Shown piece by piece: positions 1-64,000 of a stretch of DNA of 64,000 nucleotides. The position numbers and the translations under genes were made by a program. This DNA is from Acidobacteriota bacterium (lineage in GTDB: Bacteria; Acidobacteriota; Terriglobia; 2-12-FULL-54-10). The notes under the pieces are model-generated. The model was not told where the DNA came from. It searched no databases and saw only the letters and a program-made list of their open reading frames with translations. Location of the stretch: assembly GCA_009691245.1 (NCBI GenBank), contig SHUM01000004.1, forward strand, positions 9,032 through 73,031, in the 5' to 3' direction. How positions within the stretch are numbered: position 1 is the stretch's first letter; each line of letters opens with the position of its first letter.

Positions 1-341
1 GCGTCGATGGCAAGCGCAATTGGCAGTCCCAGGGCTGCGCTGCGGGCGGGGATGGGCAGCGCGTCATCAAAGGTGCTACCACCTCCGGCGGCGATGGTGC
101 TCACCGCGGTGGACGCCGCGATCTTGCGAATCACAAAGTTGCCGTAGTCGGCGACGTAAACGTTGCCGGATGAATCAACCGCCACGCCCTCCGGGCGAAT
201 CAAGGGAGTTTGCAGAGCAGGCCGGTTATCGAGCAGCGGGTTCCCTGCGACAGTGTTGATGATCTGGGCGTAAGCTCGATGAGCCGCCAGAAGGGATACA
301 GCTAGAATCGCAAGGCGGATCGTTTGTAGAGGATAATTCAT
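1..341 (-). CDS. Secreted NHL-repeat (beta-propeller) protein, partial; the 3' end lies beyond the window start
   Basis: Reverse-strand translation from ATG (rc of 339-341) gives MNYPLQTIRLAILAVSLLAAHRAYAQ (signal peptide) followed by GVAVDSSGNVYVADYGNFVIRKI, an NHL-type repeat. The ORF runs off the window; the ORF track missed it because it is partial. Confidence 0.5.
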   Translation of the reverse strand, partial: MNYPLQTIRLAILAVSLLAAHRAYAQIINTVAGNPLLDNRPALQTPLIRPEGVAVDSSGNVYVADYGNFVIRKIAASTAVSTIAAGGGSTFDDALPIPARSAALGLPIALAID

Positions 342-395
342 AAGTGGTTATACGTCCTACGATTTTGATCGATTCTCCGCAAGTTTAGAAGTCTG

Positions 396-953
396 CTACA
401 AGCCTGTCAACCGCAGCCCCGGACTTTTCGTCTCCTGCGCCGAAATTCCCTTGCCGCTTTTGCGCCGCACTTTGAAGAACTGGCGCAGCAGCTCGGCGCA
501 CTCTTCGGCCAGCACGCCACGGGAGATCGCGATGCGGTGGTTCAGACGCGCTTCGTCGGCGATGCGATAAAGCGAGCGAACCCCGCCCGCTTTGGGGTCA
601 TCGCAGCCATAGACCAGCCGCGTGATCCGCGCCTGCACCAGCGCCCCGGCGCACATCGCGCAAGGCTCGACGCTTACGTAGAGCGTGGCGCCCGGCAGAC
701 GATAGTTGCCTGCGCGGCGCGCCGCCGCGCGCAGCGCGACGATTTCAGCGTGAGCCGTGGGGTCGCCCGCGCCGATAGGCCGGTTGCGCCCGCGCCCAAT
801 GATTTCGTCGCCAAGCTTTGTCGTCATGATGACGATCGCGCCCACCGGCACTTCGCCCCCGACGGCGGCACGGCGGGCCTGCTCCAGCGCCAGGCGCATG
901 TAGAACTCATCGCGATCGCGCGCAGTGGGAATTTTTGCCGGTGAGTTTCTCAT
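396..953 (-). CDS. tadA: tRNA-specific adenosine deaminase
   Basis: CDA-fold motifs HAEIVAL and PCAMCAGAL; about 150-aa deaminase core. Confidence 0.9.
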   Translation of the reverse strand: MRNSPAKIPTARDRDEFYMRLALEQARRAAVGGEVPVGAIVIMTTKLGDEIIGRGRNRPIGAGDPTAHAEIVALRAAARRAGNYRLPGATLYVSVEPCAMCAGALVQARITRLVYGCDDPKAGGVRSLYRIADEARLNHRIAISRGVLAEECAELLRQFFKVRRKSGKGISAQETKSPGLRLTGL

Positions 954-1138
954 ATTGAATGAATCGGTCCCCAGTTCCCAAGGACGCTTACCTGTTGACC
1001 CCTATCGCCAGCTCGCTCTGGTAGCCACGGTCAGCGTATTTCTGGCCGTGGGGTTTCCTGTGGCATCACCAGTCCACGGCGAGAATTGCGCGCACCGTGG
1101 CTACCAATAAAAGACTACCGCATTAGCCGCCCCGCGCT

Positions 1139-1152
1139 CCACTTGCAAGTGG
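1139..1152. promoter_or_regulatory. Perfect 14-bp palindrome CCACTTGCAAGTGG in the divergent tadA/nuoI intergenic region (candidate operator)
   Basis: Seen directly; a flanking inverted repeat GGTAGCCACGG / CCGTGGCTACC lies at about 1021 and 1095. Confidence 0.3.
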
Positions 1153-1272
1153 CCACGAGATGCGTTAGGGTAATAGTTTGGTTCTCGGTCCTACCGGCTT
1201 GCCATGTGTATTCCATGTGTCTGCGCCGGCTGGGGATTCGCGGGACGCATTACCATTCAGCGCGAGGATTCA

Positions 1273-1767
1273 ATGGCCACGAGCGGCGGAGTTGCAGGTT
1301 TCCTGAAGAAGCTATTCCTGGTGGAGATTTTCCAGGGCATGGCCGTGACCATGAAGTACAATCTCGCGCTCGCTCGCCCTGGCAAGCCCAAGGATCTCTA
1401 CACCGAGGAGTACCCCAGGGAACGTCCCGCGGTGGCGGAACGGTATCGCGGCGCGCCGCGGCTGAACATCAATCCGGATACCGCCGAGACGCTCTGCATC
1501 GGCTGCAACCTCTGTGCGCTGGCCTGCCCCGAGCGCTTGATCGTGGTTACCACGGCACGCGACGAGACCACTAACAAGAAAGTCCTCACGACATTTACCT
1601 ACGACACTTCGCGCTGTATGTTCTGCGGACTGTGCGAAGACGCCTGCCCGGTGGAGGCGCTGGAACTTTCACAGGACTTCGAGCTGGCCAGCTACACGCG
1701 CGACGGCGCCATCTGGGACCGCCAGATGCTCGAAGAAGGCCCCCGGCCAACGCGCTACACTCAGTAA
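1273..1767 (+). CDS. nuoI: NuoI-like 2x[4Fe-4S] ferredoxin (NADH-quinone oxidoreductase subunit I family), standalone
   Basis: Two CxxCxxCxxxCP motifs (CIGCNLCALACP, CMFCGLCEDACP) and the LVEIFQGMAVTMKY N-terminal region typical of NuoI. Start chosen at MATSGG, internal to the longer ORF 1204-1767. Confidence 0.75.
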   Translation: MATSGGVAGFLKKLFLVEIFQGMAVTMKYNLALARPGKPKDLYTEEYPRERPAVAERYRGAPRLNINPDTAETLCIGCNLCALACPERLIVVTTARDETTNKKVLTTFTYDTSRCMFCGLCEDACPVEALELSQDFELASYTRDGAIWDRQMLEEGPRPTRYTQ

Positions 1768-1937
1768 GTTTTCACACACATTTTCGCAACAGCGCCACGA
1801 CCCCGAAGGAGTGGTCACGTTCCAGGGTCACGAGCTATGTCACGAATTATGGTCCAACGGGTCCACTCCCTCACGGTCTCGGCTCTGTTGCATGGTTCTA
1901 TTGCGTGTTCTGTTTGGAATGATAATTTCTGGCGGGG

Positions 1938-2279
1938 CTACTTGCGGTTGATGCCGATGCCGTGCTGTTTCACGTAATGCTTGAGGGACTGCTGCACTTC
2001 CAACGGCACATTCTTAAAGCGCACGCCTACGCCGGTATCGGTGGAATAGGCGACGATGCCAGTGACTTCCAGTGGCTTGCTGTCCGGCTCAAACCCGATC
2101 TCGAGTTTCAAGTCTTGGCCCACCATATCCTTATTTGAGCCGTTCAGCAGGATTCCGTACTCGCTGAATTCGCGCGCCAGCCAGCGAAACTGCTTGCGGC
2201 CCCAGTTCACCACCACTGGAAAGGTGACGTGCAAGCGCGGAACGCGGCGCTTTTCCTGAAATTTTTTCTCTTCAGCCAT
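1938..2279 (-). CDS. PilZ domain protein
   Basis: RRVPRLH motif and a DxSxxG-like STDTGVGV motif; about 113 aa from MAEEKK. The ORF track extends to 2360, but the upstream extension is likely non-coding. Confidence 0.65.
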   Translation of the reverse strand: MAEEKKFQEKRRVPRLHVTFPVVVNWGRKQFRWLAREFSEYGILLNGSNKDMVGQDLKLEIGFEPDSKPLEVTGIVAYSTDTGVGVRFKNVPLEVQQSLKHYVKQHGIGINRK

Positions 2280-2617
2280 GTTATTAACTTTGGGGCGCGC
2301 TTGAACCCGGCACCTTGAAACGACCCGAGACCCTCTGCCCGTGTGCGTTGTCGATTCCAACCATTAATCCCACTAAAAGTACCATAGAATCCCCACCAGC
2401 GGTCTGGCGAATGGGACTGATACCGATTGTGAACTCCCCGCCCGCCTTGTGTATCTGCGCCCGACTGGTTGTGAGTCGAAGCAAAGGAGGGACTGGCAGC
2501 ATTCGCTATTCGTATGAGAAAAGAGTCCTGGTCCTCAAGTACTCTTGTCGCCAGTAGCGCGGCGCACTATCATCATTGCGGCGCATATTGAAATCGCGGA
2601 TTATAGGCACACCGTAA

Positions 2618-4594
2618 ATGGGCGAGTCAATGGAACGGAAAAACATACAGCCCGGGGAACGGAAAAACATACCGCCAGATTTAGATGGTCCCGCGCCTGT
2701 TCATATGCCCGCCCCCGCTCGTGCATCCCTGGGAACTCCTACGGCACTGCCCCGGCGCTCCAAGAACTGGCAACGAGGGGCGTTGAGCGCCGCCGTCATT
2801 GCGCTGGCCACCGCCGCCGCATGGGGACTCAGCGCCACCAGCGCGCTGCGTCAACTGGAGCTGAAGATTCACGATCAGACGGTGATCTGGGCTGGTGAGA
2901 GCGCCCCACCGGACAACATCGTCATTGTCACCATGGACCCCGCGACCGAAAAAGCCATTCCTGCCCCGCGCATCCTGTGGCACCCGCAATATGCAGCGCT
3001 GATGCGCGCCATCGGGCGAGGTGGAGCCCAGGCTGCTGCGTTCGATATTTTCCTGGCCATCTCCGTCGAACCCTGGGCACCGGACTACGACCGTCAAATC
3101 GCCGAAGCCTTTTCTGAAGTGGCCATGACCACTCCCTTCGTGATGGCTTTTGATACAGCGGATGGCGTGCCCGACCATTTGCCTCTCTACCTGCTGGCCA
3201 ACACCATGCAACTCACCGGATTCGCCAACTTTACGCTCGATGCCGATGGCTTCGTCCGCCGCCAGCAGTTAATCAGCAATGATGGCACAATCGAATCGCT
3301 GGCCGCGCGCCTGGCCGCTGCGGCGACGGGCGAGTCCTGGAACGCCGCGGATTACGCGAGCGGGGCGGCACCGGCGTTGCAGCTCGGCGAGCGCGTGGTG
3401 CCGGTGGATGGCGACCGCGCCGTGGCGATTTCATACTATGGCCCCGCAAAGCACTTCAAACGAGTGTCGATGATCGAGGTATTGCGCGCCGCGGAAAAGC
3501 AGGACGAGAAAGCGCTACGCGGAATGTTTGAAGGCAAAGTGGTTCTGGTAGGCACGATCGAATCATCCGACACGCACCCCACGCCGTTTTATCGCGCCGG
3601 CGACTCGCCGCAACTGACACCCGGAGTGGAGATACACGCGAATGTATTGGCCGCGCTTCTGGAGAGCCGCTTCCTGCGCGGCACGCCGAGTTGGGCGACT
3701 CTTCTGCTGATGCTGCTGGCGGCCACCGCGGCAGCAGGCATTGCTCGCTGGTGCGGCTCGCATCGCAACCTGGTCACCAGCGCCGCGGCCCTGGTGCTAC
3801 TGGCGGCTGGATATCTTCTGCTCTCCGCCCAAGTGCTGAAAACCGGATTGGTGCTGCCGAAAGTTCCGGTGCTACTGGCGCTGGCGCTTTCATCGGGAGC
3901 TGCATACGCAGCTTCCTCGCTGACTGAAGGCCGCCAGCGGAAGCTGCTGCAGGAAGTCTTTGGCCGTTATGTCAACGAAGACGTCGCGCGCGAGTTGCTG
4001 GAGTTCGGCGACATCCCTCTCGGCGGCAACCGCCAGCAGATCACGGTGATGTTCACCGACCTGCGCAACTACACCAGCTACAGCGAAGGCCGCGACCCGC
4101 ATCAACTGGTGGAAGAGTTAAATGAGTATTTCGGGGGCATGTCGGCGGAGGTCAAGGCCCACGGCGGCATGATTAACAAGTTTATCGGCGACGGCATCAT
4201 GGCCATATGGGGCGCGCCGGTGGAGCACGTTGACGATGCGCGGCGCGCCGTGGCCTGCGGACTGGGCATGGTCGAGCGCAACCGGATCATGAATGAGCGC
4301 CGCGCCACGCAGCAGCAGGAGCCGCTTCGCGTGGGCATCGGAGTCCACACCGGCATCGTGATGGTGGGCCACATCGGCGCGCCCGAGAAGATGGAGTACA
4401 CCGCCATGGGCGACACCGTGAATCGCGCGGCGCGCATTGAAAGCGAGAACAAGGGTTTCGGGACGCAACTGCTGATCAGCGAGACCACCTATCATCTGGT
4501 CGCCGATATGATTACGGCGAAGTGTGTCGGCAAGGCCGACATGAAGGGCGTCGCGGAATCGGTCACTCTTTATGAAGTAACGGGATTAAGATAG
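2618..4594 (+). CDS. CHASE2 sensor domain-containing class III adenylate/guanylate cyclase
   Basis: N-terminal TM plus periplasmic CHASE2-like region, TM cluster, and a C-terminal cyclase core (FTDLRNYT, KFIGDGIMAIWGAP, GVHTGIVMVGHIG). Confidence 0.9.
   Translation: MGESMERKNIQPGERKNIPPDLDGPAPVHMPAPARASLGTPTALPRRSKNWQRGALSAAVIALATAAAWGLSATSALRQLELKIHDQTVIWAGESAPPDNIVIVTMDPATEKAIPAPRILWHPQYAALMRAIGRGGAQAAAFDIFLAISVEPWAPDYDRQIAEAFSEVAMTTPFVMAFDTADGVPDHLPLYLLANTMQLTGFANFTLDADGFVRRQQLISNDGTIESLAARLAAAATGESWNAADYASGAAPALQLGERVVPVDGDRAVAISYYGPAKHFKRVSMIEVLRAAEKQDEKALRGMFEGKVVLVGTIESSDTHPTPFYRAGDSPQLTPGVEIHANVLAALLESRFLRGTPSWATLLLMLLAATAAAGIARWCGSHRNLVTSAAALVLLAAGYLLLSAQVLKTGLVLPKVPVLLALALSSGAAYAASSLTEGRQRKLLQEVFGRYVNEDVARELLEFGDIPLGGNRQQITVMFTDLRNYTSYSEGRDPHQLVEELNEYFGGMSAEVKAHGGMINKFIGDGIMAIWGAPVEHVDDARRAVACGLGMVERNRIMNERRATQQQEPLRVGIGVHTGIVMVGHIGAPEKMEYTAMGDTVNRAARIESENKGFGTQLLISETTYHLVADMITAKCVGKADMKGVAESVTLYEVTGLR
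2632..2679 (+). repeat. In-frame 24-nt tandem duplication (ggaacggaaaaacatacagcccgg / ggaacggaaaaacataccgccaga) at the cyclase N-terminus (ERKNIQPG/ERKNIPPD)
   Basis: Seen directly in the sequence. Confidence 0.8.
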
Positions 4595-4618
4595 TTACAA
4601 GGGACCAAGGAGATAGAG

Positions 4619-5548
4619 ATGTCCATGCCAATCCGTTCATTTAGATTCATCCTGATCAGCCTGGCAGCGTTCACAACCTCCGCTGACGCGCAGACCGTGG
4701 GACTGCTGCCCATGATCAAAGGCGATGTCCGTATGATTCGCGCCGGCCAGACCACCGGCGTGCCCGCCCGCATCGCCGACCTGATCGGCGTCGGTGACCG
4801 CGTGATTACCGCGGCGGGCGCGGAAGCTACGATCTTGTTCTGCCCGGAATCGCGCGGCGCTAAACTGCTGGCCGATGGCGAAGCCGAGTTTACGGCAACC
4901 GCCATGCAGGTTCGCAAGGGCAAGCTCGGCGAAGAACGCAAAGTACCCAACTGCAAGCTGCCCGCCAGTCTATTGGCCAGCGCCAGCAAACAACAGGCCG
5001 GGATGCTGCGTCTGCGGGGCGCGCCGGTGATCCTGCGCACGCCTTCGCGCACCAACGTGGCCGGCCAGCAGCCGGAGTTTCGCTGGGACCCAGTCGCAAA
5101 CGCCACCAGCTATGAAGTCAAGCTGCTGGATCGCGAAGAACGCATCCTGTGGAAGAAGGTCATTCCCGCGTCCGAACTGAAATATCCGGCGGAGTCCTCC
5201 GCTCTGGAATACGGGCAGAAATATTGGTGGCGGGTTACCGCCTTCGAAAACGCTGAGAACGTGGCCGAAGTCGGCTCCTACTTTCAACTGTTACCCAGCG
5301 ATAAAGCCGCGCTGGTCAAGGAATCCGAGGCCAGTCTGCTGGAGATGCGCACCGCCGCGCCGGACGATAGCGGCCCGCTGTTCCTGCTCGCGTTTCTTTA
5401 TGAAGACAACGGCATGCTGGACGCCGCCGCGCGCACCTACGGCCAGTTGAATACAAGCATGAGCCAGCAGGAATGGGTGCAGAGCCGCCTCAACGACTTG
5501 ATGGGCAAACTCGGCTGGGACCGCCTGGAATCCGGCGCAGCCAAGTAG
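4619..5548 (+). CDS. Secreted FecR-domain-like protein with a fibronectin-III-like region
   Basis: Signal peptide MSMPIRSFRFILISLAAFTTSADAQ. FecR-like block GDVRMIRAGQ...IGVGDRVITAAGAEATILFCPESRGAKLLADGE. RBS aaggag 8 nt upstream. Confidence 0.6.
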   Translation: MSMPIRSFRFILISLAAFTTSADAQTVGLLPMIKGDVRMIRAGQTTGVPARIADLIGVGDRVITAAGAEATILFCPESRGAKLLADGEAEFTATAMQVRKGKLGEERKVPNCKLPASLLASASKQQAGMLRLRGAPVILRTPSRTNVAGQQPEFRWDPVANATSYEVKLLDREERILWKKVIPASELKYPAESSALEYGQKYWWRVTAFENAENVAEVGSYFQLLPSDKAALVKESEASLLEMRTAAPDDSGPLFLLAFLYEDNGMLDAAARTYGQLNTSMSQQEWVQSRLNDLMGKLGWDRLESGAAK

Positions 5549-5567
5549 CGGCAAAGTAACAGCGCCC

Positions 5568-5612
5568 GTGACAGTGCCGCGACCGTCAGCGAGCGGACCC
5601 GGTGGCCGGGCC
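5568..5612 (-). repeat. REP-like dispersed repeat copy (reverse orientation)
   Basis: rc = GGCCCGGCCACCGGGTCCGCTCGCTGACGGTCGCGGCACTGTCAC; matches the family consensus GCTGACGCGCGCGGCWCTGTCACGC. Confidence 0.7.
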
Positions 5613-5700
5613 GCAACGCTTTCTCATTGCTCGCCGCATTGCTTTTCCAACGCTTCCCCAACCTTCCCAGTGATTCTGGCGCGTGACGCTGCACATCGTG

Positions 5701-5745
5701 CCCGCTCAGGCCGGGTCCGCTCGCTGACGCGCGCGGCTCTGTCAC
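5701..5745 (+). repeat. REP-like dispersed repeat copy; forms an inverted pair with 5568-5612
   Basis: CCCGCTCAGGCCGGGTCCGCTCGCTGACGCGCGCGGCTCTGTCAC. Confidence 0.7.
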
Positions 5746-5780
5746 TTGTTCGCGCCCCGCTGCTGTGCCAGAATAAGCTC

Positions 5781-7007
5781 ATGCGCATCCCGGTGAAGTT
5801 CGACGGGGCTTCCTTGCTTTTCCTGGTCTCATTTATCTTGATGAGCTTTGGCGCAGGACTGCATCCGGGCCAATCTCAGGCACCAGCGCCCATCGCCATA
5901 CAGAATCTTCCACCCGCCGCGCCGCAAAGCGCGGAGTCCGCTCAGGCGCCTCCGGCCGAAGAAGAAGCCGCGCCGCCGATGTTTGAAGTGGAGGTGCAGG
6001 TGGTTACCGTCCCGGTTACGGTTACCGACCGCGACGGCAATTTCGTCACCGACCTGAATCCCACCGACTTCCGCATCCTGGACAACGGCAAGCAACAGCG
6101 CATCGAAAATTTCGAGTTGAGCTTCGACCCGCTATCGATGGTGGTGGTGGTGCAGACCAGCGGGCGCGTCGCAAAGGCGCTCGAGGAGATCAAGAGATCC
6201 GGCATTCTCTTTACGCAATTGATCCTCGGCGAAACGGGCGAGGCCGCCATCATTACGTTTGATCGCGAGGTGCGCCTCGCGCAGGACTTCACCTCCGACC
6301 CCGAGAAGATTGAGTCCACGCTAAAAAACATAAAGGCCGGTACGGACGAAGTCCACCTCAGCGACGCCGTGAGCCGCGCGCTGACCATACTGCAACGGCG
6401 CGGCAAAGGCCGCCGCAAAGTGGCCGTGGTCATCTCCGAGGCCCGCGACACAGGCTCCAGCGCCACGGCCGGGTTCGTGCTGCGTGGCGCGCAGCAGATG
6501 GGCATCAGCGTCTACACCGTTTCGCTCGACTCGGTTCGCGGCATGATCGATCGCACCAAGAGCGAAGGCCCGGCCGCCGCTTATCCTGCCGGAGTGATCT
6601 GGCGGCCCGGCCCAGCCAATGCGCCGCCCACGCCGGATACCCAGATCCCCATCGGCACGGCGAACCTCAATATACTCCCGCTGATCGAGGAGCTGGTCAC
6701 CTACACCAAGAATTTGCTGGGTGGTAATCACATGAAGTTCTATGCGACAGGAAGCGGCGCGGCGGACTTCTCCTCCAACAACATGGAGTCGCTGGAAAAT
6801 GCCATCACCCGCATCGGCCAGGAACTGCGCGACCAGTATATGCTCACCTACCGCCCCAATAATCTCGACAAGCCCAGCTTCCACCACATCCTGGTCCAGG
6901 CCGCCCGGCCCGGCGAGAAGCTCAACGTGCGCACCCGCCCCGGCTACATGTACACCCGCGGCGGCAAGGGCGCGGCGGCACCGCCCCCCCCCAGCAACGT
7001 CCGTTAG
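5781..7007 (+). CDS. Secreted von Willebrand factor A domain protein (VWFA-related Acidobacterial domain family)
   Basis: Signal peptide from MRIPVKFDGASLLFLV; VWA-like block VVVVQTSGRV...AIITFDREV...; C-terminal YMLTYRP. The upstream ORF extension 5568-5780 covers the REP repeats and was rejected. Confidence 0.7.
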   Translation: MRIPVKFDGASLLFLVSFILMSFGAGLHPGQSQAPAPIAIQNLPPAAPQSAESAQAPPAEEEAAPPMFEVEVQVVTVPVTVTDRDGNFVTDLNPTDFRILDNGKQQRIENFELSFDPLSMVVVVQTSGRVAKALEEIKRSGILFTQLILGETGEAAIITFDREVRLAQDFTSDPEKIESTLKNIKAGTDEVHLSDAVSRALTILQRRGKGRRKVAVVISEARDTGSSATAGFVLRGAQQMGISVYTVSLDSVRGMIDRTKSEGPAAAYPAGVIWRPGPANAPPTPDTQIPIGTANLNILPLIEELVTYTKNLLGGNHMKFYATGSGAADFSSNNMESLENAITRIGQELRDQYMLTYRPNNLDKPSFHHILVQAARPGEKLNVRTRPGYMYTRGGKGAAAPPPPSNVR

Positions 7008-8179
7008 AGGCCGAGGGCTTCGACGACGGCGTCGTGGAAGGCGGGGCGGAACACGCGGATGGCTTCATTCGTGCGCGTGGGGTGGACGCGGTTGGTGAGC
7101 AGCACGACGAAGAGTTGCTTCTCCGGGTCAATCCACAGCGACGTGCCGGTGAATCCCAAATGGCCGTAGGCGGCGGGCGAGAAGTATTTCCCAGATGACG
7201 ACGGCGCGCTGGGCTTGTCCCAACCGAGTCCGCGCGGCGCGCCGTCACCGGAAGGGCCAGCGGGGCTGCCGGGCTGGCTGCGCGTGAACTCGCGGATCGT
7301 CTCCGCTTTGATGATCTGCGTTCCCTTCCACATTCCTTCCTGCAACATCATCTGACAGAACACCGCCAAGTCCGGCGCGGTCGAGAACAATCCCGCGTGG
7401 CCCGCGACTCCGCCCATCACCCAGGCGTTCTCGTCATGGACTTCGCCGTGAATCAGGCGGTGCCGGAAATCGTTATCAATCTCCGTGGGTGCGATGCGCG
7501 GCAACAGTTCGCGGAGCGGATTGAAGAACGTACTGGTCATGCCCAATGGCGAGAAAATTTCCCGAGGGCAGCGAGACAACACCCCATCCACATGCGAGTC
7601 GCAGGACGCCGCCCACTCCAGCAACGCCCCCAGCAGAATGAATCCCACATCGCTATAGACCGTGCGCGTTCCCGGCGCGGCCTCCAGCGGAAGGGCGAGT
7701 GCCTCGGCCAGCACGTGTTCGCGCTGCCGCCCGCGCAGAAAAAACTTCTCGTAGGCGGGCAAGCCGGAGCTGTGCGCCAGCAGATGACGCACCGTCACGC
7801 GCTTCCGCATGTCAACTTCTGTTTCCGTGATGTCCTGCTCCAGAAACTCAGGCAGATAGCGCGCGATGGGATTATCCAAATGAAGTACGCCATCGTCCAC
7901 CAGCAGCATGGCCAGCGCGGTGGTGGCGACTACCTTGGTGAGCGAAGCGCAGTCATAAATTGTGTCCGCGCCCACGGGCGGCGAATTTTCATCGTAAGTC
8001 TGCCGCCCCGCCTGAATGAGCGTTATCTCCCCACGATACCCAATGGCCGCCGACGCGCCCGGAAACACGCCCTCGATCACGGCCTGCCGCAAAATGCGAA
8101 CCGGCTTGGCGAGCGCTGGCGCAGCATCAGCGCCTGGGCGCATGGACTGGAAAGGAGGGCCGGCGGGAAATTCGCTCAT
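7004..8179 (-). CDS. Serine hydrolase, beta-lactamase family
   Basis: SxxK motif (CASLTKVVATTA) and overall class-C beta-lactamase/esterase layout. Start taken at MSEFPAG rather than the longer ORF end 8263. Confidence 0.8.
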   Translation of the reverse strand: MSEFPAGPPFQSMRPGADAAPALAKPVRILRQAVIEGVFPGASAAIGYRGEITLIQAGRQTYDENSPPVGADTIYDCASLTKVVATTALAMLLVDDGVLHLDNPIARYLPEFLEQDITETEVDMRKRVTVRHLLAHSSGLPAYEKFFLRGRQREHVLAEALALPLEAAPGTRTVYSDVGFILLGALLEWAASCDSHVDGVLSRCPREIFSPLGMTSTFFNPLRELLPRIAPTEIDNDFRHRLIHGEVHDENAWVMGGVAGHAGLFSTAPDLAVFCQMMLQEGMWKGTQIIKAETIREFTRSQPGSPAGPSGDGAPRGLGWDKPSAPSSSGKYFSPAAYGHLGFTGTSLWIDPEKQLFVVLLTNRVHPTRTNEAIRVFRPAFHDAVVEALGL

Positions 8180-8253
8180 GGGCTGAATGTACCTCCCTTG
8201 CGAAACGCGCGCAACCCGTTGGCCTCGGCGCGGCGAGCATTCTGACCTCAACC

Positions 8254-8283
8254 CTCTGCGCAATCTGTGTAATCTGCGGATCG
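8254..8283 (+). repeat. Copy of the recurrent motif CTGCGCAATCTGTGTAATCTGCGGAT (family S)
   Basis: Seen at 8254-8283, 18272-18294, 57874-57900 (rc) and 57911-57940. This copy lies about 55 nt upstream of the 8337 start codon. Confidence 0.6.
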
Positions 8284-8336
8284 AACTATTCTGCTATACT
8301 CTCGGCGATGGATAACAAGTTGGCCGGGAGGGAACC

Positions 8337-9419
8337 ATGAGCAAGAAGAATCTTAGATTGGCGGCAGTGGGCATCGTAATGCTGGCGGGACTTATTGCGG
8401 GATATGTCGAGTCCGCGATGGCGCAGGGCAAGATGGCCGAGGAAGTTTACAAGAACATTCAAGCGCTGAAGGGTGTGCCGGCCGAGCAGGTGCCCATCAC
8501 CATGCAGTACTTCACCATGGCGCTGGGCGTTACCTGCGGCAACTGCCACGTGTCGGGGGCCAACGAAAAGGACGACAAGGAAGATAAGGTGATGGCACGG
8601 AAAATGATCAGCATGGTCCTCGACATCAATAAGGGCCACTTCGCTGGACGCGGCGCCATCTCCTGCTACACCTGCCATCGCGGCAACCGCGCGCCCGTGG
8701 GCACTCCCGTGCCGTCGGAGGCCGCACGGCCCACCACCGTGACTGCCGTGCCGGAAGGCGTTACCGCCGACCAATTGCTGGCGAAGTTCGTCGCATCCAT
8801 GGGCGGCGATGCCGCCATCGCCAAGATAACCAGCAAGTCCGCCAAGGGCATGCGCGAGGACGCCGCCAATTCCCCGGCGCCTATCGAGATGTACTCGAGC
8901 TACCCGGACAAGGGCGCGCTGGTGGTGCACATGGTCGGCGCGGATGACATCACCGGCTACGACGGCGACGCGGGCTGGACGGCGAATCCTTCGCGCGGCG
9001 TGCGCGACATGATCGCGCAGGATACCCAAGGCACCAAGCTCGAAGACCCCATCTATCTTGCCGCCAACGCCAAGAAACTCTACACGGCGTGGCGCGTGGG
9101 CCGTCCGGAAAAAATCGGCGACCGCGAGGCGTATGTGCTGAACGGGACTGCTCCAGGCCGCGCGCCGGTGCGCCTCTACGTTGATCCGCAGGCAGGCACG
9201 CTGCTGCGCCTGATCCGCTACGTGGAGACGCCGGTGGGTCGCCTGCCCACGCAACTCGATTACAGCGACTACCGCGACGTGACGGGAGTAAAGGTCGCAC
9301 ACAAGATCGCCTCCATCCGCCCACAGGCGCGCAACACCATCACGCTGACTGATGTGCAGTTGAACACTCCAGTGGACGCGGCAAAATTCGCCAAGCCCGC
9401 CAACCCGCCGGCGCGCTAG
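8337..9419 (+). CDS. c-type cytochrome (photosynthetic-reaction-centre cytochrome c subunit-like Cytochrom_C_2 family) fused to a C-terminal LolA-like/lipoprotein-carrier-like domain
   Basis: EEVYKNIQALKGVPAEQV...MQYFTMALGVTCGNCH and a second CYTCH heme motif. N-terminal TM/signal. The C-terminal 220 aa are a beta-rich LolA-like region. Confidence 0.65.
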   Translation: MSKKNLRLAAVGIVMLAGLIAGYVESAMAQGKMAEEVYKNIQALKGVPAEQVPITMQYFTMALGVTCGNCHVSGANEKDDKEDKVMARKMISMVLDINKGHFAGRGAISCYTCHRGNRAPVGTPVPSEAARPTTVTAVPEGVTADQLLAKFVASMGGDAAIAKITSKSAKGMREDAANSPAPIEMYSSYPDKGALVVHMVGADDITGYDGDAGWTANPSRGVRDMIAQDTQGTKLEDPIYLAANAKKLYTAWRVGRPEKIGDREAYVLNGTAPGRAPVRLYVDPQAGTLLRLIRYVETPVGRLPTQLDYSDYRDVTGVKVAHKIASIRPQARNTITLTDVQLNTPVDAAKFAKPANPPAR

Positions 9420-9440
9420 TTTGGCGGTACGATGTAGCGA

Positions 9441-9490
9441 GAAGCTCCTCCCCTCAGCGTGCCCTGAGAGCGAGGAGCTTTTCCTTTTAC
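9441..9490 (+). terminator. Rho-independent terminator (GAAGCTCCTC...GAGGAGCTTT stem followed by TTCCTTTT)
   Basis: Hairpin plus T-run immediately after the 9419 stop. Confidence 0.65.
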
Positions 9491-9560
9491 AGTTTCCAGA
9501 GAGGAATAGGATGGGCAGAGGCGGGATGAAATTTCCGCCGCGCCAGTTACAATAGAAAGC

Positions 9561-9650
9561 GGAGGAATGGGTGAGTGGTTGAAACCGGCGGTCTTGAAAA
9601 CCGTTTGCCTCGAAAGGGGCACGGGGGTTCGAATCCCTCTTCCTCCGCCA
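9561..9650 (+). tRNA. tRNA-Ser (anticodon UGA), including 3' CCA
   Basis: Hand-folded: 7-bp acceptor GGAGGAA/TTCCTCC, anticodon loop CTTGAAA, long variable arm, T-loop GGTTCGAATCC, discriminator G, CCA. Confidence 0.9.
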
Positions 9651-9704
9651 TTATTCGGCAAACTTAAAGCAGAGCCGCGATGGAACATCTCGGCGCGCCG
9701 TGGA

Positions 9705-9768
9705 CCGGGAGGGAGCGCACACGTTCGACGATTGTCAGTGATCGTCAAACGTGTGCGCTCCCTCCCGG
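9705..9768. repeat. 64-nt near-perfect hairpin (21-bp perfect stem CCGGGAGGGAGCGCACACGTT / AACGTGTGCGCTCCCTCCCGG) 55 nt after tRNA-Ser, followed by a partial REP-like motif (GTCGCGGCTCTGTTCACGC)
   Basis: Seen directly; the 22-nt loop is itself quasi-palindromic (GACGAT...ATCGTC). Confidence 0.75.
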
Positions 9769-9805
9769 TCGCGGCTCTGTTCACGCTGCACAATCGAAAG
9801 TAGGT

Positions 9806-9970
9806 TTAGAGCAAGGCGTCCTCGAGCGGCTTTGTTTTGTGCTTTGGTGGCTTGCGGCGGATGTCTTTTTCGACGCGAGTGGGCGGCGGAGAGCCGAGGG
9901 CTTCGCGGGCTTGGCGGCGGGTTTCCTTCAGGGCGCTGAACTTCTTAGGGCGTTTGAGTTTTGAGGGCAT
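9806..9970 (-). CDS. Small basic hypothetical protein (54 aa, MPSKLKRPKKFSALKETRRQAREALGSPPPTRVEKDIRRKPPKHKTKPLEDALL)
   Basis: ATG-initiated ORF below the ORF-track size cutoff; lysine/arginine rich; no homology recognised. Confidence 0.25.
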   Translation of the reverse strand: MPSKLKRPKKFSALKETRRQAREALGSPPPTRVEKDIRRKPPKHKTKPLEDALL

Positions 9971-10080
9971 CGGCGATTACCTCAATCCGCGAGCGGCGAA
10001 CTAAAAGCAGATTCCTCGCTCCCGCTCGGAATGACAATCTGGGGCACTCTAAGACAACTTGCCGCCTCCGGGCGCAAAGA

Positions 10081-10120
10081 GAAACAGCCAGCGGCGGGGG
10101 CCTCTGGCTGTTTTCTTAAT
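10081..10120. terminator. Hairpin GAAACAGCCAG-12nt-CTGGCTGTTTC with flanking T/A runs; candidate bidirectional terminator below the 10202 gene
   Basis: Seen directly. Confidence 0.55.
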
Positions 10121-10201
10121 TCCCTTTCAGGATCGCTCAAAAAATTTCCGGACTCTCCACTCGATTCGTGAGAGAACGCACTCGGGCTCGCTTAGCCCAA
10201 C

Positions 10202-11122
10202 CTACATCGACGCGCGCGCGTCCTTCACCTTGGGTGTTGAAATGTAGCCGGTGATGCGATCCTTTAGCACTTTCTGGACCACAATCTCCGTCGCTTGGCG
10301 CTGCCCTTGCAGGTAGAACTGAACGGGCTCGAATGGGTTCTTGTCCTTCTTCTCGACAGTCTTGTCATCGGCGGTCAGCGCGAGCGTAAACTTCTGACGC
10401 TTGTCGTCGGTCTTCTTGAGTTCGAGTTGCACGCTGCCCACCTTCTGGCGCTTGGCCTTCTTGGTGATGTCGAACTCGATGTAGTCGCGCTCGCCGCGCA
10501 GCCGCAGATCGGAGAGATCCGAACCCGTGCGCGCGATCAGATCGCTTTGTACGCCGAGGTCGCCGACCACGCGCTTCAACTCCGCCTTGGTGGCGTTCAA
10601 CTCCGCCTGCGTGGACCTGACTTCTGTCTTTACGCCGGTAACATCCGTTGCGAGATTGCCCAGGTTGCCCTTGGTGGCTTGCTGATCCTGCGACAACTGG
10701 CCGAGCTGATTGGAGAGCTGCGTCGCGTTCTCCTGCGTGGCCTGCTGCTGACGGGCCAGCTCCGCCGCCGCCTGCCGCGTGCGAGCCAGATCGCTGGCCG
10801 TGGCGCCCAACTTGTTCCTGGCATCCGCGATTTCGCCCTGCAGATCAATCTGCTTGGTGTCGGCTGCCTTCAACCGAGTGTGCAGTTGCTCCAGTCCCTT
10901 GTCCTGCAATTGATTATCTTCTTCCAAGCGGGCCACTAAACTCACCAACTGGTCATTCACGGACTTGGTGTAGCTATACTGCAAATACATGCCAGCCGCC
11001 ATCAGCACGGCTAGAACTGCCAGCGCGAGATTCGCTTTGTCGCCGCCGGAGCGCGCCGGAGGCGGCGTGGGGCTCTCCGAGCCGGACGCGCTGCCAATAT
11101 TTAGATTTGGGGAGATGCTCAT
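10202..11122 (-). CDS. Membrane-anchored coiled-coil protein (hypothetical)
   Basis: N-terminal TM (LALAVLAVLMAAGMYL) followed by about 200 aa of Q/A/L-rich heptad-like sequence. Confidence 0.55.
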   Translation of the reverse strand: MSISPNLNIGSASGSESPTPPPARSGGDKANLALAVLAVLMAAGMYLQYSYTKSVNDQLVSLVARLEEDNQLQDKGLEQLHTRLKAADTKQIDLQGEIADARNKLGATASDLARTRQAAAELARQQQATQENATQLSNQLGQLSQDQQATKGNLGNLATDVTGVKTEVRSTQAELNATKAELKRVVGDLGVQSDLIARTGSDLSDLRLRGERDYIEFDITKKAKRQKVGSVQLELKKTDDKRQKFTLALTADDKTVEKKDKNPFEPVQFYLQGQRQATEIVVQKVLKDRITGYISTPKVKDARASM

Positions 11123-11455
11123 TTTCTCTTGCTCCTGTATCTTTTTCGGAAAATTAGTTTTGCCTCTATTAGCAAACTTTCATCTGCCCTCTCCACGAAA
11201 AGATCATTAGGGCAATGGGGATGGAAATGTTTGTGGATGACGGCCCAAGCTCTCGTCAGGGAGCGGGCCAGCCACCAAGCCTGTTTATGCCAGACACCTC
11301 CATAATAGCATCGTGATAACTGGCTCTGTCAATTGTTTGACGAAGAAATTTGCGGAAGTGGGGTGCCGTACAAGATATGGAAACGCAGCGCAGGGAACCG
11401 CCTGTTTGGCGAACGGTCTCCCGCGCAATCTCTCGACGTAAGGACTACTGCACGC

Positions 11456-13015
11456 CTACTGTCCAATGGTAACGCGTGCGATGCCGTTAACTCCGCTGGT
11501 GGCCATCCACAGGTCTTTGCCGTCGGCGGTGTGGCTCATGTTGCGCACCACGCCGCCGCCGGATGGAATGATCCAGGTCTGGAACTTTTCCGACTTGGGA
11601 TCAAAGCGCACCACCGTGTTCGGCTCCACACCGCTTTCGTTGTACCAGATGACGTCCTTAATCGCCTCGATGCCGTAAGGCTGCGACTCCGGCCCACTCG
11701 GCGACGCCCACTCTTTGGTGGTGTGCGTCTTCGTGTCAAACCGGCCCAAGTAGCCGCGCGCGTAATCGGCGAACCAGATGGCGTCATCGCTGGTGATGGC
11801 GATGCGCCGCGGCCGCGCGCCCTCGGCGGGCAGGGAATATTCCTTCAGCTCCATCGTCACCGGATCAATGCTGGCCAGCCGGTTCCCGCCAAACTCGCAG
11901 ACCCACGGCGTGCCCTTCGAATCCACTACCATCCCATAAGGATTGGAGCGCGGCGTGGGAAAGGAAACCAGTTTCACTTCACCGGTTTTCGGATTGAGGC
12001 GACCCACCATGTTGGCGCCCTGCAACGAGAAAAACAGATTGCCGTCCGGCGTGAAGATCGGCGTGTGCGGATCGCGCGCCTTGGGGTCGGGCATCTTGTA
12101 TTCGGTTACCTTACCCGTCTTGGGATCGAGTTTGCCGATGGCCGCCGCCGAGTTCGCCGTGTACCAGATGTTGCCTTCCTTGTCGTTGATCAGCCCGTGC
12201 GGGCCGTGTTTCTCGGGCAGAGGAAATTCCGTGAACTTCTCGGTCTTGGGATCGAAGCGCCCCAGCACGTTGGCGCGCTGGCCGGTGTACCAGGCCATGC
12301 CATCCGGCGTCACCAGCGGGTCGTGCGGACGCGAACCCGGCGTGGGCACCTGCCACTCCTTGATGCTGATCTCGACGCTGCCGGGAAGCAACTTCGGCTT
12401 GGGCGACTTGTTGGGAAACGCCGCGGCCAGATAGTCCACCACCATGGGAGCTTTGTTGGCGGCCAGCGGCGAGCCGAGCCGGATCATGCCCTCGACGATG
12501 CGCTCCCACTCGACGCGCGTGTTGCCGGCGCGCGCGATGCGCGACAGCGCGTGGCACTGCACGCAGGATTCTTCGATGAATGCCCGCGCCACGCCCTCCG
12601 GCAGCTTCACGTCTAGGGCCGCGGCATTGGCGCCCGCGGGGGCAGCCGGGGCGCTCGCCGGAGCACGCTGGGCCTGTGGCGCCGCATCGGCAGCCGGAGC
12701 CGCCGCCGGCTCGGGAGCCTTTTCGGGAGCCTTGTCTGGGAAATTGCTGGCGAGATAAGTTGCGATCACTGTTTTGTCATCGTCAGTGAACATGGCGCCC
12801 ATGCCGACCATCTGGTCCACCAGAGCTTGCCAGCCTTCCAGCGAATCCTTGTGATTCACCACGCGATTCAGATTGTGGCAAGTGGAGCATTGCGTCTCCA
12901 CCTCGGCCTTGCCCGGCCCGTCGGGCAAGTCCTGCGCCATCGCGCCCGGAGCCAGCACCGCCAACGCCAGGGCCAAACTTAAAGCTACGCCCCACTGCAA
13001 AGAGATTTTCACCAT
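11456..13015 (-). CDS. Secreted di-heme c-type cytochrome fused to a Vgb-lyase/SMP-30-like beta-propeller
   Basis: Signal peptide MVKISLQWGVALSLALALAVLAPGAMAQ; two CxxCH motifs (CSTCH, CVQCH); C-terminal repeated GxxWxT/NxxxxIGRLDPKTG blades. The ORF-track N-terminal extension to 13132 overlaps a REP element and was rejected. Confidence 0.7.
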   Translation of the reverse strand: MVKISLQWGVALSLALALAVLAPGAMAQDLPDGPGKAEVETQCSTCHNLNRVVNHKDSLEGWQALVDQMVGMGAMFTDDDKTVIATYLASNFPDKAPEKAPEPAAAPAADAAPQAQRAPASAPAAPAGANAAALDVKLPEGVARAFIEESCVQCHALSRIARAGNTRVEWERIVEGMIRLGSPLAANKAPMVVDYLAAAFPNKSPKPKLLPGSVEISIKEWQVPTPGSRPHDPLVTPDGMAWYTGQRANVLGRFDPKTEKFTEFPLPEKHGPHGLINDKEGNIWYTANSAAAIGKLDPKTGKVTEYKMPDPKARDPHTPIFTPDGNLFFSLQGANMVGRLNPKTGEVKLVSFPTPRSNPYGMVVDSKGTPWVCEFGGNRLASIDPVTMELKEYSLPAEGARPRRIAITSDDAIWFADYARGYLGRFDTKTHTTKEWASPSGPESQPYGIEAIKDVIWYNESGVEPNTVVRFDPKSEKFQTWIIPSGGGVVRNMSHTADGKDLWMATSGVNGIARVTIGQ

Positions 13016-13100
13016 ACATCCTCCCGAATTCCCGCACCAAAATGTGGCCCCGTATGCCCCCGATTGTAAGCCCCCGCAGCGCCCCCGCGCAAGCCGTTTC

Positions 13101-13134
13101 CTGACCACGTGCCACGCGCGCGGCTCTGTCACGC
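13101..13134 (+). repeat. REP-like dispersed repeat copy
   Basis: CTGACCACGTGCCACGCGCGCGGCTCTGTCACGC, between the STAND gene stop and the cytochrome gene start. Confidence 0.7.
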
Positions 13135-13181
13135 AACACCATCACGCCCTGCACTGGCACATTGTGAACGTGCGCGGCGCC

Positions 13182-15191
13182 CTACTCCCCGCGCTGCTCC
13201 TGGATCGCCTGCGCCCGCTTTCTCAGCGCGGTAGCCTCCTTCGTCCGCCCCAACTCCTGCAACACCGCCGCAAGGTTTTTGCATACCAGCGCAATATGAG
13301 GATGGTCAGGTGGCAGCGACTTTTCGCGGATGGCCAGCGCGCGGCGGTAGAGCGGCTCGGCTTGGCTGTACGCGCCGCGCCCGTTCAAGTAGAAGCCGGT
13401 CTGATTGAGCAGCAGCGCCGCCTCCACAAACTCAAACCCCAGGTTTTCGATCCAACGGGCGCAAGCCAAAGCCTGCGGCAGCATCCGCTCGCATCGAGAC
13501 CAATTCTGAAACTCAGGCATCGGGAAGGCTGCGTCCACGGCCCGCACGGCCCGTTCCGCATAATTCCGCCGGTCCTCCTGCGTCATCCTATCGCGAATAA
13601 CGGCTTGCGCAATCCTGTGAATGCTGTAGGCGCTGGCACCGGTGCTCCTGCTGATCAGGGAATATTTTCGGAGCGGCGCGAGCGCTTCATCCAGCAAGAG
13701 CGGGTTCTGCTGGTAGTCCGCCAGAGCCGCCCCCAGTGCGGAGCCAACCTGCGCAGCACCGCCGGTAACCAGCTCGAACGGGATGTCATCCGGCGCGAGG
13801 AAAGCGCTCACCCGCAGCAGCTCCGCGGCTGGCGGAGTCTTTTCCACTTCTCCAAAGTTTAGCTTCCAGGTGGTGGCCACTAATTCAGAATAGCCTCCGG
13901 CAACCGGACCACGATCATTCAGTAGAGCAACTCCACGATTGCGATAGGTCTTCAGGTAATCCTGGAACGTAGACTCCTTGGCCACAATGTAGGCCGCGGC
14001 CTGCTCCAATGCCAGCGGCAGATAGCCTAGCTCTTTGGCCAAATCCCGCGCGGCCTCCTGCTCCTTCTCCTGGCTTGACTGCCGCGAGGTGCGAGCCAGC
14101 AGGAAGTCCAAAGCCTCGTCTGGCTCGAAGTCTCCAAGGGAATGCGTTGTAACATTTCCCAGTGCGTCAAGAATGCCGGGGCGGGAAGTGAGCAGAATCG
14201 CGCCTTTGATTTCAATCGGAAGCAATGGCTTGATGAGTTCGGGCCAGTCCGCATTGTCAAAAATCAGGAGCCATCCGTCGTTTTCGCTTAACCAGCTCGT
14301 TACCGCATGGCGGACCACAGTCTGGTCCGAAGAATCGCTGCCGGGCAGTTCGAGCATTCGCGCGATTGTCCCGAATCCCGAATTGATGCTTTCCTCCGAG
14401 GAGGCTCGCACCCAGAGAATCGCGCGATAATCATCACGGTGCCGATAGGCGTATTCCGCCGCCGTTTGTGTCTTGCCCTTGCCGCCGAGACCTGTGATCG
14501 CCTGCTTCCTGATCCCCTTGGTGATGAAGTTTTCATGTAGGGTGGCGAGTAGTTTCTCGCGTCCTGTAAACCAATCGGTTCTTTGTTGCGGCACGATAAA
14601 GAACTTTTGGGGGACGACGAAATCTTGTTTGCGTTCTCTTGGTTGTAGATGCGGCTCCGGTCCCAGCGGGGGCTTTGGGGTGGCGTGCTTACCTTTTAGG
14701 CGGCGCAACAGGAGATCGAACCCCTCTTCTGTCGTTGGGTTGTAATGGTTAACCCCTTGAAGAACAATTGGAATGTGTTTAGCGTCATCAGCAGTGAATA
14801 CCACCGGAATGAACTTCGTGTTGCGACCTTGAGAATTGTACAATTCCTGCGTAATGATCGCGCCTTCCCAGGTTGCTCCCAGGCCTTTCCCTACTTCTTC
14901 TTTTTTCCGAAATCGCCGGAGATAAGTCTCGGTACAAATCACCAGGACAAATTCGGATGCCTCGATCTCATCCTCCATCCATGTCGGCCAGCCTTCCGGC
15001 GGGGAGTCGATATATTGATCGATCATGGCGTCAACATTGTTGTCGCGCAGCTTTTTGGCAAGGGCAAGCACTTGATCTTGGAAGGCAGTATCCCCATGTG
15101 CGTAACTGATGAATACGCGCTGTGCGGGACTGGGTTTCTCTTGGCTCAATCGCAACCTCGCATCAAACAAGCAGACAGTATCATAGCCCAC
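13182..15191 (-). CDS. SEFIR/TIR-like domain-NB-ARC (P-loop NTPase)-TPR STAND protein; candidate NLR-like antiphage immunity protein
   Basis: N-terminal VFISYAHGDTAFQDQVLALAKKLRDNNVDAMIDQY...FVLVICTETYL (SEFIR/TIR-superfamily signature). Walker A GLGGKGKTQTAAEY, Walker B LLIFDNAD, NB-ARC-like GxP region, and a C-terminal kinesin-light-chain-type TPR block. 669 aa. Confidence 0.85.
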   Translation of the reverse strand: MGYDTVCLFDARLRLSQEKPSPAQRVFISYAHGDTAFQDQVLALAKKLRDNNVDAMIDQYIDSPPEGWPTWMEDEIEASEFVLVICTETYLRRFRKKEEVGKGLGATWEGAIITQELYNSQGRNTKFIPVVFTADDAKHIPIVLQGVNHYNPTTEEGFDLLLRRLKGKHATPKPPLGPEPHLQPRERKQDFVVPQKFFIVPQQRTDWFTGREKLLATLHENFITKGIRKQAITGLGGKGKTQTAAEYAYRHRDDYRAILWVRASSEESINSGFGTIARMLELPGSDSSDQTVVRHAVTSWLSENDGWLLIFDNADWPELIKPLLPIEIKGAILLTSRPGILDALGNVTTHSLGDFEPDEALDFLLARTSRQSSQEKEQEAARDLAKELGYLPLALEQAAAYIVAKESTFQDYLKTYRNRGVALLNDRGPVAGGYSELVATTWKLNFGEVEKTPPAAELLRVSAFLAPDDIPFELVTGGAAQVGSALGAALADYQQNPLLLDEALAPLRKYSLISRSTGASAYSIHRIAQAVIRDRMTQEDRRNYAERAVRAVDAAFPMPEFQNWSRCERMLPQALACARWIENLGFEFVEAALLLNQTGFYLNGRGAYSQAEPLYRRALAIREKSLPPDHPHIALVCKNLAAVLQELGRTKEATALRKRAQAIQEQRGE

Positions 15192-15375
15192 TGCGCGGCG
15201 CAGCGCACCCGCTCGCCAATCGCTCGTAGTGGGTCAGTTCGCCGTCAGGGCACGACTTCAGTCGTGCCGAAAATGTGCCGCAAGAAAACGCTTCCTCACT
15301 GCCGTAGGCGTAAGCGCAGGCGCGCAGCGCCACAGCGCGGATCATTGCCTTTGGGATTCGCGCGGATTGTACAGT

Positions 15376-15478
15376 GGTGGCGCAGGCATTCTTGCCTGCG
15401 GGGTTTGAAGTGCTTTTATTTTGGCGGGCTGGAATGCCTGCCCTACCAAAAGACGCAGGCAGGAATGCCTGCGCCACC
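15376..15478. repeat. 103-bp element with 25-nt terminal inverted repeats (GGTGGCGCAGGCATTCTTGCCTGCG / CGCAGGCAGGAATGCCTGCGCCACC, 24/25 match) and internal AATGCCTGC repeats
   Basis: Seen directly; MITE-like or structured-RNA-like; about 185 bp upstream of the STAND start codon. Confidence 0.6.
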
Positions 15479-15969
15479 CATATGCCTGCATCACTGCTAC
15501 AAACGAAGGATGATTTCGGCGGTCGGGGGGTGAGCCATAAATTACCCTCACGGCAATTTGTCAACCACTTTGCAAATGGGAAATAGGGAGCGCGAGTGAA
15601 CAAAGCGCGACTTGCAAACCGCGAATTTTGTCAAATTGGAAAATTTGGATTCTTTGGGCAGAAAGGCGCAGGGATAATTGAAAGGAAAGTTGCTGCGGGC
15701 GCTCTGCCTGTCCCCATTCTCCGACCCCAATCCCCTGGTTTGTCAATCTGGTCAGAGTGGTCAGAACCGTGAAAATTTGCACTTTGGGCTGGGCCGACGA
15801 TTTGGTCGCGCCAGCCGCTCACTTTTAGGGTGACAAGAAGCATTGAAACGGTGGGAATCGGTGTGCTACTCTGAGGGCCATTTGCAAGCCCGGGTCTGTC
15901 TTCTGAAATGCGCTGATCATCTGGAATCCCCTGAAGGGGGCGACCTGTGGGCAGGAGGGAGCAGTCATC

Positions 15970-18120
<2,151 letters not shown>

Positions 18121-18271
18121 CGCTCGCGCAACTGACTTGTGTGGCCCGCACGGCAGTGCCGCTGCCTTGTTGTGCCAGGTGGTCGCTTCAAACGAGCGTT
18201 CCCGCATCAGGGTGTTTCACTTGCTGGTTGTCGCAATCAATGTTAACTTACACAGCGGATTGGTAGTTGTT

Positions 18272-18294
18272 CCCATCTGCGTAATCTGCGGATG
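18272..18294 (+). repeat. Copy of motif family S (CCCATCTGCGTAATCTGCGGATG)
   Basis: Seen directly; overlaps the start of the kinase remnant. Confidence 0.55.
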
Positions 18295-18660
18295 TTCCAA
18301 ACTATGGTTGGCAAGACGATCTCCCATTACCGGATCGTGGAGCTGCTGGGCGGCGGCGGGATGGGCGTCGTCTATCGGGCGGAGGACTTGACGCTCGGCC
18401 GCATGGTGGCGCTGAAGTTTCTCTCGGCGGAGTTGGCCGCGGATCGCCAGGCGCTCGAGCGTTTCCACCGCGAGGCGCGCGCGGCCTCGGCATTGAACCA
18501 TCCCAACATCTGCACCATTGAGGAGTACGAAGGCCAGCCCTTCATCGTGATGGAACTGCTCGATGGCGCGACGCTGAAGCACGCCATCGGCGGGCGAACA
18601 ACTGTACGAGTTGGGCGCGCAGGTGGCTCAACAAGTCGGTGGTGTACACAGCAGATGTTC
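18292..18660 (+). pseudogene. Ser/Thr protein kinase, N-terminal remnant (about 100 aa of kinase subdomains I-V, then frameshift and truncation)
   Basis: [26 protein letters not shown]...HPNICTI...[18 protein letters not shown]. The catalytic loop HRDLKP and the DFG/APE motifs are absent, and downstream sequence is unrelated. Confidence 0.7.
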
Positions 18661-18684
18661 TCACGAACATCTGTTATTTATTGG
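18652..18684 (+). terminator. Hairpin CAGATGTTC-TCAC-GAACATCTG followed by TTATTTATT at the kinase truncation point / island boundary
   Basis: Seen directly. Confidence 0.5.
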
Positions 18685-18763
18685 CAGCAAAAACGGTCGA
18701 ATTCTATTGATGTGAGCCGGGGGAAGGAGCGCGAGAACCGAATAGTGTAATGGGGAATTTCAG

Positions 18764-20020
18764 CTAACGAACCATGAGCTTGAAAGTGTAAGTTTGACCA
18801 TCGCCCAAAACAAGCCTGGCGTCTGACGCTGTTGGAGTTCCGGTACAGCAACTTGTATTTTGGAAGTTAACCTGATACAAGCTTACGGCTCCGGGAGAAA
18901 GTCCGGCGTAAACAATTTCCATTTCCGAACTTCCTACCAGCAAACGGGGTTTGGTCAGTAGCAGGTAAATGTCGCCAGGCGGAGCAAACTCGTTTATGGG
19001 TACAAACGGGGTGGTAGAGCCAAGGCCGGTTCCCCACAAAAGGTAATACTCGCCGCACACAAGTGGTTCACCCGGCGCAAGCAAGCGGTACTGGCTGTCC
19101 TGCACCAGGGTTCTTGCGTTTGGGTCAAAGACCTGGAATATCCCGGGGAACGAACTTGTGATTCCCAAGGAACTTGAGGTGTTAGATATCCCTTCTCGGT
19201 TTACAGTTATTCGGGTTGCGGTTCCTTCAATGTCCGGAACCAGAAAATTAACCTGGTTGGGAGAAACGAAATGGAGTGGCGCCTCTTTGTCACCAGAACT
19301 GCTAGTAACAAACACTCTCACGCCACCAAGAGTGGTGGGGAAAGGGGCGGTACTGGCGTGTTCGGTGCTGTTGGCTAGGTCACCCCACAAAGTCATCCAA
19401 GTTCCCGGTGCCAAGTTGGTTGCGGTAGCGAAACTAGCTGCATTGGTAATAGCGGTAATGTGCGGAGCGCCTACAGGAACAGGGAACACTTTGTATGTGA
19501 ATAGTCTGCCGTCGCTGACTTTCTGGACCAAGTACAGGAGCGGACCAGAAGCAACCATTCGTTGCATCTCTCCTTGCGGGGCGTCCAGGTCTGTAAGCAG
19601 GGTTTCCACAATTTGGCCAGAAAGACGGATCAAGCCTCGCACCCCGGGACGCAAAGTTGTTATGAAGTAAAGCGGTCCATTGGGGACCCCAGCAAGGCTA
19701 ATAACATCGCTAACCGTTACGTTTCCAACCCGGCCGTTGGTTACCAGCTTTTGCTCTAATGTATCCGGGTTTAGAAATTGGCTAACTTGCAGCCCACCAG
19801 AATTGGTGTAAGCCACTGTTGCTGTTTCATTATATACTGCAATGGCCGTAATATTCTGAAAGCCGGACAAAACGACTTTAGTTTCTCCCCACGTACCGTT
19901 GAACACGACACTAATGCGGAGCAGAGTACGGTCAGTTTCATTTACAACGTAGGCATATCTGGTATTGACCCCAACCAAGACTAAGCGTTTGTTTTCGCTC
20001 AATCTAATCCGGTAAATCAC
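18764..20020 (-). CDS. C-terminal part of a frameshifted secreted protein with a Solibacter-type C-terminal domain (GTG-initiated ORF in the track)
   Basis: The C-terminal 220 aa match the Solibacter-type C-terminal domain also present in the 27249 and 29126 products (PGIFQV...GEPLVCGEYYLLWGTGLG...AGLSPGAVSLYQVNFQ). No signal peptide at its own start. Local GC about 50 percent. Confidence 0.55.
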   Translation of the reverse strand: MIYRIRLSENKRLVLVGVNTRYAYVVNETDRTLLRISVVFNGTWGETKVVLSGFQNITAIAVYNETATVAYTNSGGLQVSQFLNPDTLEQKLVTNGRVGNVTVSDVISLAGVPNGPLYFITTLRPGVRGLIRLSGQIVETLLTDLDAPQGEMQRMVASGPLLYLVQKVSDGRLFTYKVFPVPVGAPHITAITNAASFATATNLAPGTWMTLWGDLANSTEHASTAPFPTTLGGVRVFVTSSSGDKEAPLHFVSPNQVNFLVPDIEGTATRITVNREGISNTSSSLGITSSFPGIFQVFDPNARTLVQDSQYRLLAPGEPLVCGEYYLLWGTGLGSTTPFVPINEFAPPGDIYLLLTKPRLLVGSSEMEIVYAGLSPGAVSLYQVNFQNTSCCTGTPTASDARLVLGDGQTYTFKLMVR

Positions 20021-20112
20021 TTCCAGAATGGGACTACTTCCGGCTGGCAGTTCAAAAATTCCTTGGTAAACATTTGTTGGGTCGTCTGTGGGTTGGTAGT
20101 AGGCTCCTAAAA

Positions 20113-20670
20113 CTATTCGACCAGAACCTTTTTTAAACCCCAGACATCCAAGAAAGTACCAACTGTCTCTGGCTTATTGCGGTAAGTTATTGTGTCGCTT
20201 GTTCCAAAGAGCCTAATAGGTGGACCAGGAAGACCGCGCCCTTTGACGTACAGGGTAGAGTTGTAAGTCGAAGAACTAGTTGGAGTGTACTTAACATAAT
20301 GTACTCCACCACTGCTCCCACAGGCTACAGCAGCCCTTGCTGATTGTGGGAAACGCCCTTGGAATGGGGCAATTAGGTAAGTGACTCCGCCTAAAGCGCT
20401 TTCATTACTCTGGTCTAAAAGTTCTGGCGTGGCAGCAATTCTGGGATCCCAGTGTTTAAGGAATAAGCCAGAATTGCTGCAAAGGCCGCCTTCGGTAAAA
20501 GGTGGTCCCGGATCATCGGCTGTGAAGGTTTCTGCCGGCAATGCAAGTAGCTGTGGTGAAAAACGGGAATCCGGAACTCCCTGCAGGGTTGTTAATTCTG
20601 CCCTGACTTTCGGAGACAGGGCTGCAACCAGTACTAACAAAAGAACCAATCCGCTAGGTTCGGATCTCAT
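20113..20670 (-). CDS. N-terminal part (signal peptide plus 160 aa) of the same frameshifted gene
   Basis: Signal peptide MRSEPSGLVLLLVLVAALSPKVRAE. The ORF terminates just after a T6/A6 tract at 20129-20134; the +1 frame continues uninterrupted into the 18764-20020 ORF. Confidence 0.55.
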   Translation of the reverse strand: MRSEPSGLVLLLVLVAALSPKVRAELTTLQGVPDSRFSPQLLALPAETFTADDPGPPFTEGGLCSNSGLFLKHWDPRIAATPELLDQSNESALGGVTYLIAPFQGRFPQSARAAVACGSSGGVHYVKYTPTSSSTYNSTLYVKGRGLPGPPIRLFGTSDTITYRNKPETVGTFLDVWGLKKVLVE

Positions 20671-20908
20671 GTAAATGATATTATCTCATGGTTAGTCAGC
20701 CGCGTTATCCTGTTGAATAGAATTATTCAAATCCATCAGGGTATGCAGGCTACTATCTGGCAGCGCCCAAATGATCAATGCATGCACGCGTCGTCATTCC
20801 CAATTCACAACGAGAGTGGAGAGCCATGGCCTTGGTCCTCGCCGGAGCGACCGCCGGAGCAAACGGTCCCGCGCAAACGCTGATTGCAGAGAAGGGCGGC
20901 CGGGAGGT

Positions 20909-20954
20909 GGGTTTTCCATAGGCCCGCTTGCTGACGCCCGCGGCACTGTCACGC
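20909..20954 (+). repeat. REP-like dispersed repeat copy (full-length form GGGTTTTCCATAGGCCCGCTTGCTGACGCCCGCGGCACTGTCACGC)
   Basis: Seen directly; overlaps the higA stop. Confidence 0.75.
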
Positions 20955-21251
20955 AGCATGGATGGCGGCGGGCTTGTAGCGGTGCACGTGAATTTGATTC
21001 TCAGTGGCGCGGTGGACGGCCAGGTCGTATGCCAACTGCATGCGCATCAGGTGGTCCATTTTGGGGCCGCAGGCCTTTTCGATGCGCAGGGCCATCTGCG
21101 GGCTCAGGTCGGTGCGCTCATTCAACAGCAGCGACAAGGCTTGGCGGCTGACTTTCAGAATGCCGGCGGCCTCCGAAACGGATAGTTCTAATGGCTGGAT
21201 AATCTGGCGTCGAATGATGCCGCCGGGATGCGGCGGATTTTTCATAGCCAT
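20949..21251 (-). CDS. higA: HigA-family antitoxin (XRE-type HTH), orphan
   Basis: MKNPPHPGGIIRRQIIQPLELSVSEAAGILKVSRQALSLLLNERTDLSPQMALRIEKA is the classic HigA/VapI antidote signature. No RelE/HigB-like ORF in either flank. Confidence 0.75.
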   Translation of the reverse strand: MAMKNPPHPGGIIRRQIIQPLELSVSEAAGILKVSRQALSLLLNERTDLSPQMALRIEKACGPKMDHLMRMQLAYDLAVHRATENQIHVHRYKPAAIHAA

Positions 21252-21278
21252 GGATTGAATGCTCCCAATCGCTGGGCG

Positions 21279-21314
21279 TGTCCGCTTGCTTACGCGCGCG
21301 GCTCTGTGGCACGG
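21279..21314 (+). repeat. REP-like dispersed repeat copy
   Basis: GTCCGCTTGCTTACGCGCGCGGCTCTGTGGCACGG; same orientation as 20909-20954, so higA is bracketed by direct copies. Confidence 0.7.
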
Positions 21315-21320
21315 CGCCGG

Positions 21321-22007
21321 TTATTCGCGACCGTCGTCGATGACGTGGCCGTCGCGCATTGTGATGATGCGGTCGCTGAAGGCGGCTACTTCCGGGTTGT
21401 GGGTGATCATCAGGATGGTCTGACCGAACTTGCCGTTCAATTCCTGGAGCATGTTCAGGACTAGTTGAGAAGTCTCGGTGTCGAGCGCGCCGGTGGGCTC
21501 GTCGGCGAGGAGAATCTTCGGCTTGTTGACCACGGCGCGGGCGATGGCCACGCGCTGCTGCTCGCCGCCGGACATCTCCAGCGGGCGATGGTTGATGCGT
21601 TGATCGATGCCCAGCAATTTGAGGATCGAGTTCAGATGATCGTTGTCTACGCCATTACCGTTTCCGGCAATATGGCCAGCCAGCGCGATGTTGTCGTAAG
21701 CGGAGAGAGTCGGCAGCAGGTTGAAGCGTTGGAAGACGAAGCCGATCTTCTTCTTGCGCATCTCGGTGCGTTGGGCTTCGCTCATTTGCGCGAGGTCGTC
21801 GCCGTCCACTGTTAGCTGCCCGCCGCTCGGCTGAGTCAGTCCGCCGATGATGTGCAGCAGGCTGGATTTTCCGCAGCCGGAGGGGCCAACGATGCTGACG
21901 AACTCGCCCTGCTCCACGCTCAAGTCCACGCCGCGTAGCGCGGGCACGTCCACCTTGCCCACGCGGTAGGTCTTGCGCAATTGTTCGGCGTGAATGATCT
22001 CAGGCAA
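21321..22007 (-). CDS. ABC transporter ATP-binding protein (MacB/LolD-like)
   Basis: Walker [13 protein letters not shown] signature [14 protein letters not shown], Walker [10 protein letters not shown]-loop. Confidence 0.9.
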
Positions 22008-22019
22008 GAGTTGTTCCTT

Positions 22020-23120
22020 TTATTCGTAGGCCAGCGCTTCGATGGCGTCCTGCTTGGCGGCGCGCATCGCCGGGTAACATGACCCAAACAGGCTGGCGAA
22101 CAGCGCGATGCCCGCGGCGCGCAGCATCCACTCACTGGTAATCACAATAGGTAGCGTGGGAAAGAATAGCCCGACCAATTGCCGCACCGCATAACTGAGT
22201 CCGATGCCGCCGATAATGCCAAACACAGTCAGCGTTGCTGTTTCACGCAGCACCAGATTGAAAACATATCCGCGCGACGCGCCCATGGCCTTCAAGATGC
22301 CGATCTCCCGTGTGCGTTCGATGATGGTGGAGTACATGGTGATGAAGATCACCAGCAGGCCGATGCAAACCGCCAGCCCGATAATCACTGAGATGAAGTT
22401 ACTCAGGCCGGGAACGTTTCCCGCCACCATGAGTGAAACGTATTCCTGCATGTCGCGCAATTGATAGTTGGGAAGCAACACCTGCATCTTGGCCAGCGCT
22501 TCCTTCACCTGCTTGGGTTGGGTGAGGCGCACGAAAAAGATGGACGCCTTGCCCGCTGATCCCATCAGGTCCTGCAATTTTTCGATCGGCAGGAAAATCC
22601 GCGCGCCCTTGCCGTGCTCCACAATTCCCGCGACGCGAAACTGCTGGTTGAGCAGTTCCAGCGTGCTGCCGACTTTTAACGATCGCGAATCGGCGAAGAT
22701 GTCGTCCACCAGCACATCGTCGGGCTGCTCGAATCCGCGGCCATCGAGGAAGCGAAAGCCGCCGGAGACGGCGTCGAAGCTGGGCACATCGATTCCGTAG
22801 ATCAGAGTGATGCCGCCCGAAGTGCTGGCCTGCACCAGCACGGGGGCAACGGCGCGGACTTCGGGAATTTCAGCGAGCTTTGCGGCGATGGTCACCGGCA
22901 TCGGCGAACCGCTGAATCCGAGGAACATGGAAGTGGTCTGCGGTTGGACCATGATTTCCGCGCCCACGCCGGCGGTGCGGCGCGCGGACTCCTGCATCAC
23001 GCCTTGCGACAGGCCCACCACCATGATAATGAGCACCACTTCAAGGGCCACGGCCGCGACAGAGAGCAGCGTGCGAATGGGGCGGTTGACGAGATTGGCG
23101 AGTATGAGGCGGTTAATCAA
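22020..23120 (-). CDS. ABC transporter permease, FtsX/MacB family
   Basis: N-terminal TM, large periplasmic domain, C-terminal 3-TM FtsX-like region; 13-bp gap to the ATPase gene. Confidence 0.8.
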   Translation of the reverse strand: MINRLILANLVNRPIRTLLSVAAVALEVVLIIMVVGLSQGVMQESARRTAGVGAEIMVQPQTTSMFLGFSGSPMPVTIAAKLAEIPEVRAVAPVLVQASTSGGITLIYGIDVPSFDAVSGGFRFLDGRGFEQPDDVLVDDIFADSRSLKVGSTLELLNQQFRVAGIVEHGKGARIFLPIEKLQDLMGSAGKASIFFVRLTQPKQVKEALAKMQVLLPNYQLRDMQEYVSLMVAGNVPGLSNFISVIIGLAVCIGLLVIFITMYSTIIERTREIGILKAMGASRGYVFNLVLRETATLTVFGIIGGIGLSYAVRQLVGLFFPTLPIVITSEWMLRAAGIALFASLFGSCYPAMRAAKQDAIEALAYE

Positions 23121-24106
23121 TTAGGAGTGCCTTCATTGAGCGGGGCATTGACGAGCGGGGCGTTGGCGGGCTGACCGTCCAGGCTGACTAACTCCACGCC
23201 AGCAGGCCGCTCCATCTTGAATTTTTCGTCGCCGAGATCTTCATTGAATACCAGGCGCATGACAGCCAGGGCCAGGCCGTACTCATCCTGCGGGCGGTCA
23301 ATCACGATGTTCTGCGGGTAGCGCAATCCGGCAAAATCGCCATAGTTAGAGTAGTGAGCGTCGGTGGCCAGCACCCCGCCGGGATCAAAAATTTGCAGGC
23401 GCGCCAGAGTCAGTCCAACACGCTCAAACCACAAGCGGCGAGACAGTTCGAGACGCCCGTTGCCGTCGTTGGCCAGAATGTGAATGACATAGTAGCTCTG
23501 ATCGGGCTCATTCACCACTTCCAGCGCCACTTTCTCTTTTTCGCTATCGGGACTGTGCCACAACAGCGCATCCAGAATATGCTGCGGGCGAAGATTCTCC
23601 AGCGCAGAGGCAGACTTCTTCGTGCGATTATTGCTCCCCACCATCAGGCGGTTCTTCGACGGAACATATAGCTCGAACTTCTCGCCATCCGAAGCCAGAT
23701 CGAACGCCGTATTGCGCACTACCGGATACAATCCGATCATGCGCAACCAACCCGGCTTGCGGATCAGCAGAAAAGAGCGCACATCGCGGTAATGCACCAC
23801 TTCACCCTTCAGCACAGAGCTGACGGAGGGCTCCACTTCGACCGTGGCGTTCAGCGTCCGAATGAATTCTTCCTGTTGCCGCAACCCGGCTAGCAGCTCA
23901 TCCAGCGTGGCTTGGCGATAGGCCGAGGCGGGCCGAACAGTATTGATACGCTCGCGTGAGCGGATTAAACATCCGGTAGATAGCAGGGAGCCAGCAATAA
24001 TTAGAGATACAAAGAGGCGCGCCCGCCAGGATGGTGCCCGACGGAGACATGGTTGTATATTGGGTCCCCCCGCAGGGGTCCCTGTAATAATTCGTCTTGT
24101 ACTCAT
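23117..24106 (-). CDS. Periplasmic/lipoprotein LolA-like (lipoprotein-carrier fold) protein, probably functioning with the ABC pair
   Basis: Signal-like RARLFVSLIIAGSLLSTGC and a beta-rich body resembling outer-membrane lipoprotein-sorting proteins. Start codon uncertain (ORF track gives 24178). Confidence 0.4.
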   Translation of the reverse strand: MSTRRIITGTPAGGPNIQPCLRRAPSWRARLFVSLIIAGSLLSTGCLIRSRERINTVRPASAYRQATLDELLAGLRQQEEFIRTLNATVEVEPSVSSVLKGEVVHYRDVRSFLLIRKPGWLRMIGLYPVVRNTAFDLASDGEKFELYVPSKNRLMVGSNNRTKKSASALENLRPQHILDALLWHSPDSEKEKVALEVVNEPDQSYYVIHILANDGNGRLELSRRLWFERVGLTLARLQIFDPGGVLATDAHYSNYGDFAGLRYPQNIVIDRPQDEYGLALAVMRLVFNEDLGDEKFKMERPAGVELVSLDGQPANAPLVNAPLNEGTPN

Positions 24107-24346
24107 TCGCTCCGTCTGCCATGCCCAACTCCAGGGCCTATCCAAGCCAATGTACCAGACGCCAGACAACCCACGCAACCCTTCGGGGCCTTTAGCATTA
24201 GCGAGATAAGGTTCGTGGAGTCCATTGGTTAAGCTGAAAATATCAGGTCATCTGAGGATAATCCGAACCTCTGCTGGGGGCTTATTGGTATACAATGCGG
24301 GAAGTGAAGCTACGTGGCTGGGTCCGAGGCTGAGGAGGGAATTTCC

Positions 24347-24607
24347 ATGCCGATCTATGAATACAAGTGCTTGAATTGCAAAGATCAGTTCGAGTATCTG
24401 CTCCTTCCCAGCACTCCAGCGCCGCCGCAGTGTCCCTCCTGTGGCGGGAACAAGCTGGAGCAGACACTCTCCGCATTTGCCGTGAACTCGGCCGAGAAGA
24501 GTGCAGCGGCGTGGCAGGGCGCGCGCAAGAAGTATGAAAAAACCGAGCTGCGCGACAAGAAAGTTGCCGAAGCCGAGGCCGTCCACCACCATCTTCACGA
24601 TCATTAG
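24347..24607 (+). CDS. FmdB-family zinc-ribbon regulatory protein
   Basis: MPIYEYKCLNCKDQFE...CPSCGG (CxxC...CxxC) is the hallmark of the FmdB family. Start taken at MPIYEY. Confidence 0.75.
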   Translation: MPIYEYKCLNCKDQFEYLLLPSTPAPPQCPSCGGNKLEQTLSAFAVNSAEKSAAAWQGARKKYEKTELRDKKVAEAEAVHHHLHDH

Positions 24608-24713
24608 CCCTGGCTAGCATTCGATGCGAGCATTCAATTCTCAACGATACGTCCTACATTGATTGGACCGCGCCGCTGGCGGCGGGACCTTCTCCTGCCC
24701 TATTCTATAAGAG

Positions 24714-25832
24714 ATGACACACATCGGAAAAATCGGGCGCATCACGTTGCGCGAAATTCGTATGCCGCTGGTATCGCCCTTCGAGACCAGCTTCGGATTG
24801 ACCACGGAACGCCGCATCATTCTCGTCGAAGTGCAGGGCGAAGGCGTCAGCGGTTGGGGCGAAGTTACCGCGGGCGAAGGGCCTTTTTACAATGAAGAGT
24901 GGACCGACTCGGCCTGGCTGATCCTCAAGGACTTCGCTATCCCGAGCCTGCTTGCAAAGCCCCTGCGCGAGGTTGGCGAAGCCGCCGGGCTGTGGGAATC
25001 AATCCGCGAAAATCGCATGGCCACCGGAGGCTTGGAAGCTTCGCTTTGGGAATGGCAGGCGCGCCTTCAGAACGTCCCTCTGCATCAATTGCTGGGCGGG
25101 ACGCAGCGTGAAATTTCCTGCGGCGTCTCGATCGGCATTCAGCCCACCATCGACGACTTGCTGCGCAAGATTGCAACAGAAGTTGCGGCCGGTTACCAGC
25201 GTGTGAAGGTGAAGATCAAGCCGGGCTGGGATATTGAAGTCCTCGAGAAAATCCGCGAGCGCTTCCCGCGCCTGCGCTTGATGGCCGATGCCAACTCCGC
25301 CTATCGCCTGGAAGACAAGGGCCACCTGAAGATGCTCGACCGCTTCTACCTGATGATGATCGAGCAGCCGCTCGCGCACGACGACATCATGGACCATGCC
25401 CGCCTACAGCAGTATATCGAGACGCCCATCTGCCTGGATGAGAGCATCCGCAGTTTGCGCCATGCCGAGCAGGCGGTAGAAATGAAGGCCTGCCAGATCA
25501 TCAATATCAAGCTGGGCCGCGTCGGTGGCTTCCGCAATGCCAAGCTGATTCATGACTGCTGCCAGGCCGCGCGTGTTCCAGTGTGGTGTGGCGGTATGCT
25601 CGAATCCGGCGTGGGCCGCGCCGCCAACATCGCGCTTTCCACCTTACCCAACTTCGTGCTGCCCGGAGATGTTTCCGCCAGCCAGCGCTACTGGAAACGC
25701 GACGTGGTCATCCCCGAGGTGACCGTCACTCCACGCGGAACGATAGAAGTCCCGCAAGGCGCTGGCAACGGATTCGGTGTCGACCGCGAACTCATCGCTT
25801 CTCTGACGGTACGCGAGGTGTCCCTGCCATGA
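24714..25832 (+). CDS. Enolase-superfamily enzyme, o-succinylbenzoate synthase / N-acylamino-acid racemase (MenC) family
   Basis: N-terminal capping domain IRMPLVSPFETSFG, KVKIKPG (KxK), DANSAY and catalytic Asp/Glu spacing typical of the MenC/MR family. Confidence 0.7.
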   Translation: MTHIGKIGRITLREIRMPLVSPFETSFGLTTERRIILVEVQGEGVSGWGEVTAGEGPFYNEEWTDSAWLILKDFAIPSLLAKPLREVGEAAGLWESIRENRMATGGLEASLWEWQARLQNVPLHQLLGGTQREISCGVSIGIQPTIDDLLRKIATEVAAGYQRVKVKIKPGWDIEVLEKIRERFPRLRLMADANSAYRLEDKGHLKMLDRFYLMMIEQPLAHDDIMDHARLQQYIETPICLDESIRSLRHAEQAVEMKACQIINIKLGRVGGFRNAKLIHDCCQAARVPVWCGGMLESGVGRAANIALSTLPNFVLPGDVSASQRYWKRDVVIPEVTVTPRGTIEVPQGAGNGFGVDRELIASLTVREVSLP

Positions 25833-26782
25833 GCGGCGCGACACCGACGAATAACGTAGAGCCAATGAACGGAAGCATTTCGGCGCGTGCGGCATGGTTT
25901 AACGCCAGCCTGGCCACTTTTCTTTGGGCCGCCAACGTCCTTCCTGTCAAACTGGCCCTGCGTGAAATTCCCGGACTGACGACGGCATTGGCCAGAGTTA
26001 CGCTGGCGGGCTTAGTCCTTATTGCCGTCCACCTCTGGCGGGGGAAATCGTTTTCCTTGCGTCGGGATGAGCTGAAGGATTTCCTTCTGCTCGGATTTTT
26101 CGGCATTGCGATCAGCTTTGCCATGTTCACCACCGCCATGCAATATACCAGCGTGGCTCACGCCGTATTTATCGGCGCGCTCCTGCCCTTATTCGTTCTC
26201 ATTCTGGCTTGCGCCACCGGACAAGAGCGATTTACTGGCACGAAAAATGTTGGGTTTATCGTCGCGATGGCGGGCGTTGTCCTGCTGGCCATGGACAAGA
26301 CGGCCATCGCCGGAGCGGACGGCGCAGTCGCCTCGAACTGGCGCGGCGACCTGATGGCGCTCTGTGGGGTCAGTTGTTTTACATTCTTCACTGTGCGCGG
26401 GAAAAAACTGGCGACCCGCTACGACAGCGGCACGGTCAACATGTACGCCTTCGGATTGGGCGCGGCATTTTGCTTCCCGCTGCTGCTCTGGATCAGCGCG
26501 ACCCGCACTCCGCAAGCGCTCGATCCGCATTGGAACCAAGTGAGCTTGGTTGCCTGGATCAGTTTATTCCTTTCGGGCACGCTGGGCTCCGCGCTTCCAT
26601 ACTTTGTTTACTACAAGGCGTTACGCTCCTTGAAGGCCACGCAAGTTGCGACACTGCACTATATTCAGCCGGTGGTGGCCACACTGCTGGGCGTAGTATT
26701 CCTGCACGAACGGCTCGGCCCGCAATTCACCATCGCCGCCGCTCTAATCCTGCTGGGGGTTTTTCTCGCCGAGCGCCGCTGA
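25829..26782 (+). CDS. EamA/DMT-family transporter
   Basis: Ten predicted TM helices in two EamA repeats. Start ATG overlaps the menC-like stop (ATGA). The long ORF-track extension 25583-25828 was rejected. Confidence 0.8.
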   Translation: MSGATPTNNVEPMNGSISARAAWFNASLATFLWAANVLPVKLALREIPGLTTALARVTLAGLVLIAVHLWRGKSFSLRRDELKDFLLLGFFGIAISFAMFTTAMQYTSVAHAVFIGALLPLFVLILACATGQERFTGTKNVGFIVAMAGVVLLAMDKTAIAGADGAVASNWRGDLMALCGVSCFTFFTVRGKKLATRYDSGTVNMYAFGLGAAFCFPLLLWISATRTPQALDPHWNQVSLVAWISLFLSGTLGSALPYFVYYKALRSLKATQVATLHYIQPVVATLLGVVFLHERLGPQFTIAAALILLGVFLAERR

Positions 26783-27248
26783 TTCAATTTAATAGCGCAC
26801 CGTCCGGACTTCCTGGAATTCGAACTCTCCCACTTTCTTGCTACCTTTTTGCTTGACCTCGCCGCCGCGAATTGGTAGCCCCGGCTCGTCAGTAGTGGTT
26901 CGCACTTCCGGTGTACGATTGGGCAAATCGAAACGGGACGCATCGGAAGCCGAATCAGGTGGATAACTAGAGAAAACCAAAATCGGTCAGCCTGACCTTA
27001 CCTGTCGGCAGGTTGAAGTGTTTGCGACCGACTGGAATTGCTCGCTACCGCTTGTCCGCTGGACGAGCGCGTTGCGGTTGAGCTTTCTAGCGCGGTGGTT
27101 GTCCGTGGCATTCAATTGTCGTCGGTGTTGCGACGGAAGTAATCTCTCACCGGAAAACACAGCCGCAAGTTTTGTATGAGTCGTGTTCGGCCCTCGCGCG
27201 AATTCTGAGAAATATGATTAATGAGTATTTGATTCGGAGAAGGAGAAT

Positions 27249-28895
27249 ATGAAATCAATCACACGCTGGTTTATGCTTTTCGTTTTGTGCGCGATTCCGG
27301 CATCACTGCTGCCCGTGCCGCTGGCGGCCGATACACTCGAGACCGTCTATTTCCGCGGCAACATGAGCCCGGCCAATGAAGTGCCGCCGGTTGCCAATGA
27401 ATCGGCCGCAGCAACCGGCCGGGCTACCATCGCTTTTCATCTCCGTCGCAACGACGCCGGAGCAATTATTTCCGGCGTGGTGGATTTCGACGTGGATTAC
27501 AGCTTTCCCGTGCCCGTTACGGTGCGCGGCTGGCACATCCACGAGGGCGCGGCGGGCGTCAACGGCCCGGCGCGCCTCAACACCCCATTGTCCGCCGCCA
27601 ACAGCGTGGTGGATGCCGACGGAGTCGGAACATTGAGCTACAAAGTGGAAGCCAATAACCAAAATAATCTGGATGCCCTGCGTGTTGTTCTGGCTGATCC
27701 CGCCGGGGCCTACATGAATGTGCACACCTCTGATAACACCGGCGGAGCCACTCGCGGTCAGTTGCAATCGACGACGGTCTCCGACTTTCAATTCACCATG
27801 AGCCCAGCCAATGAAGTCCCGCCCATCGCCGACTTGAACGCCTCGGCCCTCGCCAAGGCCAGCTTGTTCACCACGCGCAATGCGGCTGGTGAGGTAACTT
27901 CCGGCACAGTGATCTTCGATGCCAATTACACCTTCCCCAGCAGCGTAACGTTTCGTGGCTTTCACATTCACGATGGAGCGGCGGGCATCAACGGCCCTGT
28001 GCGCATTGACAGCGGCTTGAGCGCCACCAACACCGTAACCGATGCCGATGGAGTAGGCAATCTGCTGTTCCGTATCAACGTGGGTGGTGATAATGCTCTT
28101 GGCCTGGCCACTTTGCGCAGCGCCGTCGACGCACCGGCCAATCACTACCTCAATTTACATACCACCGTGAACACCGGCGGCGCGATCCGCTCTCAGCTAG
28201 GTGGCAAGGTTCCGGCTCCGACACTCTCGTCCAGTGGAGTTGTTAGCGCCACCTTCGCTAGCGGCGTCAATGTAGGCTCGGCGGGATCACTGATCTCCAT
28301 CTTCGGGTCAAACCTCTCTCGCAACGTGGCCACGGCCGGTACTGTCAATGGACGGCTTCCCGCCACACTGGCGGGAACCAGTGTGAGTATTGGCGGCGTA
28401 TCCGTTGGAATGATCTACGCCAGCCCCTCTCAGTTGAATGTTCAGGTGCCGTTTGAGGTGCCCGCAGGAAACTTCTTCGTAACTGTCAATGCTCCCGGAG
28501 GGTCCTCCACCACGCAGATGGTGACCTTCTCCGCTTATGCTCCGGGTATCTTCGCCGTGGTGAAGAACTCCGACTTTTCCCTGGTATCCGCGGCCAACCC
28601 AGTACGGGCAGGCGATGCGGTAGCGGTATTCGCAACTGGACTGGGTGCGGGAACTCCTGCGGTAGCCAGCGGACAGTTGGCGCCAGCCAGCCCTCTCTCT
28701 TCCACGGTGGCCACGCCAACCGCGACTATCGGCGGTGTCGCCGCGCAGGTGGCGGCCTCATTGCTGGCTCCTGGATTCGCGGGCGTTTATCAAGTAAATG
28801 TCGTTGTCCCGGGAGGGGCGCCGACCGGCAGTCAGGCGCTACGCCTAACCATCGGCGGCGTGCAATCCAACACAGTGAACATCAACGTCCAGTAG
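27249..28895 (+). CDS. Secreted protein with two CHRD domains plus a Solibacter-type C-terminal domain
   Basis: Signal peptide. Two repeats of SPANEVPP...GxHIHxGAAGxNGP (CHRD signature). C-terminal PGIFAVV...ATGLGAGTP...GFAGVYQVNVVVP. Confidence 0.7.
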   Translation: MKSITRWFMLFVLCAIPASLLPVPLAADTLETVYFRGNMSPANEVPPVANESAAATGRATIAFHLRRNDAGAIISGVVDFDVDYSFPVPVTVRGWHIHEGAAGVNGPARLNTPLSAANSVVDADGVGTLSYKVEANNQNNLDALRVVLADPAGAYMNVHTSDNTGGATRGQLQSTTVSDFQFTMSPANEVPPIADLNASALAKASLFTTRNAAGEVTSGTVIFDANYTFPSSVTFRGFHIHDGAAGINGPVRIDSGLSATNTVTDADGVGNLLFRINVGGDNALGLATLRSAVDAPANHYLNLHTTVNTGGAIRSQLGGKVPAPTLSSSGVVSATFASGVNVGSAGSLISIFGSNLSRNVATAGTVNGRLPATLAGTSVSIGGVSVGMIYASPSQLNVQVPFEVPAGNFFVTVNAPGGSSTTQMVTFSAYAPGIFAVVKNSDFSLVSAANPVRAGDAVAVFATGLGAGTPAVASGQLAPASPLSSTVATPTATIGGVAAQVAASLLAPGFAGVYQVNVVVPGGAPTGSQALRLTIGGVQSNTVNINVQ

Positions 28896-28919
28896 TTTCC
28901 ATTTACCTCAATCCCGTTT

Positions 28920-28950
28920 GCCCGGCTGATGAACTCCTATTCAGCCGGGC
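28920..28950 (+). terminator. Hairpin GCCCGGCTGA-11nt-TCAGCCGGGC after the 28895 stop (terminator-like, no strong T-run)
   Basis: Seen directly. Confidence 0.4.
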
Positions 28951-29021
28951 CGACGAGGCAAAAATGGCACTGCCCCTCGTCTTGATCAAGGTTTACAGTT
29001 CCCCCACTTGCACTGGGGTCA

Positions 29022-29098
29022 TGTTAACAATTATTTACCGCCCTGACATAGAAATTAAGGTCTGGAACGGGTTAACATTCAAAGAGCGATAGTTAACA
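29022..29098. promoter_or_regulatory. Three GTTAAC palindromic hexamers (29023, 29071, 29092; the first is TGTTAACA) within 105 bp upstream of the 29126 gene (candidate operator array)
   Basis: Seen directly; AT-rich local context. Confidence 0.35.
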
Positions 29099-29125
29099 CT
29101 AGACACGTGAGGATGGGATATTGCC

Positions 29126-30478
29126 ATGGGCTACAATCAAACGAATCATAACTCTGCCATCAATCGCAACAGCACCTCGTCAATTTGGAAAGTCGCGCTG
29201 CTGGCCTTGTCACTTCCGATCTTGGTGTACGCGTTTTCCCCCGCTCCCCCATCCGAACGTACGGGAGGATTTGGTGAATCCACATGCATCGGGTGCCATT
29301 TGGGGACTGCATTGAACGGAGGTGCCGGACGAGTAACCATTACGGGCGCTCCGACCGCCTACGTTAGCGGCACGGTCTATCCCATCACGGTGCGCGTGGA
29401 GGATCCCGGCGCCGACCGGAGGCGATGGGGATTTGAAATGAGTGCCCGCACTCAGGCTGGCGCGCAAGCCGGGACGCTCTCTCCGACCAACAACCAAACT
29501 GCTTTGGTGCCTAGCTTCAATGGAGTCCAGTACATTGCCCACACCGGCCCCGGCACTCGCGCGGGCACGGCAGCCGGAGTAAACTTTACTTTCAATTGGA
29601 CTGCTCCCAACACCTCGGCAGGCTCTGTAGTCTTCCATGCCACAGGTAACGCCGCAAACAACAGCGGGAGTGAAAATGGCGACCGCATCTACTCGACCTC
29701 AGCGACTGTGCCTGCGCAGGTCGCCGGTCCCGTGCCTACGGTTGCCGACGGAGCGACGGTCAACAACGGCAGCTTTGCGCAGCACCCTGCGCCGCTGGGG
29801 CCGGGGTCGATCGCGGCCATCTTCGGTGCTAACTTGAATGATGGGACCGCGCTTTGCTCGTCTAGTTTTGGCGGCGATGGCAAGCTGATCACCTCGTTGT
29901 GTGGAGCCAGCGTTACGGTGAACAACATCGCCGCGCCCATCTTCTACGCCACGCCTGGGCAATTGGGCATCCAGATACCTTTCGAGCTGGCGGGTTCGGC
30001 CACAGCAAACGTCACGGTAACGGTCGCGGGCCAGTCCAGCACGCCGCGCACAGTCTTCATTGATACCGCGGCACCAGGTATTTTTTCGCTGAGTCAAACC
30101 GGCAGCGGACCGGGAGCGATTCTGATCGCCAACAGCAATATTCTCGCCGTGGCCACGGGAAGCGTCCCGGGTCGGACCACGAGACCCGCGCGACGCGGTG
30201 AAATCGTAACCATCTTCTTGACCGGACTGGGAGTGACTTCTCCGGCTCTGGCCACCGGTTCGCCTTCCACTGGAAATCCTACCGCGACGCCCGCCACGGT
30301 TACCATTGATGCACTGCCGGCGACGGTGCTTTTTTCCGGAACCGCGCCCGGCTTCGTTGGACTGAACCAGATCAATGTAACCGTGCCCACCGCCGCGCGC
30401 ATCGCCAATGATGTACCGGTAGTGGTTACGCTTGGAACGAAAATCAGCAACACGGTAACCATGGCGGTGAGCCAGTAA
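29126..30478 (+). CDS. Secreted protein: N-terminal CxxCH (putative heme c) beta-sandwich module plus a Solibacter-type C-terminal domain
   Basis: Signal/TM, then GFGESTCIGCHLG; C-terminal PGIFSL...LTGLGVTSP...GFVGLNQINVTVP paralogous to the 27249 and 18764 C-termini. Confidence 0.6.
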   Translation: MGYNQTNHNSAINRNSTSSIWKVALLALSLPILVYAFSPAPPSERTGGFGESTCIGCHLGTALNGGAGRVTITGAPTAYVSGTVYPITVRVEDPGADRRRWGFEMSARTQAGAQAGTLSPTNNQTALVPSFNGVQYIAHTGPGTRAGTAAGVNFTFNWTAPNTSAGSVVFHATGNAANNSGSENGDRIYSTSATVPAQVAGPVPTVADGATVNNGSFAQHPAPLGPGSIAAIFGANLNDGTALCSSSFGGDGKLITSLCGASVTVNNIAAPIFYATPGQLGIQIPFELAGSATANVTVTVAGQSSTPRTVFIDTAAPGIFSLSQTGSGPGAILIANSNILAVATGSVPGRTTRPARRGEIVTIFLTGLGVTSPALATGSPSTGNPTATPATVTIDALPATVLFSGTAPGFVGLNQINVTVPTAARIANDVPVVVTLGTKISNTVTMAVSQ

Positions 30479-30537
30479 GCTACAGAGACCGGAAGGAAGC
30501 GGAGGTTGATCTCCATAACGAGACCAACCCCCGCTCC

Positions 30538-30560
30538 CTGACGGTCGCGGCTCTGTAAGC
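30538..30560 (+). repeat. REP-like repeat, short copy (CTGACGGTCGCGGCTCTGTAAGC)
   Basis: Seen directly. Confidence 0.5.
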
Positions 30561-30615
30561 AACTGCGCGGGCGGGATTTTCCCACGCCTTCCTGTTTTTA
30601 TTTCAACAGTTCTTT

Positions 30616-31923
30616 ATGGAGGATGCTGCGATGTTGCAACGAAGCGGTACACAGCTAATTGCATGGATGTCGATCACGTTAATCTTGTTGAGTGCCGCAG
30701 AGTCGCATGCGCTGCCCGCGTTCATGCGCCGCTTCAGTGAAGACCCCTTTTCGAAGACCGAGTGGCGCGGCCAGTGCGCGACCTGCCATGTGAACCCGCA
30801 GGGCGCGGGACCCCGCAATAACTTTGGGCAGGCCTTTGACAAGAACAATCGCACCATCACGCCGGAGTTTCGCGCCGCGTGGCTAGACCGCTTTGTCCTA
30901 ACGATAGATGTCGCACCCGCTGGTGCAGTAAAAGCCAGCTTCGTGAATGGCGGTCGCGAAGCGGTCATCGAAGTGGGCGGCGAATCCTTCCGCGTCAACG
31001 CGGCAGAAGGCAAGCTGGAGAAGCTCACCCTGGAGCAGGTCGCACAACTGAAGGGAAGCGCCACCGGGTTGGCTCCGGCCACGGCATCCGCCGCCGCGCC
31101 GACCGAGCAGCCGCTACGAAATGTCCCGACATTCGATCATGTGCTGGTCAACGTGCCCACCACTCTTGGCTACGAGAAAGGCGGCTTCAGCCTGCGCTTC
31201 ACCCACCGCTTTACGCAGCCCGTGCTGCGCGTGGGCGACGAATGCCCGGACTGTGGAGCAGTCAACGAACTATTCGGATTGGACAGTTTTTCTTACTCGT
31301 CTTTTGGCGGTGAGTTCGGATTAACTTCACGGCTCGCCGCGAGCGTCTACCGCAGCCCGCTCGATCGTACGTATGAGATCGGCGGCGTGCTGCAACTGCT
31401 GAACGGGAAGGGCCGCGAACCGGTTGCCGCGCAATTGCGTGTTTCCATGGAGTCGCGCCGGTTGTTCGATGCCGATAAGATTTCAGCCTCTACTCCGAAT
31501 GAGGAGCCTTTCTCGCGCTTCCAAACGTGGAATCTCGTCTTCCCGGTATCGCGTACGATCGCTAATGTAGCCGAAGTGTTTGTAGTGCCCACGATGAGTT
31601 TCCGTGTGAATCCCTACGAAAATGTTGGCGCCATCACCTTCCCAGAGGGAGAGCGGTGCGCGCATCAGGCTGCGCTTGGGCTGGGTGCCAGCATCCGCAT
31701 TCGCCCGCGCACGGCTTTCGTCGCCGAATGGACTCCGCGCGTAGCGGGCTACCACGCCACGGACTCGCGCAACGGCTTTGCCTTTGGCCTCCAGCGCAGC
31801 ACGAACGCGCACGTATTCAGCCTGGTGCTATCGAACACGGTAGCCACCACTACGGGACAGATGGCGGCTACAGGCACGCCTGATCTGCGCCTGGGCTTCA
31901 ACCTGTATCGCCGACTGCGCTAG
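30616..31923 (+). CDS. Secreted hypothetical protein with an N-terminal CxxCH motif (WRGQCATCH) and a beta-rich C-terminal region (possible outer-membrane barrel)
   Basis: Signal peptide; single heme-c motif; alternating hydrophobic pattern across about 300 aa. Confidence 0.5.
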   Translation: MEDAAMLQRSGTQLIAWMSITLILLSAAESHALPAFMRRFSEDPFSKTEWRGQCATCHVNPQGAGPRNNFGQAFDKNNRTITPEFRAAWLDRFVLTIDVAPAGAVKASFVNGGREAVIEVGGESFRVNAAEGKLEKLTLEQVAQLKGSATGLAPATASAAAPTEQPLRNVPTFDHVLVNVPTTLGYEKGGFSLRFTHRFTQPVLRVGDECPDCGAVNELFGLDSFSYSSFGGEFGLTSRLAASVYRSPLDRTYEIGGVLQLLNGKGREPVAAQLRVSMESRRLFDADKISASTPNEEPFSRFQTWNLVFPVSRTIANVAEVFVVPTMSFRVNPYENVGAITFPEGERCAHQAALGLGASIRIRPRTAFVAEWTPRVAGYHATDSRNGFAFGLQRSTNAHVFSLVLSNTVATTTGQMAATGTPDLRLGFNLYRRLR

Positions 31924-31993
31924 GTTCCAACCGAGCCGCGACCGGAATAAATCTTGCTTCGTTCCGCAAGTAAAAGTATGCTGCCATCTCAGA

Positions 31994-32638
31994 GTGACAC
32001 GGGCGGCGAGGCAGGCAGCGATGGAATGTCCGCAATGTGGAACGGAAAATCCCGAGAAAAGCTGGCAGTGTGCCTGCGGACATTATTTCGCACCGAGGGA
32101 AATGATTCCTGCGGTGCCCATCACCCCGGAATCGGCGCCGGACGGCACTCTCAACGCAGGAGCAGAACACTTTGCCAGCGTTGCGCCATCTGCTTCCATC
32201 GAGCCGATTAACGCCAGGCTATCTTTCCGCGGAGATGGCTCAACTCTGTTCGCGATTCATCTGGCCAACATAATTTTCACCATCTGCACTCTTGGGATCT
32301 ATTATTTTTGGGGCAAGGCCAAAGTCCGCCGCTATGTGTACGGGCAGACCGAGCTGGCCGGCGACCGCTTTGATTATCACGGCACCGGCAAGGAGTTAAT
32401 GCTTGGATCGTTCAAAGCCATGTTGCTGTTCGGCGGCACCGGGCTGCTCTACCAGTTGATGCTGGGAGCCTCTTCGAATCCTGGCATTCGTATCCTCTCG
32501 ATGCTCTTGTTTTACGCGATGCTGGCGCTGATAATTCCCATCGCCATCGTCGGGACGAAGCGCTTCCGGCTGAGTCGGACCTCGTGGCGCTCCATCAGTT
32601 TTTCCTTTCGCGGACACGCCCGTGAACTGATCGCATAG
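31994..32638 (+). CDS. DUF898 (YjgN-family) membrane protein, N-terminal half with zinc ribbon; ends at an in-frame TAG
   Basis: CPQCGTEN...CACGHYF zinc ribbon; TLGIYYFWGKAKVRRY repeat motif characteristic of DUF898. Confidence 0.65.
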   Translation: MTRAARQAAMECPQCGTENPEKSWQCACGHYFAPREMIPAVPITPESAPDGTLNAGAEHFASVAPSASIEPINARLSFRGDGSTLFAIHLANIIFTICTLGIYYFWGKAKVRRYVYGQTELAGDRFDYHGTGKELMLGSFKAMLLFGGTGLLYQLMLGASSNPGIRILSMLLFYAMLALIIPIAIVGTKRFRLSRTSWRSISFSFRGHARELIA

Positions 32639-32650
32639 TATGTCCGCGAC

Positions 32651-33154
32651 ATGCTTTTCATGATGGTCACGCTCTCGCTGTACTATCCTTTCTTTCAAAA
32701 CAATTTGCGTAAATTCGTGGTCTTCAACTCCTATTTCGGCAGCCAGCCGTTTGATTATGACGGGGAGGGCTGGGATCTCTTCCGCTATTTCGCGCTCATG
32801 GTGCTGCTGATCATTCCCACCCTCGGCCTCTACTGGTTCTGGTACACGGCGCAGAAGCATCGCTACTACTGGGAGCACACCAGCTTTGGACAGGCGAAGT
32901 TCCGGTCCACGATGAGTGGTGGCGAACTGGCCGGCATTAAAATCAGCAATTTCTTCCTGATCATATTCACGATGGGCCTGGCCTATCCCTGGGCCGTCGC
33001 GCGCTCGGTGCGTTATCAACTGGAGTGTCTGACTATGTATGGCCCAGTGGCTTTGGACAGCATTTTCCAGCACGCCAGCGCGGCAACGGCCACTGGCGAA
33101 GGGCTGGTGGACATGCTGGACGCCGGCATATTGGATATTGATTTCGGCTTCTGA
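32651..33154 (+). CDS. DUF898 (YjgN-family) membrane protein, C-terminal half; same frame as 31994-32638
   Basis: TLSLYYPFF, TLGLYWFWYTAQKHRYY and GLAYPWAVARSVRY repeats. 32651 and 31994 are in the same frame, separated only by TAG plus 4 codons. Confidence 0.65.
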   Translation: MLFMMVTLSLYYPFFQNNLRKFVVFNSYFGSQPFDYDGEGWDLFRYFALMVLLIIPTLGLYWFWYTAQKHRYYWEHTSFGQAKFRSTMSGGELAGIKISNFFLIIFTMGLAYPWAVARSVRYQLECLTMYGPVALDSIFQHASAATATGEGLVDMLDAGILDIDFGF

Positions 33155-33215
33155 TTGAGTTCCCTGTTCATTTTTAATCCATGTTCCTTTATCGTCGCGG
33201 CATAATTGACTCGAC

Positions 33216-34373
33216 ATGGTTGTCTCAGCCAACACTTCCTGGAAGGGTTATTACTATGACGGACGCACCGCGCGCCGACATTCAGTAACCGTGTCGCTCA
33301 CCTCGGCCGGTGTGTACATCAAGCGCGAGGAAGGTCAGACGCTGTGGTGGCTGCACGATCAAGTGCGTCTCGCCCAAGGGCACCATCCCGGCGAGCCGGT
33401 GCGCCTTGAAACCATGGCGGAGATATCCGAAGCGCTGGTGGTGGAGGATCGCGGATTCCTTGATGCGTTTCTGTTTGTTTCCCCTCCGGCGCGAAACTTG
33501 GCCTCTGGAACCGCCGAGAGATTGAATCGCAGTTTGCCGCTGTTGCTTGCAGGGCTGCTGGGCGCGGCCTTCTTAATCTACGCGACCTGGGTGTGGGGAC
33601 TTCCCGCCTTTGCCGACGCCGCCGCCCGTCGTGTTCCAGCAAGCTGGGAAGACAAGCTGGGACAATCGGTAATGGAACAGTTCGCGCCGCCCGATGAGAG
33701 ATGCAATGATCCTGACGCGCTGGCGAAGATACAGGAGATCATCCGCGTCATGCGCGGGCCCAATGCCCGCGGATATGAGGTGACTCTCGCCGTTGCCGAT
33801 ACTCCCATCCCCAACGCCTTCGCCGCTCCCGGCGGATATGTGGTAGTGTTTCGCGGTTTGCTGGAGCAGACCGAGAATGCCGAGGACCTGGCCGGCATGC
33901 TGGCGCATGAGATTCAGCACGTCGAACAGCGCCATGCCATGAAGGGCCTGGTCCGCCAGCTTTCCGTCGCCACTCTAGTGGCCGTGCTGGCGGGAGATGC
34001 TTCGGCCATACAATCCCTGCTGGACGCCGCAGCCACCCTGGGAAGTCTGCGCTATCAGCGTGATGATGAAGCGAACGCCGATACCGAAGCGGTGCGCATG
34101 CTCCAGGCAGCCCGCATCGACGCCACTGGCCTGCCACGCATGTTGGAACGCATGAGCAGCGACGAAGGCAAAGAGCCTGGCGGACTCCAATATCTTTCGT
34201 CGCATCCGCTGACTGCCGACCGCGTGCGCCGGTTAACCGCACTGGCAGTCCAGCACGCGACGGATGCCGTCCCACTATTGAAAGAAACAGACTGGAAGAG
34301 TGTGGCCTTCATGTGTGGGCCGCCGGACGATGAAGCGACGGATAAAAACTCCGCGGCCGCGAACGAACGATGA
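33216..34373 (+). CDS. M48-family zinc metallopeptidase with an N-terminal extension
   Basis: HEIQHVEQRH (HExxH) plus a downstream E; TM segment AAFLIYATWVWGL. Confidence 0.8.
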   Translation: MVVSANTSWKGYYYDGRTARRHSVTVSLTSAGVYIKREEGQTLWWLHDQVRLAQGHHPGEPVRLETMAEISEALVVEDRGFLDAFLFVSPPARNLASGTAERLNRSLPLLLAGLLGAAFLIYATWVWGLPAFADAAARRVPASWEDKLGQSVMEQFAPPDERCNDPDALAKIQEIIRVMRGPNARGYEVTLAVADTPIPNAFAAPGGYVVVFRGLLEQTENAEDLAGMLAHEIQHVEQRHAMKGLVRQLSVATLVAVLAGDASAIQSLLDAAATLGSLRYQRDDEANADTEAVRMLQAARIDATGLPRMLERMSSDEGKEPGGLQYLSSHPLTADRVRRLTALAVQHATDAVPLLKETDWKSVAFMCGPPDDEATDKNSAAANER

Positions 34374-34537
34374 AAGTGGATTGGCCGACTTCATATTGTT
34401 GCGAGTATCATTAATTCTTATTGGGAATTCTTATTAGGAGTTTTTTTCGGAAGTCCTATTGAACGCTTTCTGGTTCTTGCCACAGGCGCGTTTGGAATTT
34501 ATTATTGATAGATTGAACCACGGGGAGAATCAGTAAA

Positions 34538-35305
34538 ATGAGGAACAGGAAGAAGCGAACTCATGCATTGTACATGGTGCTGAGTGGCCTGCTGGTATTG
34601 TCAACGACGGCGGCACGGTTGCGCGCGCAGACCGCACGCGAGATTGACACGATACAGACTTCGGCCGGCGCGCTAAAGATTACCCCCGTAACGCACGGTA
34701 GCGTGATGCTGGAATTTGGCGGTAAGGTGATTCACGTGGACCCTTGGAACCAAGGTGACTATACGGGCCTTCCGCAGGCCGATGTGATTCTCATCACTGA
34801 TGTTCACGCAGACCATCAGGATCGCGCGCAAATTGACAAGCTGAAGAAGGCCGGGACCGTGGTCATCGCGCCCAAGGCGGTGGCGGCCACTATCACCGAA
34901 GCGCAGGTTATAGCGAACGGCGAGAAGAAGACGATTGCCGGGTTGGCGATGGAAGCGGTGCCGATGTACAACCTCCAGCGCGGCCCCGCGGCGGGTCAGT
35001 TCTTCCATGACAAAGGGCGCGGGAATGGTTATATTCTCACGCTTGGCGGCAAGCGAATTTATTTCGCCGGCGACACAGAATGCACGGCGGAGATGAAAGC
35101 GCTAAAGAACATTGATATCGCATTCATTCCCATGAATCTGCCCTACACGATGCCGCCGGTGGAAGCCGCCGATTGCGCGAAGGCTTTCAAACCCAAAATA
35201 GCGTATCCGTATCACTTCCGCGGCAGCGACCCACAAGAGTTTGCCAACGCTCTGAAGGGCACGAATGGCGTCGAAGTGCGGTTGCGCAAGTGGTATAAAG
35301 AATAA
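34538..35305 (+). CDS. Secreted MBL-fold metallo-hydrolase
   Basis: LITDVHADHQD (HxHxDH), YFAGDTE; signal peptide. Confidence 0.8.
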   Translation: MRNRKKRTHALYMVLSGLLVLSTTAARLRAQTAREIDTIQTSAGALKITPVTHGSVMLEFGGKVIHVDPWNQGDYTGLPQADVILITDVHADHQDRAQIDKLKKAGTVVIAPKAVAATITEAQVIANGEKKTIAGLAMEAVPMYNLQRGPAAGQFFHDKGRGNGYILTLGGKRIYFAGDTECTAEMKALKNIDIAFIPMNLPYTMPPVEAADCAKAFKPKIAYPYHFRGSDPQEFANALKGTNGVEVRLRKWYKE

Positions 35306-35327
35306 CGAGACGAAGAGGGTCAGAGTG

Positions 35328-35867
35328 GCAAATCAATTCATTTCACGAATGCTCCGCGCGGCAAAGTTAGATGTTTCTCTTTTTGAAGAAGTGGAAGCAG
35401 ACCGCGGCGCTACGGCGCAGGCATTGCTAGTGGTTGTGCTGTCGAGTCTAGCTGCCGGCATCGGAGCAATGGGAAGAATTGAAAATTTTGGCCCATTCGG
35501 AGTCATCATCGCGACCATCGCCGCGCTGGTTGGCTGGGTGGTCTGGGCAATGCTGACGTACTTCATAGGAACTAAAATCATTCCGAGTCCCAGCACCAAG
35601 GCCGATCTGGGCGAATTGTTGCGCACCACTGGATTCTCAAGCGCTCCCGGCGTTATTCGCATCCTTGGATTTATTCCATTTCTCGGATGGCTGGCACTTT
35701 TGATTTCCGCCGTGTGGATGCTGATCGCCATGGTCATCGCGGTGCGTCAGGCACTGGACTACACGAGTACCGGTCGAGCCGTAGGGGTCTGCCTGCTTGG
35801 TTGGATTTTTTCTTTGCTTCTAAGTTGGATTGTAAGTGGCGCGCCGCTGAGCGGTCCAATACACTAG
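35328..35867 (+). CDS. Yip1-family membrane protein
   Basis: Five TM helices; GTG start with GAGGG RBS preferred over the overlapping ATG ORF at 35265. Confidence 0.5.
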   Translation, partial: ANQFISRMLRAAKLDVSLFEEVEADRGATAQALLVVVLSSLAAGIGAMGRIENFGPFGVIIATIAALVGWVVWAMLTYFIGTKIIPSPSTKADLGELLRTTGFSSAPGVIRILGFIPFLGWLALLISAVWMLIAMVIAVRQALDYTSTGRAVGVCLLGWIFSLLLSWIVSGAPLSGPIH

Positions 35868-36076
35868 GTGTTCTATTTCCGGTTCCCCCCATAAATACCG
35901 CTCCGCAGCCGCAGTGCTTGCGAGGTCGCCCTTGCTATGCTACTGTTGATTCATTCAGATAACTGGATTGGATGGCAGGAGAACTATTGAGTTCACTAGG
36001 ACTTACAGCCGCTCACCCGGCTCCTCACCAAACCATTGACTTAAGCGAATTGGGTGAGCCGGACTTGGTTGCCCAG

Positions 36077-36799
36077 ATGGAGCTTTCGCGCCTGCCCCGT
36101 CACATTGCGGTCATCATGGATGGCAATGGACGCTGGGCCCGGCGGCGGCGTCTGCCTCGCATAGCAGGCCACCGCGCCGGCGCGTCGGCAGTACACGAGA
36201 TCGTGGAAACCGGTTCTCGTCTCCATCTGAAAGCACTGACGCTGTTTGCTTTCTCGACGGAAAACTGGAAGCGACCGCAAACCGAGATCAGCACGTTGAT
36301 GTCACTGTTGCGCGAATATCTACGCAAGGAGTTGGCTGAAATCCATCGAAATAATATTCGCCTACAGATTCTAGGCCGCTATGAGCAGTTGCCCGTTGAA
36401 GTCCGCGGGGATCTCGACGACGCCATGCGCATCACCGGCGGAAACACCGGAATGGTGCTCAACGTAGCGCTCAACTACAGCGCGCGGTCCGAGATGGTCG
36501 ATACCATTCAGTCGATCATTGCTCGCGTTCAGCGCGGTGAGCTGCGAACGGAGGATGTTACCGAGCGCACCGTCTCCGAGAATCTTTCGACCGGCGGACT
36601 ACCCGATCCCGACCTTCTCATCCGTACCAGCGGCGAAATGCGAGTCAGCAATTTCCTGCTCTGGCAGATCGCTTACGCCGAAATCTATGTAACGGAAACC
36701 TGCTGGCCCGACTTCACCCGCCGTCATCTCCTTGAGGCCATTATCGACTTCCAGAAACGCGAGCGCCGGTACGGTGGCTTGGGCGAGCACGGAGCATAA
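36077..36799 (+). CDS. uppS: Isoprenyl transferase (undecaprenyl-diphosphate synthase)
   Basis: HIAVIMDGNGRWA, FSTENWKRP, and a C-terminal RxG motif. Start taken at MELSRLPRH (the ORF track extends to 35972). Confidence 0.9.
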   Translation: MELSRLPRHIAVIMDGNGRWARRRRLPRIAGHRAGASAVHEIVETGSRLHLKALTLFAFSTENWKRPQTEISTLMSLLREYLRKELAEIHRNNIRLQILGRYEQLPVEVRGDLDDAMRITGGNTGMVLNVALNYSARSEMVDTIQSIIARVQRGELRTEDVTERTVSENLSTGGLPDPDLLIRTSGEMRVSNFLLWQIAYAEIYVTETCWPDFTRRHLLEAIIDFQKRERRYGGLGEHGA

Positions 36800-36808
36800 A
36801 GCACCGTC

Positions 36809-37597
36809 ATGCGGCGCCTCCTCACTGCCCTCGTCTTAATTCCAGTCATCATCTACCTCGTCCTGTGGGCACCCTCCTGGGCGCTGGCCGCAGCGGGAAC
36901 TGTCTTCGCGCAAGCGGCGTTGTGGGAGTATTTTCGCATGGCCGAAGCCGTCTCCGGCTCGCGCATGCTGCATGTGCCCGGTCATGCGATCAGCATCGCG
37001 CTAATGGCCGTCGCGCTGACGGATTTTTTAGCCGAGGGCACGGCGTCATTGATCCTGTTGCTGCTTTTGATCGTGCTCTCCGCCGCAATGTCGCCGCAAC
37101 GCAATCTCGCCCATTACTTCCCGACCGCATGCGGCACGCTGCTCGGCGTGGCCTATACGACCGTTCCCTTGAGTGTTTACGTTTGGATTAGTCGCCAGGA
37201 GGGCGGCGCGCCACTGGTGTTGTTTACAATGGTGGTGGTTTGGGCCAGCGATTCGACCGCTTACTTTACCGGGCTGGCCTTCGGTAAGCATCTGGCGTTT
37301 CCGCGCATTAGTCCCAAGAAAACCTGGGAGGGTGTGGCAGGATCAATGGTTGGCGCGATGATCGTGGGCGTTGCCGGATATTTCATTTTCCATGATTGGA
37401 CCGTCTTCCTGTTGTCGGTCGCCGTGAATATCGCCGCCCAGATCGGCGACCTGGTTGAGTCCGCCATGAAACGCAGCGCGGGAGTGAAAGATTCCTCGCA
37501 GCTCGTCCCCGGACACGGCGGCGTACTAGACCGCATTGATGCGCTTTTATTCGCCGCGCCGATGCTATGGTATTATTGGCTTTTGATGAAGCATTAA
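36809..37597 (+). CDS. cdsA: Phosphatidate cytidylyltransferase
   Basis: CTP_transf_1 signature at the C-terminus (KRSAGVKDSSQLVPGHGGVLDRIDALLF). Confidence 0.9.
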   Translation: MRRLLTALVLIPVIIYLVLWAPSWALAAAGTVFAQAALWEYFRMAEAVSGSRMLHVPGHAISIALMAVALTDFLAEGTASLILLLLLIVLSAAMSPQRNLAHYFPTACGTLLGVAYTTVPLSVYVWISRQEGGAPLVLFTMVVVWASDSTAYFTGLAFGKHLAFPRISPKKTWEGVAGSMVGAMIVGVAGYFIFHDWTVFLLSVAVNIAAQIGDLVESAMKRSAGVKDSSQLVPGHGGVLDRIDALLFAAPMLWYYWLLMKH

Positions 37598-37655
37598 GTA
37601 TCATCTCCGAGGCACCCCTGAAACCCGAGGCACCCCTGAAATAGCCTGCAACTCT

Positions 37656-38840
37656 ATGAAAAAAATAGGCATACTTGGCTCAACGGGCTCCATTGGCAGA
37701 AGCTGCCTAGCGGTGATCGAGGCCCACCCGGACCGTTTCCAGGTGGCCAGCCTCACGGCCGGGGAGAACGTCGCACTGCTCGCCGAACAGGTTCGCGCCT
37801 TCCATCCGTCGCTGGTCTCGATGGGCAGCGAGGCGGCAGCCAATGCCCTTTGCCGCGAACTGAAGGCTGGCGGCACCGGGCCCATCCCTGAAATCACTGT
37901 TGGTCGCGAAGGGATGAGACAAGCGGCCACACTGCCTGAAATCGACGTAGTGCTCTCCTCCACCGTGGGCGTCGCCGGCCTGCCAGCCACGTTTGCGGCG
38001 CTGGAAGCTGGCAAGCAAGTGGCTCTGGCCAACAAGGAAGTGCTGGTGGCGGCGGGAGAGCTGGCCACAGAGCTTGCTCATCGCAAAGGAACCGAACTGC
38101 TGCCCGTCGATAGCGAGCACAACGGGGTACACCAGTGTCTGCGTGCTGGTCACCGCGCTGAGGCTTGCCTACTTGTCCTAACCGCGTCCGGCGGCCCGTT
38201 TCTCCACTCCACCGCCGAGCAAATCGAGTCGGCCAGCATCGCAGCCGCGCTGAACCATCCCACCTGGAAGATGGGCAATCGCATCACCATCGACTCGGCC
38301 ACGCTCATGAACAAGGGCTTCGAAGTGATTGAAGCACATTGGCTTTTTGGTTTCACCCCGGATCAGATTCGTGTCAAAGTACACCCCCAGTCCACCGTCC
38401 ATTCGCTGGTCGAGTTTATTGACGGGTCGGTAATCGCACAGCTCTCGGTAACTGATATGCAAGTTCCCATAAAATATGCGCTAACCTATCCGGAGAGGAT
38501 GGCATCCAATAGCCATGGCTTTGACTGGGCTGGATTGGCCAGACTGGATTTCATGGAGCCGGATACGGCGCGCTTTCCCTGTCTGCGGCTGGCCTACGAA
38601 GCCATGCGGGCGGGTCAATCCGCTACATGCGCGCTGAACGCGGCCGATGAAATAGCTGTAGCCGCTTTTCTCGAAGGCAGAATTCCCTTCGGCGCCATCA
38701 GTCGAGTGATTGGAGCAGTGTTGGATGAATTGCCGGTTCGTAGGCTCACCAGCGTCGATGAAGTTCTCGACCATGACGCCGAGTGCCGGCGCCTGGCCAC
38801 CCGGCGCCTGGCGAAAGAAATGCTCACGACGCGCGGCTAG
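37656..38840 (+). CDS. dxr: 1-deoxy-D-xylulose 5-phosphate reductoisomerase
   Basis: MKKIGILGSTGSIGRS N-terminus, LANKE, DSEH motifs. Confidence 0.95.
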   Translation: MKKIGILGSTGSIGRSCLAVIEAHPDRFQVASLTAGENVALLAEQVRAFHPSLVSMGSEAAANALCRELKAGGTGPIPEITVGREGMRQAATLPEIDVVLSSTVGVAGLPATFAALEAGKQVALANKEVLVAAGELATELAHRKGTELLPVDSEHNGVHQCLRAGHRAEACLLVLTASGGPFLHSTAEQIESASIAAALNHPTWKMGNRITIDSATLMNKGFEVIEAHWLFGFTPDQIRVKVHPQSTVHSLVEFIDGSVIAQLSVTDMQVPIKYALTYPERMASNSHGFDWAGLARLDFMEPDTARFPCLRLAYEAMRAGQSATCALNAADEIAVAAFLEGRIPFGAISRVIGAVLDELPVRRLTSVDEVLDHDAECRRLATRRLAKEMLTTRG

Positions 38841-38876
38841 CAACGGTGTTGAACGTAGCGGTACTGAGAGGTAGAG

Positions 38877-40223
38877 ATGTACAACTTTGCAACTAGCATC
38901 ATCGGCGTAATGATCGTATTGGGCATCATGGTGTTCATCCATGAGCTCGGCCATTTCCTCGCCGCCAAATATTTTGGCATCCGCGTCGAGACATTCTCTA
39001 TCGGCTTCGGCAAGCGCCTGTGGGGCTTTGAGCGCGGCGGCACCGATTACCGCCTTAGCGTGCTGCCCTTCGGCGGCTACGTGAAAATGTCCGGCGAGAA
39101 TCCCGACGACCCCACCAGCGGTGCCCCCGACGAGTTTCAGATGAAGCCGCGCTGGCAGCGCTTCATCGTCGCCATTATGGGACCAGCGATGAACATTGTC
39201 CTTTCCATCGTGCTGCTCACCGGCCTCTATATGTTTCGCTATCAGAAACCCGCGTACGCGGAAGGCCCTGCGGTAATTGGTTACATCGCGCCAGACTCGT
39301 CCGCCTCCAAAGCGGGCCTGCTTCCTGGCGACCGCATCACCCGCCTCGACGAGATGGAGAACCCCGGTTGGACGGATATTGAGATCGAGGTCGCCTCCAG
39401 CGCCAACCAAACTTTAACGGTGGCCGTTGATCGCGACGGCGCCGCGGTGAATGCCACGGTGGTTCCTCAGCCCACCGGGCGCTCACAAATTGGCGATGTC
39501 GGTTGGGCTCCGCGCATGTCTGCGAAGATTCAGGCGGTGGAAGCGGACCTGCCCGCCGGGCTGGCCGGCATGCAGGCGGGCGACGTGCTCACGGAGATCA
39601 ATGGGCAGACCGTTACCTATTGGCCCGCGGTATCCGAGTTGGTGCAAAAGAATCAAGGCCAGCCCCTGCAGATAACTTATGCGCGCGGCACTGAGATGAT
39701 CACCGCACAGATGACGCCGGTCCCAAGCAAGGTCAATGGCGAGTCCGAATCGCGCTGGCGCATCGGCGTGCAGTTCACCAACGAAGTCATCAACCGGCAA
39801 TTATCATTCAGCGCGGCGCTTGGTGAGTCGTTGACCACCAATAAAAAATTCGCGCTGCTCATCTTTGAGTTCCTCGGCAAGATATTTTCCAACGAACTCT
39901 CCCCGCGCACGCTGGAAGGCCCCATCGGCATCGCCCGGCTCTCCGGCGCCGCGCTGCGTCAGAGCTTCGCCGACCTGATCAGCCTGATGGCCGCCATCAG
40001 CCTGAACCTCGGCATCTTCAACCTGCTGCCCATCCCGGTGCTCGACGGCGGCATGATCCTGATGCTGCTGATCGAAGGCACCATCCGCCGCGACCTCAAC
40101 CTGAAACTGAAGGAGCGCGTAACCCAGGTGGGCTTCGCTTTCCTGATGCTCATCGCCGTCTTTACCATCTACAACGACATCGTGAAGTCATTACCCGAGC
40201 GCTTCGAAAAATTCTTACCGTAA
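38877..40223 (+). CDS. rseP: RIP site-2 metalloprotease RseP
   Basis: HELGHFLAAK (HExxH), PDZ region, and a C-terminal LDGG motif. Confidence 0.9.
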   Translation: MYNFATSIIGVMIVLGIMVFIHELGHFLAAKYFGIRVETFSIGFGKRLWGFERGGTDYRLSVLPFGGYVKMSGENPDDPTSGAPDEFQMKPRWQRFIVAIMGPAMNIVLSIVLLTGLYMFRYQKPAYAEGPAVIGYIAPDSSASKAGLLPGDRITRLDEMENPGWTDIEIEVASSANQTLTVAVDRDGAAVNATVVPQPTGRSQIGDVGWAPRMSAKIQAVEADLPAGLAGMQAGDVLTEINGQTVTYWPAVSELVQKNQGQPLQITYARGTEMITAQMTPVPSKVNGESESRWRIGVQFTNEVINRQLSFSAALGESLTTNKKFALLIFEFLGKIFSNELSPRTLEGPIGIARLSGAALRQSFADLISLMAAISLNLGIFNLLPIPVLDGGMILMLLIEGTIRRDLNLKLKERVTQVGFAFLMLIAVFTIYNDIVKSLPERFEKFLP

Positions 40224-40333
40224 CCAACGCTAGAACATAATTCTCAACGCGGCATCCCTCAGGTGCCGCGTTTCTTACTCCGACTCAAACGCGCGGTTGC
40301 AGTCAGTCCATATCCAAATTCCCTTCCATCGCG

Positions 40334-41599
40334 GTGCGGTTTGCACGTGCTAAAATGGTCGCTATGGCGGCGATACAGCGTAGAAAATCCGTGGTGAGCG
40401 ACATTGGCGGCGTGAAGCTGGGCGGCGCGCACCCGGTCGTTGTGCAGTCCATGACCAACACGGACACGGCGGATATAGCCGGAACCGTCAAGCAAGTCGC
40501 CGCGCTGGCGCGCGCTGGGTCTGAACTGGTGCGCGTCACGGTCAACACCGATGAGGCCGCGGCGGCCATTGCACCTATCGTCGAGCGGCTGGAAGCACAG
40601 GGCCTTCGCGTGCCCATCATCGGCGACTTCCATTACAATGGGCACCTGCTGCTCAAGAAATTTCCGGCCTGTGCGCGGAAGCTGGCCAAGTACCGCATCA
40701 ATCCCGGCAACGTCAACATCGGCAAAAAACACGACGACAACTTCCGCACCATGGTGGAGGTCGCGCGGGACAACGGCAAGCCCGTGCGCATCGGCGTCAA
40801 CTGGGGCTCGCTCGATCAGGCCCTGCTCACGCGCATGATGGATGAGAACGCCCACGCCGCTGAGCCGCTCGCCGCTGATCAGGTCATGCGCCAGGCGATT
40901 GTCGAGAGCGCGCTGCGCTCCGCTGAAATGGCCGAGCAGTACGGCCTGCCGCACAACTCCATCATCCTCAGCGCGAAAGTATCGAGCGCGCAGAACCTGA
41001 TTGATGTCTACCGCATGTTGGCGCCGCGCTGCGACTATCCGCTGCACCTTGGCCTCACAGAAGCGGGGATGGGCAGCAAGGGCATTGTGGCCTCGACCGC
41101 GGCGATGGGGATACTATTGCAAGACGGCATCGGCGACACCATCCGCGTCTCGCTCACGCCCGCGCCGAACGGCGACCGCACCGAAGAAGTGATCGTCGCG
41201 CAGCAGATTCTGCAATCACTAGAAATCCGTAGCTTCACGCCGCAAGTCAGCGCGTGTCCCGGCTGCGGCCGAACTACCTCCACATTTTTCCAGGAGATGG
41301 CCCAGCAGATTGAGTCTTACCTGCGCGAGCAGATGCCCGTCTGGAAATCGCAGTACCCTGGCGTGGAAGACTTGCATGTCGCCGTGATGGGCTGCATCGT
41401 CAACGGCCCCGGCGAATCCAAGCACGCCCACATCGGCATCTCGCTCCCCGGCACCTTCGAAGACCCCGTCGCCCCGGTCTACGCCGACGGCCGCCTGTTA
41501 GTAACGCTGCGCGGCGACACCATCGTCCCCGAGTTCATCAAAATCCTGAACACCTATGTCGAGTCACACTACTCCGCCAAGCAGCAGGTTTCCATCTGA
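40334..41599 (+). CDS. ispG: 4-hydroxy-3-methylbut-2-en-1-yl diphosphate synthase (flavodoxin)
   Basis: VQSMTNTDT, and a C-terminal CPGCGRT (three-Cys cluster ligands). Confidence 0.9.
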
Positions 41600-41645
41600 C
41601 AGTTTGTCGAAGAAATGTTTAAGGTGTGTCATTCCGAGCGGAGTG

Positions 41646-41694
41646 AGGAATCTGCTTTATGGTTCGCTCTATGGACAACAAAGCAGAATCCTCG
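41646..41694. terminator. Imperfect hairpin GAGGAATCTGCTTT-21nt-AAAGCAGAATCCTC between convergent ispG and the DUF1501 gene; part of the GTCATTCCGAGCG-type element
   Basis: Seen directly; 13/14 stem. Confidence 0.5.
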
Positions 41695-41744
41695 GACCAA
41701 CCCAAGGCGGTGGGATCGTTCGATATTTTGGATTTGTCTCTCGC

Positions 41745-43133
41745 TTACGCCGTCAACCCCGGCAGTCTACCGGTGGAGTCGCCTAGCGTGTCCAACTTGA
41801 TTCCCAACTGATCGAACAATGTGAGATACAAGTTTGCCAGCGGGGTGGCTTGCTGATAGCGGATATGATGGCCGGCCTTCAGCTTGGCGAGCTTGCCGCC
41901 CAACACGATCATGGGCAGGTTGTCGTGCAGGTGCAGGTTGCCGTCGCTGATAGCGCTGCCGAAGACGACCATGGTACGGTCGAGCAGCGACGAGTCGCCA
42001 TCGGGCGTGGCGGCCATCTTGTCGAGAAAATAGTTGAAGGTGGCCATGTGGTGCAGGTTGATCTTCAGGACTTTCGCCACCTTCACTGGATCGCCGTTGT
42101 GATGCGTGAGCGGGTGATGCGGGTCGCCAACGCCGATCTCCGGATACGCCTTGGCGCTCTGCTCGCGCGCCAACATGGTGGATGAGACGCGTGTCATATC
42201 AGTCTGGAAAGCGAGTATCTGCATGTCGAACATCAGGCGCGCATACTCGGCGTAGGTCTCCGGCACGCCCAGCGGACGCTCGATGCGCGGCAACTCGCGC
42301 GCGGATTGTTCTTCGGCCATGCCGATGCGGCGCTCCACGTCGCGCACCGCTTCCAGATATTGATCCATCTTCTGCCGATCAGTAGAGCCGAGGCCGGTCA
42401 GCATGGTCTTGGCGTCATTGATGACCGAGTCGAGAATGCTGCGGTTCTGGCGCAGACGCGCGAGGCGCGCCGCCGGGTCCAGCGAATCAGTGTCGCCGAA
42501 CAGCCGCTCGAACACTGCGCGCGGCTCGGTCTCCATCGGCATGGGCGTGGTCGGATTGCGCCACGACACCGTGTTCAGATACGCGCAACTATAACCAGCC
42601 TCGCACGTCCCCACTAGTTCGCCTTCAAAGGCCAGCTCGAGCGAAGGCAGTTGCGTTTTCTTGCCAAACTCCTTCGCGGCAATCTGGTCCACCGTGGTGC
42701 CCGCTTCCAGATCCGCGCCCTCGGTCTTCCTGGGATGCGCGCAGGAGAGGAACACGGCGCTCGCGCGCGAGTGATTCCCGACCGCGCCTTCGCCGGGCAG
42801 CAGCGCGTCGGCGTTGCGCAGCGCCAGACCGCTCAACAGCACCATGCGATCCTTGTAAGCGGCGATGGGCTCCAGGATGGGAGTCAGCGCGTAACCCGCG
42901 CCCTCGGCGGCGGGCGTCCACTTATCCATGCACATGCCGGTGGGCGAGTAGATGACGGCCAGCCTCTTCACGGCATCGGCATCAGTCATAGCCGGCACCG
43001 CCGCGAACGCCGGCGTCATGCCATCGAGCAGCGGCAGCGCCAGCGTGGCGCCCACGCCGCGCAGAAACGTCCGGCGCGGAATCGACTTTTTGAATATCAT
43101 TGCGGTCGCATTATTGTTCATGACTTTGGTCAT
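41745..43133 (-). CDS. DUF1501 (sulfatase-like) protein with Tat signal
   Basis: RRTFLRGVGATLALPLL twin-arginine motif; DUF1501 core. 4-nt ATGA overlap with the upstream DUF1553 gene. Confidence 0.85.
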   Translation of the reverse strand: MTKVMNNNATAMIFKKSIPRRTFLRGVGATLALPLLDGMTPAFAAVPAMTDADAVKRLAVIYSPTGMCMDKWTPAAEGAGYALTPILEPIAAYKDRMVLLSGLALRNADALLPGEGAVGNHSRASAVFLSCAHPRKTEGADLEAGTTVDQIAAKEFGKKTQLPSLELAFEGELVGTCEAGYSCAYLNTVSWRNPTTPMPMETEPRAVFERLFGDTDSLDPAARLARLRQNRSILDSVINDAKTMLTGLGSTDRQKMDQYLEAVRDVERRIGMAEEQSARELPRIERPLGVPETYAEYARLMFDMQILAFQTDMTRVSSTMLAREQSAKAYPEIGVGDPHHPLTHHNGDPVKVAKVLKINLHHMATFNYFLDKMAATPDGDSSLLDRTMVVFGSAISDGNLHLHDNLPMIVLGGKLAKLKAGHHIRYQQATPLANLYLTLFDQLGIKLDTLGDSTGRLPGLTA

Positions 43134-45601
43134 GGTTGGGCGGACCTCCTCATCTGAAACGGAACACTCTTGACGATGCCCATGATGATTGACGACCAGC
43201 GGTAATCGCCGGGCGCGGCGGCGCGCACAATCGAGCGCACGGCGGGCATGTCGTAATACTCAAGACCGCGGCCCAGCGCGTAGGTCATCAGCTTGCGCGT
43301 GGTGGCGGAGACCACTTCATCGCCGCGGCTGACCAGCAGGGCGCGCAACTCGGCAGGGCCGGAAAATTTTGCGCCGTCGGGCAGCACGCCCGAAGCGTCA
43401 ATCTTGGCGGCTCCCGGCCCAGTTCCCGAGGTCGTGCGGAAACGGCCAATGGCGTCGAAGTTCTCCAGCGCAAAGCCCAGCGGGTCCATGCGCGAGTGAC
43501 AACCATAGCACGCCGGGTTCTTGCGATGCTGCTCCATCGAATCGCGCACTGAAAGTGCCTGGCCGCCTTCGTCCTCCACCTTCAGAGAAGGCACGGCGTC
43601 AGGCGGAGACGGGGGCGGCGCGCCGAGAATATTCTCCAGCACCCACTTGCCGCGGAAGGTGGGCGAGGTGCGATTGGGATACGAGGTAACGGTGAGAATC
43701 GCTCCCTGCCCCACCAGCCCCATGCGATTGGGGTCGCTGAGTTTGACGCGGCGGAAGTGGCTGCCGTAGACGCCACCGATGCCGTAGTGCCGCGCCAGCC
43801 GCTCGTTGAGGAAGGTGTAGTCGGCGCGCATCAGGTCCAGCACGCTGCGATCCTCGCGCAACATGCTTTCGAAGAACATGCGTGTCTCGGTGCGAAACGC
43901 GGCGCGCATGTTTTCGTCGAACTCGGGAAAGACCTCCGGGTCCGGCACGATCTTCTCCATGTTGCGCAGGTAGAGCCACTGTCCGGCAAAGTTACTGATC
44001 AGCGCTTCGGAGCGCGAGTCGGCGAGCATGCGGCGAACCTGCTGCTCCAGCACCTTGGGGTCTTTCAGCTTGCCCTGCTCCGCGAGTTTCAGCAGAGCCT
44101 CATCCGGCCCGGTGGACCACAGGAAGAATGACAGGCGCGAGGCCAGCTCCAGATCGCTGAGGCGATAGGGCGCGCCGGGCGCGATACCCGCCGGATCGCT
44201 CTCCTGACGGAACAGAAACTGCGGCGCGACGAGCAGGCGGCGCAGCGACATGGCAATGCCGGACTCAAACGCGTTGCCGTTGGCACCCAGTGTTTGCGCC
44301 TCCTTGCGGCCTGCTTCGTAAAAATCCATGAGCGTCTGTACTTCGTGGTCGGTAACCGGGCGGCGATAGGCGCGCCGCGTCAGGCGCGAGAGAATCTGCT
44401 TCGCGCAGCCAGCCTCTTCTTCCAGTCTGGCAGGCTTGCAGGAAAGTATTGCATTGCGGCTAGTGGTGTCCCCTGACCCGGTGGCGGTGATCGGGCCGGT
44501 GATGAACACGTAGCCAATCCCCGGCAGGTCGTCAACCTGCGCATATTGCGCGCCCGCCAGCTTGCGACGGAAGGTTCCCTCCGGCAGACCGGACTTGGTC
44601 AGGAAGGAAACGCTGATCACGCGCTTGCCCGCCTTGGCCGGGAAACGGAACACCAGCCCCGCATCGGCGGTGCGCTCGTAGCTTTCTTCATCCCCGCCCG
44701 CCGGCTTGTCGTAATCCTGTCCGCCATAAGCGACAGGCTCACCTGACCGGCCGCCGTTGGTGGGGCCGCCGCCCACGGTAAAGGTATTAAGTTTTGCGCC
44801 ATCAAGGCGGACATCCATCTGGTGCGGCTGCATCAGGCCGATGATGTCGTGAACGCGGTCGCGCGCCAGACGCACTTTCAACTCATACTCACCATCAACT
44901 GGGAAGTAATGCTCCACGCCAAGGCCGCCGCGCGAGCCGAAGGGTACCAGCTCGCTGGCGCGCTCATCCTGAATCATGCGCGTGGACACGGAGTAGGCTT
45001 CCATCTCGGGGCGCATCGAGGTATCGCCCAGCGCGGTGCGCACGATCTTGCCCGCCGCGGTCAGGTAGCGCTCAAACAATGTGGGGGAGACGGTCAGCAC
45101 ATCGCCGATGTTGTCGAAGCCGTAGCTGGCGTCATCGTTGGGCAGCAGCCGCTCCGCGTTGACATCAAGACCCATCAGGTCGCGGATGGCGTTGGCATAC
45201 TCGGCGCGATTCAGCCGATGCAGCGCGGGGCGACCCGGGTCGGGGCGAGCGGCCCCGGCGCGGTCGAGTTCGCCTTCCAGATAATTTGCAAATGCGGTGT
45301 AGGTGGCCTGATCGGGACGCGGCGCGCCGGGCGGCGGCATGGTGGCCGTCTTAATCTTGATGAGAACCTTTTCAAAGTCCTCGGCGTGCTGACCGACCTG
45401 ATCGAAATTCTTGTCGGTCAGCACAAACCCAGCCGTGCGCAGCTTCTCATTGTGGCAGGTCGCGCAATACTTATTGGCCAGCGCCGTGTAGGCCGCGCCC
45501 GGCGAGGCAGGAGGGGGTGTCTGCGCCACGGAAATACACGGCGCGACAACGACAAATCCGGCAAGTACGGCACGCCGCAGCATGTTCAGTAGAGCGTCCA
45601 A
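43130..45601 (-). CDS. Cytochrome-c-like N-terminus / DUF1549 / DUF1553 protein
   Basis: KYCATCHNEKLRTAG (CxxCH); 823 aa; same architecture as 52327-54798. Confidence 0.85.
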   Translation of the reverse strand: MDALLNMLRRAVLAGFVVVAPCISVAQTPPPASPGAAYTALANKYCATCHNEKLRTAGFVLTDKNFDQVGQHAEDFEKVLIKIKTATMPPPGAPRPDQATYTAFANYLEGELDRAGAARPDPGRPALHRLNRAEYANAIRDLMGLDVNAERLLPNDDASYGFDNIGDVLTVSPTLFERYLTAAGKIVRTALGDTSMRPEMEAYSVSTRMIQDERASELVPFGSRGGLGVEHYFPVDGEYELKVRLARDRVHDIIGLMQPHQMDVRLDGAKLNTFTVGGGPTNGGRSGEPVAYGGQDYDKPAGGDEESYERTADAGLVFRFPAKAGKRVISVSFLTKSGLPEGTFRRKLAGAQYAQVDDLPGIGYVFITGPITATGSGDTTSRNAILSCKPARLEEEAGCAKQILSRLTRRAYRRPVTDHEVQTLMDFYEAGRKEAQTLGANGNAFESGIAMSLRRLLVAPQFLFRQESDPAGIAPGAPYRLSDLELASRLSFFLWSTGPDEALLKLAEQGKLKDPKVLEQQVRRMLADSRSEALISNFAGQWLYLRNMEKIVPDPEVFPEFDENMRAAFRTETRMFFESMLREDRSVLDLMRADYTFLNERLARHYGIGGVYGSHFRRVKLSDPNRMGLVGQGAILTVTSYPNRTSPTFRGKWVLENILGAPPPSPPDAVPSLKVEDEGGQALSVRDSMEQHRKNPACYGCHSRMDPLGFALENFDAIGRFRTTSGTGPGAAKIDASGVLPDGAKFSGPAELRALLVSRGDEVVSATTRKLMTYALGRGLEYYDMPAVRSIVRAAAPGDYRWSSIIMGIVKSVPFQMRRSAQP

Positions 45602-45769
45602 ATCCGGCCTCCAGACACAGGCATACTCGCTCTGATTCTAGCAGAGCTTGAGCGCGCGTGAGAGCATGATTTCTTGGCTCACCATGAAAGCCACACCCGC
45701 TGGAGTGCGGCCCGCAGCAAGCAAAAGGGCCTTCCGGAGAAGGCACTTTTGCTGGTTGATGAGTTTTAG

Positions 45770-48700
45770 TTAGAAGTTCAGCTTCAGACCAAATTGAATC
45801 TTCCGCGCATCGCTGCGGGTGCGGTCGATGGAGCCGGCCGCGGGAGGCCGAGCCGCCGCCACGCCGGGAAGAGGAGCGTTTTCCGTAGCGGTGAACACCG
45901 TGCGGCCCGCGACGGGAATATTGAAGTTGGGGTGGTTAAATATATTGAACATCTCGAAGCGGAAATCGAGCCGACCGGACTCACCGAGGATGGGCGCGTT
46001 AAACTCCTTGGCCAGCGACAGGTCCAAGTTCACCTGCCCGGGGCCTTGCAGGAAGTTGCGCGGAGATGTTCCCAGCAAGCCCACGTTCTGTACCGTGAAT
46101 GCCGAGGTATCAAAGTATTTATCCGGCCCGCCCAGGATGATGTCCTCCGGCGTGCGACCGGGGACGATGTCCGGACGATCCGCCACGCCCGCCGATACCA
46201 GCGAGCGGGAGCGGTTGCCGCTGAGCAGCGGAGTAAATGGCAGGCCCGACTTGGCGCTAAAGATGCCACCTAAACGCCAGCCGTTGGTAACTACGCCAGC
46301 GATCCCGCTCATCTCCGGCAGCGGCAGCCGGTATAGACCGTTCACCGTCCAGTTATGCCGCGTGTCGGAATCGGACGCGCCTTTATCATAAGCCGGGTTG
46401 TCCGGGTCGAGGCCCGTGTTGCCGGCGCCGCCCGCTTCTCCGCCCTTTTGACCCTGCGTGGTGTCCAGCGCCTTGCTGAAGGTGTAGGAACTTTGCATCT
46501 GCAGGCCGTTGCCCATGCGCTTGTTCACCGTCATCTGGAAGCCGTTGTACCAGGAATCCGCTGCCGCACTCTTGAGCTCGATCTCGGCCCAATTCGGGTT
46601 AAGACGCGGATCACCGATCAGCCAGCACTTCGGCCCATCGGTTACATAAGTCTGTCCTGCTGGACGCGCCACGCAAGTTCCGTTCAGCGGAATGCCGCCG
46701 GGGACCACCGGGTTGCCTTCCTTGGTCTGATAGAGATTAATGCCGCGCGTGCCCACGAACGCCGCCGACACTGAGAAGCTCGCCGGTAGCTGACGCTCGA
46801 CAGTGAGGTTGTAGTGCAGCATGTGCGGCTGCTGTAGATTGTAATCCGTGATGCGCGCGCCGCGGGCTTGCAGCGCCGACGCCAAATTGGGTCGGGGGAA
46901 GGCCACCACAACGGCTGGGGTGGTTGCGCTGGCATTCGCTGCGGTAATGGTCGAGCGGCTGGCGAAGGGAGGCGTGCCGGTGGCCGCTACCTGCGCCGCA
47001 GCCGCCATGTTGGCGATGTCGTAGAGCAGGCCGAAGCCGCCGCGCACGGCCATCCTGGCATCGCCCTTGGGATCCCAGGCAAAGCCAAAGCGCGGCCCGA
47101 AGTTCTTTTTGGAATTATTGTGGAACAGTTCGGGTGAAATAATGGTCAGCCGATCACGAGTCACATCAGCAAAGTGCGAGCCGCGATCATTCTGTTCGTT
47201 CACCGAAGTGTGCGATTCATAGCGCAATCCCAGATTCAACGTCAGCCGCGGCGTTACCCGCCAGTCATCCTGCAGGTAGAACCCCAGCGTGTACCAAGCG
47301 TAATGCTTGTAAGTGTTCGAGCCAGGAGTTTCCGAACCGAACGACTGCGGAATCCCGTTCAGAAAATTCGTGATGTTGGAAAACGCGTAGCTTCCCCGGC
47401 GCGAAGTGGTCGGCTCGGTGAAGACGTGGTAGCGGTTGATCAGCGTCCCGAACTTCCAGGAATGCGACCCGGCAGTGTAATAGATGTCATTGCTCAGAGT
47501 GTAGAGGTTCTGATTGAAGACAATCCAGGGAGTCGATGGGCCAATGCCCGTGACGCCGCTGCCGGGTGCAATGCCACCCAGGCCAAAGCCGGGGAGAAAT
47601 TCCAGATTGGGGTCTTCATAAGTCGCGGAATCGAACCGGCCAAACGTGCGGCTGAAGGAAGCGCGAACCTGATTGAGCAGGACAGGCGAAAACGTGTGGC
47701 TCTCGGCAACGGTCAGAAACTGCCCGCGGCTGTTGCCGAAGCGCGGGAACTCCGGCCAGTTCTCCGCCGAATCGACCAGGGCGTTGTCCGAGATGGTGTA
47801 GCGTGTGAACATCGAGTCGGTCTCGGAGAAGGAGTGGTCCACGCGGGCCTGGCCGAAGTCCTCGCGGGTCGGCTGCTTGAAAACGTAGATGTACCGACCA
47901 ACGCCGCTCAGTTGATTAGGATCGCTCGGCAGCGACCCGGTGGGCAGCGGATAGAGGTTCAGGTATGGCCGAACAGCGGCATTGATCGTGGGAACCAGGC
48001 CTCCGTTTTGACGGGCGGCTGCGGTGGGTGTCGCCAATACTTTGGTATCGCCGAGCCGTTCGCGGTTGCCTTCATAAGTTAGAAAGAAGAACGATTTGTC
48101 CTTGATCACCGGCCCGCCAACTGCGCCGCCGAAGTTGTTGCGGCGGAAGGCCGGGATGCGTGGGTCAGTTAAGGGATTCACAGGTTTATAGAAGAAATTG
48201 CTGGCGTCCAAATTGCTGTTGCGCAGGAACTCGAACATGGAGCCGCGGAAGCGATTCGTTCCGCTCTTGGTGGCGACCGTGATCTGGCTGCCCATGGTCA
48301 TGCCGTATTCAGCGGGGAACGAGTTGGTGATGACGCGGTATTCCTGAATGCCTTCGATGCCCAGCATCGAGCCGGTTACGCTGACGCCGGTGAGGCCCTC
48401 GGCGGAAGCCATGTTCGCGCCATCGAGCGTCATGAAGTTCGAGCGGATCGGCGCGCCATTGCTCGAGAACACCAGCCCCGTGCCTGTGCTGGAAGTGCTG
48501 GAGGTCTGCTTATGAACATTGATGCCGGCTTGCAGCAGAACTAGTTCGTTGAAGTTGCGGCCGTTCAGCGGCAACTCCTGCACGCGCTGCTCATTCACCA
48601 GACCGCCGACCGCGCCGGAGGTGGTCTCGATCAGCGGCGCTTCCCCCGTGATAGTAACCGCTTCGGCCACCGAGCCGACCGCCAGCGAAAAGTTGATCAC

Positions 48701-49039
48701 CGACTCCTGGCCGATGGCGACAACGATATTCTGCCGAATCTGTCCGGCGAACGCGGGGGCTTCCGCCTTGACGTCGTACTCGCCCACCGGCAGCGCGGGC
48801 ACCACATAGCGGCCTGTGCTGCCCGAGACGGTGGAGCGCACCAGGCCTGTATCCCTGTTGGTGGCGGTGATGGCTACGCCGGGAATGACGGCGCCGCTCG
48901 CATCATGCACGCCGCCGGCGATGTTGCCCACAGGCAATTGCGCGCGTAACTCGCGCGGGCTGGCCAGCAGCAAAATTCCCGCCAGCATCAGAATCGCGCC
49001 GGTAGTTCCCCACTTGGCAAATCGTTGCCCCATATTCAT
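45770..49039 (-). CDS. TonB-dependent receptor with N-terminal carboxypeptidase-regulatory-like domain
   Basis: Signal peptide, CarbopepD_reg-like N-terminus, plug, 22-strand barrel, C-terminal KIQFGLKLNF. Confidence 0.85.
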   Translation of the reverse strand: MNMGQRFAKWGTTGAILMLAGILLLASPRELRAQLPVGNIAGGVHDASGAVIPGVAITATNRDTGLVRSTVSGSTGRYVVPALPVGEYDVKAEAPAFAGQIRQNIVVAIGQESVINFSLAVGSVAEAVTITGEAPLIETTSGAVGGLVNEQRVQELPLNGRNFNELVLLQAGINVHKQTSSTSSTGTGLVFSSNGAPIRSNFMTLDGANMASAEGLTGVSVTGSMLGIEGIQEYRVITNSFPAEYGMTMGSQITVATKSGTNRFRGSMFEFLRNSNLDASNFFYKPVNPLTDPRIPAFRRNNFGGAVGGPVIKDKSFFFLTYEGNRERLGDTKVLATPTAAARQNGGLVPTINAAVRPYLNLYPLPTGSLPSDPNQLSGVGRYIYVFKQPTREDFGQARVDHSFSETDSMFTRYTISDNALVDSAENWPEFPRFGNSRGQFLTVAESHTFSPVLLNQVRASFSRTFGRFDSATYEDPNLEFLPGFGLGGIAPGSGVTGIGPSTPWIVFNQNLYTLSNDIYYTAGSHSWKFGTLINRYHVFTEPTTSRRGSYAFSNITNFLNGIPQSFGSETPGSNTYKHYAWYTLGFYLQDDWRVTPRLTLNLGLRYESHTSVNEQNDRGSHFADVTRDRLTIISPELFHNNSKKNFGPRFGFAWDPKGDARMAVRGGFGLLYDIANMAAAAQVAATGTPPFASRSTITAANASATTPAVVVAFPRPNLASALQARGARITDYNLQQPHMLHYNLTVERQLPASFSVSAAFVGTRGINLYQTKEGNPVVPGGIPLNGTCVARPAGQTYVTDGPKCWLIGDPRLNPNWAEIELKSAAADSWYNGFQMTVNKRMGNGLQMQSSYTFSKALDTTQGQKGGEAGGAGNTGLDPDNPAYDKGASDSDTRHNWTVNGLYRLPLPEMSGIAGVVTNGWRLGGIFSAKSGLPFTPLLSGNRSRSLVSAGVADRPDIVPGRTPEDIILGGPDKYFDTSAFTVQNVGLLGTSPRNFLQGPGQVNLDLSLAKEFNAPILGESGRLDFRFEMFNIFNHPNFNIPVAGRTVFTATENAPLPGVAAARPPAAGSIDRTRSDARKIQFGLKLNF

Positions 49040-49288
49040 GATTCGTTCCCTCGTTTCTTAAAATCGTTGACGTCGGCGCGCCAATTCCGCACGCCCAATG
49101 TCGAGCGCCAGTTTTGGCGCACCGCCATTTCGTCCGGCCTATTTCCATGTCCCTATTTAACTCAATGTTAAACCCAACCAAACTGCTCACTGGACAGGAT
49201 TTAATCACACCGGGGAGGGCATGTCAATAAATTTAGGTGAATTAAATTAAAGGAGAAGGGCTGACGTGATTGGAAATGGTCACGAAAA

Positions 49289-50890
49289 TTATTCGCCGGA
49301 ACGGTCGCGATACTTGCCGGTGAACGGCGTTGCGCCCAGCTTCAACAGCATCTCAATTGTCTTCTTCTGCTCGCGCCCGGCGCGAAAGCGGTCATCGTAG
49401 CGGCCACCGGCCAATTGCCGGTAGATCAGACCTTCCGGATCGCCCATGGCGATGGAAATTGGCGTCTGTCCGTACATGTCCTTGGCGTCCAAGTTCGCGC
49501 CCTTGGATGCGAGGAATTCAATCACGGAAGTCCAGCCGAGATAAGTCGCCGCGTGCAGCGCGGTGCGCCCGTCTTCCTTGGCCGCGTTCACGTCCCCGCC
49601 CAGATCAACCGCCACCTTCAGCGCTTCCAGCGCCGCAGCTTCGCTGCGCATGTTGCGATCGGTGCCAAATCCGGCGGCAATCATCACCGGAGAAACATTT
49701 TCGGGTGTGGTAGTTTTGGGATCGGCGCGACCCTCGACCAGCACACGCATTGCGGACACATCGGCAGAAGCCGCGGCCAGCATGTACGGGGTGATGCCGA
49801 TCAAACTCAACTGCGGGTGATCGTTGCCGATGGAGCGGGCGATGGGCGCGTAATCGTAGGGGGGGAAATTCTTAAGTATCTTCGCGTTGGGATCGGCACC
49901 CTTCACCATCAGCGACTTTACCAACTCGGGCATGTTTTGTTTGGTCCAACCGAAGCGGTCGGTATCGGAACGCGTGGCGCCATCAATGGCCTGAATGCCG
50001 GCAACCAGCGCGTAGTGTAGCGCGGTTATTCCATAAGCGTCGGTCGCCTTGGGATCAGCGCCTTTCTCCAGCAGAAATAGCGCAACCTTCTCATGCCCAC
50101 TATGCGTGGCCACCACCAGCGGCGTGCCGTCTTCGGTCGAGGCATCGTCCACTTTGGCGCCAGCCGCGATCAGCATCTGCGCGGATTCCAGATCGCCCTG
50201 CCGCGCGGCGAACAGCAGCGACGTAAATCCGCCGGTGGTCTTCGGAAAGTACACACCCGCCTCGTAACTGCCGCCGAAAATGTTGGAGCTTTCAATGACG
50301 TAAGGGTCGCGATTGGGAATGATTTTCGAGCGGGCATGGACGCTTGCGCCACCGTCTACCAATGCGCGCACCACCGCAGGATGCCTTTCCGCCACGGCCC
50401 ACATCAGCGCGGTCTGGCCTCTCCTCTTCTCGGCGGCGCTGCTATCCGCGCCCTTGGCCAACAAAGCCTTCACGCCTTCAACCGTGCCGGTGCTGGAGCA
50501 GGTCATCAGCGGCGTCTCGCCCGTGATCTGCGCGAGGTTCGGATTGGCACCGGCCTTCAGCAGCGTCGCAACCATAGCCGCATTGCGGTTGGTGCAGGCC
50601 AACGTGAGTGGAGTAACGCCGTAGTCGTTCGCGGCGCTGACGTTCGCTCCAGCGCGGATCAGCAACTCCACCGACTCGGCGTCGTCGTGATGCACCGCCC
50701 ATGCCAGCGGTGTCGCGCCATCGGGCCGCGCTGCGTTCACATCCGCTTTGGCATTGAGCAAAGCTTTGATCGCCACTCGGTCGCCGCGCTCGGTGGCTTC
50801 CACCAGACGGAAGTCATCCGCAGCCCCGAACAAGCGCTGTGCGGTGGCGGCCAGGCAGAACAAACTAGTCAGGAAGATTCGATTGCGCAT
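49289..50890 (-). CDS. Secreted ankyrin-repeat protein
   Basis: At least 10 ANK repeats (GxTPLxxAxxxGHxxxVxxLLxxGA); signal peptide. Confidence 0.85.
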   Translation of the reverse strand: MRNRIFLTSLFCLAATAQRLFGAADDFRLVEATERGDRVAIKALLNAKADVNAARPDGATPLAWAVHHDDAESVELLIRAGANVSAANDYGVTPLTLACTNRNAAMVATLLKAGANPNLAQITGETPLMTCSSTGTVEGVKALLAKGADSSAAEKRRGQTALMWAVAERHPAVVRALVDGGASVHARSKIIPNRDPYVIESSNIFGGSYEAGVYFPKTTGGFTSLLFAARQGDLESAQMLIAAGAKVDDASTEDGTPLVVATHSGHEKVALFLLEKGADPKATDAYGITALHYALVAGIQAIDGATRSDTDRFGWTKQNMPELVKSLMVKGADPNAKILKNFPPYDYAPIARSIGNDHPQLSLIGITPYMLAAASADVSAMRVLVEGRADPKTTTPENVSPVMIAAGFGTDRNMRSEAAALEALKVAVDLGGDVNAAKEDGRTALHAATYLGWTSVIEFLASKGANLDAKDMYGQTPISIAMGDPEGLIYRQLAGGRYDDRFRAGREQKKTIEMLLKLGATPFTGKYRDRSGE

Positions 50891-50959
50891 CGTAATAAGA
50901 AGGCGGGGGTTGCCCCCCGCGCTTCGGTTTGAAAGGGTCTCACAGAGTAAACGTGTTCG

Positions 50960-52330
50960 CTAGACAGTCGTCAAATCCAGTTTGCCGGTGGCGTCGCTGT
51001 ACTTGGCATCGAGCCATCCATCTACGGAGACGCCGGCGATATCCATCACCGACAGCAGCACGTTCGAGAACGGCTGCCCGGGGAAGCGCAGGTGGCGATC
51101 ACCCTTCAGCTTGCCGTGCGCGCCGCCGACCAACATGACCGGAATGTTGTTGTGGATGTGGAAATTGCCATCGCTCAAGCCGCTGCCGAACAGCACCAGC
51201 GAGTGATCGAGCAACGTCCCATCGCCATCCGGCGTGTTGCGCAACCGCTCAATGAAGTGCGCGAACAACTGGGCCTGGAACAGGTCAACTTTCGCCACCA
51301 GTTCAATCGTCTCGGGAACTTCCTTGTGGTGCGAGAGCGGGTGATGGCCGTCGCCTACCCCAATCTCGCGGAAGGTTCGGTCGGTTTGCTCGCGGCCCAT
51401 CATCATGGTGGTGACGCGCGTCAGGTCCGACTGGAACGCCAGCACTTGCAGATCAAACATCAGCTTGGCATGCTCGGAGTACTTCGCGGGAATGCCCGCG
51501 GGCCGCTCCAAGTTTGATTTGCCAGCCACGGTGGGTTGACCCTCGGCGGGCTCATCGGATTTTTCGGCCACCTGAATGCGGCGCTCAATATCGCGTATGG
51601 CATCGAGGTACTCGCTCAACTTCGCGCGGTCACCCGATCCGATGCCGCCCATCATGCGCGAGACACCGTCGCTAACGGAGTCCAGAATGCTGCGCTCTTT
51701 CTGCATACGGCGAGCGCGAGCGGCTGCGTCGGCTGAATCGGTATCACCATACATGCGCTCGAACACGGCGCGCGGATTGATCTCCATGGGCAGCGCCGTC
51801 GCAGCGCCACGCCAGGAAATGGTGTTCATGTAATAGGCGCCGTAGCTGCCGTCGCTAACAGCCGTTTCAGGCGCGTCGAGAGCCATTTCGAGCGACCCGA
51901 GCTGCGTTTCCTTGCCCGCCTCCCGGGCGATCATCTGGTCCATCGACACTCCGAGCGCCCCGCCGGGCTTCGGATGCAAACCCGTAAGGAAAGCGGCGGC
52001 CGGGCGCGCGTGTACCCCGCCAGGCTCGTTGCCCACCGCGTCGGCAGCCTTGATGTTCAGGCCCGTCAGCACCGTGAGCTGGTCCTTAAAGGGAGCCAGC
52101 GGCGCGAGGGTAGGGGAGATTTCAAAACCCACACCATCGGTGCGCGGCGTCCATCTGGACATGATGCGGCCATTGGGCACGAAGACGGTCGCCACGCGCA
52201 GGGGCTTCTTGCCCGTGTCGTTCACCGCTGCCATCGCTGGCGACATGCTATCCAGCATAGGCAACGCCAAGGCGGCACCCGCTCCACGCAGGAATGTACG
52301 ACGGGGAATGGCTTTCTTGAATATCATCAT
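50960..52330 (-). CDS. DUF1501 protein with Tat signal (paralog of 41745-43133)
   Basis: MMIFKKAIPRRTFLRGAGAALALPMLD; ATGA overlap with the upstream gene. Confidence 0.85.
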   Translation of the reverse strand: MMIFKKAIPRRTFLRGAGAALALPMLDSMSPAMAAVNDTGKKPLRVATVFVPNGRIMSRWTPRTDGVGFEISPTLAPLAPFKDQLTVLTGLNIKAADAVGNEPGGVHARPAAAFLTGLHPKPGGALGVSMDQMIAREAGKETQLGSLEMALDAPETAVSDGSYGAYYMNTISWRGAATALPMEINPRAVFERMYGDTDSADAAARARRMQKERSILDSVSDGVSRMMGGIGSGDRAKLSEYLDAIRDIERRIQVAEKSDEPAEGQPTVAGKSNLERPAGIPAKYSEHAKLMFDLQVLAFQSDLTRVTTMMMGREQTDRTFREIGVGDGHHPLSHHKEVPETIELVAKVDLFQAQLFAHFIERLRNTPDGDGTLLDHSLVLFGSGLSDGNFHIHNNIPVMLVGGAHGKLKGDRHLRFPGQPFSNVLLSVMDIAGVSVDGWLDAKYSDATGKLDLTTV

Positions 52331-54798
52331 AGCTCTTTCGACCTCCTCATTAAAAACGGCTGACTCTTTACGATTCCGGTAATCAGGGCCGACCAGCGGT
52401 ATCCGCCGGGCGCGGCATCTCGCAGAATTTTGCGCACCGACGCCATATCATAATACTCCACTCTGCGTCCCAATGCATAGATAAGCATCTTCTCAGTCAC
52501 GGTGTTCATGAACTGGTGGGGATTCTTGAGCAGCGTCTCGCGAAACTCCACAGTGCCGTTGATCGGGGTTCCGTCGGGCAGCACGCCGGTGGCGTCAATG
52601 GGCGGGTTGCCATCGCCAAATGGGCTTTCGGTGCGCCACTTGCCGATGGGATCAAAGTTCTCCATGGCGAAGCCGATGGGATCCATCAGCTTGTGGCAGC
52701 TAATACAGGCAGGATTGGCGCGGTGCTGCTCCATCTGCTGCTTCAAGGTCAGCGCCTTGCCTTCCTTGCTCTTGGGTTGCAGATCGGGAACATTTGGTGG
52801 CGGCGGCGGCGGCGGCGTGCCCAGCAAATTCTCCAGTACCCACTTGCCGCGCACCACCGGTGAAGTCCGATTGGCGCGCGAAGTCAGCGTCAAAATGCTG
52901 CCTTGGCCGAGCAAGCCGCGGCGAGTGTTGAAGGCCGCGTCCGCCAGAGAAACCTTGCGGAAGTGGCTGCCATAGACGTTGGGGATGCCGTAGTGTTTGG
53001 CCAGCCGCTCGTTCACATATGTGAAATCGGCGCGCAGCATATCCAGGACGGAGCGGTCCTCGTGCAGCATATCGGCGAAGAACAGTTCGCTCTCGCGCTC
53101 GAATCCCTCGCGCAGGTTGTCATCATAATCCGGGAACATATCCGGGTCAGGCGAAAGCAGCTTCAGGTTGCGCAGGCTCAGCCACTGGCCGGCGAAGTTG
53201 CTCACCAGCGCCTCGGCACGACGATCCGCCATCATGCGCTTCACCTGCTGGTCGAGCACACCGGGGTCCTTCAGCTTGCCCTTTTCGGCGAGTGCGATTA
53301 ACTCTTCATCGGGAATGCTGGACCACAAAAAAAATGATAGCCGAGAAGCGAGTTCCAGATCGCTAACCGCGTAAGGCTTGCCCGTCGCCGCGCCCGTGGG
53401 ATCCTGCTCCACGCGGAACAGAAACTCAGGGCCAGCCAGGATGCGTTGCACGGCAAGCTGAACGCCTGCTTCAAAGCCGCCGTCCTTGGTGCCTTCGACA
53501 TAAAGCTTCATCAGCGGATCAATCTCGCCGGCCACCACGGGACGACGATAGGCGCGGCGCGCCAGCGTGGAGATGATCTTGCGCGCGCAAGGCTCCTGCT
53601 CAGCGGCGCTTTTCGGGGCGCAGGAGAATATCTTTTCGCGGCTGGCGGTCTCGCCCGAGCCTTTGGGCGCAAACGGTCCCGTGATGGTAACCGAGGCCAC
53701 GGCCGGATTGCCGCCACGATACTGGCCCAGGTCGGCATAGAGCAGCGGCGGCGTGTACACGCCCTCGGGCTTCGAGTTTTCCATTAGGAACGCAACGCCC
53801 ACCAGGCGCGCGCCTGCCTTCATGGGGAAGCGCGAAACCAGCGCATCATCGGCGGAATATTCGTAGTCCACTTGCTTGGTGTCGCCGCGATAGTCCGGAT
53901 CATTGCGCGAGAAGATCGGACCGGAGCGACCGCGGTATTCGCCGCCAATCGTGAACAGCTTCACGCGCGCGCCATCCACGCGAATGTCGAGCGGATGCGG
54001 ATCGCGCAGCCCGCGAATGTAGCCGTCGTTGTTGCGGACCAGCTTGATGCTGACCTCGTACTCGCCATCGAGCGCGAAGTTGTGGCGCACGGCAAGTCCG
54101 CCGCGCGAGCCGAACATCAAGTCTTCGCTGGCGCGATCCTCCTGCACCACCAACTGCGGAGTTTCGTAGGTAACGCCGCTGGGCTTCTGCGTGGGATCGC
54201 CCACGGCCATGCGACTGATCTTGCCCGCCGCAAGCATGTAGCGCTCCATCAGCACGGGAGAAACCGAGAGCACTTCCCCAATGTTATCGAATCCATGCTC
54301 GATATTATCAGGGGGCAGCAACGATGCAGAGTCAATCTCCATGGCTAGCAGATCACGGATGGCGTTGGTGTACTCGGCACGATTCAAACGATGCACGCTG
54401 GCAGTTCGCCCAGGATTCGCATTGGCTGCGGCGGCCTTGTCGAGCGAAGTCTCCAGATACGTGGTGAATGCGGTCAGCGTCGCTTTGTCAGGGCGCGGCG
54501 CGCCTCCCGGAGGCATTTGTCCGGCACGCAATTTTTTGACGGCCGTTTCCCAAATCTGCGCGTCGCGGGAAACATCATCAGCGTCAGCCTTATCGAGCGA
54601 CAGGCCCGCGGTGTTGAGTTTTTCATTATGGCAGGTAACACAATAGCGGCTGACCAGCACGCGATGCGGCGAAACTGGCGCAACAGCGGCAGGCTGTTGC
54701 TGCGCTTGGCTGGATGCGCTCGTGGCCAGCGCCACCACGATCATCGCCACCTGAAAATTCCGTCTGATATTCATCAACAACCTTCGGCCTTCGGCCAT
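52327..54798 (-). CDS. Cytochrome-c-like N-terminus / DUF1549 / DUF1553 protein (paralog of 43130-45601)
   Basis: RYCVTCHNEKLNTAG; 823 aa. Confidence 0.85.
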   Translation of the reverse strand: MAEGRRLLMNIRRNFQVAMIVVALATSASSQAQQQPAAVAPVSPHRVLVSRYCVTCHNEKLNTAGLSLDKADADDVSRDAQIWETAVKKLRAGQMPPGGAPRPDKATLTAFTTYLETSLDKAAAANANPGRTASVHRLNRAEYTNAIRDLLAMEIDSASLLPPDNIEHGFDNIGEVLSVSPVLMERYMLAAGKISRMAVGDPTQKPSGVTYETPQLVVQEDRASEDLMFGSRGGLAVRHNFALDGEYEVSIKLVRNNDGYIRGLRDPHPLDIRVDGARVKLFTIGGEYRGRSGPIFSRNDPDYRGDTKQVDYEYSADDALVSRFPMKAGARLVGVAFLMENSKPEGVYTPPLLYADLGQYRGGNPAVASVTITGPFAPKGSGETASREKIFSCAPKSAAEQEPCARKIISTLARRAYRRPVVAGEIDPLMKLYVEGTKDGGFEAGVQLAVQRILAGPEFLFRVEQDPTGAATGKPYAVSDLELASRLSFFLWSSIPDEELIALAEKGKLKDPGVLDQQVKRMMADRRAEALVSNFAGQWLSLRNLKLLSPDPDMFPDYDDNLREGFERESELFFADMLHEDRSVLDMLRADFTYVNERLAKHYGIPNVYGSHFRKVSLADAAFNTRRGLLGQGSILTLTSRANRTSPVVRGKWVLENLLGTPPPPPPPNVPDLQPKSKEGKALTLKQQMEQHRANPACISCHKLMDPIGFAMENFDPIGKWRTESPFGDGNPPIDATGVLPDGTPINGTVEFRETLLKNPHQFMNTVTEKMLIYALGRRVEYYDMASVRKILRDAAPGGYRWSALITGIVKSQPFLMRRSKEL

Positions 54799-55041
54799 TC
54801 AATCGCGGGCATAGTTCAACTCAGTGAGCGCGCCCGCAGCTCCAAGAGGAAACAAGTCCTCTTGACTGCCATTTATAGCAGGGAATCGCAACAAGTCAAG
54901 CAATGAAATTGCATGATTTAATACCATCCCAAACTCTTGCCGAAGAAAACTTAGCAACTCTATTTTTTTCAATATGTTACTGCCATCCACGCGAGCAATT
55001 TCCAAGAGTCCTTCTCCTGGGAAATTTCGCTGACATCGCGG

Positions 55042-57333
55042 CTAGCGGATCGTTATGTGAATCCCGCCTCGCACTTGAAAGGGCGTGCCCAGCAAATCGA
55101 CTGGCGAACGATTGGTGATGATCTTCGCATCGTTGAGGTTCTCAATCGCGACAAAAAGTCTGGCGAACTCGCCCAGCCCGCGCGAAACGTGAGCGTCAAG
55201 TTGAAAGAAATTCGGGAGCACCACGCTGTTGAGATCGTCATCAAATTGCTCGCCCACGAAGCGGCCAATGAGCGAAACACCGACGCGTTGCGGAAGCCGG
55301 AAATCACCAGCCAGCGTGAAGCGATGCCTGGCCACCTGCGGCAGGTTCTTATCGATCAACGAGACGTTCAGTTGCGGGTCAGCGTTGAACTTCGTCACTA
55401 CACTGCCATTCCACAGATACGTCGCGCTGGCTTTCACTGCGGAGACAGGCTGCCACGTCGCGCTCGCCTCCAAGCCCGCCACGCGCACCGCGCCGAGGTT
55501 TTGGCGCTGGCGTGTAATCAGCGCTGGTGTGTTTGACAGCGTTACGTTTGACACGGGCGCATCCAGAAAATTCCAGAAGCCAGTGAGGCCCAGCCGCGCT
55601 TCAGACGACACCGGGAAGCGCGCGCCGAGATCAAAGCCCGTGTTGCGCTCCGGCTGCAGCGCGCTGTTCGCGGTGGTCAGCACGGTGCCCACGCGGAAGT
55701 CGCGGTAGAGTTCGTTCAACGTCGGCGCGCGGAACGAGCGATACAGCGAACCGTGCAAGACCATTTGCGGCAACGCCTCGAAGCTAAATCCGCCGCGCGG
55801 ACTGAACACCGTCTCCGTGTTGGCTTTGAGCGCGCGTATCGCTGGCGATCCCACTACGAAGGAACCGGTGCGGCCATTGAAGTTTCGGAAGAAGTCCACG
55901 CGCCCGCCCACCACCAGCGCGAAACGCGGCGAGACTGTGAAGTTCTCTTCCGCGAACAAGCCGAAGGTGGATTGCTTGCCACCGCCGTAGCGCACTGAGG
56001 CGAAGCGGCCCGCAGTGAAGATGTTGTCGGTGCTCTGTCCGCTGACGATCCAGAGATCTGTACCACTAACCAGACTGTGCCGTCCCCGAGTGGCGAACCA
56101 CACCAGCGACGCGCCGCCCTCGGTGGACGGCACGTGCTGCTGACTGGCCAGCGTTTCCGTGTTGCGACCCGCGGCGACCGTGGCGGCGGTGCTGCCGAAG
56201 ATGGTGCGGCGGAAGAAGGCGCGCGTCTCGATGCGGTCGGAGGAGGAGGGCGAGAACTGGAAGCCGGTGGAGGCGTCGAATGACACCGTGTCGTTGTTCT
56301 GGAGCGGCGTGCCGTTGGCGCGATCTTCATTGAGCAGCCCGCCTTCGAGCGTCCACAGCGTGCCGCTGGCGGCGCGCTCCAGCTGGAACCGCGCGGCCTG
56401 ATGGCGCGAGTTTGAGGCGATGTCCACCGCGCCGCGCTGCGACTCGCGCACCTGTGTCCAACCATTGAAGTCGAATGCAGCGGCGCTGAACGCGAGGCCC
56501 CAGTCGCCGATGCGATGCGACGCGTAGAGGTCGCCCTTCAGCGCGCCGCGGCTGCCGCCCTGTGCTTGAAACTCAATGGTGGCAGGCGTGGGAACGCGCT
56601 TCAGCAATTGGACCACGCCGCCCAGCGCGTAGTTGCCGTAGAGCGCCGAGCCGCCGCCGTTGACCAGCTCCACCTGCTGCAGGCTCAACGAGGGGATGCG
56701 GTCCCAATAGACCCAGCCGCCGAAGGCGTCGTTGATGGGGATGCCGTCGGCCAGGACCAGCGACCGTGACACGCCGCTCGGCCCGATGCCGCGCAGCGAA
56801 ACGCCCTGCGTGGTGGGATGCGCGATGAGGCTGCTCGACCGCCGGAACAGCGAGAACTCGGGCAGGGTACGCAGGCGGTCGTCGAGGGACTGGTAGGGAC
56901 TCGCGCGCAGGTCTTCCTCATCGAGCACGCGGACCTCGGAGATGGAGTTTACCACTGGCAAAGGGAGCCGGCTGGCGGTTACCGATACGGCCTCGCTGAA
57001 GGCCTTCAGTGACACGGAAATTTCAGAATTATCGGAAGTATCCAAAGTGCAAACTTTCAGCTTTTGGGGTGGAAACGGAGCCGCCACCACCAGCAACTCA
57101 TGGCAGCCCGCGGAAACATCGGAAAACTCCACAACGCCCAAATCATCGGTTGTTGCGGAATTGACCACCAGCCCGTCGCGCAGCAAAGTGACTTCCGCGT
57201 CTCGCAGCACCCCGCGCGGTCCGGAAATTGTGGCGCGAATCGTCCTGGCCTGAGGGGCCGCCTCGCCCGTCGCCGCCCACCCGATCAACCCCGTGGCGGC
57301 CAAAGCAAGCACCAGCGGTTTGGGAATCCGCAT
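55042..57333 (-). CDS. TonB-dependent receptor with N-terminal carboxypeptidase-regulatory-like domain
   Basis: Signal peptide MRIPKPLVLALAATGLIGWAATGEA (start moved from the ORF-track 57447 to this Met); plug and barrel. Confidence 0.8.
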   Translation of the reverse strand: MRIPKPLVLALAATGLIGWAATGEAAPQARTIRATISGPRGVLRDAEVTLLRDGLVVNSATTDDLGVVEFSDVSAGCHELLVVAAPFPPQKLKVCTLDTSDNSEISVSLKAFSEAVSVTASRLPLPVVNSISEVRVLDEEDLRASPYQSLDDRLRTLPEFSLFRRSSSLIAHPTTQGVSLRGIGPSGVSRSLVLADGIPINDAFGGWVYWDRIPSLSLQQVELVNGGGSALYGNYALGGVVQLLKRVPTPATIEFQAQGGSRGALKGDLYASHRIGDWGLAFSAAAFDFNGWTQVRESQRGAVDIASNSRHQAARFQLERAASGTLWTLEGGLLNEDRANGTPLQNNDTVSFDASTGFQFSPSSSDRIETRAFFRRTIFGSTAATVAAGRNTETLASQQHVPSTEGGASLVWFATRGRHSLVSGTDLWIVSGQSTDNIFTAGRFASVRYGGGKQSTFGLFAEENFTVSPRFALVVGGRVDFFRNFNGRTGSFVVGSPAIRALKANTETVFSPRGGFSFEALPQMVLHGSLYRSFRAPTLNELYRDFRVGTVLTTANSALQPERNTGFDLGARFPVSSEARLGLTGFWNFLDAPVSNVTLSNTPALITRQRQNLGAVRVAGLEASATWQPVSAVKASATYLWNGSVVTKFNADPQLNVSLIDKNLPQVARHRFTLAGDFRLPQRVGVSLIGRFVGEQFDDDLNSVVLPNFFQLDAHVSRGLGEFARLFVAIENLNDAKIITNRSPVDLLGTPFQVRGGIHITIR

Positions 57334-57430
57334 AATCTTGAAAATTTGAAAAGTCTGGAAAATTTGGCGCATACATTCCCGATCCGGTCTGACTAATTTC
57401 GTCCCCGATTTTCCCCTCCTTTTCCTATGA

Positions 57431-57811
57431 TTAACGTGCCCTGGCAATGAGCGAAGCCCCTTTGGCCTCCGTCTCTTCCGGGTTGATGTTAGTTAGCCAA
57501 GCCCTGGCAATCAAAACAGCTAACGGATCACGATCATAACCGATGGCTTTGTGACCTCGCAGCTTTGCCGCTACCAACGTTGTGCCCGAACCTGCCATCG
57601 GATCAAGCACTCGAAGTTGTCGCGACGATAGGTCAGGCAACTCATCCCAGACTATTTCCGGGGCCATCCGAGCTGGGAATGGATGAATGGGTTTTATGAC
57701 CATAGTCATGCTTGCGGGATGTTTCCCTTCGTACAGTAGTCGACCTGATTCTAGCATTTTAAAATTGGGGATAGTACCGGAAACCGGGGGCAGCCAAAAC
57801 GTTCTCCACAT
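57431..57811 (-). CDS. DNA N4/N6-methyltransferase C-terminal fragment (orphan remnant; probable pseudogene)
   Basis: HPFPARMAPEI...VLDPMAGSGTTLVAAKLRGHKAIGYDRDP matches the C-terminal AdoMet-binding (motif I, FxGSGTT) region of N4/N6 amino-MTases. No DPPY catalytic-motif region anywhere upstream. Confidence 0.55.
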   Translation of the reverse strand: MWRTFWLPPVSGTIPNFKMLESGRLLYEGKHPASMTMVIKPIHPFPARMAPEIVWDELPDLSSRQLRVLDPMAGSGTTLVAAKLRGHKAIGYDRDPLAVLIARAWLTNINPEETEAKGASLIARAR

Positions 57812-57873
57812 TTTCAGGCGCGTGCGCCTGCCGGTTAAAAGCTGATGTTCAGGCCCGCCATCGACCGCGAATC

Positions 57874-57940
57874 CATCCGCAGATTACACAGATTGCGCCG
57901 ATGCTTTTCGCTCTGCGGAATCTGTGTAATTTGTGGATAG
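57874..57940. repeat. Inverted dyad of motif family S (CATCCGCAGATTACACAGATTGCGCCG -10nt- CTCTGCGGAATCTGTGTAATTTGTGGAT)
   Basis: Seen directly. Confidence 0.6.
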
Positions 57941-57975
57941 TCCGTGGATAGGAACCGCCCTCTTGCAACCGGAGC

Positions 57976-58023
57976 GGGTTTTTCCATTGGCCCGCTTGCT
58001 CACGCGCGCGGCACCGTCACGCG
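57976..58023 (+). repeat. REP-like dispersed repeat copy (full-length form)
   Basis: GGGTTTTTCCATTGGCCCGCTTGCTCACGCGCGCGGCACCGTCACGCG. Confidence 0.75.
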
Positions 58024-58244
58024 ATTAACCCTTGACTTAAGTGCCCCTGGCTGAGTATATTCGGCCCCAAATGGGAACAACGCTAGGAAAGCTGCGGGCG
58101 GGGTCCCTTTAGAGATTGGGTTAAGCGGCTGATCACCAATTGAATGTTTGGAGCGGAGTCCGCCGGACTCTGGCTGACCGCGTCCCGGCGTGTGCCCGGC
58201 GCGATAGAGTATGACGCGAATAACAATTTCGAAGGAGCGTTACC

Positions 58245-61200
58245 ATGAAGACCATGCAGGCAACACCGGGATCATTGCGCTGGACAGGCGTCCGGGCGGC
58301 GATGCTATCAATACTATTGGGAGTGATGCTGGCGGCCCTCGCGCCCGCCAAGCTCTCGGCCCAGAGCGCGGGGACCATTTCGGGCACGGTGCGCGATGAA
58401 TCGAGCGCGGTGCTGCCGGGCGTGGAAGTGGTGATGCGCAATGTCGAGACCGGTTTCACGCGCACCGTCGCCACCGACGCGGCGGGGCGCTACAGCGCGC
58501 CGCAATTGCCGCTCGGCCAGTATGAAGTGCGCGCCAGCTTCACCGGCTTCAAAACGGAAGTGCGCAGCGGGCTGACGCTGACCGTGGGCCGCGAAGCCGT
58601 GGTCGAACTAATCCTGAAAGTGGGCAGCGTGGCCGAGACGGTGGAAGTTACCGGCGAAGCGCCGCTGGTCGAGACCACCAACAGCGCCGTCGCCGGCTTG
58701 GTCAGCGACCAGCAGGTCCGCGACCTGCCGCTCAATGGCCGCAGCATCGAGCAGCTGGCCATCCTGCAGCTGGGCGTGACGCTCTCGCGCAACGGCAACA
58801 CCGGCATGTTCTCAGGCTCCGTAACGCGCATCAATATCGGCGGCGCGCGCACCACCTCGAACAGCTTCCTGCTCGACGGCACCGACATCAATGACATCTG
58901 GAACAACACGCCGGGCAGCGTGGCCGGCGTCTCCCTGGGCGTGGACACTATCCGCGAATTCAAGGTGCTGGTGAACAACTACTCCGCCGAATACGGGCGC
59001 GCCGGCGGCGGCGTGGTCTTGTCCGTAACGCGCTCGGGTACCAATGAGCTGCACGGCTCGGCCTTCGAGTTCCTGCGCAACTCCGCGCTCGACGCCCGCA
59101 ACTTCTTCGACCGCGATTCGCTCTTCCCCAGCAAAGTAACCGACCCGCCGCCGTTTCGGCGCAATCAGTTCGGCTTCACGCTGGGCGGACCCATCAAGAC
59201 GGACAAAACATTTTTCTTCGGCAGCTTTGAAGGGCTGCGCCAGAACCTGACCACCACGCAGTTCTCGCGCGTGCCGTCGGCCCGGATACGCGCGTTCGCG
59301 CATCCCACCGTTGCGCCCTATCTCGCACTGCTCCCGCTGCCTGCGCCGAACGCCCCGGAGGGCGCCGACGGAACCGTGGAGTATGTCGGGCAGGTACGCG
59401 AGCCGATTGATGAAAACTACATGATGGTGCGCGCCGATCATTCATTCTCATCATCCGATTCGCTCTTCGGGCGCTACACCTTTGACAACGCCAACAAGTT
59501 CACGCCCAACATCCCCAACACCCTGGCGCTGGCCGACCGTTCGCGCAATCAATATCTGACGATTGAAGAGAATCATATTTTCTCGCCGGCGTGGCTGGCC
59601 GTATTTCGCGCGGGTTACAATCGCTCGGTCAGCGAAGAGGCTTGCCCGCGTCAGGTGGAGATCCCGTCTTCGCTGGACCTGATCCCCGGTCGCCCCTTCG
59701 CATCGAGCGGCGGCATCACCCCCGGCTCCGGCATCGTCGGCTTGTCCAACTGCGGAACTTCGCCGCAGGGCAACTGGTACAACCTGCTGGAAGGCTCCAC
59801 CGACATGACCTTCATTCGGTCGGGACACTCGCTGAAGACCGGCGTGATCGGCAAGAACATCCGCGTGAACAAGCGCGGCGAGGCCAACCAGTCCGGCTCC
59901 TACACCTTCACCAGCCTGTTCAATTTTCTGGGCATCAGCAATCTGGCTGGAACGCCCCTGGCCAATGGTCCCACCTCCAGCCTGTTCACCGGGCAGCTTC
60001 CTCTGGACGCCAACACCTCGCGCTCCTGGCGCCAGGAACTGATTGGGACATATATTCAGGATGAGTGGAAGGCCACATCGAAACTCACGCTGAATCTGGG
60101 ACTGCGCTACGAAGTGGTAACGGCGCCGAGCGAAGCCTTCGGGCGCGGATCGTCGCTGTTGAATCCGCAGGCGGATCGCAACGTGAAGGTGTTTGGCAAG
60201 GAACCCTTCCTGCCCAACCTCAGCAAGAAGAATTTCGCGCCGCGCATCGGCTTCGCTTACGATCCCACCGGATCGGGAAGGACCGTGATCCGCGGCGGTG
60301 GTGGAATCTTCTATGATCAGATTCTTCCAGCCACTTATCAGATCGCGGTGCTGCGCAACCCACCGTTCTATGTGCGCGCCTCCATCACCAATCCGCCGTG
60401 GCCGAATGCCTATCAGTTGCTGCTGGCCGGCGTTGATCCCGGCTCGCAGGCGCTTAACAATTTCACGCCGAGTAGTTCGCCGCGCACCATGCAGTATAAC
60501 TTCGGCGTGCAGCATCAGTTCGCCGGAGGTTGGGTGGCAAACATGCTGTACCTCGGCTCACGCGGCATGCATCTCATTTCCGCGCGCGACGCCAACTCCG
60601 CGCTGCCGCAGATTCAACAGGACGGCCGCTACTTCTTCCCGTTGAACGCGGTGCGCCGCAATCCCAATTTCGGCGAAATCGTCAACTACACCACGGACGG
60701 CAACTCCAACTACAACTCGCTGGGGCTCGGCATCAACAAGCGTTTTTCGCAGGGCTTCCAGTTGCAGGGTTCCTACAATTGGTCGAAGCTGATCGACAAC
60801 ACTTCGGGCCAGTACGCGCCCGAGACAGCCAGCGGCAGTCGCTCGCTGATGAACCCCGATGATCCGCGCGTGGACCGGAGCCTCTCGGCGCAGAATGTGG
60901 GACAAAACCTGGTGGGCAACGTTACCTATGAACTGCCTCTCGGCGCGGGTGCCTCCGGCATCGCTGCGCAGCTGATCCACGGCTGGCAGTTGAACAGCAT
61001 CGTCACTCTTTCTTCCGGCGTCCCCGTGAATCTGGAGCTGGGCTTCAACCGCGCGCGCAACGCGCAGGTTACCGGGACCGGCTTCCAGCAACGCCCCGAC
61101 CTCGTCTCCGGCAGCAGCAACAATCCTACGGATGGCGCCTCCATCGGCTGCGCGGGAGGATTCGCGGCGGGCACGCCGCTGGGCACCCCGGACCTCTACG

Positions 61201-61508
61201 TTGATCCCTGCGCGTTCCGCCTGCCGGAGGCCGGATATTTCGGCAATCTCGGCCGCAACACCATCATCGGACCCCCGCTGACCAATGTGGACTTCAGCGT
61301 CCTGAAACGCTTTGAGCTGCCGCGCGAAGGTCTAAGCCTGCAATGGCGCACCGAGGTCTTCAACCTGTTCAATCACGCTAACTTCTTCAGCCCCAACCGG
61401 ACCATCTTCTCGACCGCCGATGGCGTGGCGCGCAGCGACTTCGGGCAGATTCGCTCGACGCGCACCAGCGCGCGGCAGATTCAGTTCGGGTTGAAGCTGC
61501 TGTTCTAG
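58245..61508 (+). CDS. TonB-dependent receptor with N-terminal carboxypeptidase-regulatory-like domain
   Basis: Signal peptide, CarbopepD_reg-like N-terminus, plug, barrel, C-terminal RQIQFGLKLLF. Confidence 0.85.
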   Translation: MKTMQATPGSLRWTGVRAAMLSILLGVMLAALAPAKLSAQSAGTISGTVRDESSAVLPGVEVVMRNVETGFTRTVATDAAGRYSAPQLPLGQYEVRASFTGFKTEVRSGLTLTVGREAVVELILKVGSVAETVEVTGEAPLVETTNSAVAGLVSDQQVRDLPLNGRSIEQLAILQLGVTLSRNGNTGMFSGSVTRINIGGARTTSNSFLLDGTDINDIWNNTPGSVAGVSLGVDTIREFKVLVNNYSAEYGRAGGGVVLSVTRSGTNELHGSAFEFLRNSALDARNFFDRDSLFPSKVTDPPPFRRNQFGFTLGGPIKTDKTFFFGSFEGLRQNLTTTQFSRVPSARIRAFAHPTVAPYLALLPLPAPNAPEGADGTVEYVGQVREPIDENYMMVRADHSFSSSDSLFGRYTFDNANKFTPNIPNTLALADRSRNQYLTIEENHIFSPAWLAVFRAGYNRSVSEEACPRQVEIPSSLDLIPGRPFASSGGITPGSGIVGLSNCGTSPQGNWYNLLEGSTDMTFIRSGHSLKTGVIGKNIRVNKRGEANQSGSYTFTSLFNFLGISNLAGTPLANGPTSSLFTGQLPLDANTSRSWRQELIGTYIQDEWKATSKLTLNLGLRYEVVTAPSEAFGRGSSLLNPQADRNVKVFGKEPFLPNLSKKNFAPRIGFAYDPTGSGRTVIRGGGGIFYDQILPATYQIAVLRNPPFYVRASITNPPWPNAYQLLLAGVDPGSQALNNFTPSSSPRTMQYNFGVQHQFAGGWVANMLYLGSRGMHLISARDANSALPQIQQDGRYFFPLNAVRRNPNFGEIVNYTTDGNSNYNSLGLGINKRFSQGFQLQGSYNWSKLIDNTSGQYAPETASGSRSLMNPDDPRVDRSLSAQNVGQNLVGNVTYELPLGAGASGIAAQLIHGWQLNSIVTLSSGVPVNLELGFNRARNAQVTGTGFQQRPDLVSGSSNNPTDGASIGCAGGFAAGTPLGTPDLYVDPCAFRLPEAGYFGNLGRNTIIGPPLTNVDFSVLKRFELPREGLSLQWRTEVFNLFNHANFFSPNRTIFSTADGVARSDFGQIRSTRTSARQIQFGLKLLF

Positions 61509-61535
61509 GAGTTCGGTCGCGACAATCAATTTGTA

Positions 61536-61640
61536 CGTCGTCATCCCGAGCGCAGCGAGGGACCTGCTTTTCGCACCTACTGATGAAGATGCGGATTGAA
61601 AAAGCAGGTCCCTCGCTGCGCTCGGGATGACGACTTTTTA
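61536..61640 (+). terminator. Long perfect hairpin (about 32-bp stem GTCATCCCGAGCGCAGCGAGGGACCTGCTTTT ... AAAAGCAGGTCCCTCGCTGCGCTCGGGATGAC) plus T-run; rho-independent terminator
   Basis: Seen directly, 28 nt after the receptor stop. Confidence 0.8.
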
Positions 61641-61704
61641 GGGTATCGTGTACGTGTATAAATTACTCGCGTTACTTCATCCACCCTGACCGGAAGGGAT
61701 CACC

Positions 61705-63060
61705 ATGCTGCAACGCATCGCCGCACGCGCGCTCGCTTTCTCGCAACATTACATGCCGGCGCCCTACCTGCTCTCGCTGCTGCTGACGTTTGTCTCGGCG
61801 GCGCTGGCCTTCGCCATCACGCACACGGCGGTCGAGAAGATTCTCTCGTCCTGGTACGGCGGCATCTGGGAGATTCTCGCCTTCACCACGCAGATGGCGC
61901 TGATCCTGCTGTGCGGCCACGCGCTGGTCGATGCGCCGCTGGTGCGCCGCGCGCTTGACCGCATCAGCGCGATCCCGCGCACGGCGGTCCACGCCGGGAT
62001 GCTGGTGTTTCTGGTGGGCTGGGCCACGGCGCTATTCAACTGGGGATTCTCGCTGGTGGTTTCCGGCGTGCTGGTGCGCGAGATTCCGCGCCGCATGACC
62101 GGCGTGTCGAAAGGCTATCTCGCCGCAGCGGGCTACACGGGATGGGCCGTGTGGGCCTCGGGAATTTCCAGTTCCATCGCGCTGGTTACGGCCACGCCCG
62201 GCTCGCCCATGAACATTATTGAGCGCATGTCGGGCGCGACCATTCCGCTGTCAGAGACGCTGCTGCCGCTCTATAACGTAGTCCCCGTGCTGGGCATGGC
62301 CATACTCATGCCGCTACTGTTCGCTAAAATTCATCCCGCATCCGAAACAGTGCCGCGCGCGTCAGCAAGCGGGCCGCTGGAACACCCTGCTCCAGACGCG
62401 CCAGTTGGCCACGATGCTTCCGGTCACCGAATCCCTAAGACCATCGCAGAGCGCATTGAGCAGAGCCGTCTGGTTACAATCATTCTCGTCGGCATGGCCG
62501 CGCTGTTCATTGTCCAGCGCATCGCGGCGGGCGCGTTCAATCTGGACCTGAACATGATGATCTTTCTGTTGCTCGCGCTGGGATGGGCGCTGCACGGCAC
62601 CCCTATCAGTTACATGCAGGCGTTCCACGGCGGCGCAAAGGCAGCCGGGCCGATCCTGCTCGCCTATCCGCTGTACGGCGGCATCCTCGGGCTGATCCGC
62701 GACACCGGTCTGGCCGATTGGTTCGCGCAGCAGTTTGTCGCATTTTCCACCAGTCATACCCTGCCCTTCTGGTCCTACGTCAGTTCCAACGTCATCACGC
62801 TGTTCGTGCCGTCGGGCGGCGGACACTGGGCCGTGCAGGGTCCGGTGATGGTGAAGGCCGCGCTGGAACTCGACGCTTCCCTCGCCAAGACCGCCATGGC
62901 CGTGGCCTTCGGCGAGCAGACCGGCAACCTCTTCCAACCCTTCTGGGCGCTGCCCATCGTCAGCATCGGCGGCGTCAGCGTGCGCGAAATGATGGGCTAC
63001 TGCATGGTGGCCTTCTTCATCGCCTTCCCCCTGTTCGGCATCGCCCTGCTGGTGTTCTAG
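61705..63060 (+). CDS. Short-chain fatty acid transporter family (AtoE-like) integral membrane protein
   Basis: 12-14 TM helices; sequence pattern typical of the AtoE family (my recollection). Confidence 0.65.
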   Translation: MLQRIAARALAFSQHYMPAPYLLSLLLTFVSAALAFAITHTAVEKILSSWYGGIWEILAFTTQMALILLCGHALVDAPLVRRALDRISAIPRTAVHAGMLVFLVGWATALFNWGFSLVVSGVLVREIPRRMTGVSKGYLAAAGYTGWAVWASGISSSIALVTATPGSPMNIIERMSGATIPLSETLLPLYNVVPVLGMAILMPLLFAKIHPASETVPRASASGPLEHPAPDAPVGHDASGHRIPKTIAERIEQSRLVTIILVGMAALFIVQRIAAGAFNLDLNMMIFLLLALGWALHGTPISYMQAFHGGAKAAGPILLAYPLYGGILGLIRDTGLADWFAQQFVAFSTSHTLPFWSYVSSNVITLFVPSGGGHWAVQGPVMVKAALELDASLAKTAMAVAFGEQTGNLFQPFWALPIVSIGGVSVREMMGYCMVAFFIAFPLFGIALLVF

Positions 63061-63117
63061 CGTGGCGCGGCGCGTGACAGTGCCGCGCGCGTGCGCAAGC
63101 AGGCCTATGGAATAACC
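63061..63117 (-). repeat. REP-like dispersed repeat copy (reverse orientation)
   Basis: rc = GGTTATTCCATAGGCCTGCTTGCGCACGCGCGCGGCACTGTCACGCGCCGCGCC. Confidence 0.75.
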
Positions 63118-63192
63118 ACGTCCCGGTTACGCCGTCTTTTCCCAATCCAGAGCACAACGCCATCGTGAAACCCAACCATCTCCAAACGCGGC

Positions 63193-63253
63193 GTTGTGTT
63201 CCATCGGCCCGCTCGCTGACGCGCGCGGCACTGTCACGCGGCTCTGTCACGCG
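63193..63253 (+). repeat. REP-like dispersed repeat copy with a tandem-duplicated 3' module (GGCACTGTCACGCGGCTCTGTCACGCG); inverted partner of 63061-63117
   Basis: Seen directly. Confidence 0.75.
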
Positions 63254-63284
63254 TGCTATATTCTGAAGGAGGAGCGCTGCGACA

Positions 63285-64000
63285 TTGTTCAAATCGTTGT
63301 TTGGATCGAAACCCGACCAGCCTGCAAACGCCACGGAAGAGACGCCTCCCGTGAAGCTGGGGCTGTTCGCACGCTTGAAGCAGGCCGTTCAGTCCACCAA
63401 GGATTCCTTCGTCGGCAAAATCGAGCAGACGCTGCGCTCGAAACCCGTCTTCGACGACTCGTTGTGGGACGAGTTGGAAACCATCCTCATCCAGAGCGAC
63501 ATCGGCGTTAGCACCACCACCGAAGTGCTGGATGCGGTTCGCGCCGAGGTCAAACGCGGCGAGTTGCCCGATACGGCGGCGGTGCGCGGGTCGTTGCAAC
63601 GGCAGCTTGCAAAACTTCTGGAGAGTTCATCCATTGGCACGCGAGCGGTGGCCACGCAGCCGCAGGTGATCCTGGTCGTCGGCGTGAACGGCACCGGCAA
63701 GACCACCACCATCGGGCGTCTGGCGTGGCAGTTGACGCGTGCAGGCAAGAAAGTTTTGCTGGTCGCGGGCGACACATTTCGCGCCGCGGCCATCGAGCAG
63801 TTGGAAGTGTGGGGCGAGCGCGCCGGCTGTGAAGTGATCAAGCAGAAGCCCGGCGCGGACCCCAGCGCGGTGATCTTCGACGGACTGGCCGCAGCCAAGT
63901 CGCGCGGCTACGATGTGGTCATCGCTGACACCGCCGGTCGTCTGCACACCAAAGCAAACCTGATGACCGAGCTTGAGAAAGTAACGCGCACGTGCAACAA
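63285..64000 (+). CDS. ftsY: Signal recognition particle receptor FtsY, 5' partial (runs off the window)
   Basis: TTG start 12 nt after [39 protein letters not shown] motifs. Missed by the ORF track because the start is non-ATG. Confidence 0.8.

Follow-up and report, generated by a model that had tools for sequence, protein, structure and literature searches.

The Y1 HuH proteins are split into the IS200-type enzymes (class 1), RAYT/TnpA_REP (class 2) and the small class 3, and the hosts of class 3 are Planctomycetes, Acidobacteria and Proteobacteria (Quentin et al. 2018, BMC Genomics 19:475, PMC6006769). Class-3 genes, for example ABJ83664.1 of Solibacter usitatus and ABQ56422.1 of Legionella pneumophila, have on their flanks atypical hairpins whose 5' foot reads CnGA, and about 600 copies of these are present in S. 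usitatus. Table S1 of the same paper gives CAGAGCCGCGACCGTTAGGGAGCG (S. usitatus) and CCGAGCCGCGACCGTAAGGGAGCGGA (L. pneumophila), both with the structure ((((..((....))..)))) (PMC6006769). For IS608, ISDra2 and TnpA_REP, a 5' tetranucleotide guides the choice of the cleavage site (Corneloup et al. 2021).

Our results showed that the repeats dispersed in the window (the whole 64-kb stretch of DNA that was analysed), including the inverted pair at 5568-5745, belong to this published and little-studied class-3 TnpA_Y1 REP-like family. The cores of the window copies are the reverse complement of CAGAGCCGCGACCGTNAGGGAGCG, and the core equals the published "atypical REP with CnGA foot" base for base, together with the hairpin and the 4-nt GTNA loop of Table S1. 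The copy number, the dispersal and the host phyla also agreed, the window being derived from an Acidobacteria MAG, and units flanking a class-3 HuH-Y1 gene (NHVH ... YV[VI]xEQ) were found in related genomes, not in the window. These CnGA-foot REP-like units are very probably the DNA partner of class-3 HuH-Y1 ssDNA transposases of about 164 aa. The original prediction had described them as REP-like and noted that such families elsewhere serve as targets of RAYT-type transposases; the REP-like character and the Y1 (RAYT-like) target type were borne out, but the units are of the class 3 TnpA_Y1/CnGA-foot type and not of the classical GT[AG]G REP/RAYT type. The repeat sequence, searched as a string in the full-text literature, gave no match.

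Each unit consists of a 26-nt core, in which the 5' foot C-N-G-A(-G) is followed by the imperfect hairpin CCGC-NN-SS-GTNA-SS-NA-GCGG. The outer stem of the hairpin has 4 bp (CCGC/GCGG) and the inner stem 2 bp (CC/GG or GC/GC); a 2x2 internal mismatch lies between the two stems, and the loop is GTNA. The active strand thus reads 5'-C-N-G-(A/T)-G and then a weak imperfect hairpin; the consensus given in the original prediction held under proper alignment, but it was written on the strand opposite to the functionally meaningful one. In 189 copies from the window and other genomes, the inner pair 7-14 covaried (C-G 138, G-C 47, non-pair 4), the outer four pairs were nearly invariant, pair 5-16 was always a T.C mismatch, and pair 6-15 was mostly C.T or T-G. 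Across 76 distinct sequences, 97.8% of cells were paired, which dropped to 27-45% in slid registers, and the observed covariation score was reached by 0 of 500 shuffles. The hairpin was shown through this covariation; most copies were gathered by a pattern in which the outer stem was fixed, so the real evidence consists of the one free pair and the approximately 88 copies found by profile only. The predicted hairpin appeared in 7 of 9 single units of the window, and the fold of single units was not more stable than that of shuffled sequence (z -1.1 to +1.5).

Tight and oriented association of the units with class-3 tnpA genes was shown in related genomes. A screen for ORFs bracketed by units found a gene at L106:2423-2917, a 164-aa ORF with the motifs YLITFSCYG...THVH...YVVEEQ (Pfam Y1_Tnp, E 3e-6) and REP doublets on both sides. 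A protein search with this class returned 436 relatives, which are about 164 aa long and carry the JGI name "REP element-mobilizing transposase RayT". In all, six class-3 tnpA loci were flanked by units (L106, L130, L131, L132/133, L134 and L100); those other than L106 are four loci chosen by protein identity and one truncated locus, all with units within about 10-110 nt. The units of L130 carry the GCGCGCG stem variant that is also present in the window. A metagenome scan gave 563 class-3 relatives; in 80 metagenomic loci, a unit lay no more than 200 nt upstream of the gene in 52 of 72 cases and downstream in 52 of 75, with a median distance of 20-23 nt and the feet pointing outward in 48/52 upstream and 45/52 downstream units. 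Farther from these metagenomic genes the unit density was 0.08 per kb. The foot NCNGAG was carried by nearly all of the 134 units beside tnpA, and a CAGT-type foot by at most one of them. The AlphaFold model of the class-3 enzyme (pLDDT 78.5) had Y1 HuH proteins as its top fold matches throughout, namely 4er8, which is the complex of a RAYT on its REP hairpin, IS200, ISDra2 and IS608, and the class-3 profile gave no significant match to PDB chains by sequence. The search for a cognate transposase suggested in the original prediction was answered in related genomes, where class-3 tnpA_Y1 genes are flanked by units; no class-3 or Y1 gene was found within the 64-kb window (best hmmsearch E 1.9).

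In the window, nine matches to the 25-nt consensus CGCTYGCTGACGCGCGCGGCWCTGT were found with at most three mismatches, whereas 0.00 were expected from 100 dinucleotide-preserving shuffles. The nhmmer profile built from the window copies gave nine strong members with E<1e-7 (1e-13 to 3e-8), on the nhmmer strand at 5566-5604(-), 5708-5748(+), 20905-20955(+), 21263-21313(+), 30513-30559(+), 57972-58024(+), 62341-62392(-), 63071-63121(-) and 63191-63239(+), and three weaker copies at 1854-1894, 9740-9780 and 13114-13135, as well as a partial re-duplication at 63236-63254. Altogether, about 12 recognisable units (12-15 overall) and three decayed partner arms occupy 10 places, with a chance expectation of 0. 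The pattern and the profile census agreed that the dispersed family is real and far above chance, and every copy listed in the original prediction was confirmed. Two units (62341-62392 and 1854-1894) had been missed there, as had three decayed arms (1788-1814, 9670-9718 and 30483-30503). With these arms, three copies that had been counted as single are actually doublets.

The units are dispersed and lie mostly between genes. The decayed doublet at 1788-1888 has convergent genes on either side and consists of the left arm 1788-1814 (ACAGCGCCACGACCCCGAAGGAGTGG) and the right-arm core 1863-1888. The doublet at 9670-9780 starts 20 nt after tRNA-Ser (9561-9650); its left arm (9670-9718) is composed of CAGAGCCGCGA, a 24-nt insert (9681-9704) and CCGGGAGGGAGCGC, its right-arm core is 9755-9780, and its inner arms 9703-9732 and 9741-9770 are 97% complementary. 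This 24-nt insert, TGGAACATCYCGGCGCGCCGTGGA, interrupts the foot-proximal arm of a unit at an identical position both at 9681-9704 and at 658-685 of the related locus L135, and it is absent from 1788-1814, the window orthologue of that L135 place. At 13113-13134, a half unit with the foot and the proximal arm only (minus strand; CACGCGCGCGGCTCTGTCACGC on the plus strand) lies 48 nt past the stop codon of a TIR-NB-ARC-TPR gene. This gene (13182-15191, minus) encodes a 669-aa TIR/SEFIR + NB-ARC + TPR protein, an architecture typical of STAND-type defence proteins. Half copies of this kind, made of the foot and the proximal hairpin arm, were observed one to three times beside a full unit or alone (63236-63254, 13113-13134, L017, L131, L048 and L096).

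Two minus-strand units in direct orientation to each other were located at 20905-20955 and 21263-21313. The former (core 20924-20949) is of the long form with a CAGT foot and the extension GGCCTATGGAAAACC, and the stop codon of a higA-like gene falls within it; the latter (core 21282-21307) is of the short form with a CAGA foot, 8 nt after the stop codon of an ABC ATPase gene, and closely precedes the higA-like gene. The higA-like HTH antitoxin gene (20949-21251, minus) between the direct units of 20905-21313 has no higB partner. The doublet at 30483-30559, 5 nt past a stop codon, has a decayed and shortened left arm (30483-30503, ACAGAGACCGGAAGGAAGCGG) and a right arm of the CC/GG variant with a CAGA foot (core 30531-30556). 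A single long-form unit with a CGGT foot (57972-58024, minus) occupies the divergent promoter region upstream of a TonB-dependent receptor gene. A third dispersed intergenic repeat, CTCTGCGCAATCTGTGTAATCTGCGGAT, was present at 8254-8281, 18266-18293 and 57911-57938 and as the reverse complement at 57872-57906; the copies that precede the TonB-dependent receptor gene are also conserved in the relative L123. The second clear doublet, of the long form with the feet outward, spans 63071-63254, beginning 11 nt past the stop codon of a transporter gene and ending 30 nt ahead of ftsY; its arms (63071-63121 and 63191-63239) are 88% complementary over 42 nt with 86 nt between them, and the tandem half copy 63236-63254 follows. 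In total, 7 of the 10 places begin no farther than about 50 nt from a stop codon or from the tRNA-Ser 3' end, in agreement with the earlier statement that the copies frequently abut stop codons. The accompanying statement that all copies are intergenic is wrong for the missed unit 62341-62392, which is read in frame within a full-length gene for an SCFA transporter; 20905-20955 also overlaps the higA-like stop codon. Nine units were oriented one way and three the other, with a window GC skew of -0.008, and these counts are too weak for any statement on lagging-strand targeting.

The units fall into two forms. The short form with the CAGA foot includes 1854-1894, 5708-5748, 9740-9780, 13113-13134, 21263-21313 and 30513-30559, and the CAGA foot was assigned to the six units 1863-1888, 5717-5742, 9755-9780, 13113-13134, 21282-21307 and 30531-30556. 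The long form of about 50 nt (20905-20955, 57972-58024, 62341-62392, 63071-63121 and 63191-63239) has a CAGT foot (once CGGT), a GC/GC inner stem and an extra GGCC-N-ATGGAA-M-ACC extension. The CAGT foot was found at 5571-5596, 20924-20949, 62347-62372, 63077-63102 and 63209-63234 and the CGGT foot at 57992-58017, so that foot position 4 is T in six window units versus CnGA in six. The left arm of the focal pair has the long-form type of foot, CAGT, but does not have the long-form extension. Similarity among the long-form copies is 85-95% over stretches of 39-47 nt, which suggests recent amplification.

The 26-nt core is widespread. A scan with the degenerate core CCGCTYSCTNACGSNCGCGGCWCTGT, with one genome per species, found it in at least 120 stretches, and the flanks outside the core were unrelated. 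Among the matches listed, the hosts were Acidobacteriota (Bryobacterales, Solibacter, Sulfopaludibacter, Terriglobia, Acidiferrales and group 4), Planctomycetota (Phycisphaerae, Planctomycetaceae, Pirellulales and Thermoguttaceae), Verrucomicrobiota, and single Dehalococcoidia and proteobacterial bins; many of the copies among these listed matches had an inverted partner 10-40 nt away, and many were followed by tandem foot-proximal half copies. The long form was also found in Ca. Sulfopaludibacter sp. SbA3 (L081 and L086) and in the relative L123. Two similar units 2.5 kb apart in L066 resembled the ends of an element and were rejected as such, as they bracket a gene for an RCC1-repeat protein and no transposase. 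In Legionella adelaidensis NCTC12735 (L125-L129), a few GC-rich copies of the unit lie between housekeeping genes, and no transposase gene was found within 4-20 kb of them; the PLSDB "plasmid" records of L125-L129 look like pieces of the chromosome.

Comparison of close relatives showed gain, loss and remodelling of units. In L123, whose transporter is 93% identical, two places are orthologous and conserved, namely the doublet that precedes ftsY and the receptor-gene unit at 57972-58024. The spacer between the receptor and transporter genes contains a REP doublet in L123 and, in the window, a perfect inverted repeat of 35 nt that belongs to another family. The latter repeat, GTCGTCATCCCGAGCGCAGCGAGGGACCTGCTTTT (61537-61634, with 28 nt between its arms), had no second copy in the window or in the fetched loci. 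No clean empty site marking a precise insertion was found in the relatives compared.

The long-form unit at 62341-62392 (plus strand, CAGT foot) is translated in frame as ETVPRASASGPLEH in the hypervariable central loop of the full-length SCFA_trans gene 61705-63060 (Pfam E 3e-102). The product of this gene has an identical counterpart among the proteins of an "Acidobacteria bacterium" MAG. In the 93%-identical relative L123 (4774-4820), the unit is kept in frame with two extra 24-nt segments. In P0020, a 69%-identical homologue (L121 3663-3700), the unit GAACCGAGCCGCGACCGAGAGGGAGCGG lies in the same loop in another frame and is read as EPSRDREGAV; it is an independent insertion. With two independent in-frame insertions in the same SCFA-transporter loop, it is conceivable, though on balance improbable, that coding sequences recurrently acquire such units as peptide loops or linkers.

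The focal doublet consists of a left arm at 5568-5602 (plus strand), which reads foot first GTGACAGTG-CCGC-GA-CC-GTCA-GC-GA-GCGG-ACCCGG (core 5571-5596, foot CAGT), a 108-nt spacer (5603-5710), and a right arm at 5711-5745 (minus strand, foot first on that strand) with the core 5717-5742 (CCGCTCGCTGACGCGCGCGGCTCTGT on the plus strand), the CAGA foot and the GC/GC inner stem. The inner stem pair of the left arm is broken (C.C), forming a hybrid of the CC/GG and GC/GC variants. The two arms, GTGACAGTGCCGCGACCGTCAGCGAGCGGACCCGG and CCGGGTCCGCTCGCTGACGCGCGCGGCTCTGTCAC, are 35 nt each, 91% complementary and 108 nt apart. As ssDNA, the pair folded at -55.3 kcal/mol (z = -5.4 versus shuffles) and the pair at 63062-63256 at -63.7 kcal/mol (z -6.4), as expected from the original prediction that such inverted pairs could form long hairpins. 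The same prediction had offered a MITE as the other reading of 5568-5745. A MITE would here be a deletion derivative of a classical IS with terminal inverted repeats, moved as a whole piece by a DDE transposase. The two complementary arms around a short interior fit a MITE, and so does the similar overall size of the second pair at 63071-63240. However, the interiors of the window doublets are unrelated, with a similarity within the range of shuffles, and no copy of the whole element was present in the window; the doublet at the same intergenic place in the close relative L135, where the flanking protein is 92% identical, has arms of the other stem variant (CC/GG) and a spacer of about 43 nt instead of 108 nt. 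The arms also occurred as singletons, as half copies and inside a gene, they are the units that flank genes of Y1 and not of DDE transposases, and no target-site duplication was noticed by eye in the focal sequence. A MITE is therefore scarcely credible, and 5568-5745 is a REP doublet. At the focal intergenic place of the 70%-identical relative L138, no clear unit was found. The feet point outward in all window doublets as they do at the tnpA loci, and because this geometry matches that of the units bracketing a transposase gene elsewhere, 5568-5745 looks like an "empty REPtron" or REP doublet.

Two other explanations of the family were considered. The units could function mainly in transcripts, as terminators or mRNA stabilisers, as processing sites or as a structured small RNA, and be kept by selection on RNA. 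The position of 7 of 10 places close to a stop codon or the tRNA 3' end, the strong folding of the doublets and the common T-G wobble at pair 6-15 on the strand of the earlier consensus fit this idea, but the units run both with and against transcription, they are also present in a divergent promoter region and within coding sequence, and their near-identical core is tied to the flanks of tnpA in several phyla. Moreover, the scan for terminator patterns and promoters reported no site inside 5568-5745, and Rfam 15, used with gathering and permissive thresholds, had only tRNA-Ser reaching threshold in the window; at the focal place the sole hit was a spurious plant miRNA hairpin at 27 bits versus a gathering threshold of 168. 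We consider this explanation very unlikely, and give equally little weight to the view that the units are binding or structural sites of host proteins (compare gyrase, IHF and Pol I on the BIMEs of E. coli) or immobile relics of an extinct transposase. In favor of this second view are the window free of a transposase gene, the several decayed units (1788-1888 and 30483-30503) and the stable inheritance of two places in a relative. Against it stand the likeness of the long-form copies, the intergenic spacer that carries a doublet in L123 and not in the window, and the frequency of class-3 genes in assemblies of Bryobacteraceae and other Acidobacteria (436 in the protein and 563 in the metagenome search).

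The preferred explanation, units as the DNA partner of class-3 enzymes, suggests the following mechanism by analogy with IS608/ISDra2 TnpA and E. coli TnpA_REP. A class-3 enzyme, assumed to be encoded elsewhere in the source genome, would bind the hairpin of the unit on single-stranded DNA, use the foot as a guide, and cut and rejoin near the foot, thereby dispersing single units. Doublets would arise when a unit inserts beside an existing unit; once in place, they could form hairpins of -55 to -64 kcal/mol in DNA or in read-through transcripts at gene ends and may affect transcript ends. The points against this explanation are the lack of a class-3 gene in the window, the rarity of T-foot units beside tnpA, the weak folding of single units and the failure to find a clean empty site among the relatives compared. 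The main loose end lies in the long form, whose CAGT foot has GTG in place of the GAG that is near-invariant beside known class-3 genes. Tentatively, and with the odds rather against it, the long form (about 50 nt, CAGT/CGGT foot, shared with L123 and SbA3) may be a recently amplified and re-targeted offshoot of the class-3 REPs; if true, the change of GAG to GTG would, by the IS608 guide rule, imply either that the partner enzyme has diverged or that the site of cleavage or the target site has changed.

The class-3 Y1 enzymes form a third branch between the IS200/IS605 transposases and the domesticated RAYTs, and their DNA partner is unusually uniform across phyla, which makes it a convenient substrate for biochemistry on the reading of a foot and a mismatched hairpin. 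The window adds a natural variant of the foot and examples of turnover between close relatives. The units also give rise to spurious ORFs of excessive length, and at least one real gene is translated through a unit; masking of the 26-nt core would clean gene calls in assemblies of Acidobacteria, Planctomycetes and Verrucomicrobia. Elsewhere in the window, two diverged copies of a gene pair (41745-45601 and 50960-54798), 9.2 kb apart and with about 71-76% DNA identity in the matched stretches, each encode a DUF1552 (HXXSHH) protein and a DUF1592/1588/1587/1585/1595 protein, and each pair adjoins a large outer-membrane receptor-like gene.

Compared with the classical REP/BIME sequences and their class 2 RAYTs in E. 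coli, Pseudomonas and Stenotrophomonas, the units described here are likewise short extragenic hairpins with an unpaired 5' tetranucleotide and hundreds of copies, often in inverted pairs, with a single-copy Y1 HuH gene that has its own repeats on either side and a model fold that matches 4er8. They differ in the foot, CnGA instead of GT[AG]G, in the much weaker hairpin with its fixed 2x2 mismatch, and in the core, which is near-identical across phyla whereas classical REPs vary between species; the enzyme belongs to a separate class that has no significant sequence match to solved structures. With the foot CAGA/CAGT, the fixed mismatch and a fold no better than shuffles, assignment to the classical class 2 was rejected. 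Three canonical REPs with a GTGG/GTAG foot and a well-paired hairpin, for example GTGG-CGCAGGCA-TTCT-TGCCTGCG, were observed at 15376-15480; this cluster is of the classical type that goes with class-2 RAYTs, and the genome therefore has two REP systems unrelated to each other.

The REPINs of Pseudomonas fluorescens (Bertels and Rainey 2011) are also inverted REP doublets that fold into long hairpins, but in REPINs the whole doublet replicates together with its spacer. In the present family the spacers are unrelated between paralogous doublets, within the range of shuffles, and differ in length between orthologues, and a REPIN was rejected. The ends of IS200/IS605 elements (IS608 and ISDra2) share the sub-terminal imperfect hairpins, the 5' guide tetranucleotide and a Y1 HuH enzyme acting on ssDNA, and the Y motif of class 3 (Y....Q) resembles that of class 1. 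However, the ends of these IS are two hairpins on one strand, whereas the units flanking class-3 genes are inverted with the feet outward; repetition of the gene together with its ends as a whole was not seen at class-3 loci, and the small units are widely dispersed. An IS200/IS605 element was rejected on this geometry of the nearest units at class-3 loci and on the absence of a Y1 gene from the window. Intragenic units have been described for the GTAG and CGTC repeats (Di Nocera et al. 2013). As in the Rickettsia palindromic elements and intragenic REPs, the unit at 62341-62392 is in frame in a coding gene and tolerated in a variable loop; the repeat family is a different one, and here the same transporter loop was hit independently, in another frame, in a distant homologue.

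The closest system is the class-3 REPs of Quentin et al. (2018), with which the window units share the 26-nt core, the ((((..((....))..)))) hairpin, the GTNA loop, the CnGA foot in the six CAGA units, the high copy number, the host phyla and the presence of units on both sides of the gene. They differ from these in that half of the copies here are of the long form, with its extension, GC/GC stem and CAGT/CGGT foot. A family of this kind was already described in 2018, the unusual local details are few, and current understanding is not overturned by them.

What the first reader, a model, noticed from the sequence alone, without database searches (positions are those of the whole stretch)
15192..15969. 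780-bp ORF-free, repeat-dense leader between the STAND gene and EF-G2: IR-bounded 103-bp element plus a TTTGTCAA triplet
Coordinates 15376-15478 carry 25-nt terminal inverted repeats (GGTGGCGCAGGCATTCTTGCCTGCG versus rc GGTGGCGCAGGCATTCCTGCCTGCG, 24/25). Between them sit nested GCAGGCA/TGCCTGC micro-hairpins and at least 4 AATGCCTGC copies. This looks like a small MITE or a highly structured RNA. Further along, three TTTGTCAA motifs (about 15557, 15627, 15738) lie in an AT-richer stretch. The region is the divergent promoter space for the defence-like STAND gene (minus strand) and EF-G2 (plus strand), so these could be regulatory sites or a cis-encoded sRNA controlling the STAND gene.
Basis: seen in the sequence. 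Interest (0 to 1): 0.5.

Follow-up and report, generated by a model that had tools for sequence, protein, structure and literature searches.

The report
REPIN-headed dispersed non-coding repeat
The inverted-repeat element is a cluster of REP hairpins (a REPIN, the kind of small parasitic DNA moved by RAYT transposases), and with the TTTGTCAA sites it forms one 432-bp non-coding repeat found at several unrelated places in two related Acidobacteria; it is not a leader of the EF-G gene or a dedicated switch for the defence gene.

Summary
Arms 15376-15400 and 15454-15478 match 24/25 and fold at -72 kcal/mol (z = -7). TTTGTCAA occurs only three times in 64 kb, all here.

Each arm is a REP: a GTGG tag followed by the palindrome GCAGGCA-TTCY-TGCCTGC. 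A third, GTAG-tagged REP and a truncated fourth lie beside them. The same 18-mer with the same one-sided GTRG tag occurs in at least 120 loci from many phyla. It is usually paired with tags outward, and in three genomes it lies beside or flanks RAYT transposase genes. So 15376-15478 is a REPIN.

The REPIN and the TTTGTCAA stretch form one unit, 15376-15807. This unit is the only similarity between the window and a Ca. Sulfopaludibacter contig with unrelated flanking genes. A third copy is annotated as a hypothetical protein, probably in the window's own genome.

The tail is a one-directional, degenerate 9-bp repeat array (TTTGG, TKGTCAR). It is not coding and does not fold unusually well as RNA.

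EF-G2 has its own conserved promoter at 15843-15872, downstream of the unit. More distant EF-G2 orthologues lack the unit.

Verdict: a REPIN-headed dispersed repeat, a variant of a known kind. The function of the tail is unknown.

The parts
15376..15807 (+). Whole dispersed non-coding repeat unit: REPIN head plus repeat-array tail.
   Evidence: It is the only DNA or protein-level similarity between the window and L033/L146. The left boundary falls at the REP tag. The right boundary falls exactly after GATTTGGTC, shown by a three-way alignment of the window, the orthologous locus L148 and the paralogous locus L146.
15376..15478 (.). REPIN / REP cluster: the IR-bounded 103-bp element.
   Evidence: The arms match 24/25, and 32 nt at 88%. 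The fold is -72.4 kcal/mol, z = -7. The tags-outward inverted pairing is the dominant arrangement of this REP elsewhere: 27 '+-' pairs against 7 '-+' and 4 '++'.
15377..15400 (+). REP 1: GTGG tag (15377-15380), C, then palindrome core GCAGGCATTCTTGCCTGC (15382-15399), G.
   Evidence: The tag agrees with the G-T-R-G 5' flank conserved in 140 instances.
15424..15446 (-). REP 2, degenerate: GTAG tag (15446->15443), G, then GCAGGCATTCCAGCCCGC with 2 mismatches to the core.
   Evidence: In L033 the same position holds a better palindrome.
15454..15477 (-). REP 3: GTGG tag (15477->15474), C, then GCAGGCATTCCTGCCTGC (15472->15455), G. On the - strand it is followed by TCTTTTGG, which is terminator-like.
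15482..15494 (-). Truncated fourth REP (GTGA-T-GCAGGCAT): a 5' half only.
   Evidence: family D2, inverted repeat I5. Conserved in L033.
15479..15594 (+). Tail block A: includes GGATGATTTCGGCGGTC and the first TTTGTCAA (15557-15564).
   Evidence: 87% identical to L033. The third copy, P0242, most likely has TTTTTCAA here, inferred from F-F-N in its translation.
15607..15658 (+). Tail block B: 9-bp register AATTTTGTC/AAATTGGAA/AATTTGGAT/TCTTTGGGC with the second TTTGTCAA (15627-15634).
   Evidence: 90% identical to L033. The translation REFCQIGKFGFFG is shared by all three copies. The 9-bp autocorrelation has z = 3.4, and the register is shown.
15659..15725 (+). Variable spacer of the tail; cannot be aligned between copies.
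15726..15807 (+). Tail block C: third TTTGTCAA (15739-15746) followed at 9-bp steps by TGGTCAG (15749-15755, 15758-15764); ends in GATTTGGTC.
   Evidence: 94% identical to L033, with a 41-nt exact run. The two copies from the Sulfopaludibacter sample are 102/103 identical to each other, counted by eye on the alignment. The 9-bp periodicity has z = 3.1.
15843..15872 (+). EF-G2 promoter, not part of the repeat: -35 TTGAAA (15843-15848), 18-nt spacer, TGc + TACTCT (15867-15872).
   Evidence: Found by a relaxed scan. The GTGTGYTAnnnT motif is invariant in five orthologous upstream regions, and TTGAAAC is shared with L122 and L123.
15873..15969 (+). EF-G2 5' UTR with AGGGAGC Shine-Dalgarno.
   Evidence: Conserved with L148 and L121.
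15192..15375 (.). Unique, non-repeated spacer between the STAND start and the repeat. It contains a perfect 8-bp hairpin, GGCACGAC-TTCA-GTCGTGCC, at 15249-15268.
   Evidence: No similarity to L033 left of the REPIN. The hairpin was read directly from the sequence.

Best explanation
Window 15376-15807 is one copy of a roughly 430-560-bp dispersed, non-coding repeat family.

Its head, 15376-15478, is a REPIN. Two GTGG-tagged REP hairpins (a 7-bp stem GCAGGCA/TGCCTGC with loop TTCY) lie in inverted orientation with their tags outward. A third, GTAG-tagged REP lies between them, and a truncated fourth follows. REPs of this type are the recognition and cleavage substrates of RAYT (Y1/HUH) transposases. 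These move them as single-stranded hairpins, without terminal duplications.

Its tail, 15479-15807, is a strand-asymmetric, degenerate 9-bp tandem array with unit about ARNTTGGTC. The TTTGTCAA and TGGTCAG heptamers and the TTTGG motifs are its best-preserved units. The number of units differs between copies.

The unit sits between the STAND gene and EF-G2's own promoter because it inserted, or was copied, there. That happened before the split from the Sulfopaludibacter-like relative.

Shown: REP identity, unit boundaries, multiple unrelated loci, the non-coding nature, and the independence of the EF-G2 promoter.

Inferred: mobilisation by a RAYT encoded elsewhere in the genome, or alternatively spread and homogenisation by recombination. 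Also inferred: the tail acts at the DNA level as an array of protein-binding sites rather than as an RNA. Any effect on the neighbouring genes, such as hairpin-mediated insulation or termination, would be a by-product.
For: REP identity
- In 140 instances of the 18-mer from 120 GTDB loci, the 5' flank is G(126) T(113) G/A(94+39) G(122). The 3' flank is unconserved apart from the base that pairs with position -1.
- In those loci the same apex A-TTCY-T occurs on other, perfectly complementary stems 46 times, against 0-4 for control loops. Most of these also carry the tag.
- Adjacent copies are mostly inverted with tags outward, 27 against 7 and 4.
- Genes matching Pfam Y1_Tnp above cut-off lie beside these REPs in L027, L035 and L044. 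NCBIfam REP_Tyr_transpos scores 92-93 bits (cut-off 80) for L027 and L044, and 62.5 bits, below the cut-off, for L035. In L044 a REPIN sits on each side of the gene.
- The published definition of GTAG-tagged REPs includes GTGG variants in Verrucomicrobia (PMC3733652).

One unit at several loci
- L033/L146 shares only 15374-15807 with the window, by both blastn and tblastx. Its neighbours are an RHS fragment and a Ser/Thr kinase.
- P0242 (MSO21543.1) is the translation of a third copy with a different left flank. Its accession lies in the same series as the window's EF-G2, MSO19205.1.
- L148, the true orthologue of the EF-G2 locus (92.2% over 2402 nt), carries block C at the same place. It matches its sample-mate L146 at 102/103 positions (counted by eye on the alignment) up to GATTTGGTC, and then follows the window's unique sequence.

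Tail
- 9-bp autocorrelation has z = 3.0-6.7.
- TTTGG occurs 4 times against 0.3 expected and 8 against 0.5, and never on the other strand.
- TKGTCAR occurs 5 and 9 times, all on the + strand.
- Copies differ by 66-nt and 45-nt blocks made of the same motifs.

Non-coding
- The window copy has an in-frame stop, and L033 has a compensated frameshift across well-conserved DNA.

Not the EF-G2 leader
-.
Against: - No RAYT gene lies in the 64-kb window.
- The window holds only this one REP cluster, so high copy number and a cognate RAYT in this genome are unproven.
- The unit has no hairpin of note at its right end and no conserved flanking tetranucleotide. How a RAYT would move the 330-bp tail is therefore unclear.
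- Only three or four copies are known, from one narrow clade. Two metagenome scans and nhmmer on all fetched loci found no others.
- Block-wise conservation (a 41-nt exact run next to spacer that cannot be aligned) suggests the tail is under functional constraint, which a purely selfish reading does not explain.
- Assigning P0242 to the window's genome rests on accession arithmetic.
Confidence: 0.6

Rival explanations
1. Portable regulatory cassette ('mobile promoter' or operator array). The tail is an array of binding sites for a transcription factor or nucleoid protein, possibly with TTGACA-type -35 boxes on the minus strand. It controls whichever gene lies next to it: here the STAND gene to the left, or EF-G2 from an upstream-activator position. 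The REPIN serves as a 5'-UTR hairpin or insulator.
For: - The motifs are one-directional, strongly over-represented and 9-bp-phased.
- Conservation is block-wise, with a 41-nt exact run.
- The reverse complement of TTTGTCAA contains the consensus -35, TTGACA.
- The right end of the unit lies 36 nt upstream of the EF-G2 -35, and this arrangement is kept in the L148 orthologue.
- In both loci with DNA, a conflict-type gene (TIR-STAND, RHS fragment) lies about 190-210 nt from the REPIN side on the minus strand.
- Homologous promoter regions upstream of unrelated genes are a described phenomenon (PMC3488235).
Against: - No acceptable -35/-10 pair is conserved in both copies on either strand.
- In L146 the right end abuts the 3' end of a convergent kinase gene, and the left neighbour is an orphan RHS fragment, so no consistent target gene exists.
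- EF-G2 orthologues without the unit keep the same promoter.
- The first heptamer is probably not conserved in P0242.
- No candidate binding protein was identified.
Confidence: 0.2
2. Small RNA gene on the minus strand. Transcription starts about 15530, downstream of TTGACA (15564->15559) and the conserved ATTTATGGCT. The RNA carries the conserved GACCGCCGAAAUCAUCC and ends at the REP 3 hairpin followed by UCUUUUGG, giving a product of about 85 nt.
For: - TTGACA-16-ATTTAT is present in both the window and L033 (read).
- The REP 3 hairpin with a T-run scores as terminator-like on the minus strand.
- A 17-nt exact block lies within the putative RNA.
- The L033 version of this stretch folds with z = -2.5.
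Against: - The -10 candidate is poor: it lacks A at position 2.
- The window version folds with z = -1.35 only.
- Conservation continues well beyond the putative RNA on both sides, through the whole REPIN and blocks B and C.
- Terminator-like sites are no more frequent than in shuffles (2 against 1.4).
- No Rfam match.
- With two DNA copies no covariation test is possible.
Confidence: 0.1
3. Remnant of a recombination or replication site: arm-type integrase sites of an att region, iterons, or a partition site. It would have been left at the edge of an integrated island carrying the STAND gene downstream of tRNA-Ser.
For: - Arrays of short one-directional repeats in an AT-richer stretch.
- tRNA-Ser lies 5.7 kb to the left, at 9561-9650.
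- The interval between them holds a defence-type gene, and the locus differs from the context of more distant EF-G2 orthologues.
Against: - No integrase, transposase, Rep or Par gene lies between 1 and 21 kb or next to the L146 copy.
- No DnaA boxes.
- No similarity to any plasmid or phage record.
- No copy of the tRNA 3' end was found at the unit.
Confidence: 0.05
4. A real small protein gene, as annotated for the paralogous copies (P0242, 144 aa, 'hypothetical protein EXQ56_14035'; P0241, 171 aa). The window copy would be a pseudogene.
For: The same plus-strand frame is open in two copies and ends at the same stop (...GVAGKLI*).
Against: - The N-termini lie in the non-homologous flanks.
- A third of the ORF is the translation of REP hairpins.
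- The window copy has an in-frame TAG.
- L033 is frame-shifted for about 18 codons across DNA that stays well conserved, so the constraint is on nucleotides.
- There is no Pfam domain. A search of 1.84 billion representatives found no relative other than the copy itself.
Confidence: 0.03

Closest known systems
REPINs / RAYT-associated REP sequences (Bertels & Rainey 2011, PMC3116915; Nunvar 2010)
   Same: Two short palindromes in inverted orientation, separated by a short spacer, forming one long hairpin. A one-sided 5' tetranucleotide tag. The same REP flanks RAYT genes in other genomes. No target-site duplication.
   Different: Here an extra REP and a truncated REP are included. The REPIN is not seen as a free-standing high-copy element in the 64 kb. 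It is fixed to a 330-bp non-palindromic tail that is copied with it. The cognate RAYT of this genome was not seen.
GTAG-tagged REP super-family, e.g. the GTAG-20 elements of Opitutus terrae, which are mostly GTGG-tagged (Di Nocera et al. 2013, PMC3733652)
   Same: GTRG tag, 6-9-bp stem, dimers with variable spacers, and presence in PVC phyla.
   Different: That survey reported only TIR-flanked tyrosine transposases (TIRYTs), not REPs, in Acidobacteria. I could not read the GTAG-20 consensus (it is in a figure), so sequence identity with that family is untested.
E. coli BIMEs / RIB-RIP elements
   Same: A mosaic of REPs in alternating orientation joined to conserved non-palindromic motifs that bind proteins (IHF, gyrase). 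This comparison rests on my own knowledge.
   Different: The extra-palindromic motifs of BIMEs are tens of bases long, not a 330-bp repeat array. No IHF consensus was found here.
MITE with an internal minisatellite in Porphyromonas gingivalis (PMC4596501, title and abstract only)
   Same: A non-autonomous repeat that carries a variable-number short tandem array.
   Different: That element is a TIR-bounded MITE. This one has a hairpin cluster at one end only, and its array is far more degenerate; TRF does not call it.
Putative mobile promoters (Matus-Garcia et al. 2012, PMC3488235)
   Same: A homologous intergenic segment found next to non-homologous genes.
   Different: No promoter could be recognised inside the unit.

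Membership tests
REP / REPIN (GTAG-tagged, RAYT-associated) | Short (20-40 bp) imperfect palindrome able to form a stem-loop. | tested here: met
   A 7-bp stem with a 4-nt loop occurs three times; the whole cluster folds at -72 kcal/mol, z = -7.
REP / REPIN (GTAG-tagged, RAYT-associated) | Conserved GTAG-type tetranucleotide on one side of the palindrome only. | tested here: met
   GTGG, GTAG and GTGG in the window. G-T-R-G is conserved 5' in 140 instances, while the 3' flank is not. GTGG and GTRG variants are accepted in the published definition.
REP / REPIN (GTAG-tagged, RAYT-associated) | REPIN architecture: two REPs inverted, with a short spacer. | tested here: met
   Arms at 15376-15400 and 15454-15478 with tags outward. 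The same arrangement dominates elsewhere, 27 of 38 tagged pairs.
REP / REPIN (GTAG-tagged, RAYT-associated) | RAYT gene flanked by the same REP. | tested here: inconclusive
   Met in other genomes: L027 and L044 (NF047646, 92-93 bits against cut-off 80; Y1_Tnp above cut-off) and L035 (Y1_Tnp above cut-off; NF047646 62.5 bits, below it). No RAYT lies in this window. The rest of the genome was not available.
REP / REPIN (GTAG-tagged, RAYT-associated) | Many dispersed, mostly extragenic copies in the same genome. | tested here: inconclusive
   Only one cluster in 64 kb. A second copy in the same MAG is inferred from P0242.
Classical MITE (DDE-transposase derived) | Terminal inverted repeats flanked by a target-site duplication. 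| tested here: not met
   For the 103-bp element the flanks are ...TACAGT and CATATG...; for the 432-bp unit they are ...TACAGT and GCGCCAG.... Neither pair is a duplication. The 432-bp unit has no TIR, and its ends are not TG...CA.
Any described RNA family (Rfam 15) | Match at or above the family's gathering score. | tested here: not met
   The best hit is mir-581 at 27 bits against a gathering score of 100, a generic long hairpin. At gathering thresholds the window yields only tRNA-Ser.
Structured cis-regulatory RNA / sRNA in the tail | Folding energy or covariation beyond chance. | tested here: not met
   z = -0.39 (+) and -0.64 (-) for 15479-15840. With two DNA copies, covariation cannot be tested.
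EF-G2 leader / 5' UTR | Conserved with EF-G2 orthologues and located downstream of its promoter. | tested here: not met
   Only 15843-15969 is shared with the orthologues at 76-83% identity, and the unit lies upstream of the conserved -35/-10.
Chromosomal origin (oriC) | Cluster of DnaA boxes. | tested here: not met
   One box with 2 mismatches in the interval; the background is 1.3 per kb.
CsrB/Rsm-type protein-sponge RNA | Excess of GGA motifs. | tested here: not met
   GGA occurs 7 times against 6.3 expected (P = 0.45) in the window tail and 13 against 8.9 in L033.

The most novel reading that the evidence does not exclude
The 432-bp unit is a new type of composite non-autonomous element. 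A REPIN 'head' supplies mobility through a RAYT. It carries as cargo a variable-length, one-directional 9-bp repeat array that a host or element protein coats. This would make a portable insulator or regulatory cassette that is kept uniform within a genome and is retained next to conflict genes and upstream of EF-G2.
Probability: 0.12. Interest if true: 0.55.

Novelty: new variant of a known kind. Interest (0 to 1): 0.3.

Why it matters
For annotation, the unit removes a tempting but wrong reading of this intergenic region as a riboswitch-like leader or a defence-gene sRNA. It also fixes the real EF-G2 promoter.

For repeat biology it gives two modest points:
1. One REP hairpin, with apex A-TTCY-T, a GTRG tag and co-varying stems, is shared by RAYT-bearing genomes of Planctomycetota, Verrucomicrobiota, Acidobacteriota, Armatimonadota and others. 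This is wider than the usual picture of lineage-specific, vertically inherited REPIN-RAYT pairs. Acidobacteria were previously reported to have only TIR-flanked tyrosine transposases.
2. A REPIN can be welded to a long non-palindromic array and copied with it.

If the array proves to bind a protein, the unit would be a natural example of a mobile regulatory or insulating cassette.

Tried and rejected
- Rfam, at E-value and gathering thresholds: nothing relevant.
- Sigma-70 consensus scan: 0 sites. A relaxed scan recovers only the EF-G2 promoter as conserved. Sigma-54 spacing (GG-N10-GC) was checked by eye around TTGCA 15777-15781 and is absent.
- blastn against plasmids and phages: no match.
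- Metagenome scans with a block C 25-mer (0 hits) and a block B 20-mer (8 hits, all chance, with no extension).
- Viral scans with blocks A and C: none, or chance only.
- nhmmer profile of the tail against all 150+ fetched loci: only the known copies.
- STAND homologue search, to obtain orthologous upstream regions: the nearest relatives are at most 50% identical, so it gave nothing usable.
- Search of 1.84 billion representative proteins with the spurious-ORF profile: only P0242. The DNA for P0242 could not be retrieved.
- Tandem Repeats Finder: no array called. The periodicity shows up only by autocorrelation.
- oriC / DnaA boxes: rejected.
- CsrA sponge: rejected.
- Protein-coding reading: rejected because of the stop and the frameshift.
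- A hairpin at the right end as an IS200/IS605-like RE: not significant, z = -1.6 and -0.2.
- All-against-all clustering of ORFs near the REP: apart from RAYT, only housekeeping families recur, such as ABC ATPases and kinases.
- The octamer GGGGTGAG at 15526-15533 fits the GGGGWSAS motif reported in TIRs of acidobacterial TIRYT genes. It is not conserved in L033, so I treat it as coincidence.
Full report
**1. What is in the sequence**

The interval lies between a minus-strand gene at 13182-15191 and a plus-strand gene at 15970-18120. The first encodes a TIR/SEFIR-NB-ARC-DUF7779-TPR STAND protein. The second encodes an EF-G paralogue with all five EF-G domains.

The 25-nt arms are at 15376-15400 and 15454-15478 and match 24/25. 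There are no other matches in the window and none in shuffles. The pairing extends to 32 nt. The stretch folds at -72.4 kcal/mol, z = -7.0.

TTTGTCAA occurs exactly three times in 64 kb, at 15557, 15627 and 15739, all on the + strand. AATGCCTGC occurs three times here, not four.

**2. The arms are REPs and the element is a REPIN**

Each arm is itself a hairpin, GCAGGCA-TTCY-TGCCTGC, preceded by GTGG. Between the arms, on the minus strand, lies GTAG-G-GCAGGCATTCCAGCCCGC. Just outside them lies a half copy, GTGA-T-GCAGGCAT.

These came from Planctomycetota, Verrucomicrobiota, Acidobacteriota, Lentisphaerota, Armatimonadota, Bacteroidota and others. I aligned the 140 instances on the orientation of the loop. 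The five bases 5' of the palindrome read G(126) T(113) G/A(94/39) G(122) S. The 3' side is unconserved except for the base that pairs with position -1.

A one-sided GTAG-like tag followed by a palindrome is the published signature of REPs. GTRG and GTGG variants are explicitly recorded, the latter in the verrucomicrobium Opitutus terrae (PMC3733652).

Three further results support this:
- In the same loci the apex A-TTCY-T sits on other, perfectly complementary stems (CAGAC 25, CGGAC 7, CCGAC 4 and so on). That is 46 cases against 0-4 for control loops, and most carry the tag. The stem co-varies while the tag and loop stay fixed.
- Neighbouring copies are mostly inverted with the tags outward (27, against 7 and 4). 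This is the arrangement in the window.
- Genes with the HUH motif lie next to these REPs in L027, L035 and L044, and all three match Pfam Y1_Tnp above its cut-off. L027 and L044 score 92-93 bits on NCBIfam 'REP-associated tyrosine transposase' (cut-off 80); L035 scores 62.5 bits, below that cut-off. In L044 a REPIN lies on each side of the gene.

No such gene is in the window. The window also has no other copy of this REP. Two membership features therefore remain untested for this genome: high copy number and a cognate RAYT.

No Rfam family matches. The mir-581 hit at 27 bits is just a long hairpin.

**3. The REPIN and the TTTGTCAA stretch are one repeat unit**

One of the 120 loci, L033, comes from a Ca. 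Sulfopaludibacter sp. SbA3 MAG; the same contig was fetched again as L146. It matches the window over three stretches: 15374-15594 (86%), 15607-15658 (90%) and 15726-15807 (94%, with a 41-nt exact run). It matches nowhere else, either as DNA or in six-frame translation.

Its neighbours are unrelated to the window's. To the left are a fragment of an RHS/YD-shell gene and several small ORFs. To the right is the 3' end of an 802-aa Ser/Thr kinase gene. Similarity begins exactly at the REP tag.

A protein-database search with the open frame that runs through the L033 copy found one further sequence, P0242. This is 'hypothetical protein EXQ56_14035', MSO21543.1, on an 11.4-kb contig.
- Its translation follows the window in block A, where it lacks the 66-nt insertion of L033.
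- It follows L033 after block B.
- Its N-terminal flank differs from both.

It is therefore a third locus. Its accession belongs to the same series as the window's EF-G2, MSO19205.1. With the locus-tag number, this makes it likely, though not proven, that it lies in the window's own genome.

L148 is a 4.5-kb contig from the same metagenome as L146. It is the true orthologue of the window's EF-G2 locus, at 92.2% identity over 2402 nt. It carries block C at the same place upstream of EF-G2.
- By my count on the three-way alignment, it is identical to L146 at 102 of 103 positions up to GATTTGGTC.
- After that it follows the window's unique sequence, while L146 goes its own way.

This fixes the right boundary at 15807. 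It also shows that copies within one sample resemble each other more than orthologous copies do between species. That points to recent copying or gene conversion. The L148 contig also ends inside the unit, as assemblies tend to do at repeats.

**4. Anatomy of the tail (15479-15807)**

The tail is AT-richer than its surroundings (48-53% G+C). It shows several repeat features:
- A 9-bp periodicity, with z = 3.0-3.4 in the window and up to 6.7 in L033.
- When cut in register, units such as AATTTTGTC / AAATTGGAA / AATTTGGAT / TCTTTGGGC and TGGTTTGTC / AATCTGGTC / AGAGTGGTC.
- TTTGG at 4 against 0.3 expected in the window and 8 against 0.5 in L033, and never on the other strand.
- The heptamer TKGTCAR 5 and 9 times, always on the + strand, against about 0.26 per kb per strand in the window as a whole.

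The copies differ by insertions of 66 and 45 nt built from the same motifs. TRF does not call the array because it is too degenerate. The three TTTGTCAA sites are simply the best-preserved units of this array. The first is probably TTTTTCAA in P0242.

The tail does not fold better than shuffled sequence on either strand, with z = -0.4 and -0.6.

It is not a conserved protein either. The window has an in-frame stop. L033 is frame-shifted for about 18 codons over well-conserved DNA. The ORF starts lie in non-homologous flanks. Nothing else in 1.84 billion representative proteins resembles it.

**5. What belongs to EF-G2**

I fetched the upstream regions of EF-G2 orthologues at 92, 83, 76 and 76% protein identity. 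They share with the window only the last 110-130 nt. All five carry GTGTGYTAnnnT. The window, L122 and L123 carry TTGAAAC 18 nt upstream of it, and all have an AGGAGC-type ribosome-binding site.

The EF-G2 promoter is therefore TTGAAA (15843-15848), an 18-nt spacer, and TGc-TACTCT (15867-15872). This lies downstream of the repeat unit. The orthologues at 76-83% identity have no trace of the unit.

**6. How it most likely works**

Shown:
- The head is a bona fide REP cluster of a RAYT-associated family.
- The head and tail are copied together to unrelated loci.
- The unit is non-coding.
- It is independent of the EF-G2 promoter.

Inferred:
- The unit is propagated either by a RAYT acting on the REP head, or by recombination between copies. 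RAYT transposition is single-strand and hairpin-guided, which fits the absence of terminal inverted repeats and target duplications.
- The tail, being phased, one-directional and not structured as RNA, works at the DNA level as a protein-binding array, if it works at all.

Block-wise conservation argues for some constraint. I could not identify a promoter, DnaA boxes, an excess of GGA or any plasmid or phage relative. I put 0.6 on the 'REPIN-headed dispersed repeat, primarily selfish' reading. The rivals are:

| Reading | Confidence |
|---|---|
| Portable regulatory cassette | 0.2 |
| Minus-strand sRNA ending at the REP 3 hairpin | 0.1 |
| Recombination or replication site remnant | 0.05 |
| Real small protein | 0.03 |

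**7. Comparison with known elements, and novelty**

The head passes the sequence-level membership tests for GTAG-type REPs and REPINs. The genome-level tests (copy number, cognate RAYT) could not be run.

The whole unit is closest in concept to E. coli BIMEs, which are REPs plus conserved extra-palindromic motifs, and to a MITE carrying a minisatellite (PMC4596501). It differs from both in having a 330-bp degenerate 9-bp array attached to one side of a REPIN. I rate it a new variant of a known kind, of modest interest (0.3). The finding is largely explained, and the unexplained part, the function of the tail, rests on three or four copies from one clade.

Noticed in passing
window 5556-5602, 5711-5745, 13113-13147, 20900-20957, 21274-21315, 30531-30556, 57967-58023, 62347-62385, 63059-63112, 63199-63250: A different and much more abundant dispersed repeat, about 35-55 nt (GTGACAGTGCCGCGCGCGTCAGCGAGCGG...), in both orientations. 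Two pairs form IR-bounded elements of about 170-180 bp (5568-5745 and 63071-63240). One copy sits in the 50-nt gap between the STAND gene's 3' end and the next gene's start.
   Followed up: partly
window 61537-61634: A perfect 35-nt inverted repeat (GTCGTCATCCCGAGCGCAGCGAGGGACCTGCTTTT) with a 28-nt spacer, just after the ORF ending at 61505. It is followed by TTTTT, so it looks like a terminator or another palindromic repeat family.
   Followed up: no
window 9561-9650 and 9703-9770: tRNA-Ser(TGA) is followed 50 nt later by a 30-nt, 97% inverted repeat. The 26 nt at 9756-9781 recur downstream of EF-G2 in the orthologous contig L148 (2587-2612).
   Followed up: no
window 18120-20960 compared with L148 2443-3546: Relative to the orthologous contig, the window carries about 2.8 kb extra downstream of EF-G2. 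The extra DNA includes a 167-aa N-terminal fragment of a Ser/Thr kinase (18247-18747) and a 469-aa ORF without Pfam hits (18767-20173). This is an indel polymorphism next to the studied locus.
   Followed up: partly
window 13182-15191 (-): The TIR-NB-ARC-TPR protein has 669 aa. Its nearest relatives, at most 50% identical, have 700-1170 aa with more TPR repeats, and some are named 'FxSxx-COOH system TPR protein'. It may be C-terminally shortened. An independent assembly calls a start 40 codons further in, which would clip the TIR domain.
   Followed up: no
L035 2830-3760 (Sangeribacter MAG, Bacteroidota): The same 18-mer core is embedded in a 47-bp unit repeated three times in tandem and once inverted upstream of a RAYT-like gene. 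A direct plus inverted pair lies downstream. Here the core is preceded by GGAAA/GGAGA, not by GTRG.
   Followed up: partly
L044 3062-3190 and 3871-3995 (Verrucomicrobiae MAG): The REPINs flanking the RAYT gene combine several hairpins with the same ATTCC apex on different stems (GCGCAGAC, GGGAC, GGCGAC, GCAGGC). This shows stem co-variation within a single element.
   Followed up: partly
L149-L156 (IMG/VR contigs): The REP core occurs in only 8 of 2.9 million viral contigs. Some copies carry GTAG or GTGG tags, so phage carriage is rare but not nil.
   Followed up: partly
L146 10640-10675 (= L033 3821-3853): The 14-nt AGCGGCCCAGGAAG, which includes the stop codon of the kinase gene, is directly repeated 19 nt away at the junction with the repeat unit.
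   Followed up: no
window 15249-15268: A perfect 8-bp hairpin, GGCACGAC-TTCA-GTCGTGCC, lies in the unique spacer between the STAND start and the REPIN. TACAAT (minus strand, 15371->15366) directly abuts the REPIN and could be a -10 for the STAND gene.
   Followed up: no

Follow-up and report, generated by a model that had tools for sequence, protein, structure and literature searches.

The window analysed here is the whole stretch of 64 kb taken from a Lake Baikal acidobacterial metagenome-assembled genome. It contains an AT-rich islet of ~2.2 kb, whose only gene, on the minus strand, is split between two reading frames. A truncated kinase gene adjoins the islet on the left, and a lone higA gene with repeats resembling REP elements lies on the right. 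The features of the locus are the following:

15970-18120, plus strand: EF-G paralogue gene, conserved and bounding the variable block on the left (Pfam domains; 83% identical to P0287 and P0288)
18304-18597, plus strand: Ser/Thr kinase N-lobe stub, subdomains I-V (positions 1-92 of the 263 of the Pfam Pkinase model)
18598-18712, plus strand: sequence that may continue the kinase, in decayed form, in the +1 frame (weak; colinear local alignment to the L071 kinase)
18628-20811, no strand: low-GC islet (two-change-point maximum likelihood, LLR 42.9)
18650-18684, plus strand: terminator-like hairpin with 11 pairs, 4 of them G-C (stem 18650-18675, then ATTTATT and a T-rich tail; consensus scan)
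18764-20173, minus strand: cargo gene, 3′ reading frame with 469 open codons and a stop (query residues 17-467 aligned with the homologues P0003 and P0004 by HMMER)
about 18767-19450, minus strand: Soli_cterm domain of the cargo gene (TIGR03437)
20113-20670, minus strand: cargo gene, 5′ reading frame with 185 codons (matches P0003, E 9e-13, and P0004, E 1e-6, at their N-termini)
20128-20134, minus strand: frameshift site; A AAA AAG reads in phase with the frame upstream (codon phasing)
20599-20670, minus strand: signal-peptide-like N-terminus of the cargo gene (direct reading of the sequence)
20671-20811, minus strand: AT-rich region upstream of the cargo gene, within the islet (50-nt GC profile 0.40-0.52)
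20900-20957, plus strand: REP-like copy overlapping the higA stop codon
20949-21251, minus strand: higA-family antitoxin gene with no toxin partner (TIGR02607, E 4.6e-23)
21274-21315, plus strand: second, partial REP-like copy, a direct repeat 88% identical over 26 nt
21321-22007, minus strand: ABC ATPase gene (228 aa), bounding the variable block on the right (Pfam ABC_tran, E 1.4e-37)

According to the two-change-point likelihood analysis of the 64-kb window, GC content is 0.491 within 18628-20811 and 0.610 elsewhere. Thus, the low-GC stretch that a preliminary description of this DNA had placed at ~18700-20750 is real; of the GC values given there, ~50% inside agrees with ours (0.49), but the flanks average ~0.61 and not ~65%. 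The windowed profile is clearly non-uniform: the 2-kb window 18751-20750 has a GC content of 0.493, where 2-kb windows average 0.597 overall (sd 0.026), and a tetranucleotide distance of 0.045 against 0.0188 (sd 0.0041), and ranks first in the 64 kb by both measures. Milder GC dips are seen at 14-16 kb and 34-36 kb. GC3 of the islet gene is 0.41-0.49, compared to 0.74-0.87 for the neighbouring genes and 0.66-0.67 for two Soli_cterm paralogues encoded in the window, so the compositional shift sits at synonymous sites and amino-acid content is not its cause. The islet DNA is thus compositionally foreign at these sites. A consensus scan of the AT-rich region upstream of the cargo gene retrieved no match to the sigma-70 consensus.

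The minus-strand gene with a signal peptide and a frameshift that had been described earlier in this stretch is borne out by a Soli_cterm match and by full-length homologues. The match to TIGR03437 (132.6 bits, E 1.8e-38, model positions 1-196 of 225) is far above the curated cut-off of 29.05 bits; the domain runs up to the stop codon, as in a secreted protein that carries it at the C-terminus, and the last 30 residues align with the C-termini of the homologues. The function of the TIGR03437 family is not known, and no literature on it was found. Two metagenomic proteins, P0003 (612 aa) and P0004 (610 aa), are 37-40% identical to the cargo product and colinear with both of its reading frames, which are therefore parts of a single gene split by a frameshift. 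Signal-peptide-like N-termini can be read in P0003, in P0004 and in the 5′ reading frame of the cargo gene, where the sequence is MRSEPSGLVLLLVLVAALSPKVRA. As had been claimed, the C-terminus is paralogous to those of the products of 27249-28895 and 29126-30478, both of which carry Soli_cterm (E about 1e-54); their identity to the islet gene is only 27-29%, so the latter is not a recent internal duplicate.

The break in the cargo gene falls in an A6 run, TTA AAA AAG (20128-20136). Either a −1 shift or the restoration of a seventh A at 20128-20134 fuses both frames into a protein of 635 aa, and the homologues span the site, with DVWGL in frame 1 and GAYYQPTDDPT in frame 3. The heptamer A AAA AAG has the form of a slippery sequence (X XXY YYZ) in the proper phase. 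The fold downstream of it is not significant (z −1.69), and no spacer separates the heptamer from the stem, which begins at the last heptamer base. The same heptamer arises whenever one base is lost from TTA AAA AAA GGT, and its presence is therefore no evidence of design; it is explained most simply by the loss of one base from an A7 run. The exact frameshift site was not found in metagenome scans, and no other assembly covers it.

Relatives of the cargo gene are few. Among 1.84 billion cluster representatives the best non-self match is 40% identical, and the N-terminal module of ~400 aa is very rare, being common only to P0003, P0004 and P0006; a word-index search with the cargo protein returned the protein itself and one weak match. 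Exact-protein look-ups with the cargo frames and the ABC ATPase gave no record. No match was obtained for the N-terminal module in metagenome scans, for the islet DNA in plasmid and phage collections, for the cargo frames with PHROGs and PADLOC, or in Rfam. The AlphaFold model of P0003, of low confidence, is all-beta, and its Foldseek matches are proteins that join a propeller to Ig-like parts. The cargo product is best explained as a secreted protein that starts with a Sec-type signal peptide, has an N-terminal region of all-beta structure, which judging by this model is probably a propeller, and carries a C-terminal Ig-like Soli_cterm domain. By analogy with other secreted proteins that combine propeller and Ig-like parts, it would work extracellularly as a binding protein or an enzyme.

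The kinase gene retains subdomains I-V only, as previously described: the reading frame 18292-18750 matches the Pkinase model over no more than the first 92 positions. Comparison with intact relatives agrees, since the 889-896-aa kinases from L042 and L071 align at 18304-18597 only, the stub being 67-70% identical to their residues 1-101. The HRD catalytic loop and the DFG motif that complete the catalytic domain of a functional Hanks-type kinase are lacking, and the 3′ half reported as missing on the far side is found nowhere in the window. The stub is host-like in composition (GC 0.65, GC3 0.87), and its best paralogues are 73-81% identical. Of the proposed change of frame ahead of a hairpin, the hairpin stands: placed earlier at 18652-18673, it is the centroid stem of the RNA fold, with a z of only about −2.2 (−2.16), and it has no U tail when read on the minus strand. 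The continuation of the kinase at 18598-18712 fared less well, in that it scores 34 against the L071 kinase (shuffles 21.2 ± 3.9, p about 0.007) but is not seen with the L042 kinase, and the repaired-frame construct does not lengthen the Pkinase match. Short kinase N-terminal proteins that recur on long contigs were considered as a sign of a conserved truncation point and rejected: these genes are fragmented by frameshifts, and the contigs are presumed from their naming to be long-read.

At the right flank, both the REP copy and the orphan higA noted previously are real. The higA product matches TIGR02607 with 80.9 bits (cut-off 47.7) and so corresponds to the HigA component of a HigBA module. 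No higB adjoins it: the 69 bp between the higA start and the ABC gene hold a REP-like copy and leave no room for a toxin gene, and nearby short open reading frames match no family. The two direct copies at 20900-20957 and 21274-21315 flank higA on both sides, and further copies 86-89% identical to the former lie at 63072-63126, 57971-58022, 63196-63242, 62347-62393 and 5567-5599. With seven short extragenic copies in 64 kb and a conserved core of about 40 nt, the repeat appears REP-like, judged by copy number and position. No RAYT transposase was noticed among the genes of the window.

In contrast, the region does not qualify as cargo in the sense of a mobile element. No integrase or transposase was found: PHROG and Pfam gave no mobility match, and a weak IS66 TnpA-like match (E 0.0077) falls under the cut-off. 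Nor was a significant terminal or att repeat found at the islet. Of the marks of a genomic island, the islet therefore shows a base composition atypical of its host and lacks an integrase or transposase, flanking direct repeats and a tRNA target. The only tRNA in the window, Ser (9561-9650), was rejected as an att site, its 3′ end not being repeated anywhere in the window, and a terminal inverted repeat, 18763-18778/20685-20700, was rejected as a chance match (score 22; shuffles 16.6 ± 2.2, maximum 27).

Synteny was compared in 80 species-representative genomes, none of which shares neighbours with the locus (the best EF-G match is 68% identical), so that the ancestral state is not definable from them. 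The closest relative contig, that of P0287 in JGI 3300071325, is more informative: by gene annotation, a 228-aa ABC_tran gene lies 61 bp beyond EF-G, with a second gene on the minus strand after it, an order resembling that at 21321-23120 of the window. The whole 3.2-kb block 18121-21320, kinase stub and higA included, thus looks lineage-specific, and the contrast fits insertion in the window and deletion in the relative alike. DNA homology with L087 covers 15861-18115 and stops about 5 nt short of the end of the EF-G reading frame.

The explanation that we favour, with some confidence, is that 18628-20811 as a whole is one horizontally acquired gene together with an upstream region of its own. 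None of the collections searched yielded a donor or close homologue, and the argument for horizontal origin is therefore a compositional one; on this ground the gene is probably foreign. An assembly chimera, in which 2.2 kb of low-GC DNA from another organism of the Lake Baikal sample was misjoined, deserves consideration since the source is a metagenome-assembled genome and the islet gene is a singleton without relatives in the lineage. It is nevertheless very improbable. Two misjoins would be required, whereas the flanks are alike in composition and share a REP-like family, which places both in one genome. The left junction recurs in an independent ENA contig, although this contig stops inside the islet at about 19129, and the right junction in a Logan single-run contig (20463-21562, 100% identical), assemblies that may share reads and are thus not fully independent. 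We give even less credence to a native gene of atypical composition whose low GC came from weak expression or AT-biased decay and involved no transfer. The Soli_cterm domain is typical of Acidobacteria, two paralogues are encoded 7-10 kb away and milder GC dips occur in the window; yet GC3 is 30-40 points under all neighbours and about 20 under these paralogues, the islet borders are sharp and include non-coding ends, and decay cannot move GC so far while keeping 635 codons open. That the incoming DNA replaced, in place, the 3′ 2.4 kb of a resident ~890-aa kinase gene 3′ of EF-G, which is how the preliminary description read the locus, is conceivable but doubtful. The host-like GC3 and intact N-lobe motifs of the stub fit such a gene, the weak colinear continuation reaches about 18712, at the islet edge, and the lack of a near-identical paralogue shows that the stub is no recent partial copy. 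Against this, a kinase follows EF-G in none of the relatives examined, and in the closest relative contig only 61 bp lie between EF-G and the ABC ATPase gene; truncation of the stub may have preceded or accompanied its arrival at the locus.

With the islet read as an acquired gene, the state of this gene is to be considered. An intact, functional gene, in which the A run contains a consensus error or a minority variant or is bypassed by −1 ribosomal or transcriptional slippage, is unlikely. It would account for there being a single lesion, and by our estimate the chance that 469 codons stay free of stops at 49% GC is ~1e-10; a −1 shift at the correctly phased heptamer would yield the fusion that the homologues support. 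These points are offset by the ease with which a one-base loss creates the heptamer, by the stem that abuts it, and by P0003 and P0004, both of which are single-frame and have no A run. Errors at A6 or A7 runs are uncommon in Illumina data, and the reads behind the assembly are presumably Illumina. The term "decayed" used previously is nevertheless too strong; the frameshift is there, but it is the only lesion, and 635 codons are otherwise open. Still less probable, in our view, is a broader proposal that rare genes combining a propeller with Soli_cterm move between distant genomes as bare gene-sized units with no recognisable mobility machinery, A AAA AAG perhaps being in addition a working recoding signal. 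A compositional island of gene size exists at two of the three family loci with context: the L083 family gene has a GC content of 0.60 and adjoins 6 kb of GC 0.37, while the window gene has 0.49 in a host of 0.61. No flanking motif is conserved among the three loci.

Under the favoured explanation, acquisition of a single gene, the donor would have been much lower in GC than the host and, the domain being typical of Acidobacteria, was probably an unsampled acidobacterium. The gene would have landed where the EF-G paralogue gene and the ABC-transporter operon converge with their 3′ ends, a variable spot that also holds the kinase N-lobe stub and the higA gene bracketed by REP-like copies. Integration may have proceeded by illegitimate or REP-associated recombination and not through a self-mobile element. 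A one-base deletion in the A7 run would then have split the gene into frames of 185 aa and 469 codons, and full-length protein would as a consequence be made at a low level at best.

We therefore regard the locus as an ordinary islet that holds a single horizontally acquired gene and lies in a variable intergenic spot; its importance beyond annotation is small. In the NCBI annotation, EXQ56_01895 and EXQ56_01900 appear as "hypothetical proteins"; the former is better named the stub of a kinase pseudogene, and the latter the 3′ half of a gene with a frameshift. The locus also documents Soli_cterm in combination with an N-terminal module that is very rare, and the spot 3′ of the EF-G paralogue gene is a variable site in a Lake Baikal lineage of acidobacteria that is under-sampled. 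Before a compositional islet in a metagenome-assembled genome is taken for gene transfer, its junctions need to be checked.

Several known systems invite comparison. In Candidatus Solibacter usitatus Ellin6076, candidate genomic islands and islets of below-average GC have been described (PMC3174227). They resemble the present islet in aberrant GC and oligonucleotide bias, in hypothetical or secreted cargo and in signs of degeneration, and that genome has many divergent paralogues, Ser/Thr kinases among them; in contrast to the single gene found here, genes for tRNAs, integrases or other mobile-element functions are part of the candidate islands of Ellin6076 (PMC3174227). As a member of the TIGR03437 family, the cargo gene has the domain at its C-terminus, far over the cut-off, and an N-terminal module of the kind that differs from member to member (CHRD and choice-of-anchor V in the in-window paralogues), although its own ~400-aa module is very rare. 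A AAA AAG is also the slippery heptamer of dnaX-type programmed −1 ribosomal frameshifting. The cargo gene has the identical heptamer in the right phase, with a −1 product that is a homologue-supported full-length protein, but it differs in having no significant stimulatory structure at the usual spacing and in a site that is not kept in the homologues. Type II antitoxins that are orphans (HigA without HigB) and rearrangement sites associated with REP elements are known kinds as well; the window higA, which matches its equivalog model and has no toxin gene, is like the former, and the REP-like copies, intergenic and at gene ends, are like the latter.

The base composition of the window is not uniform. 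In a profile of 2-kb windows the segment 18751-20750 ranked first for deviation in both GC content (0.493 against a mean of 0.597, sd 0.026) and tetranucleotide usage (distance of 0.045 against 0.0188, sd 0.0041), and a two-change-point likelihood fit over 16-23 kb placed sharp borders at positions 18628 and 20811, with GC of 0.491 inside and 0.610 outside (LLR 42.9). The low-GC islet of the preliminary description is thus borne out; the flanks, which had been put at about 65% GC, average about 61% (window mean, 0.60). The shift is located at synonymous sites: the GC3 values of the two islet ORFs are 0.41 and 0.49, those of the neighbouring genes are 0.81 (EF-G paralogue), 0.87 (kinase stub), 0.74 (higA) and 0.77-0.81 (ABC genes), and those of two Soli_cterm paralogues elsewhere in the window are 0.66-0.67. 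A second compositional outlier (about 14600-15800, GC 0.49-0.55) comprises the 5′ TIR/SEFIR part, and the region upstream, of a minus-strand gene (13182-15191) whose 669-aa product carries SEFIR/TIR, NB-ARC and TPR domains, with a match to the PADLOC bSEFIR defence model at E 1.4e-50.

The islet ORFs and the two paralogues, whose domains were confirmed, are as follows:

20670-20113, minus strand: 5′ ORF of the cargo gene, 185 aa, signal-peptide-like start
20173 to the stop codon at 18764-18766, minus strand: open 3′ frame of the cargo gene, TIGR03437 Soli_cterm (132.6 bits, E 1.8e-38)
27249-28895, plus strand: CHRD + Soli_cterm gene
29126-30478, plus strand: choice-of-anchor V + Soli_cterm gene

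When 1.84 billion cluster representatives were searched exhaustively with HMMER, two full-length relatives of the cargo product emerged, P0003 (612 aa, 40% identical) and P0004 (610 aa, 37% identical). From residues 160-166 onward they match residues 17-467 of the 3′-frame query, while their first 160 residues match the 185-aa ORF (E 9e-13 and 1e-6); in a multiple alignment, frame 1 stops at DVWGL and frame 3 takes over at GAYYQPTDDPT. Because both relatives align across the two ORFs, the latter are one 635-codon gene split by a single frameshift, as expected from the initial reading of a frameshifted, secreted Soli_cterm gene on the opposite strand. The N-terminal module, which in the same search was common only to P0003, P0004 and the fragment P0006, all metagenomic proteins without names, is extremely rare. 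An all-beta AlphaFold model of P0003, of low confidence (mean pLDDT 57.8), had Foldseek matches to propeller plus Ig-like extracellular proteins (TM 0.2-0.26), which may indicate a propeller + Ig-like design as a rough architecture only. The P0004 gene (GC 0.60) occupies positions 93-1925 of contig L083 (1-8151, Logan SRR6488694) and adjoins 6 kb at a GC of about 0.37 that encode four membrane-anchored paralogues without a Pfam match; the gene is preceded by 92 nt that are AT-rich as well. This makes L083 a compositional island in mirror image or else a chimeric contig.

Domain matches confirm that the islet gene shares its C-terminus with the 27249 and 29126 products, though these are only 27-29% identical to it; the islet gene thus did not arise recently as an internal copy. 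The two paralogues are adjacent and differ in their N-terminal parts (CHRD in one, choice-of-anchor V in the other), as would fit Soli_cterm serving as a common C-terminal module of secreted proteins with variable heads.

To the left of the cargo gene, the kinase ORF (18292-18750, plus strand) matches only positions 1-92 of the 263 of the Pfam Pkinase model, in line with its described restriction to N-terminal subdomains. The 3′ half is indeed absent from the window, where full-length relatives from loci L042 (896 aa) and L071 (889 aa) align to 18304-18597 alone (67-70% identity). Read by eye, these relatives combine a kinase domain with a membrane segment and a long C-terminal part that is rich in repeats and shows recurrent "SPDG" motifs, possibly as in PD40/TolB-type repeats. 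As to the proposed frame shift, the +1-frame continuation is colinear with the L071 kinase (score 34 against 21.2 +/- 3.9 for shuffles), but it gave no alignment with the L042 kinase and did not lengthen the Pfam match; decayed kinase sequence to about 18712 is possible. The hairpin noted after the ORF is present (18650-18675, with a T-rich tail) and is terminator-like for plus-strand transcripts only. Since the closest matches to the stub are 73-81% identical, with no near-identical paralogue or orthologue, it is not a recent partial duplication. At the left islet border, in the kinase frame (18622-18705, plus strand), lies a weak match to the IS66 TnpA accessory protein, below the cut-off (16.7 bits against 28; E 0.0077), probably by chance. 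Orthologous kinases are also broken on L084 (5001-7627) and L085 (5001-7529), contigs taken from their naming (contig_NNNN) as long-read assemblies. An N-terminal fragment of 164-168 aa is followed on L084 directly by a 699-aa ORF with Pkinase and faint PD40 matches, and on L085 by several short ORFs with no Pfam match. These splits look like frameshift errors, and such cases make short kinase proteins look more numerous in databases than they are.

The nearest relatives, which have no kinase at the EF-G site, do not support in-place truncation of a resident kinase by the islet. Species-representative genomes are too distant for a comparison of context (best EF-G match 68% identical, no neighbours in common with the window). 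The closest EF-G sequences among metagenomic proteins are 83% identical. On the contig of P0287, an EF-G relative, a convergent 228-aa ABC_tran gene, likely orthologous to that of the window, lies 61 bp after EF-G and is followed 8 nt on by another minus-strand gene; window 21321-23120 agrees with this contig in gene length, orientation and order. On L087, which encodes the EF-G relative P0288 (83% identical), DNA homology (78.7% over window 15861-18115) stops about 5 nt before the EF-G ORF end. Beyond that come a perfect GC-rich hairpin (L087 2517-2589, GAGGGCCCCGCC...GGCGGGGCCCTC), which takes up the 73-bp gap between the convergent genes and lacks a counterpart in the window, and an unrelated convergent gene. 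On L086 (EF-G 76% identical), EF-G is followed by prs, L25, pth, S6, S18, L9 and dnaB. None of the relatives examined has a kinase downstream of EF-G. The block 18121-21320 as a whole (kinase stub, islet and REP-higA-REP) is most economically read as lineage-specific DNA that fills a variable site between convergent genes.

At the right flank, a REP copy and an orphan higA had been described correctly: two direct REP-like copies (20900-20957 and, partial, 21274-21315; family core GGCCCGCTTGCTGACGCGCGCGGCACTGTCACGC) flank a lone higA (TIGR02607, E 4.6e-23) without higB. Other copies lie at 5567-5599, 57971-58022, 62347-62393, 63072-63126 and 63196-63242, at least three being clustered at 62-63 kb. 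The occurrence of one repeat family to the left and to the right of the islet speaks for a single genome as the source of the two flanks. Both junctions also recur in other assemblies, which makes a double assembly chimera unlikely, even if one of these assemblies breaks within the islet. The left junction is reproduced on the independently deposited ENA contig ERZ1305449 (25,311 bp), where EF-G and the same 148-aa stub occur together with the cargo gene's first 366 nt; the end of this contig, at about window position 19129, may reflect strain heterogeneity or a drop in coverage. Run SRR8561390, a winter metagenome from a depth of 1250 m in Lake Baikal (PMC7678222), yielded a Logan contig that matches window 20463-21562 at 100% identity and exactly reproduces the right junction. 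The EF-G, stub and cargo proteins are listed at NCBI under a 98,515-bp contig of "MAG: Acidobacteria bacterium" (locus tags EXQ56_01895 and EXQ56_01900).

We conclude that the islet, on the whole accurately described at the outset, is a real, sharply bounded, compositionally foreign, single-gene segment that lies next to two other gene remnants at a variable intergenic position. Neither an integrase nor a transposase was found, nor a significant terminal inverted repeat of the islet, and the islet DNA did not match plasmid and phage collections. The only tRNA gene of the window, tRNA-Ser(TGA) (9561-9650, plus strand), lies 9 kb upstream, with no att-like repeat of its 3′ end elsewhere in the window; the three cargo-family loci have no flanking motifs in common. 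Horizontal origin is the best available reading and a moderately probable one. The islet is an instance of a well-known kind, of low general interest.

The reading frames of the cargo gene overlap at 20116-20173, and TTA AAA AAG GTT lies inside the overlap. The frames are fused exactly when a seventh A is restored or by -1 slippage on A AAA AAG. Economically read, this is a simple deletion with possible leakiness, since any loss of one base from an A7 run yields the same heptamer, the fold downstream of it is not significant (z -1.69) and the A run is absent from P0003 and P0004 in the multiple alignment. The A AAA AAG in the frame overlap is identical to the classical slippery sequence of dnaX.

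Follow-up and report, generated by a model that had tools for sequence, protein, structure and literature searches.

The family DUF898 (PF05987) has its eponym in YjgN (b4257) of Escherichia coli. In the literature on DUF898/YjgN we found incidental mentions only and no functional study. Other bacteria have DUF898 proteins of about 100 aa that consist of a single repeat (PMC6753144), so that fragments of the fold need not be inert. The protein analysed here belongs to the same Pfam family as YjgN and has in common with it a repeat unit containing a TLGxYxxW turn. The two proteins are distant from each other and match only locally, over single repeats, at 27-43% identity; the first repeat of YjgN (residues 12-75) can be aligned to each of the four repeats of our protein, which confirms the repeat structure. 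YjgN has no N-terminal zinc ribbon, and its gene is flanked by yjgM and valS, without a neighbouring gene for an M48 peptidase. Therefore, the pairing with such a peptidase described below marks the subfamily of our locus and not the DUF898 family as a whole.

The nearest orthologue is found in the metagenome-assembled genome (MAG) of Candidatus Sulfopaludibacter sp. SbA3 (GCA_945865705.1, CAMBEY010000099.1; P0001 and L001/L006 in our sets), with 81-87% identity at the protein and 93-95% at the DNA level. Gene order is the same in both genomes: DUF5777, DUF898, DUF7092/M48, Lactamase_B_3, Yip1, UppS, CdsA and Dxr. The SbA3 gene is an unbroken 396-aa ORF which, at the site where our locus has a stop codon, reads CAG (L001); its linker is longer and highly divergent. 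The protease encoded next to the DUF898 gene shares the Peptidase_M48 domain with its HExxH motif with BepA, LoiP, HtpX and the Geobacter M48 peptidase of PDB entry 3c37.

One DUF898 gene in two pieces

The window, that is the whole analysed stretch of 64,000 nucleotides, contains the following features of the locus:

32021..33154, + strand: whole DUF898/YjgN-family gene, 377 codons with Gln206 restored; amber stop inside the window allele
32021..32638, + strand: coding sequence of the N-terminal fragment, 205 aa plus TAG (another, upstream GTG start at 31994), with zinc ribbon, variable linker, repeat 1, long transmembrane hairpin and the beta-hairpin of repeat 2
about 32027-32080, + strand: zinc ribbon CPQC...CACG, within the N-terminal fragment
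32636..32638, + strand: premature TAG, read as a C-to-T transition at 32636 from an ancestral CAG (Gln206)
32651..33154, + strand: downstream remainder, called separately as a 167-aa coding sequence of its own from ATG 32651, with the rest of repeat 2, repeats 3-4 and the acidic C-terminal tail ATGEGL..LD.G.LD.D.GF
33216..34373, + strand: intact M48 partner, with a DUF7092 N-domain, one hydrophobic helix and Peptidase_M48

The initial annotation had described two ORFs in the same frame which are separated by a TAG and the four sense codons YVRD only, and had regarded them as the halves of one DUF898 protein. Both points are borne out. The ORFs 31994..32638 (214 aa when read from the GTG) and 32651..33154 (167 aa) form one frame, and the window reads ATC GCA TAG TAT GTC CGC GAC ATG at 32630-32653, so that nothing but TAG 32636-32638 and the codons for YVRD lies between them. 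The matches of the halves to PF05987, for which the gathering score is 28 bits, are complementary: the N half covers positions 3-130 of the 336 positions of the profile (E 8.8e-37, 127 bits), and the C half reaches position 336 (E 4.4e-33, 115 bits). When the Gln is restored, the match runs unbroken over the stop site and rises to 248 bits (E 1.4e-73), with residues 66-270 corresponding to profile positions 3-197. The match of both halves is far beyond chance. The window allele itself does not encode an uninterrupted polypeptide colinear with the family, as it is broken by TAG at codon 206. The repeated motif occurs four times, as TLGIYYFW, TLSLYYPF, TLGLYWFW and TMGLAYPW, with one copy in the N half and three in the C half.

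A search of a large protein collection with the rebuilt protein yielded about 1,640 single-chain homologues, the best of which are 350-396 aa long and cover 100% of the query. These homologues begin with M-x-CPxCG, which points to ATG 32021 as the real start. Translation most likely begins there, giving a protein of 377 aa, and the fused length of about 385 aa proposed at first has to be corrected to this value. In GenBank, entries identical to the halves exist on a 98.5-kb contig as MSO19219.1 (205 aa) and MSO19220.1 (167 aa), both under the title "MAG: DUF898 family protein [Acidobacteria bacterium]". Thus, the public record shows two genes and no pseudogene, where we see one gene with a nonsense allele.

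The ancestral codon and two alleles in Lake Baikal

An exact look-up of the M48 protein of the window led to two contigs of the Logan assemblies and to the ENA assembly ERZ1305449. The first Logan contig (L004, from SRR8561391) shows 3 differences from the window in 4,370 bases (99.93% identity) and has C at 32636, hence CAG; the second (L005, from SRR8561390) shows 1 difference in 4,060 bases, and its base at this position is T, hence TAG. SRR8561390 and SRR8561391 are samples of Lake Baikal water from depths of 1250 m and 1350 m, respectively (PMC7678222). The ENA assembly, which was made with MEGAHIT, contains both versions: the split genes for 205 and 167 aa lie on a 5,021-bp contig, and a 10,014-bp contig bears a partial 280-aa ORF that is open across the stop site. 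Counted by assembly, and on the level of the assembly consensus only, T at 32636 is present in three (GenBank MAG, Logan, ENA), and two have C or a frame that is open at the site.

The initial annotation had pointed out that a single base change would turn the TAG back into a sense codon and had proposed to read the residue at this site from an alignment of homologues. The codon is indeed found as CAG (Gln), both in the 99.93% identical contig and in the nearest orthologue. In our alignment of 30 sequences the column of the stop varies, with Q in P0001 and P0003 and P, N, I, T or L in the others, and the nearest clade has Q, P or N there. Over the best 80 of 552 related loci the column holds I in 38 cases, L in 35, Q in two and other residues in five. 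The ancestral codon can therefore be identified, and close orthologues carry a sense codon where the window has its in-frame stop, as one expects for a nonsense allele. An exact-pattern scan of JGI metagenomes for the TAG or the CAG allele gave no match, and the hypothetical intact protein of 377 or 386 aa as well as the partial 280-aa product were absent from the protein collection by exact look-up.

Taken together, these data argue for a single DUF898 gene with a recent nonsense mutation from CAG to TAG that is segregating in a natural acidobacterial population of deep Lake Baikal, a reading to which we assign a probability of about 0.8. The host would be an uncultured acidobacterium related to Ca. 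Sulfopaludibacter living in the deep water of this lake. The C-to-T change at 32636 would convert Gln206 to a stop, and translation from ATG 32021 would end after residue 205. The 167-aa ORF downstream would be a remnant which is called as a gene owing to a chance ATG 12 nt past the stop, and the allele would be too young for further damage to have built up.

The pattern of substitutions is consistent with such a young age. Between the window and L001, dN/dS is 0.18 in the N-terminal core, 0.18 in the part C-terminal of the stop and 0.18 in the M48 gene. As the value is the same on both sides of the stop, the gene was, judged from these substitution rates, functional until recently, and the lineage was under purifying selection on both sides. 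The Baikal haplotypes are only one to three differences apart, too few to reveal any relaxation of selection since the stop arose. The conserved core is free of stops in all of the best 80 of the 552 related loci. One apparent in-frame stop, in locus L058, was rejected: the sequence around it is not homologous and precedes the real start.

Predicted architecture and what the truncation removes

An AlphaFold model of the intact orthologue was obtained from an alignment of 82 sequences (pLDDT 86.8, pTM 0.79). It shows a zinc ribbon, a disordered linker and four repeats in this order, with a long transmembrane hairpin inserted after repeat 1. Each modelled repeat consists of a beta-hairpin, a hydrophobic helix of 17 residues, the TLGxYxxW turn and a basic amphipathic helix of 14 residues. 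The model is confident, yet no solved structural relative was found for it.

In this model the stop maps to Q225 of the orthologue, seventh in the hydrophobic helix (residues 219-235) that belongs to repeat 2. The break thus falls inside a helix and not at a boundary between repeats. The truncation costs the protein 171 of its 377 residues (45%). With them go the conserved acidic C-terminal tail, all TLGxYxxW motifs but one of the four, and 16 of the 42 columns that show no variation among the 30 aligned sequences. From sequence and model together, we infer that the TAG allele is probably null.

Two regions of the protein differ strongly in their conservation. The linker between zinc ribbon and repeat 1 (32081-32220) is hypervariable in comparison with L001: the BLAST alignment breaks here and synonymous differences are saturated. 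The linker of the orthologue is 19 residues longer than that of the window, and the sequence flanking it has a dN/dS of 0.18. The tail (33030-33151) follows the strongly conserved pattern Q.EA.AA(S/T)ATGEGL.D.LD.G.LD.D.GF, which ends nearly all homologues. Its low confidence in the model suggests a flexible peptide, at which the partner protease could dock or cleave.

Other explanations for the stop

Three readings had been put forward originally: a nonsense pseudogene, a sequencing error and tolerated readthrough. The first of them stands and can be sharpened to a mutation from an ancestral CAG, an error is unlikely, and readthrough finds no support. An error in sequencing or assembly would mean that the organism really has CAG. 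The difference is a single base only, and the three assemblies with T may share the reads of one sample from 1250 m. Consensus substitution errors are rare in short-read assemblies. The same T was obtained by three pipelines (GenBank MAG, Logan and MEGAHIT at ENA), which makes an error unlikely, and the ENA assembly separates the two versions as distinct contigs, as real strain variation predicts; we therefore regard this explanation as very unlikely. The stop could also be real and the gene functionally split, with termination at TAG, reinitiation at ATG 32651 and assembly of the 205-aa and 167-aa fragments into a working DUF898 protein. In favour of such a view are the four repeats of the protein, the in-frame ATG 12 nt past the stop, the occurrence of single-repeat DUF898 proteins such as the 101-aa OG1RF_10877 (PMC6753144) and the TAG allele at consensus in one sample. 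However, according to the orthologue model the break lies within a helix instead of between repeats, no Shine-Dalgarno-like sequence precedes ATG 32651, and its Met is not conserved in homologues. Homologues that are naturally two genes at this very position would have spoken for the split, and the initial annotation had named them as a refuting case: among the best 80 of 552 relatives there are none (0/80; one tblastn segment each, the top matches being full length), and an intact allele coexists. A functional split gene is thus quite unlikely, even if some reinitiation may take place at ATG 32651.

A programmed or tolerated decoding of TAG, by a suppressor tRNA, as pyrrolysine or by leaky readthrough, would yield a full-length protein and would fit the fully open and undamaged downstream frame, but an undamaged frame is equally expected of a very young mutation. 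TAG is the commonest ordinary stop of the window, ending 19 of 42 crude gene calls including that of the gene directly upstream, and on these grounds recoding, with pyrrolysine as its special case, was rejected. The sole tRNA of the window is tRNA-Ser(UGA), no tRNA(CUA) being present in it; furthermore, no orthologue among the best 80 of 552 loci has a stop at this site and the sister haplotype reads CAG. The base following the stop is T, which in E. coli makes a strong termination context. We consider decoding of this TAG extremely improbable, and retain the young nonsense allele as our reading of the locus.

A possible second nonsense allele at Trp97

The contig with the CAG allele has a further difference from the window within the DUF898 gene, at this position:

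32309..32311, + strand: TGG codon of the family-invariant Trp97; TGA in L004 (positions 11-13 of that contig)

Here, L004 has A instead of G at 32311, 13 nt from the contig end. The resulting TGA explains why the gene of L004 was called from an internal GTG. It may be a second nonsense allele or, the site being only 13 nt from the contig end, an artefact. The independent 10-kb contig of the ENA assembly begins exactly at 32312, one base past the Trp97 codon, and a break at this position would be expected if the assembly graph branches at a real variant. An exact look-up of the 96-aa W97* fragment in the protein collection found nothing, and a look-up of the upstream DUF5777 protein for contigs crossing 32311 returned only the two already known ones.

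Recurrent, independent inactivation of DUF898 in this deep-lake population, with the M48 gene kept intact, is a rather unlikely scenario. If it were true, strains living side by side would carry two different knock-outs of one gene, a sign that the DUF898 protein is selected against, for instance because it serves as a phage receptor or is a costly protease partner, and the strains would provide a natural genetic handle on a widely conserved, uncharacterised DUF898-M48 membrane module.

The M48 partner and the two-gene module

The initial annotation had noticed an adjoining M48 peptidase with HExxH motif and a transmembrane segment of its own, and had suggested that the same pairing occurs elsewhere. 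The gene (33216..34373) starts 61 nt downstream of the DUF898 gene, and its product has the motif as HEIQH, encoded at 33906-33920, and one hydrophobic segment. With 97 bits against a cut-off of 20.3 for PF01435 it belongs to the M48 peptidases. The protein is identical between the TAG and the CAG haplotype.

The pairing is substantiated by a survey of genomes covering the best 80 of 552 confirmed relatives from about ten phyla (Acidobacteriota, Methylomirabilota, Nitrospirota, Latescibacterota, Thermodesulfobacteriota, Verrucomicrobiota, Armatimonadota, Cyanobacteria, Dormibacterota and Limnocylindria). A full-length homologue of the window's M48 protein is encoded on the same strand in 78 of these best 80 loci and directly downstream in 74 of them, where we estimate the median gap at about 9 nt. 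In three loci from Nitrospira-type MAGs (L047, L059 and L065) it is located about 1.4 kb upstream of the DUF898 gene; L047 has an extra, weaker M48-like match downstream. L045 shows a partial M48 match only, just downstream; the contig of L033 stops just past the DUF898 gene, and L034 has no M48 gene. None of the window's other neighbours is conserved across the best 80 of 552 loci, which defines the unit as a two-gene module.

Thus, among the best 80 of 552 loci, the DUF898 subfamily with zinc ribbon and four repeats is almost invariably coupled to a DUF7092-anchored M48 peptidase, across about ten phyla. We have low confidence in any particular role, but the DUF898 protein might be a membrane-embedded partner of the protease, acting as its adaptor, regulator or substrate. 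In this case, cells with the TAG allele would run the protease without its partner. By PADLOC, neither the DUF898 nor the M48 gene matches a known model of a defence system. As a conserved membrane module of two genes, the pair offers a testable way towards the function of either family, and a natural strain in which DUF898 is null, as we suppose, and M48 intact would suggest that at least one habitat allows the module to be dispensed with.

Other features of the window

The window was also scanned in all six frames for long open frames parted by a single stop, as a check for other broken genes that would betray a poor assembly. Two flagged pairs turned out, by their Pfam matches, to be unrelated neighbours: a CHASE2-cyclase next to an Ig-like protein, and a DUF1552 protein next to an ankyrin protein. 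The only second damaged gene is a kinase remnant at 18292. Scans for promoters and terminators around the genes gave nothing above the expectation from shuffled sequences.

The 152-aa ORF at 18292-18750 (+) matches positions 1-92 of the 263 of the protein-kinase profile only and continues into unrelated sequence; by this match it is a truncated Ser/Thr kinase remnant. Adjoining it are two ORFs on the minus strand, 18764-20020 and 20113-20670, without Pfam match, which failed a crude filter on GC content by codon position. The arrangement suggests that an insertion cut the kinase gene. A 669-aa protein of the STAND type, composed of SEFIR/TIR, NB-ARC and TPR domains, is encoded at 13182-15191 (-); its N-terminal domain matches PADLOC bSEFIR (E 1.5e-50), making it a candidate anti-phage defence gene.

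The genes just upstream of DUF898 encode a choice-of-anchor V / Solibacter C-terminal domain (TIGR03437) protein (29126-30478, +) and a membrane beta-barrel of the DUF5777 type, in which a CxxCH motif resembles that of cytochromes (30616-31923, +). The TIGR03437 domain supports an origin from an acidobacterium of the Solibacter/Bryobacter type. At 49289-54798 (-) a multidomain protein of the DUF1592/DUF1588 family with a planctomycete-type cytochrome c domain is followed in a row by a DUF1552 (HXXSHH) protein and a 533-aa ankyrin-repeat protein.

Comparison with known systems

The nearest solved relatives of the window protease are 3c37 (E 1e-23) and BepA. When scored against the equivalog families of NCBIfam it stays far under their cut-offs, with 73 against 570 bits for BepA, 42 against 365 for LoiP and at most 34 against at least 245 for HtpX. 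An assignment as equivalog of BepA, LoiP or HtpX was therefore rejected, all scores being below the respective cut-offs. Unlike these three and 3c37, the protease has a DUF7092 N-domain and a single hydrophobic anchor, has no TPR domain and is coupled to DUF898.

The stop itself is an ordinary kind of event whose main importance is for annotation, and the DUF898-M48 module is the more useful by-product of its analysis. As in ordinary nonsense pseudogenes and segregating loss-of-function alleles, a single base creates a premature stop in a conserved gene while intact alleles coexist. The case described here is the same in kind, a probable loss-of-function polymorphism caught cleanly within one lake; it is unusually well documented for a metagenomic case, because both alleles were assembled from adjacent depths.
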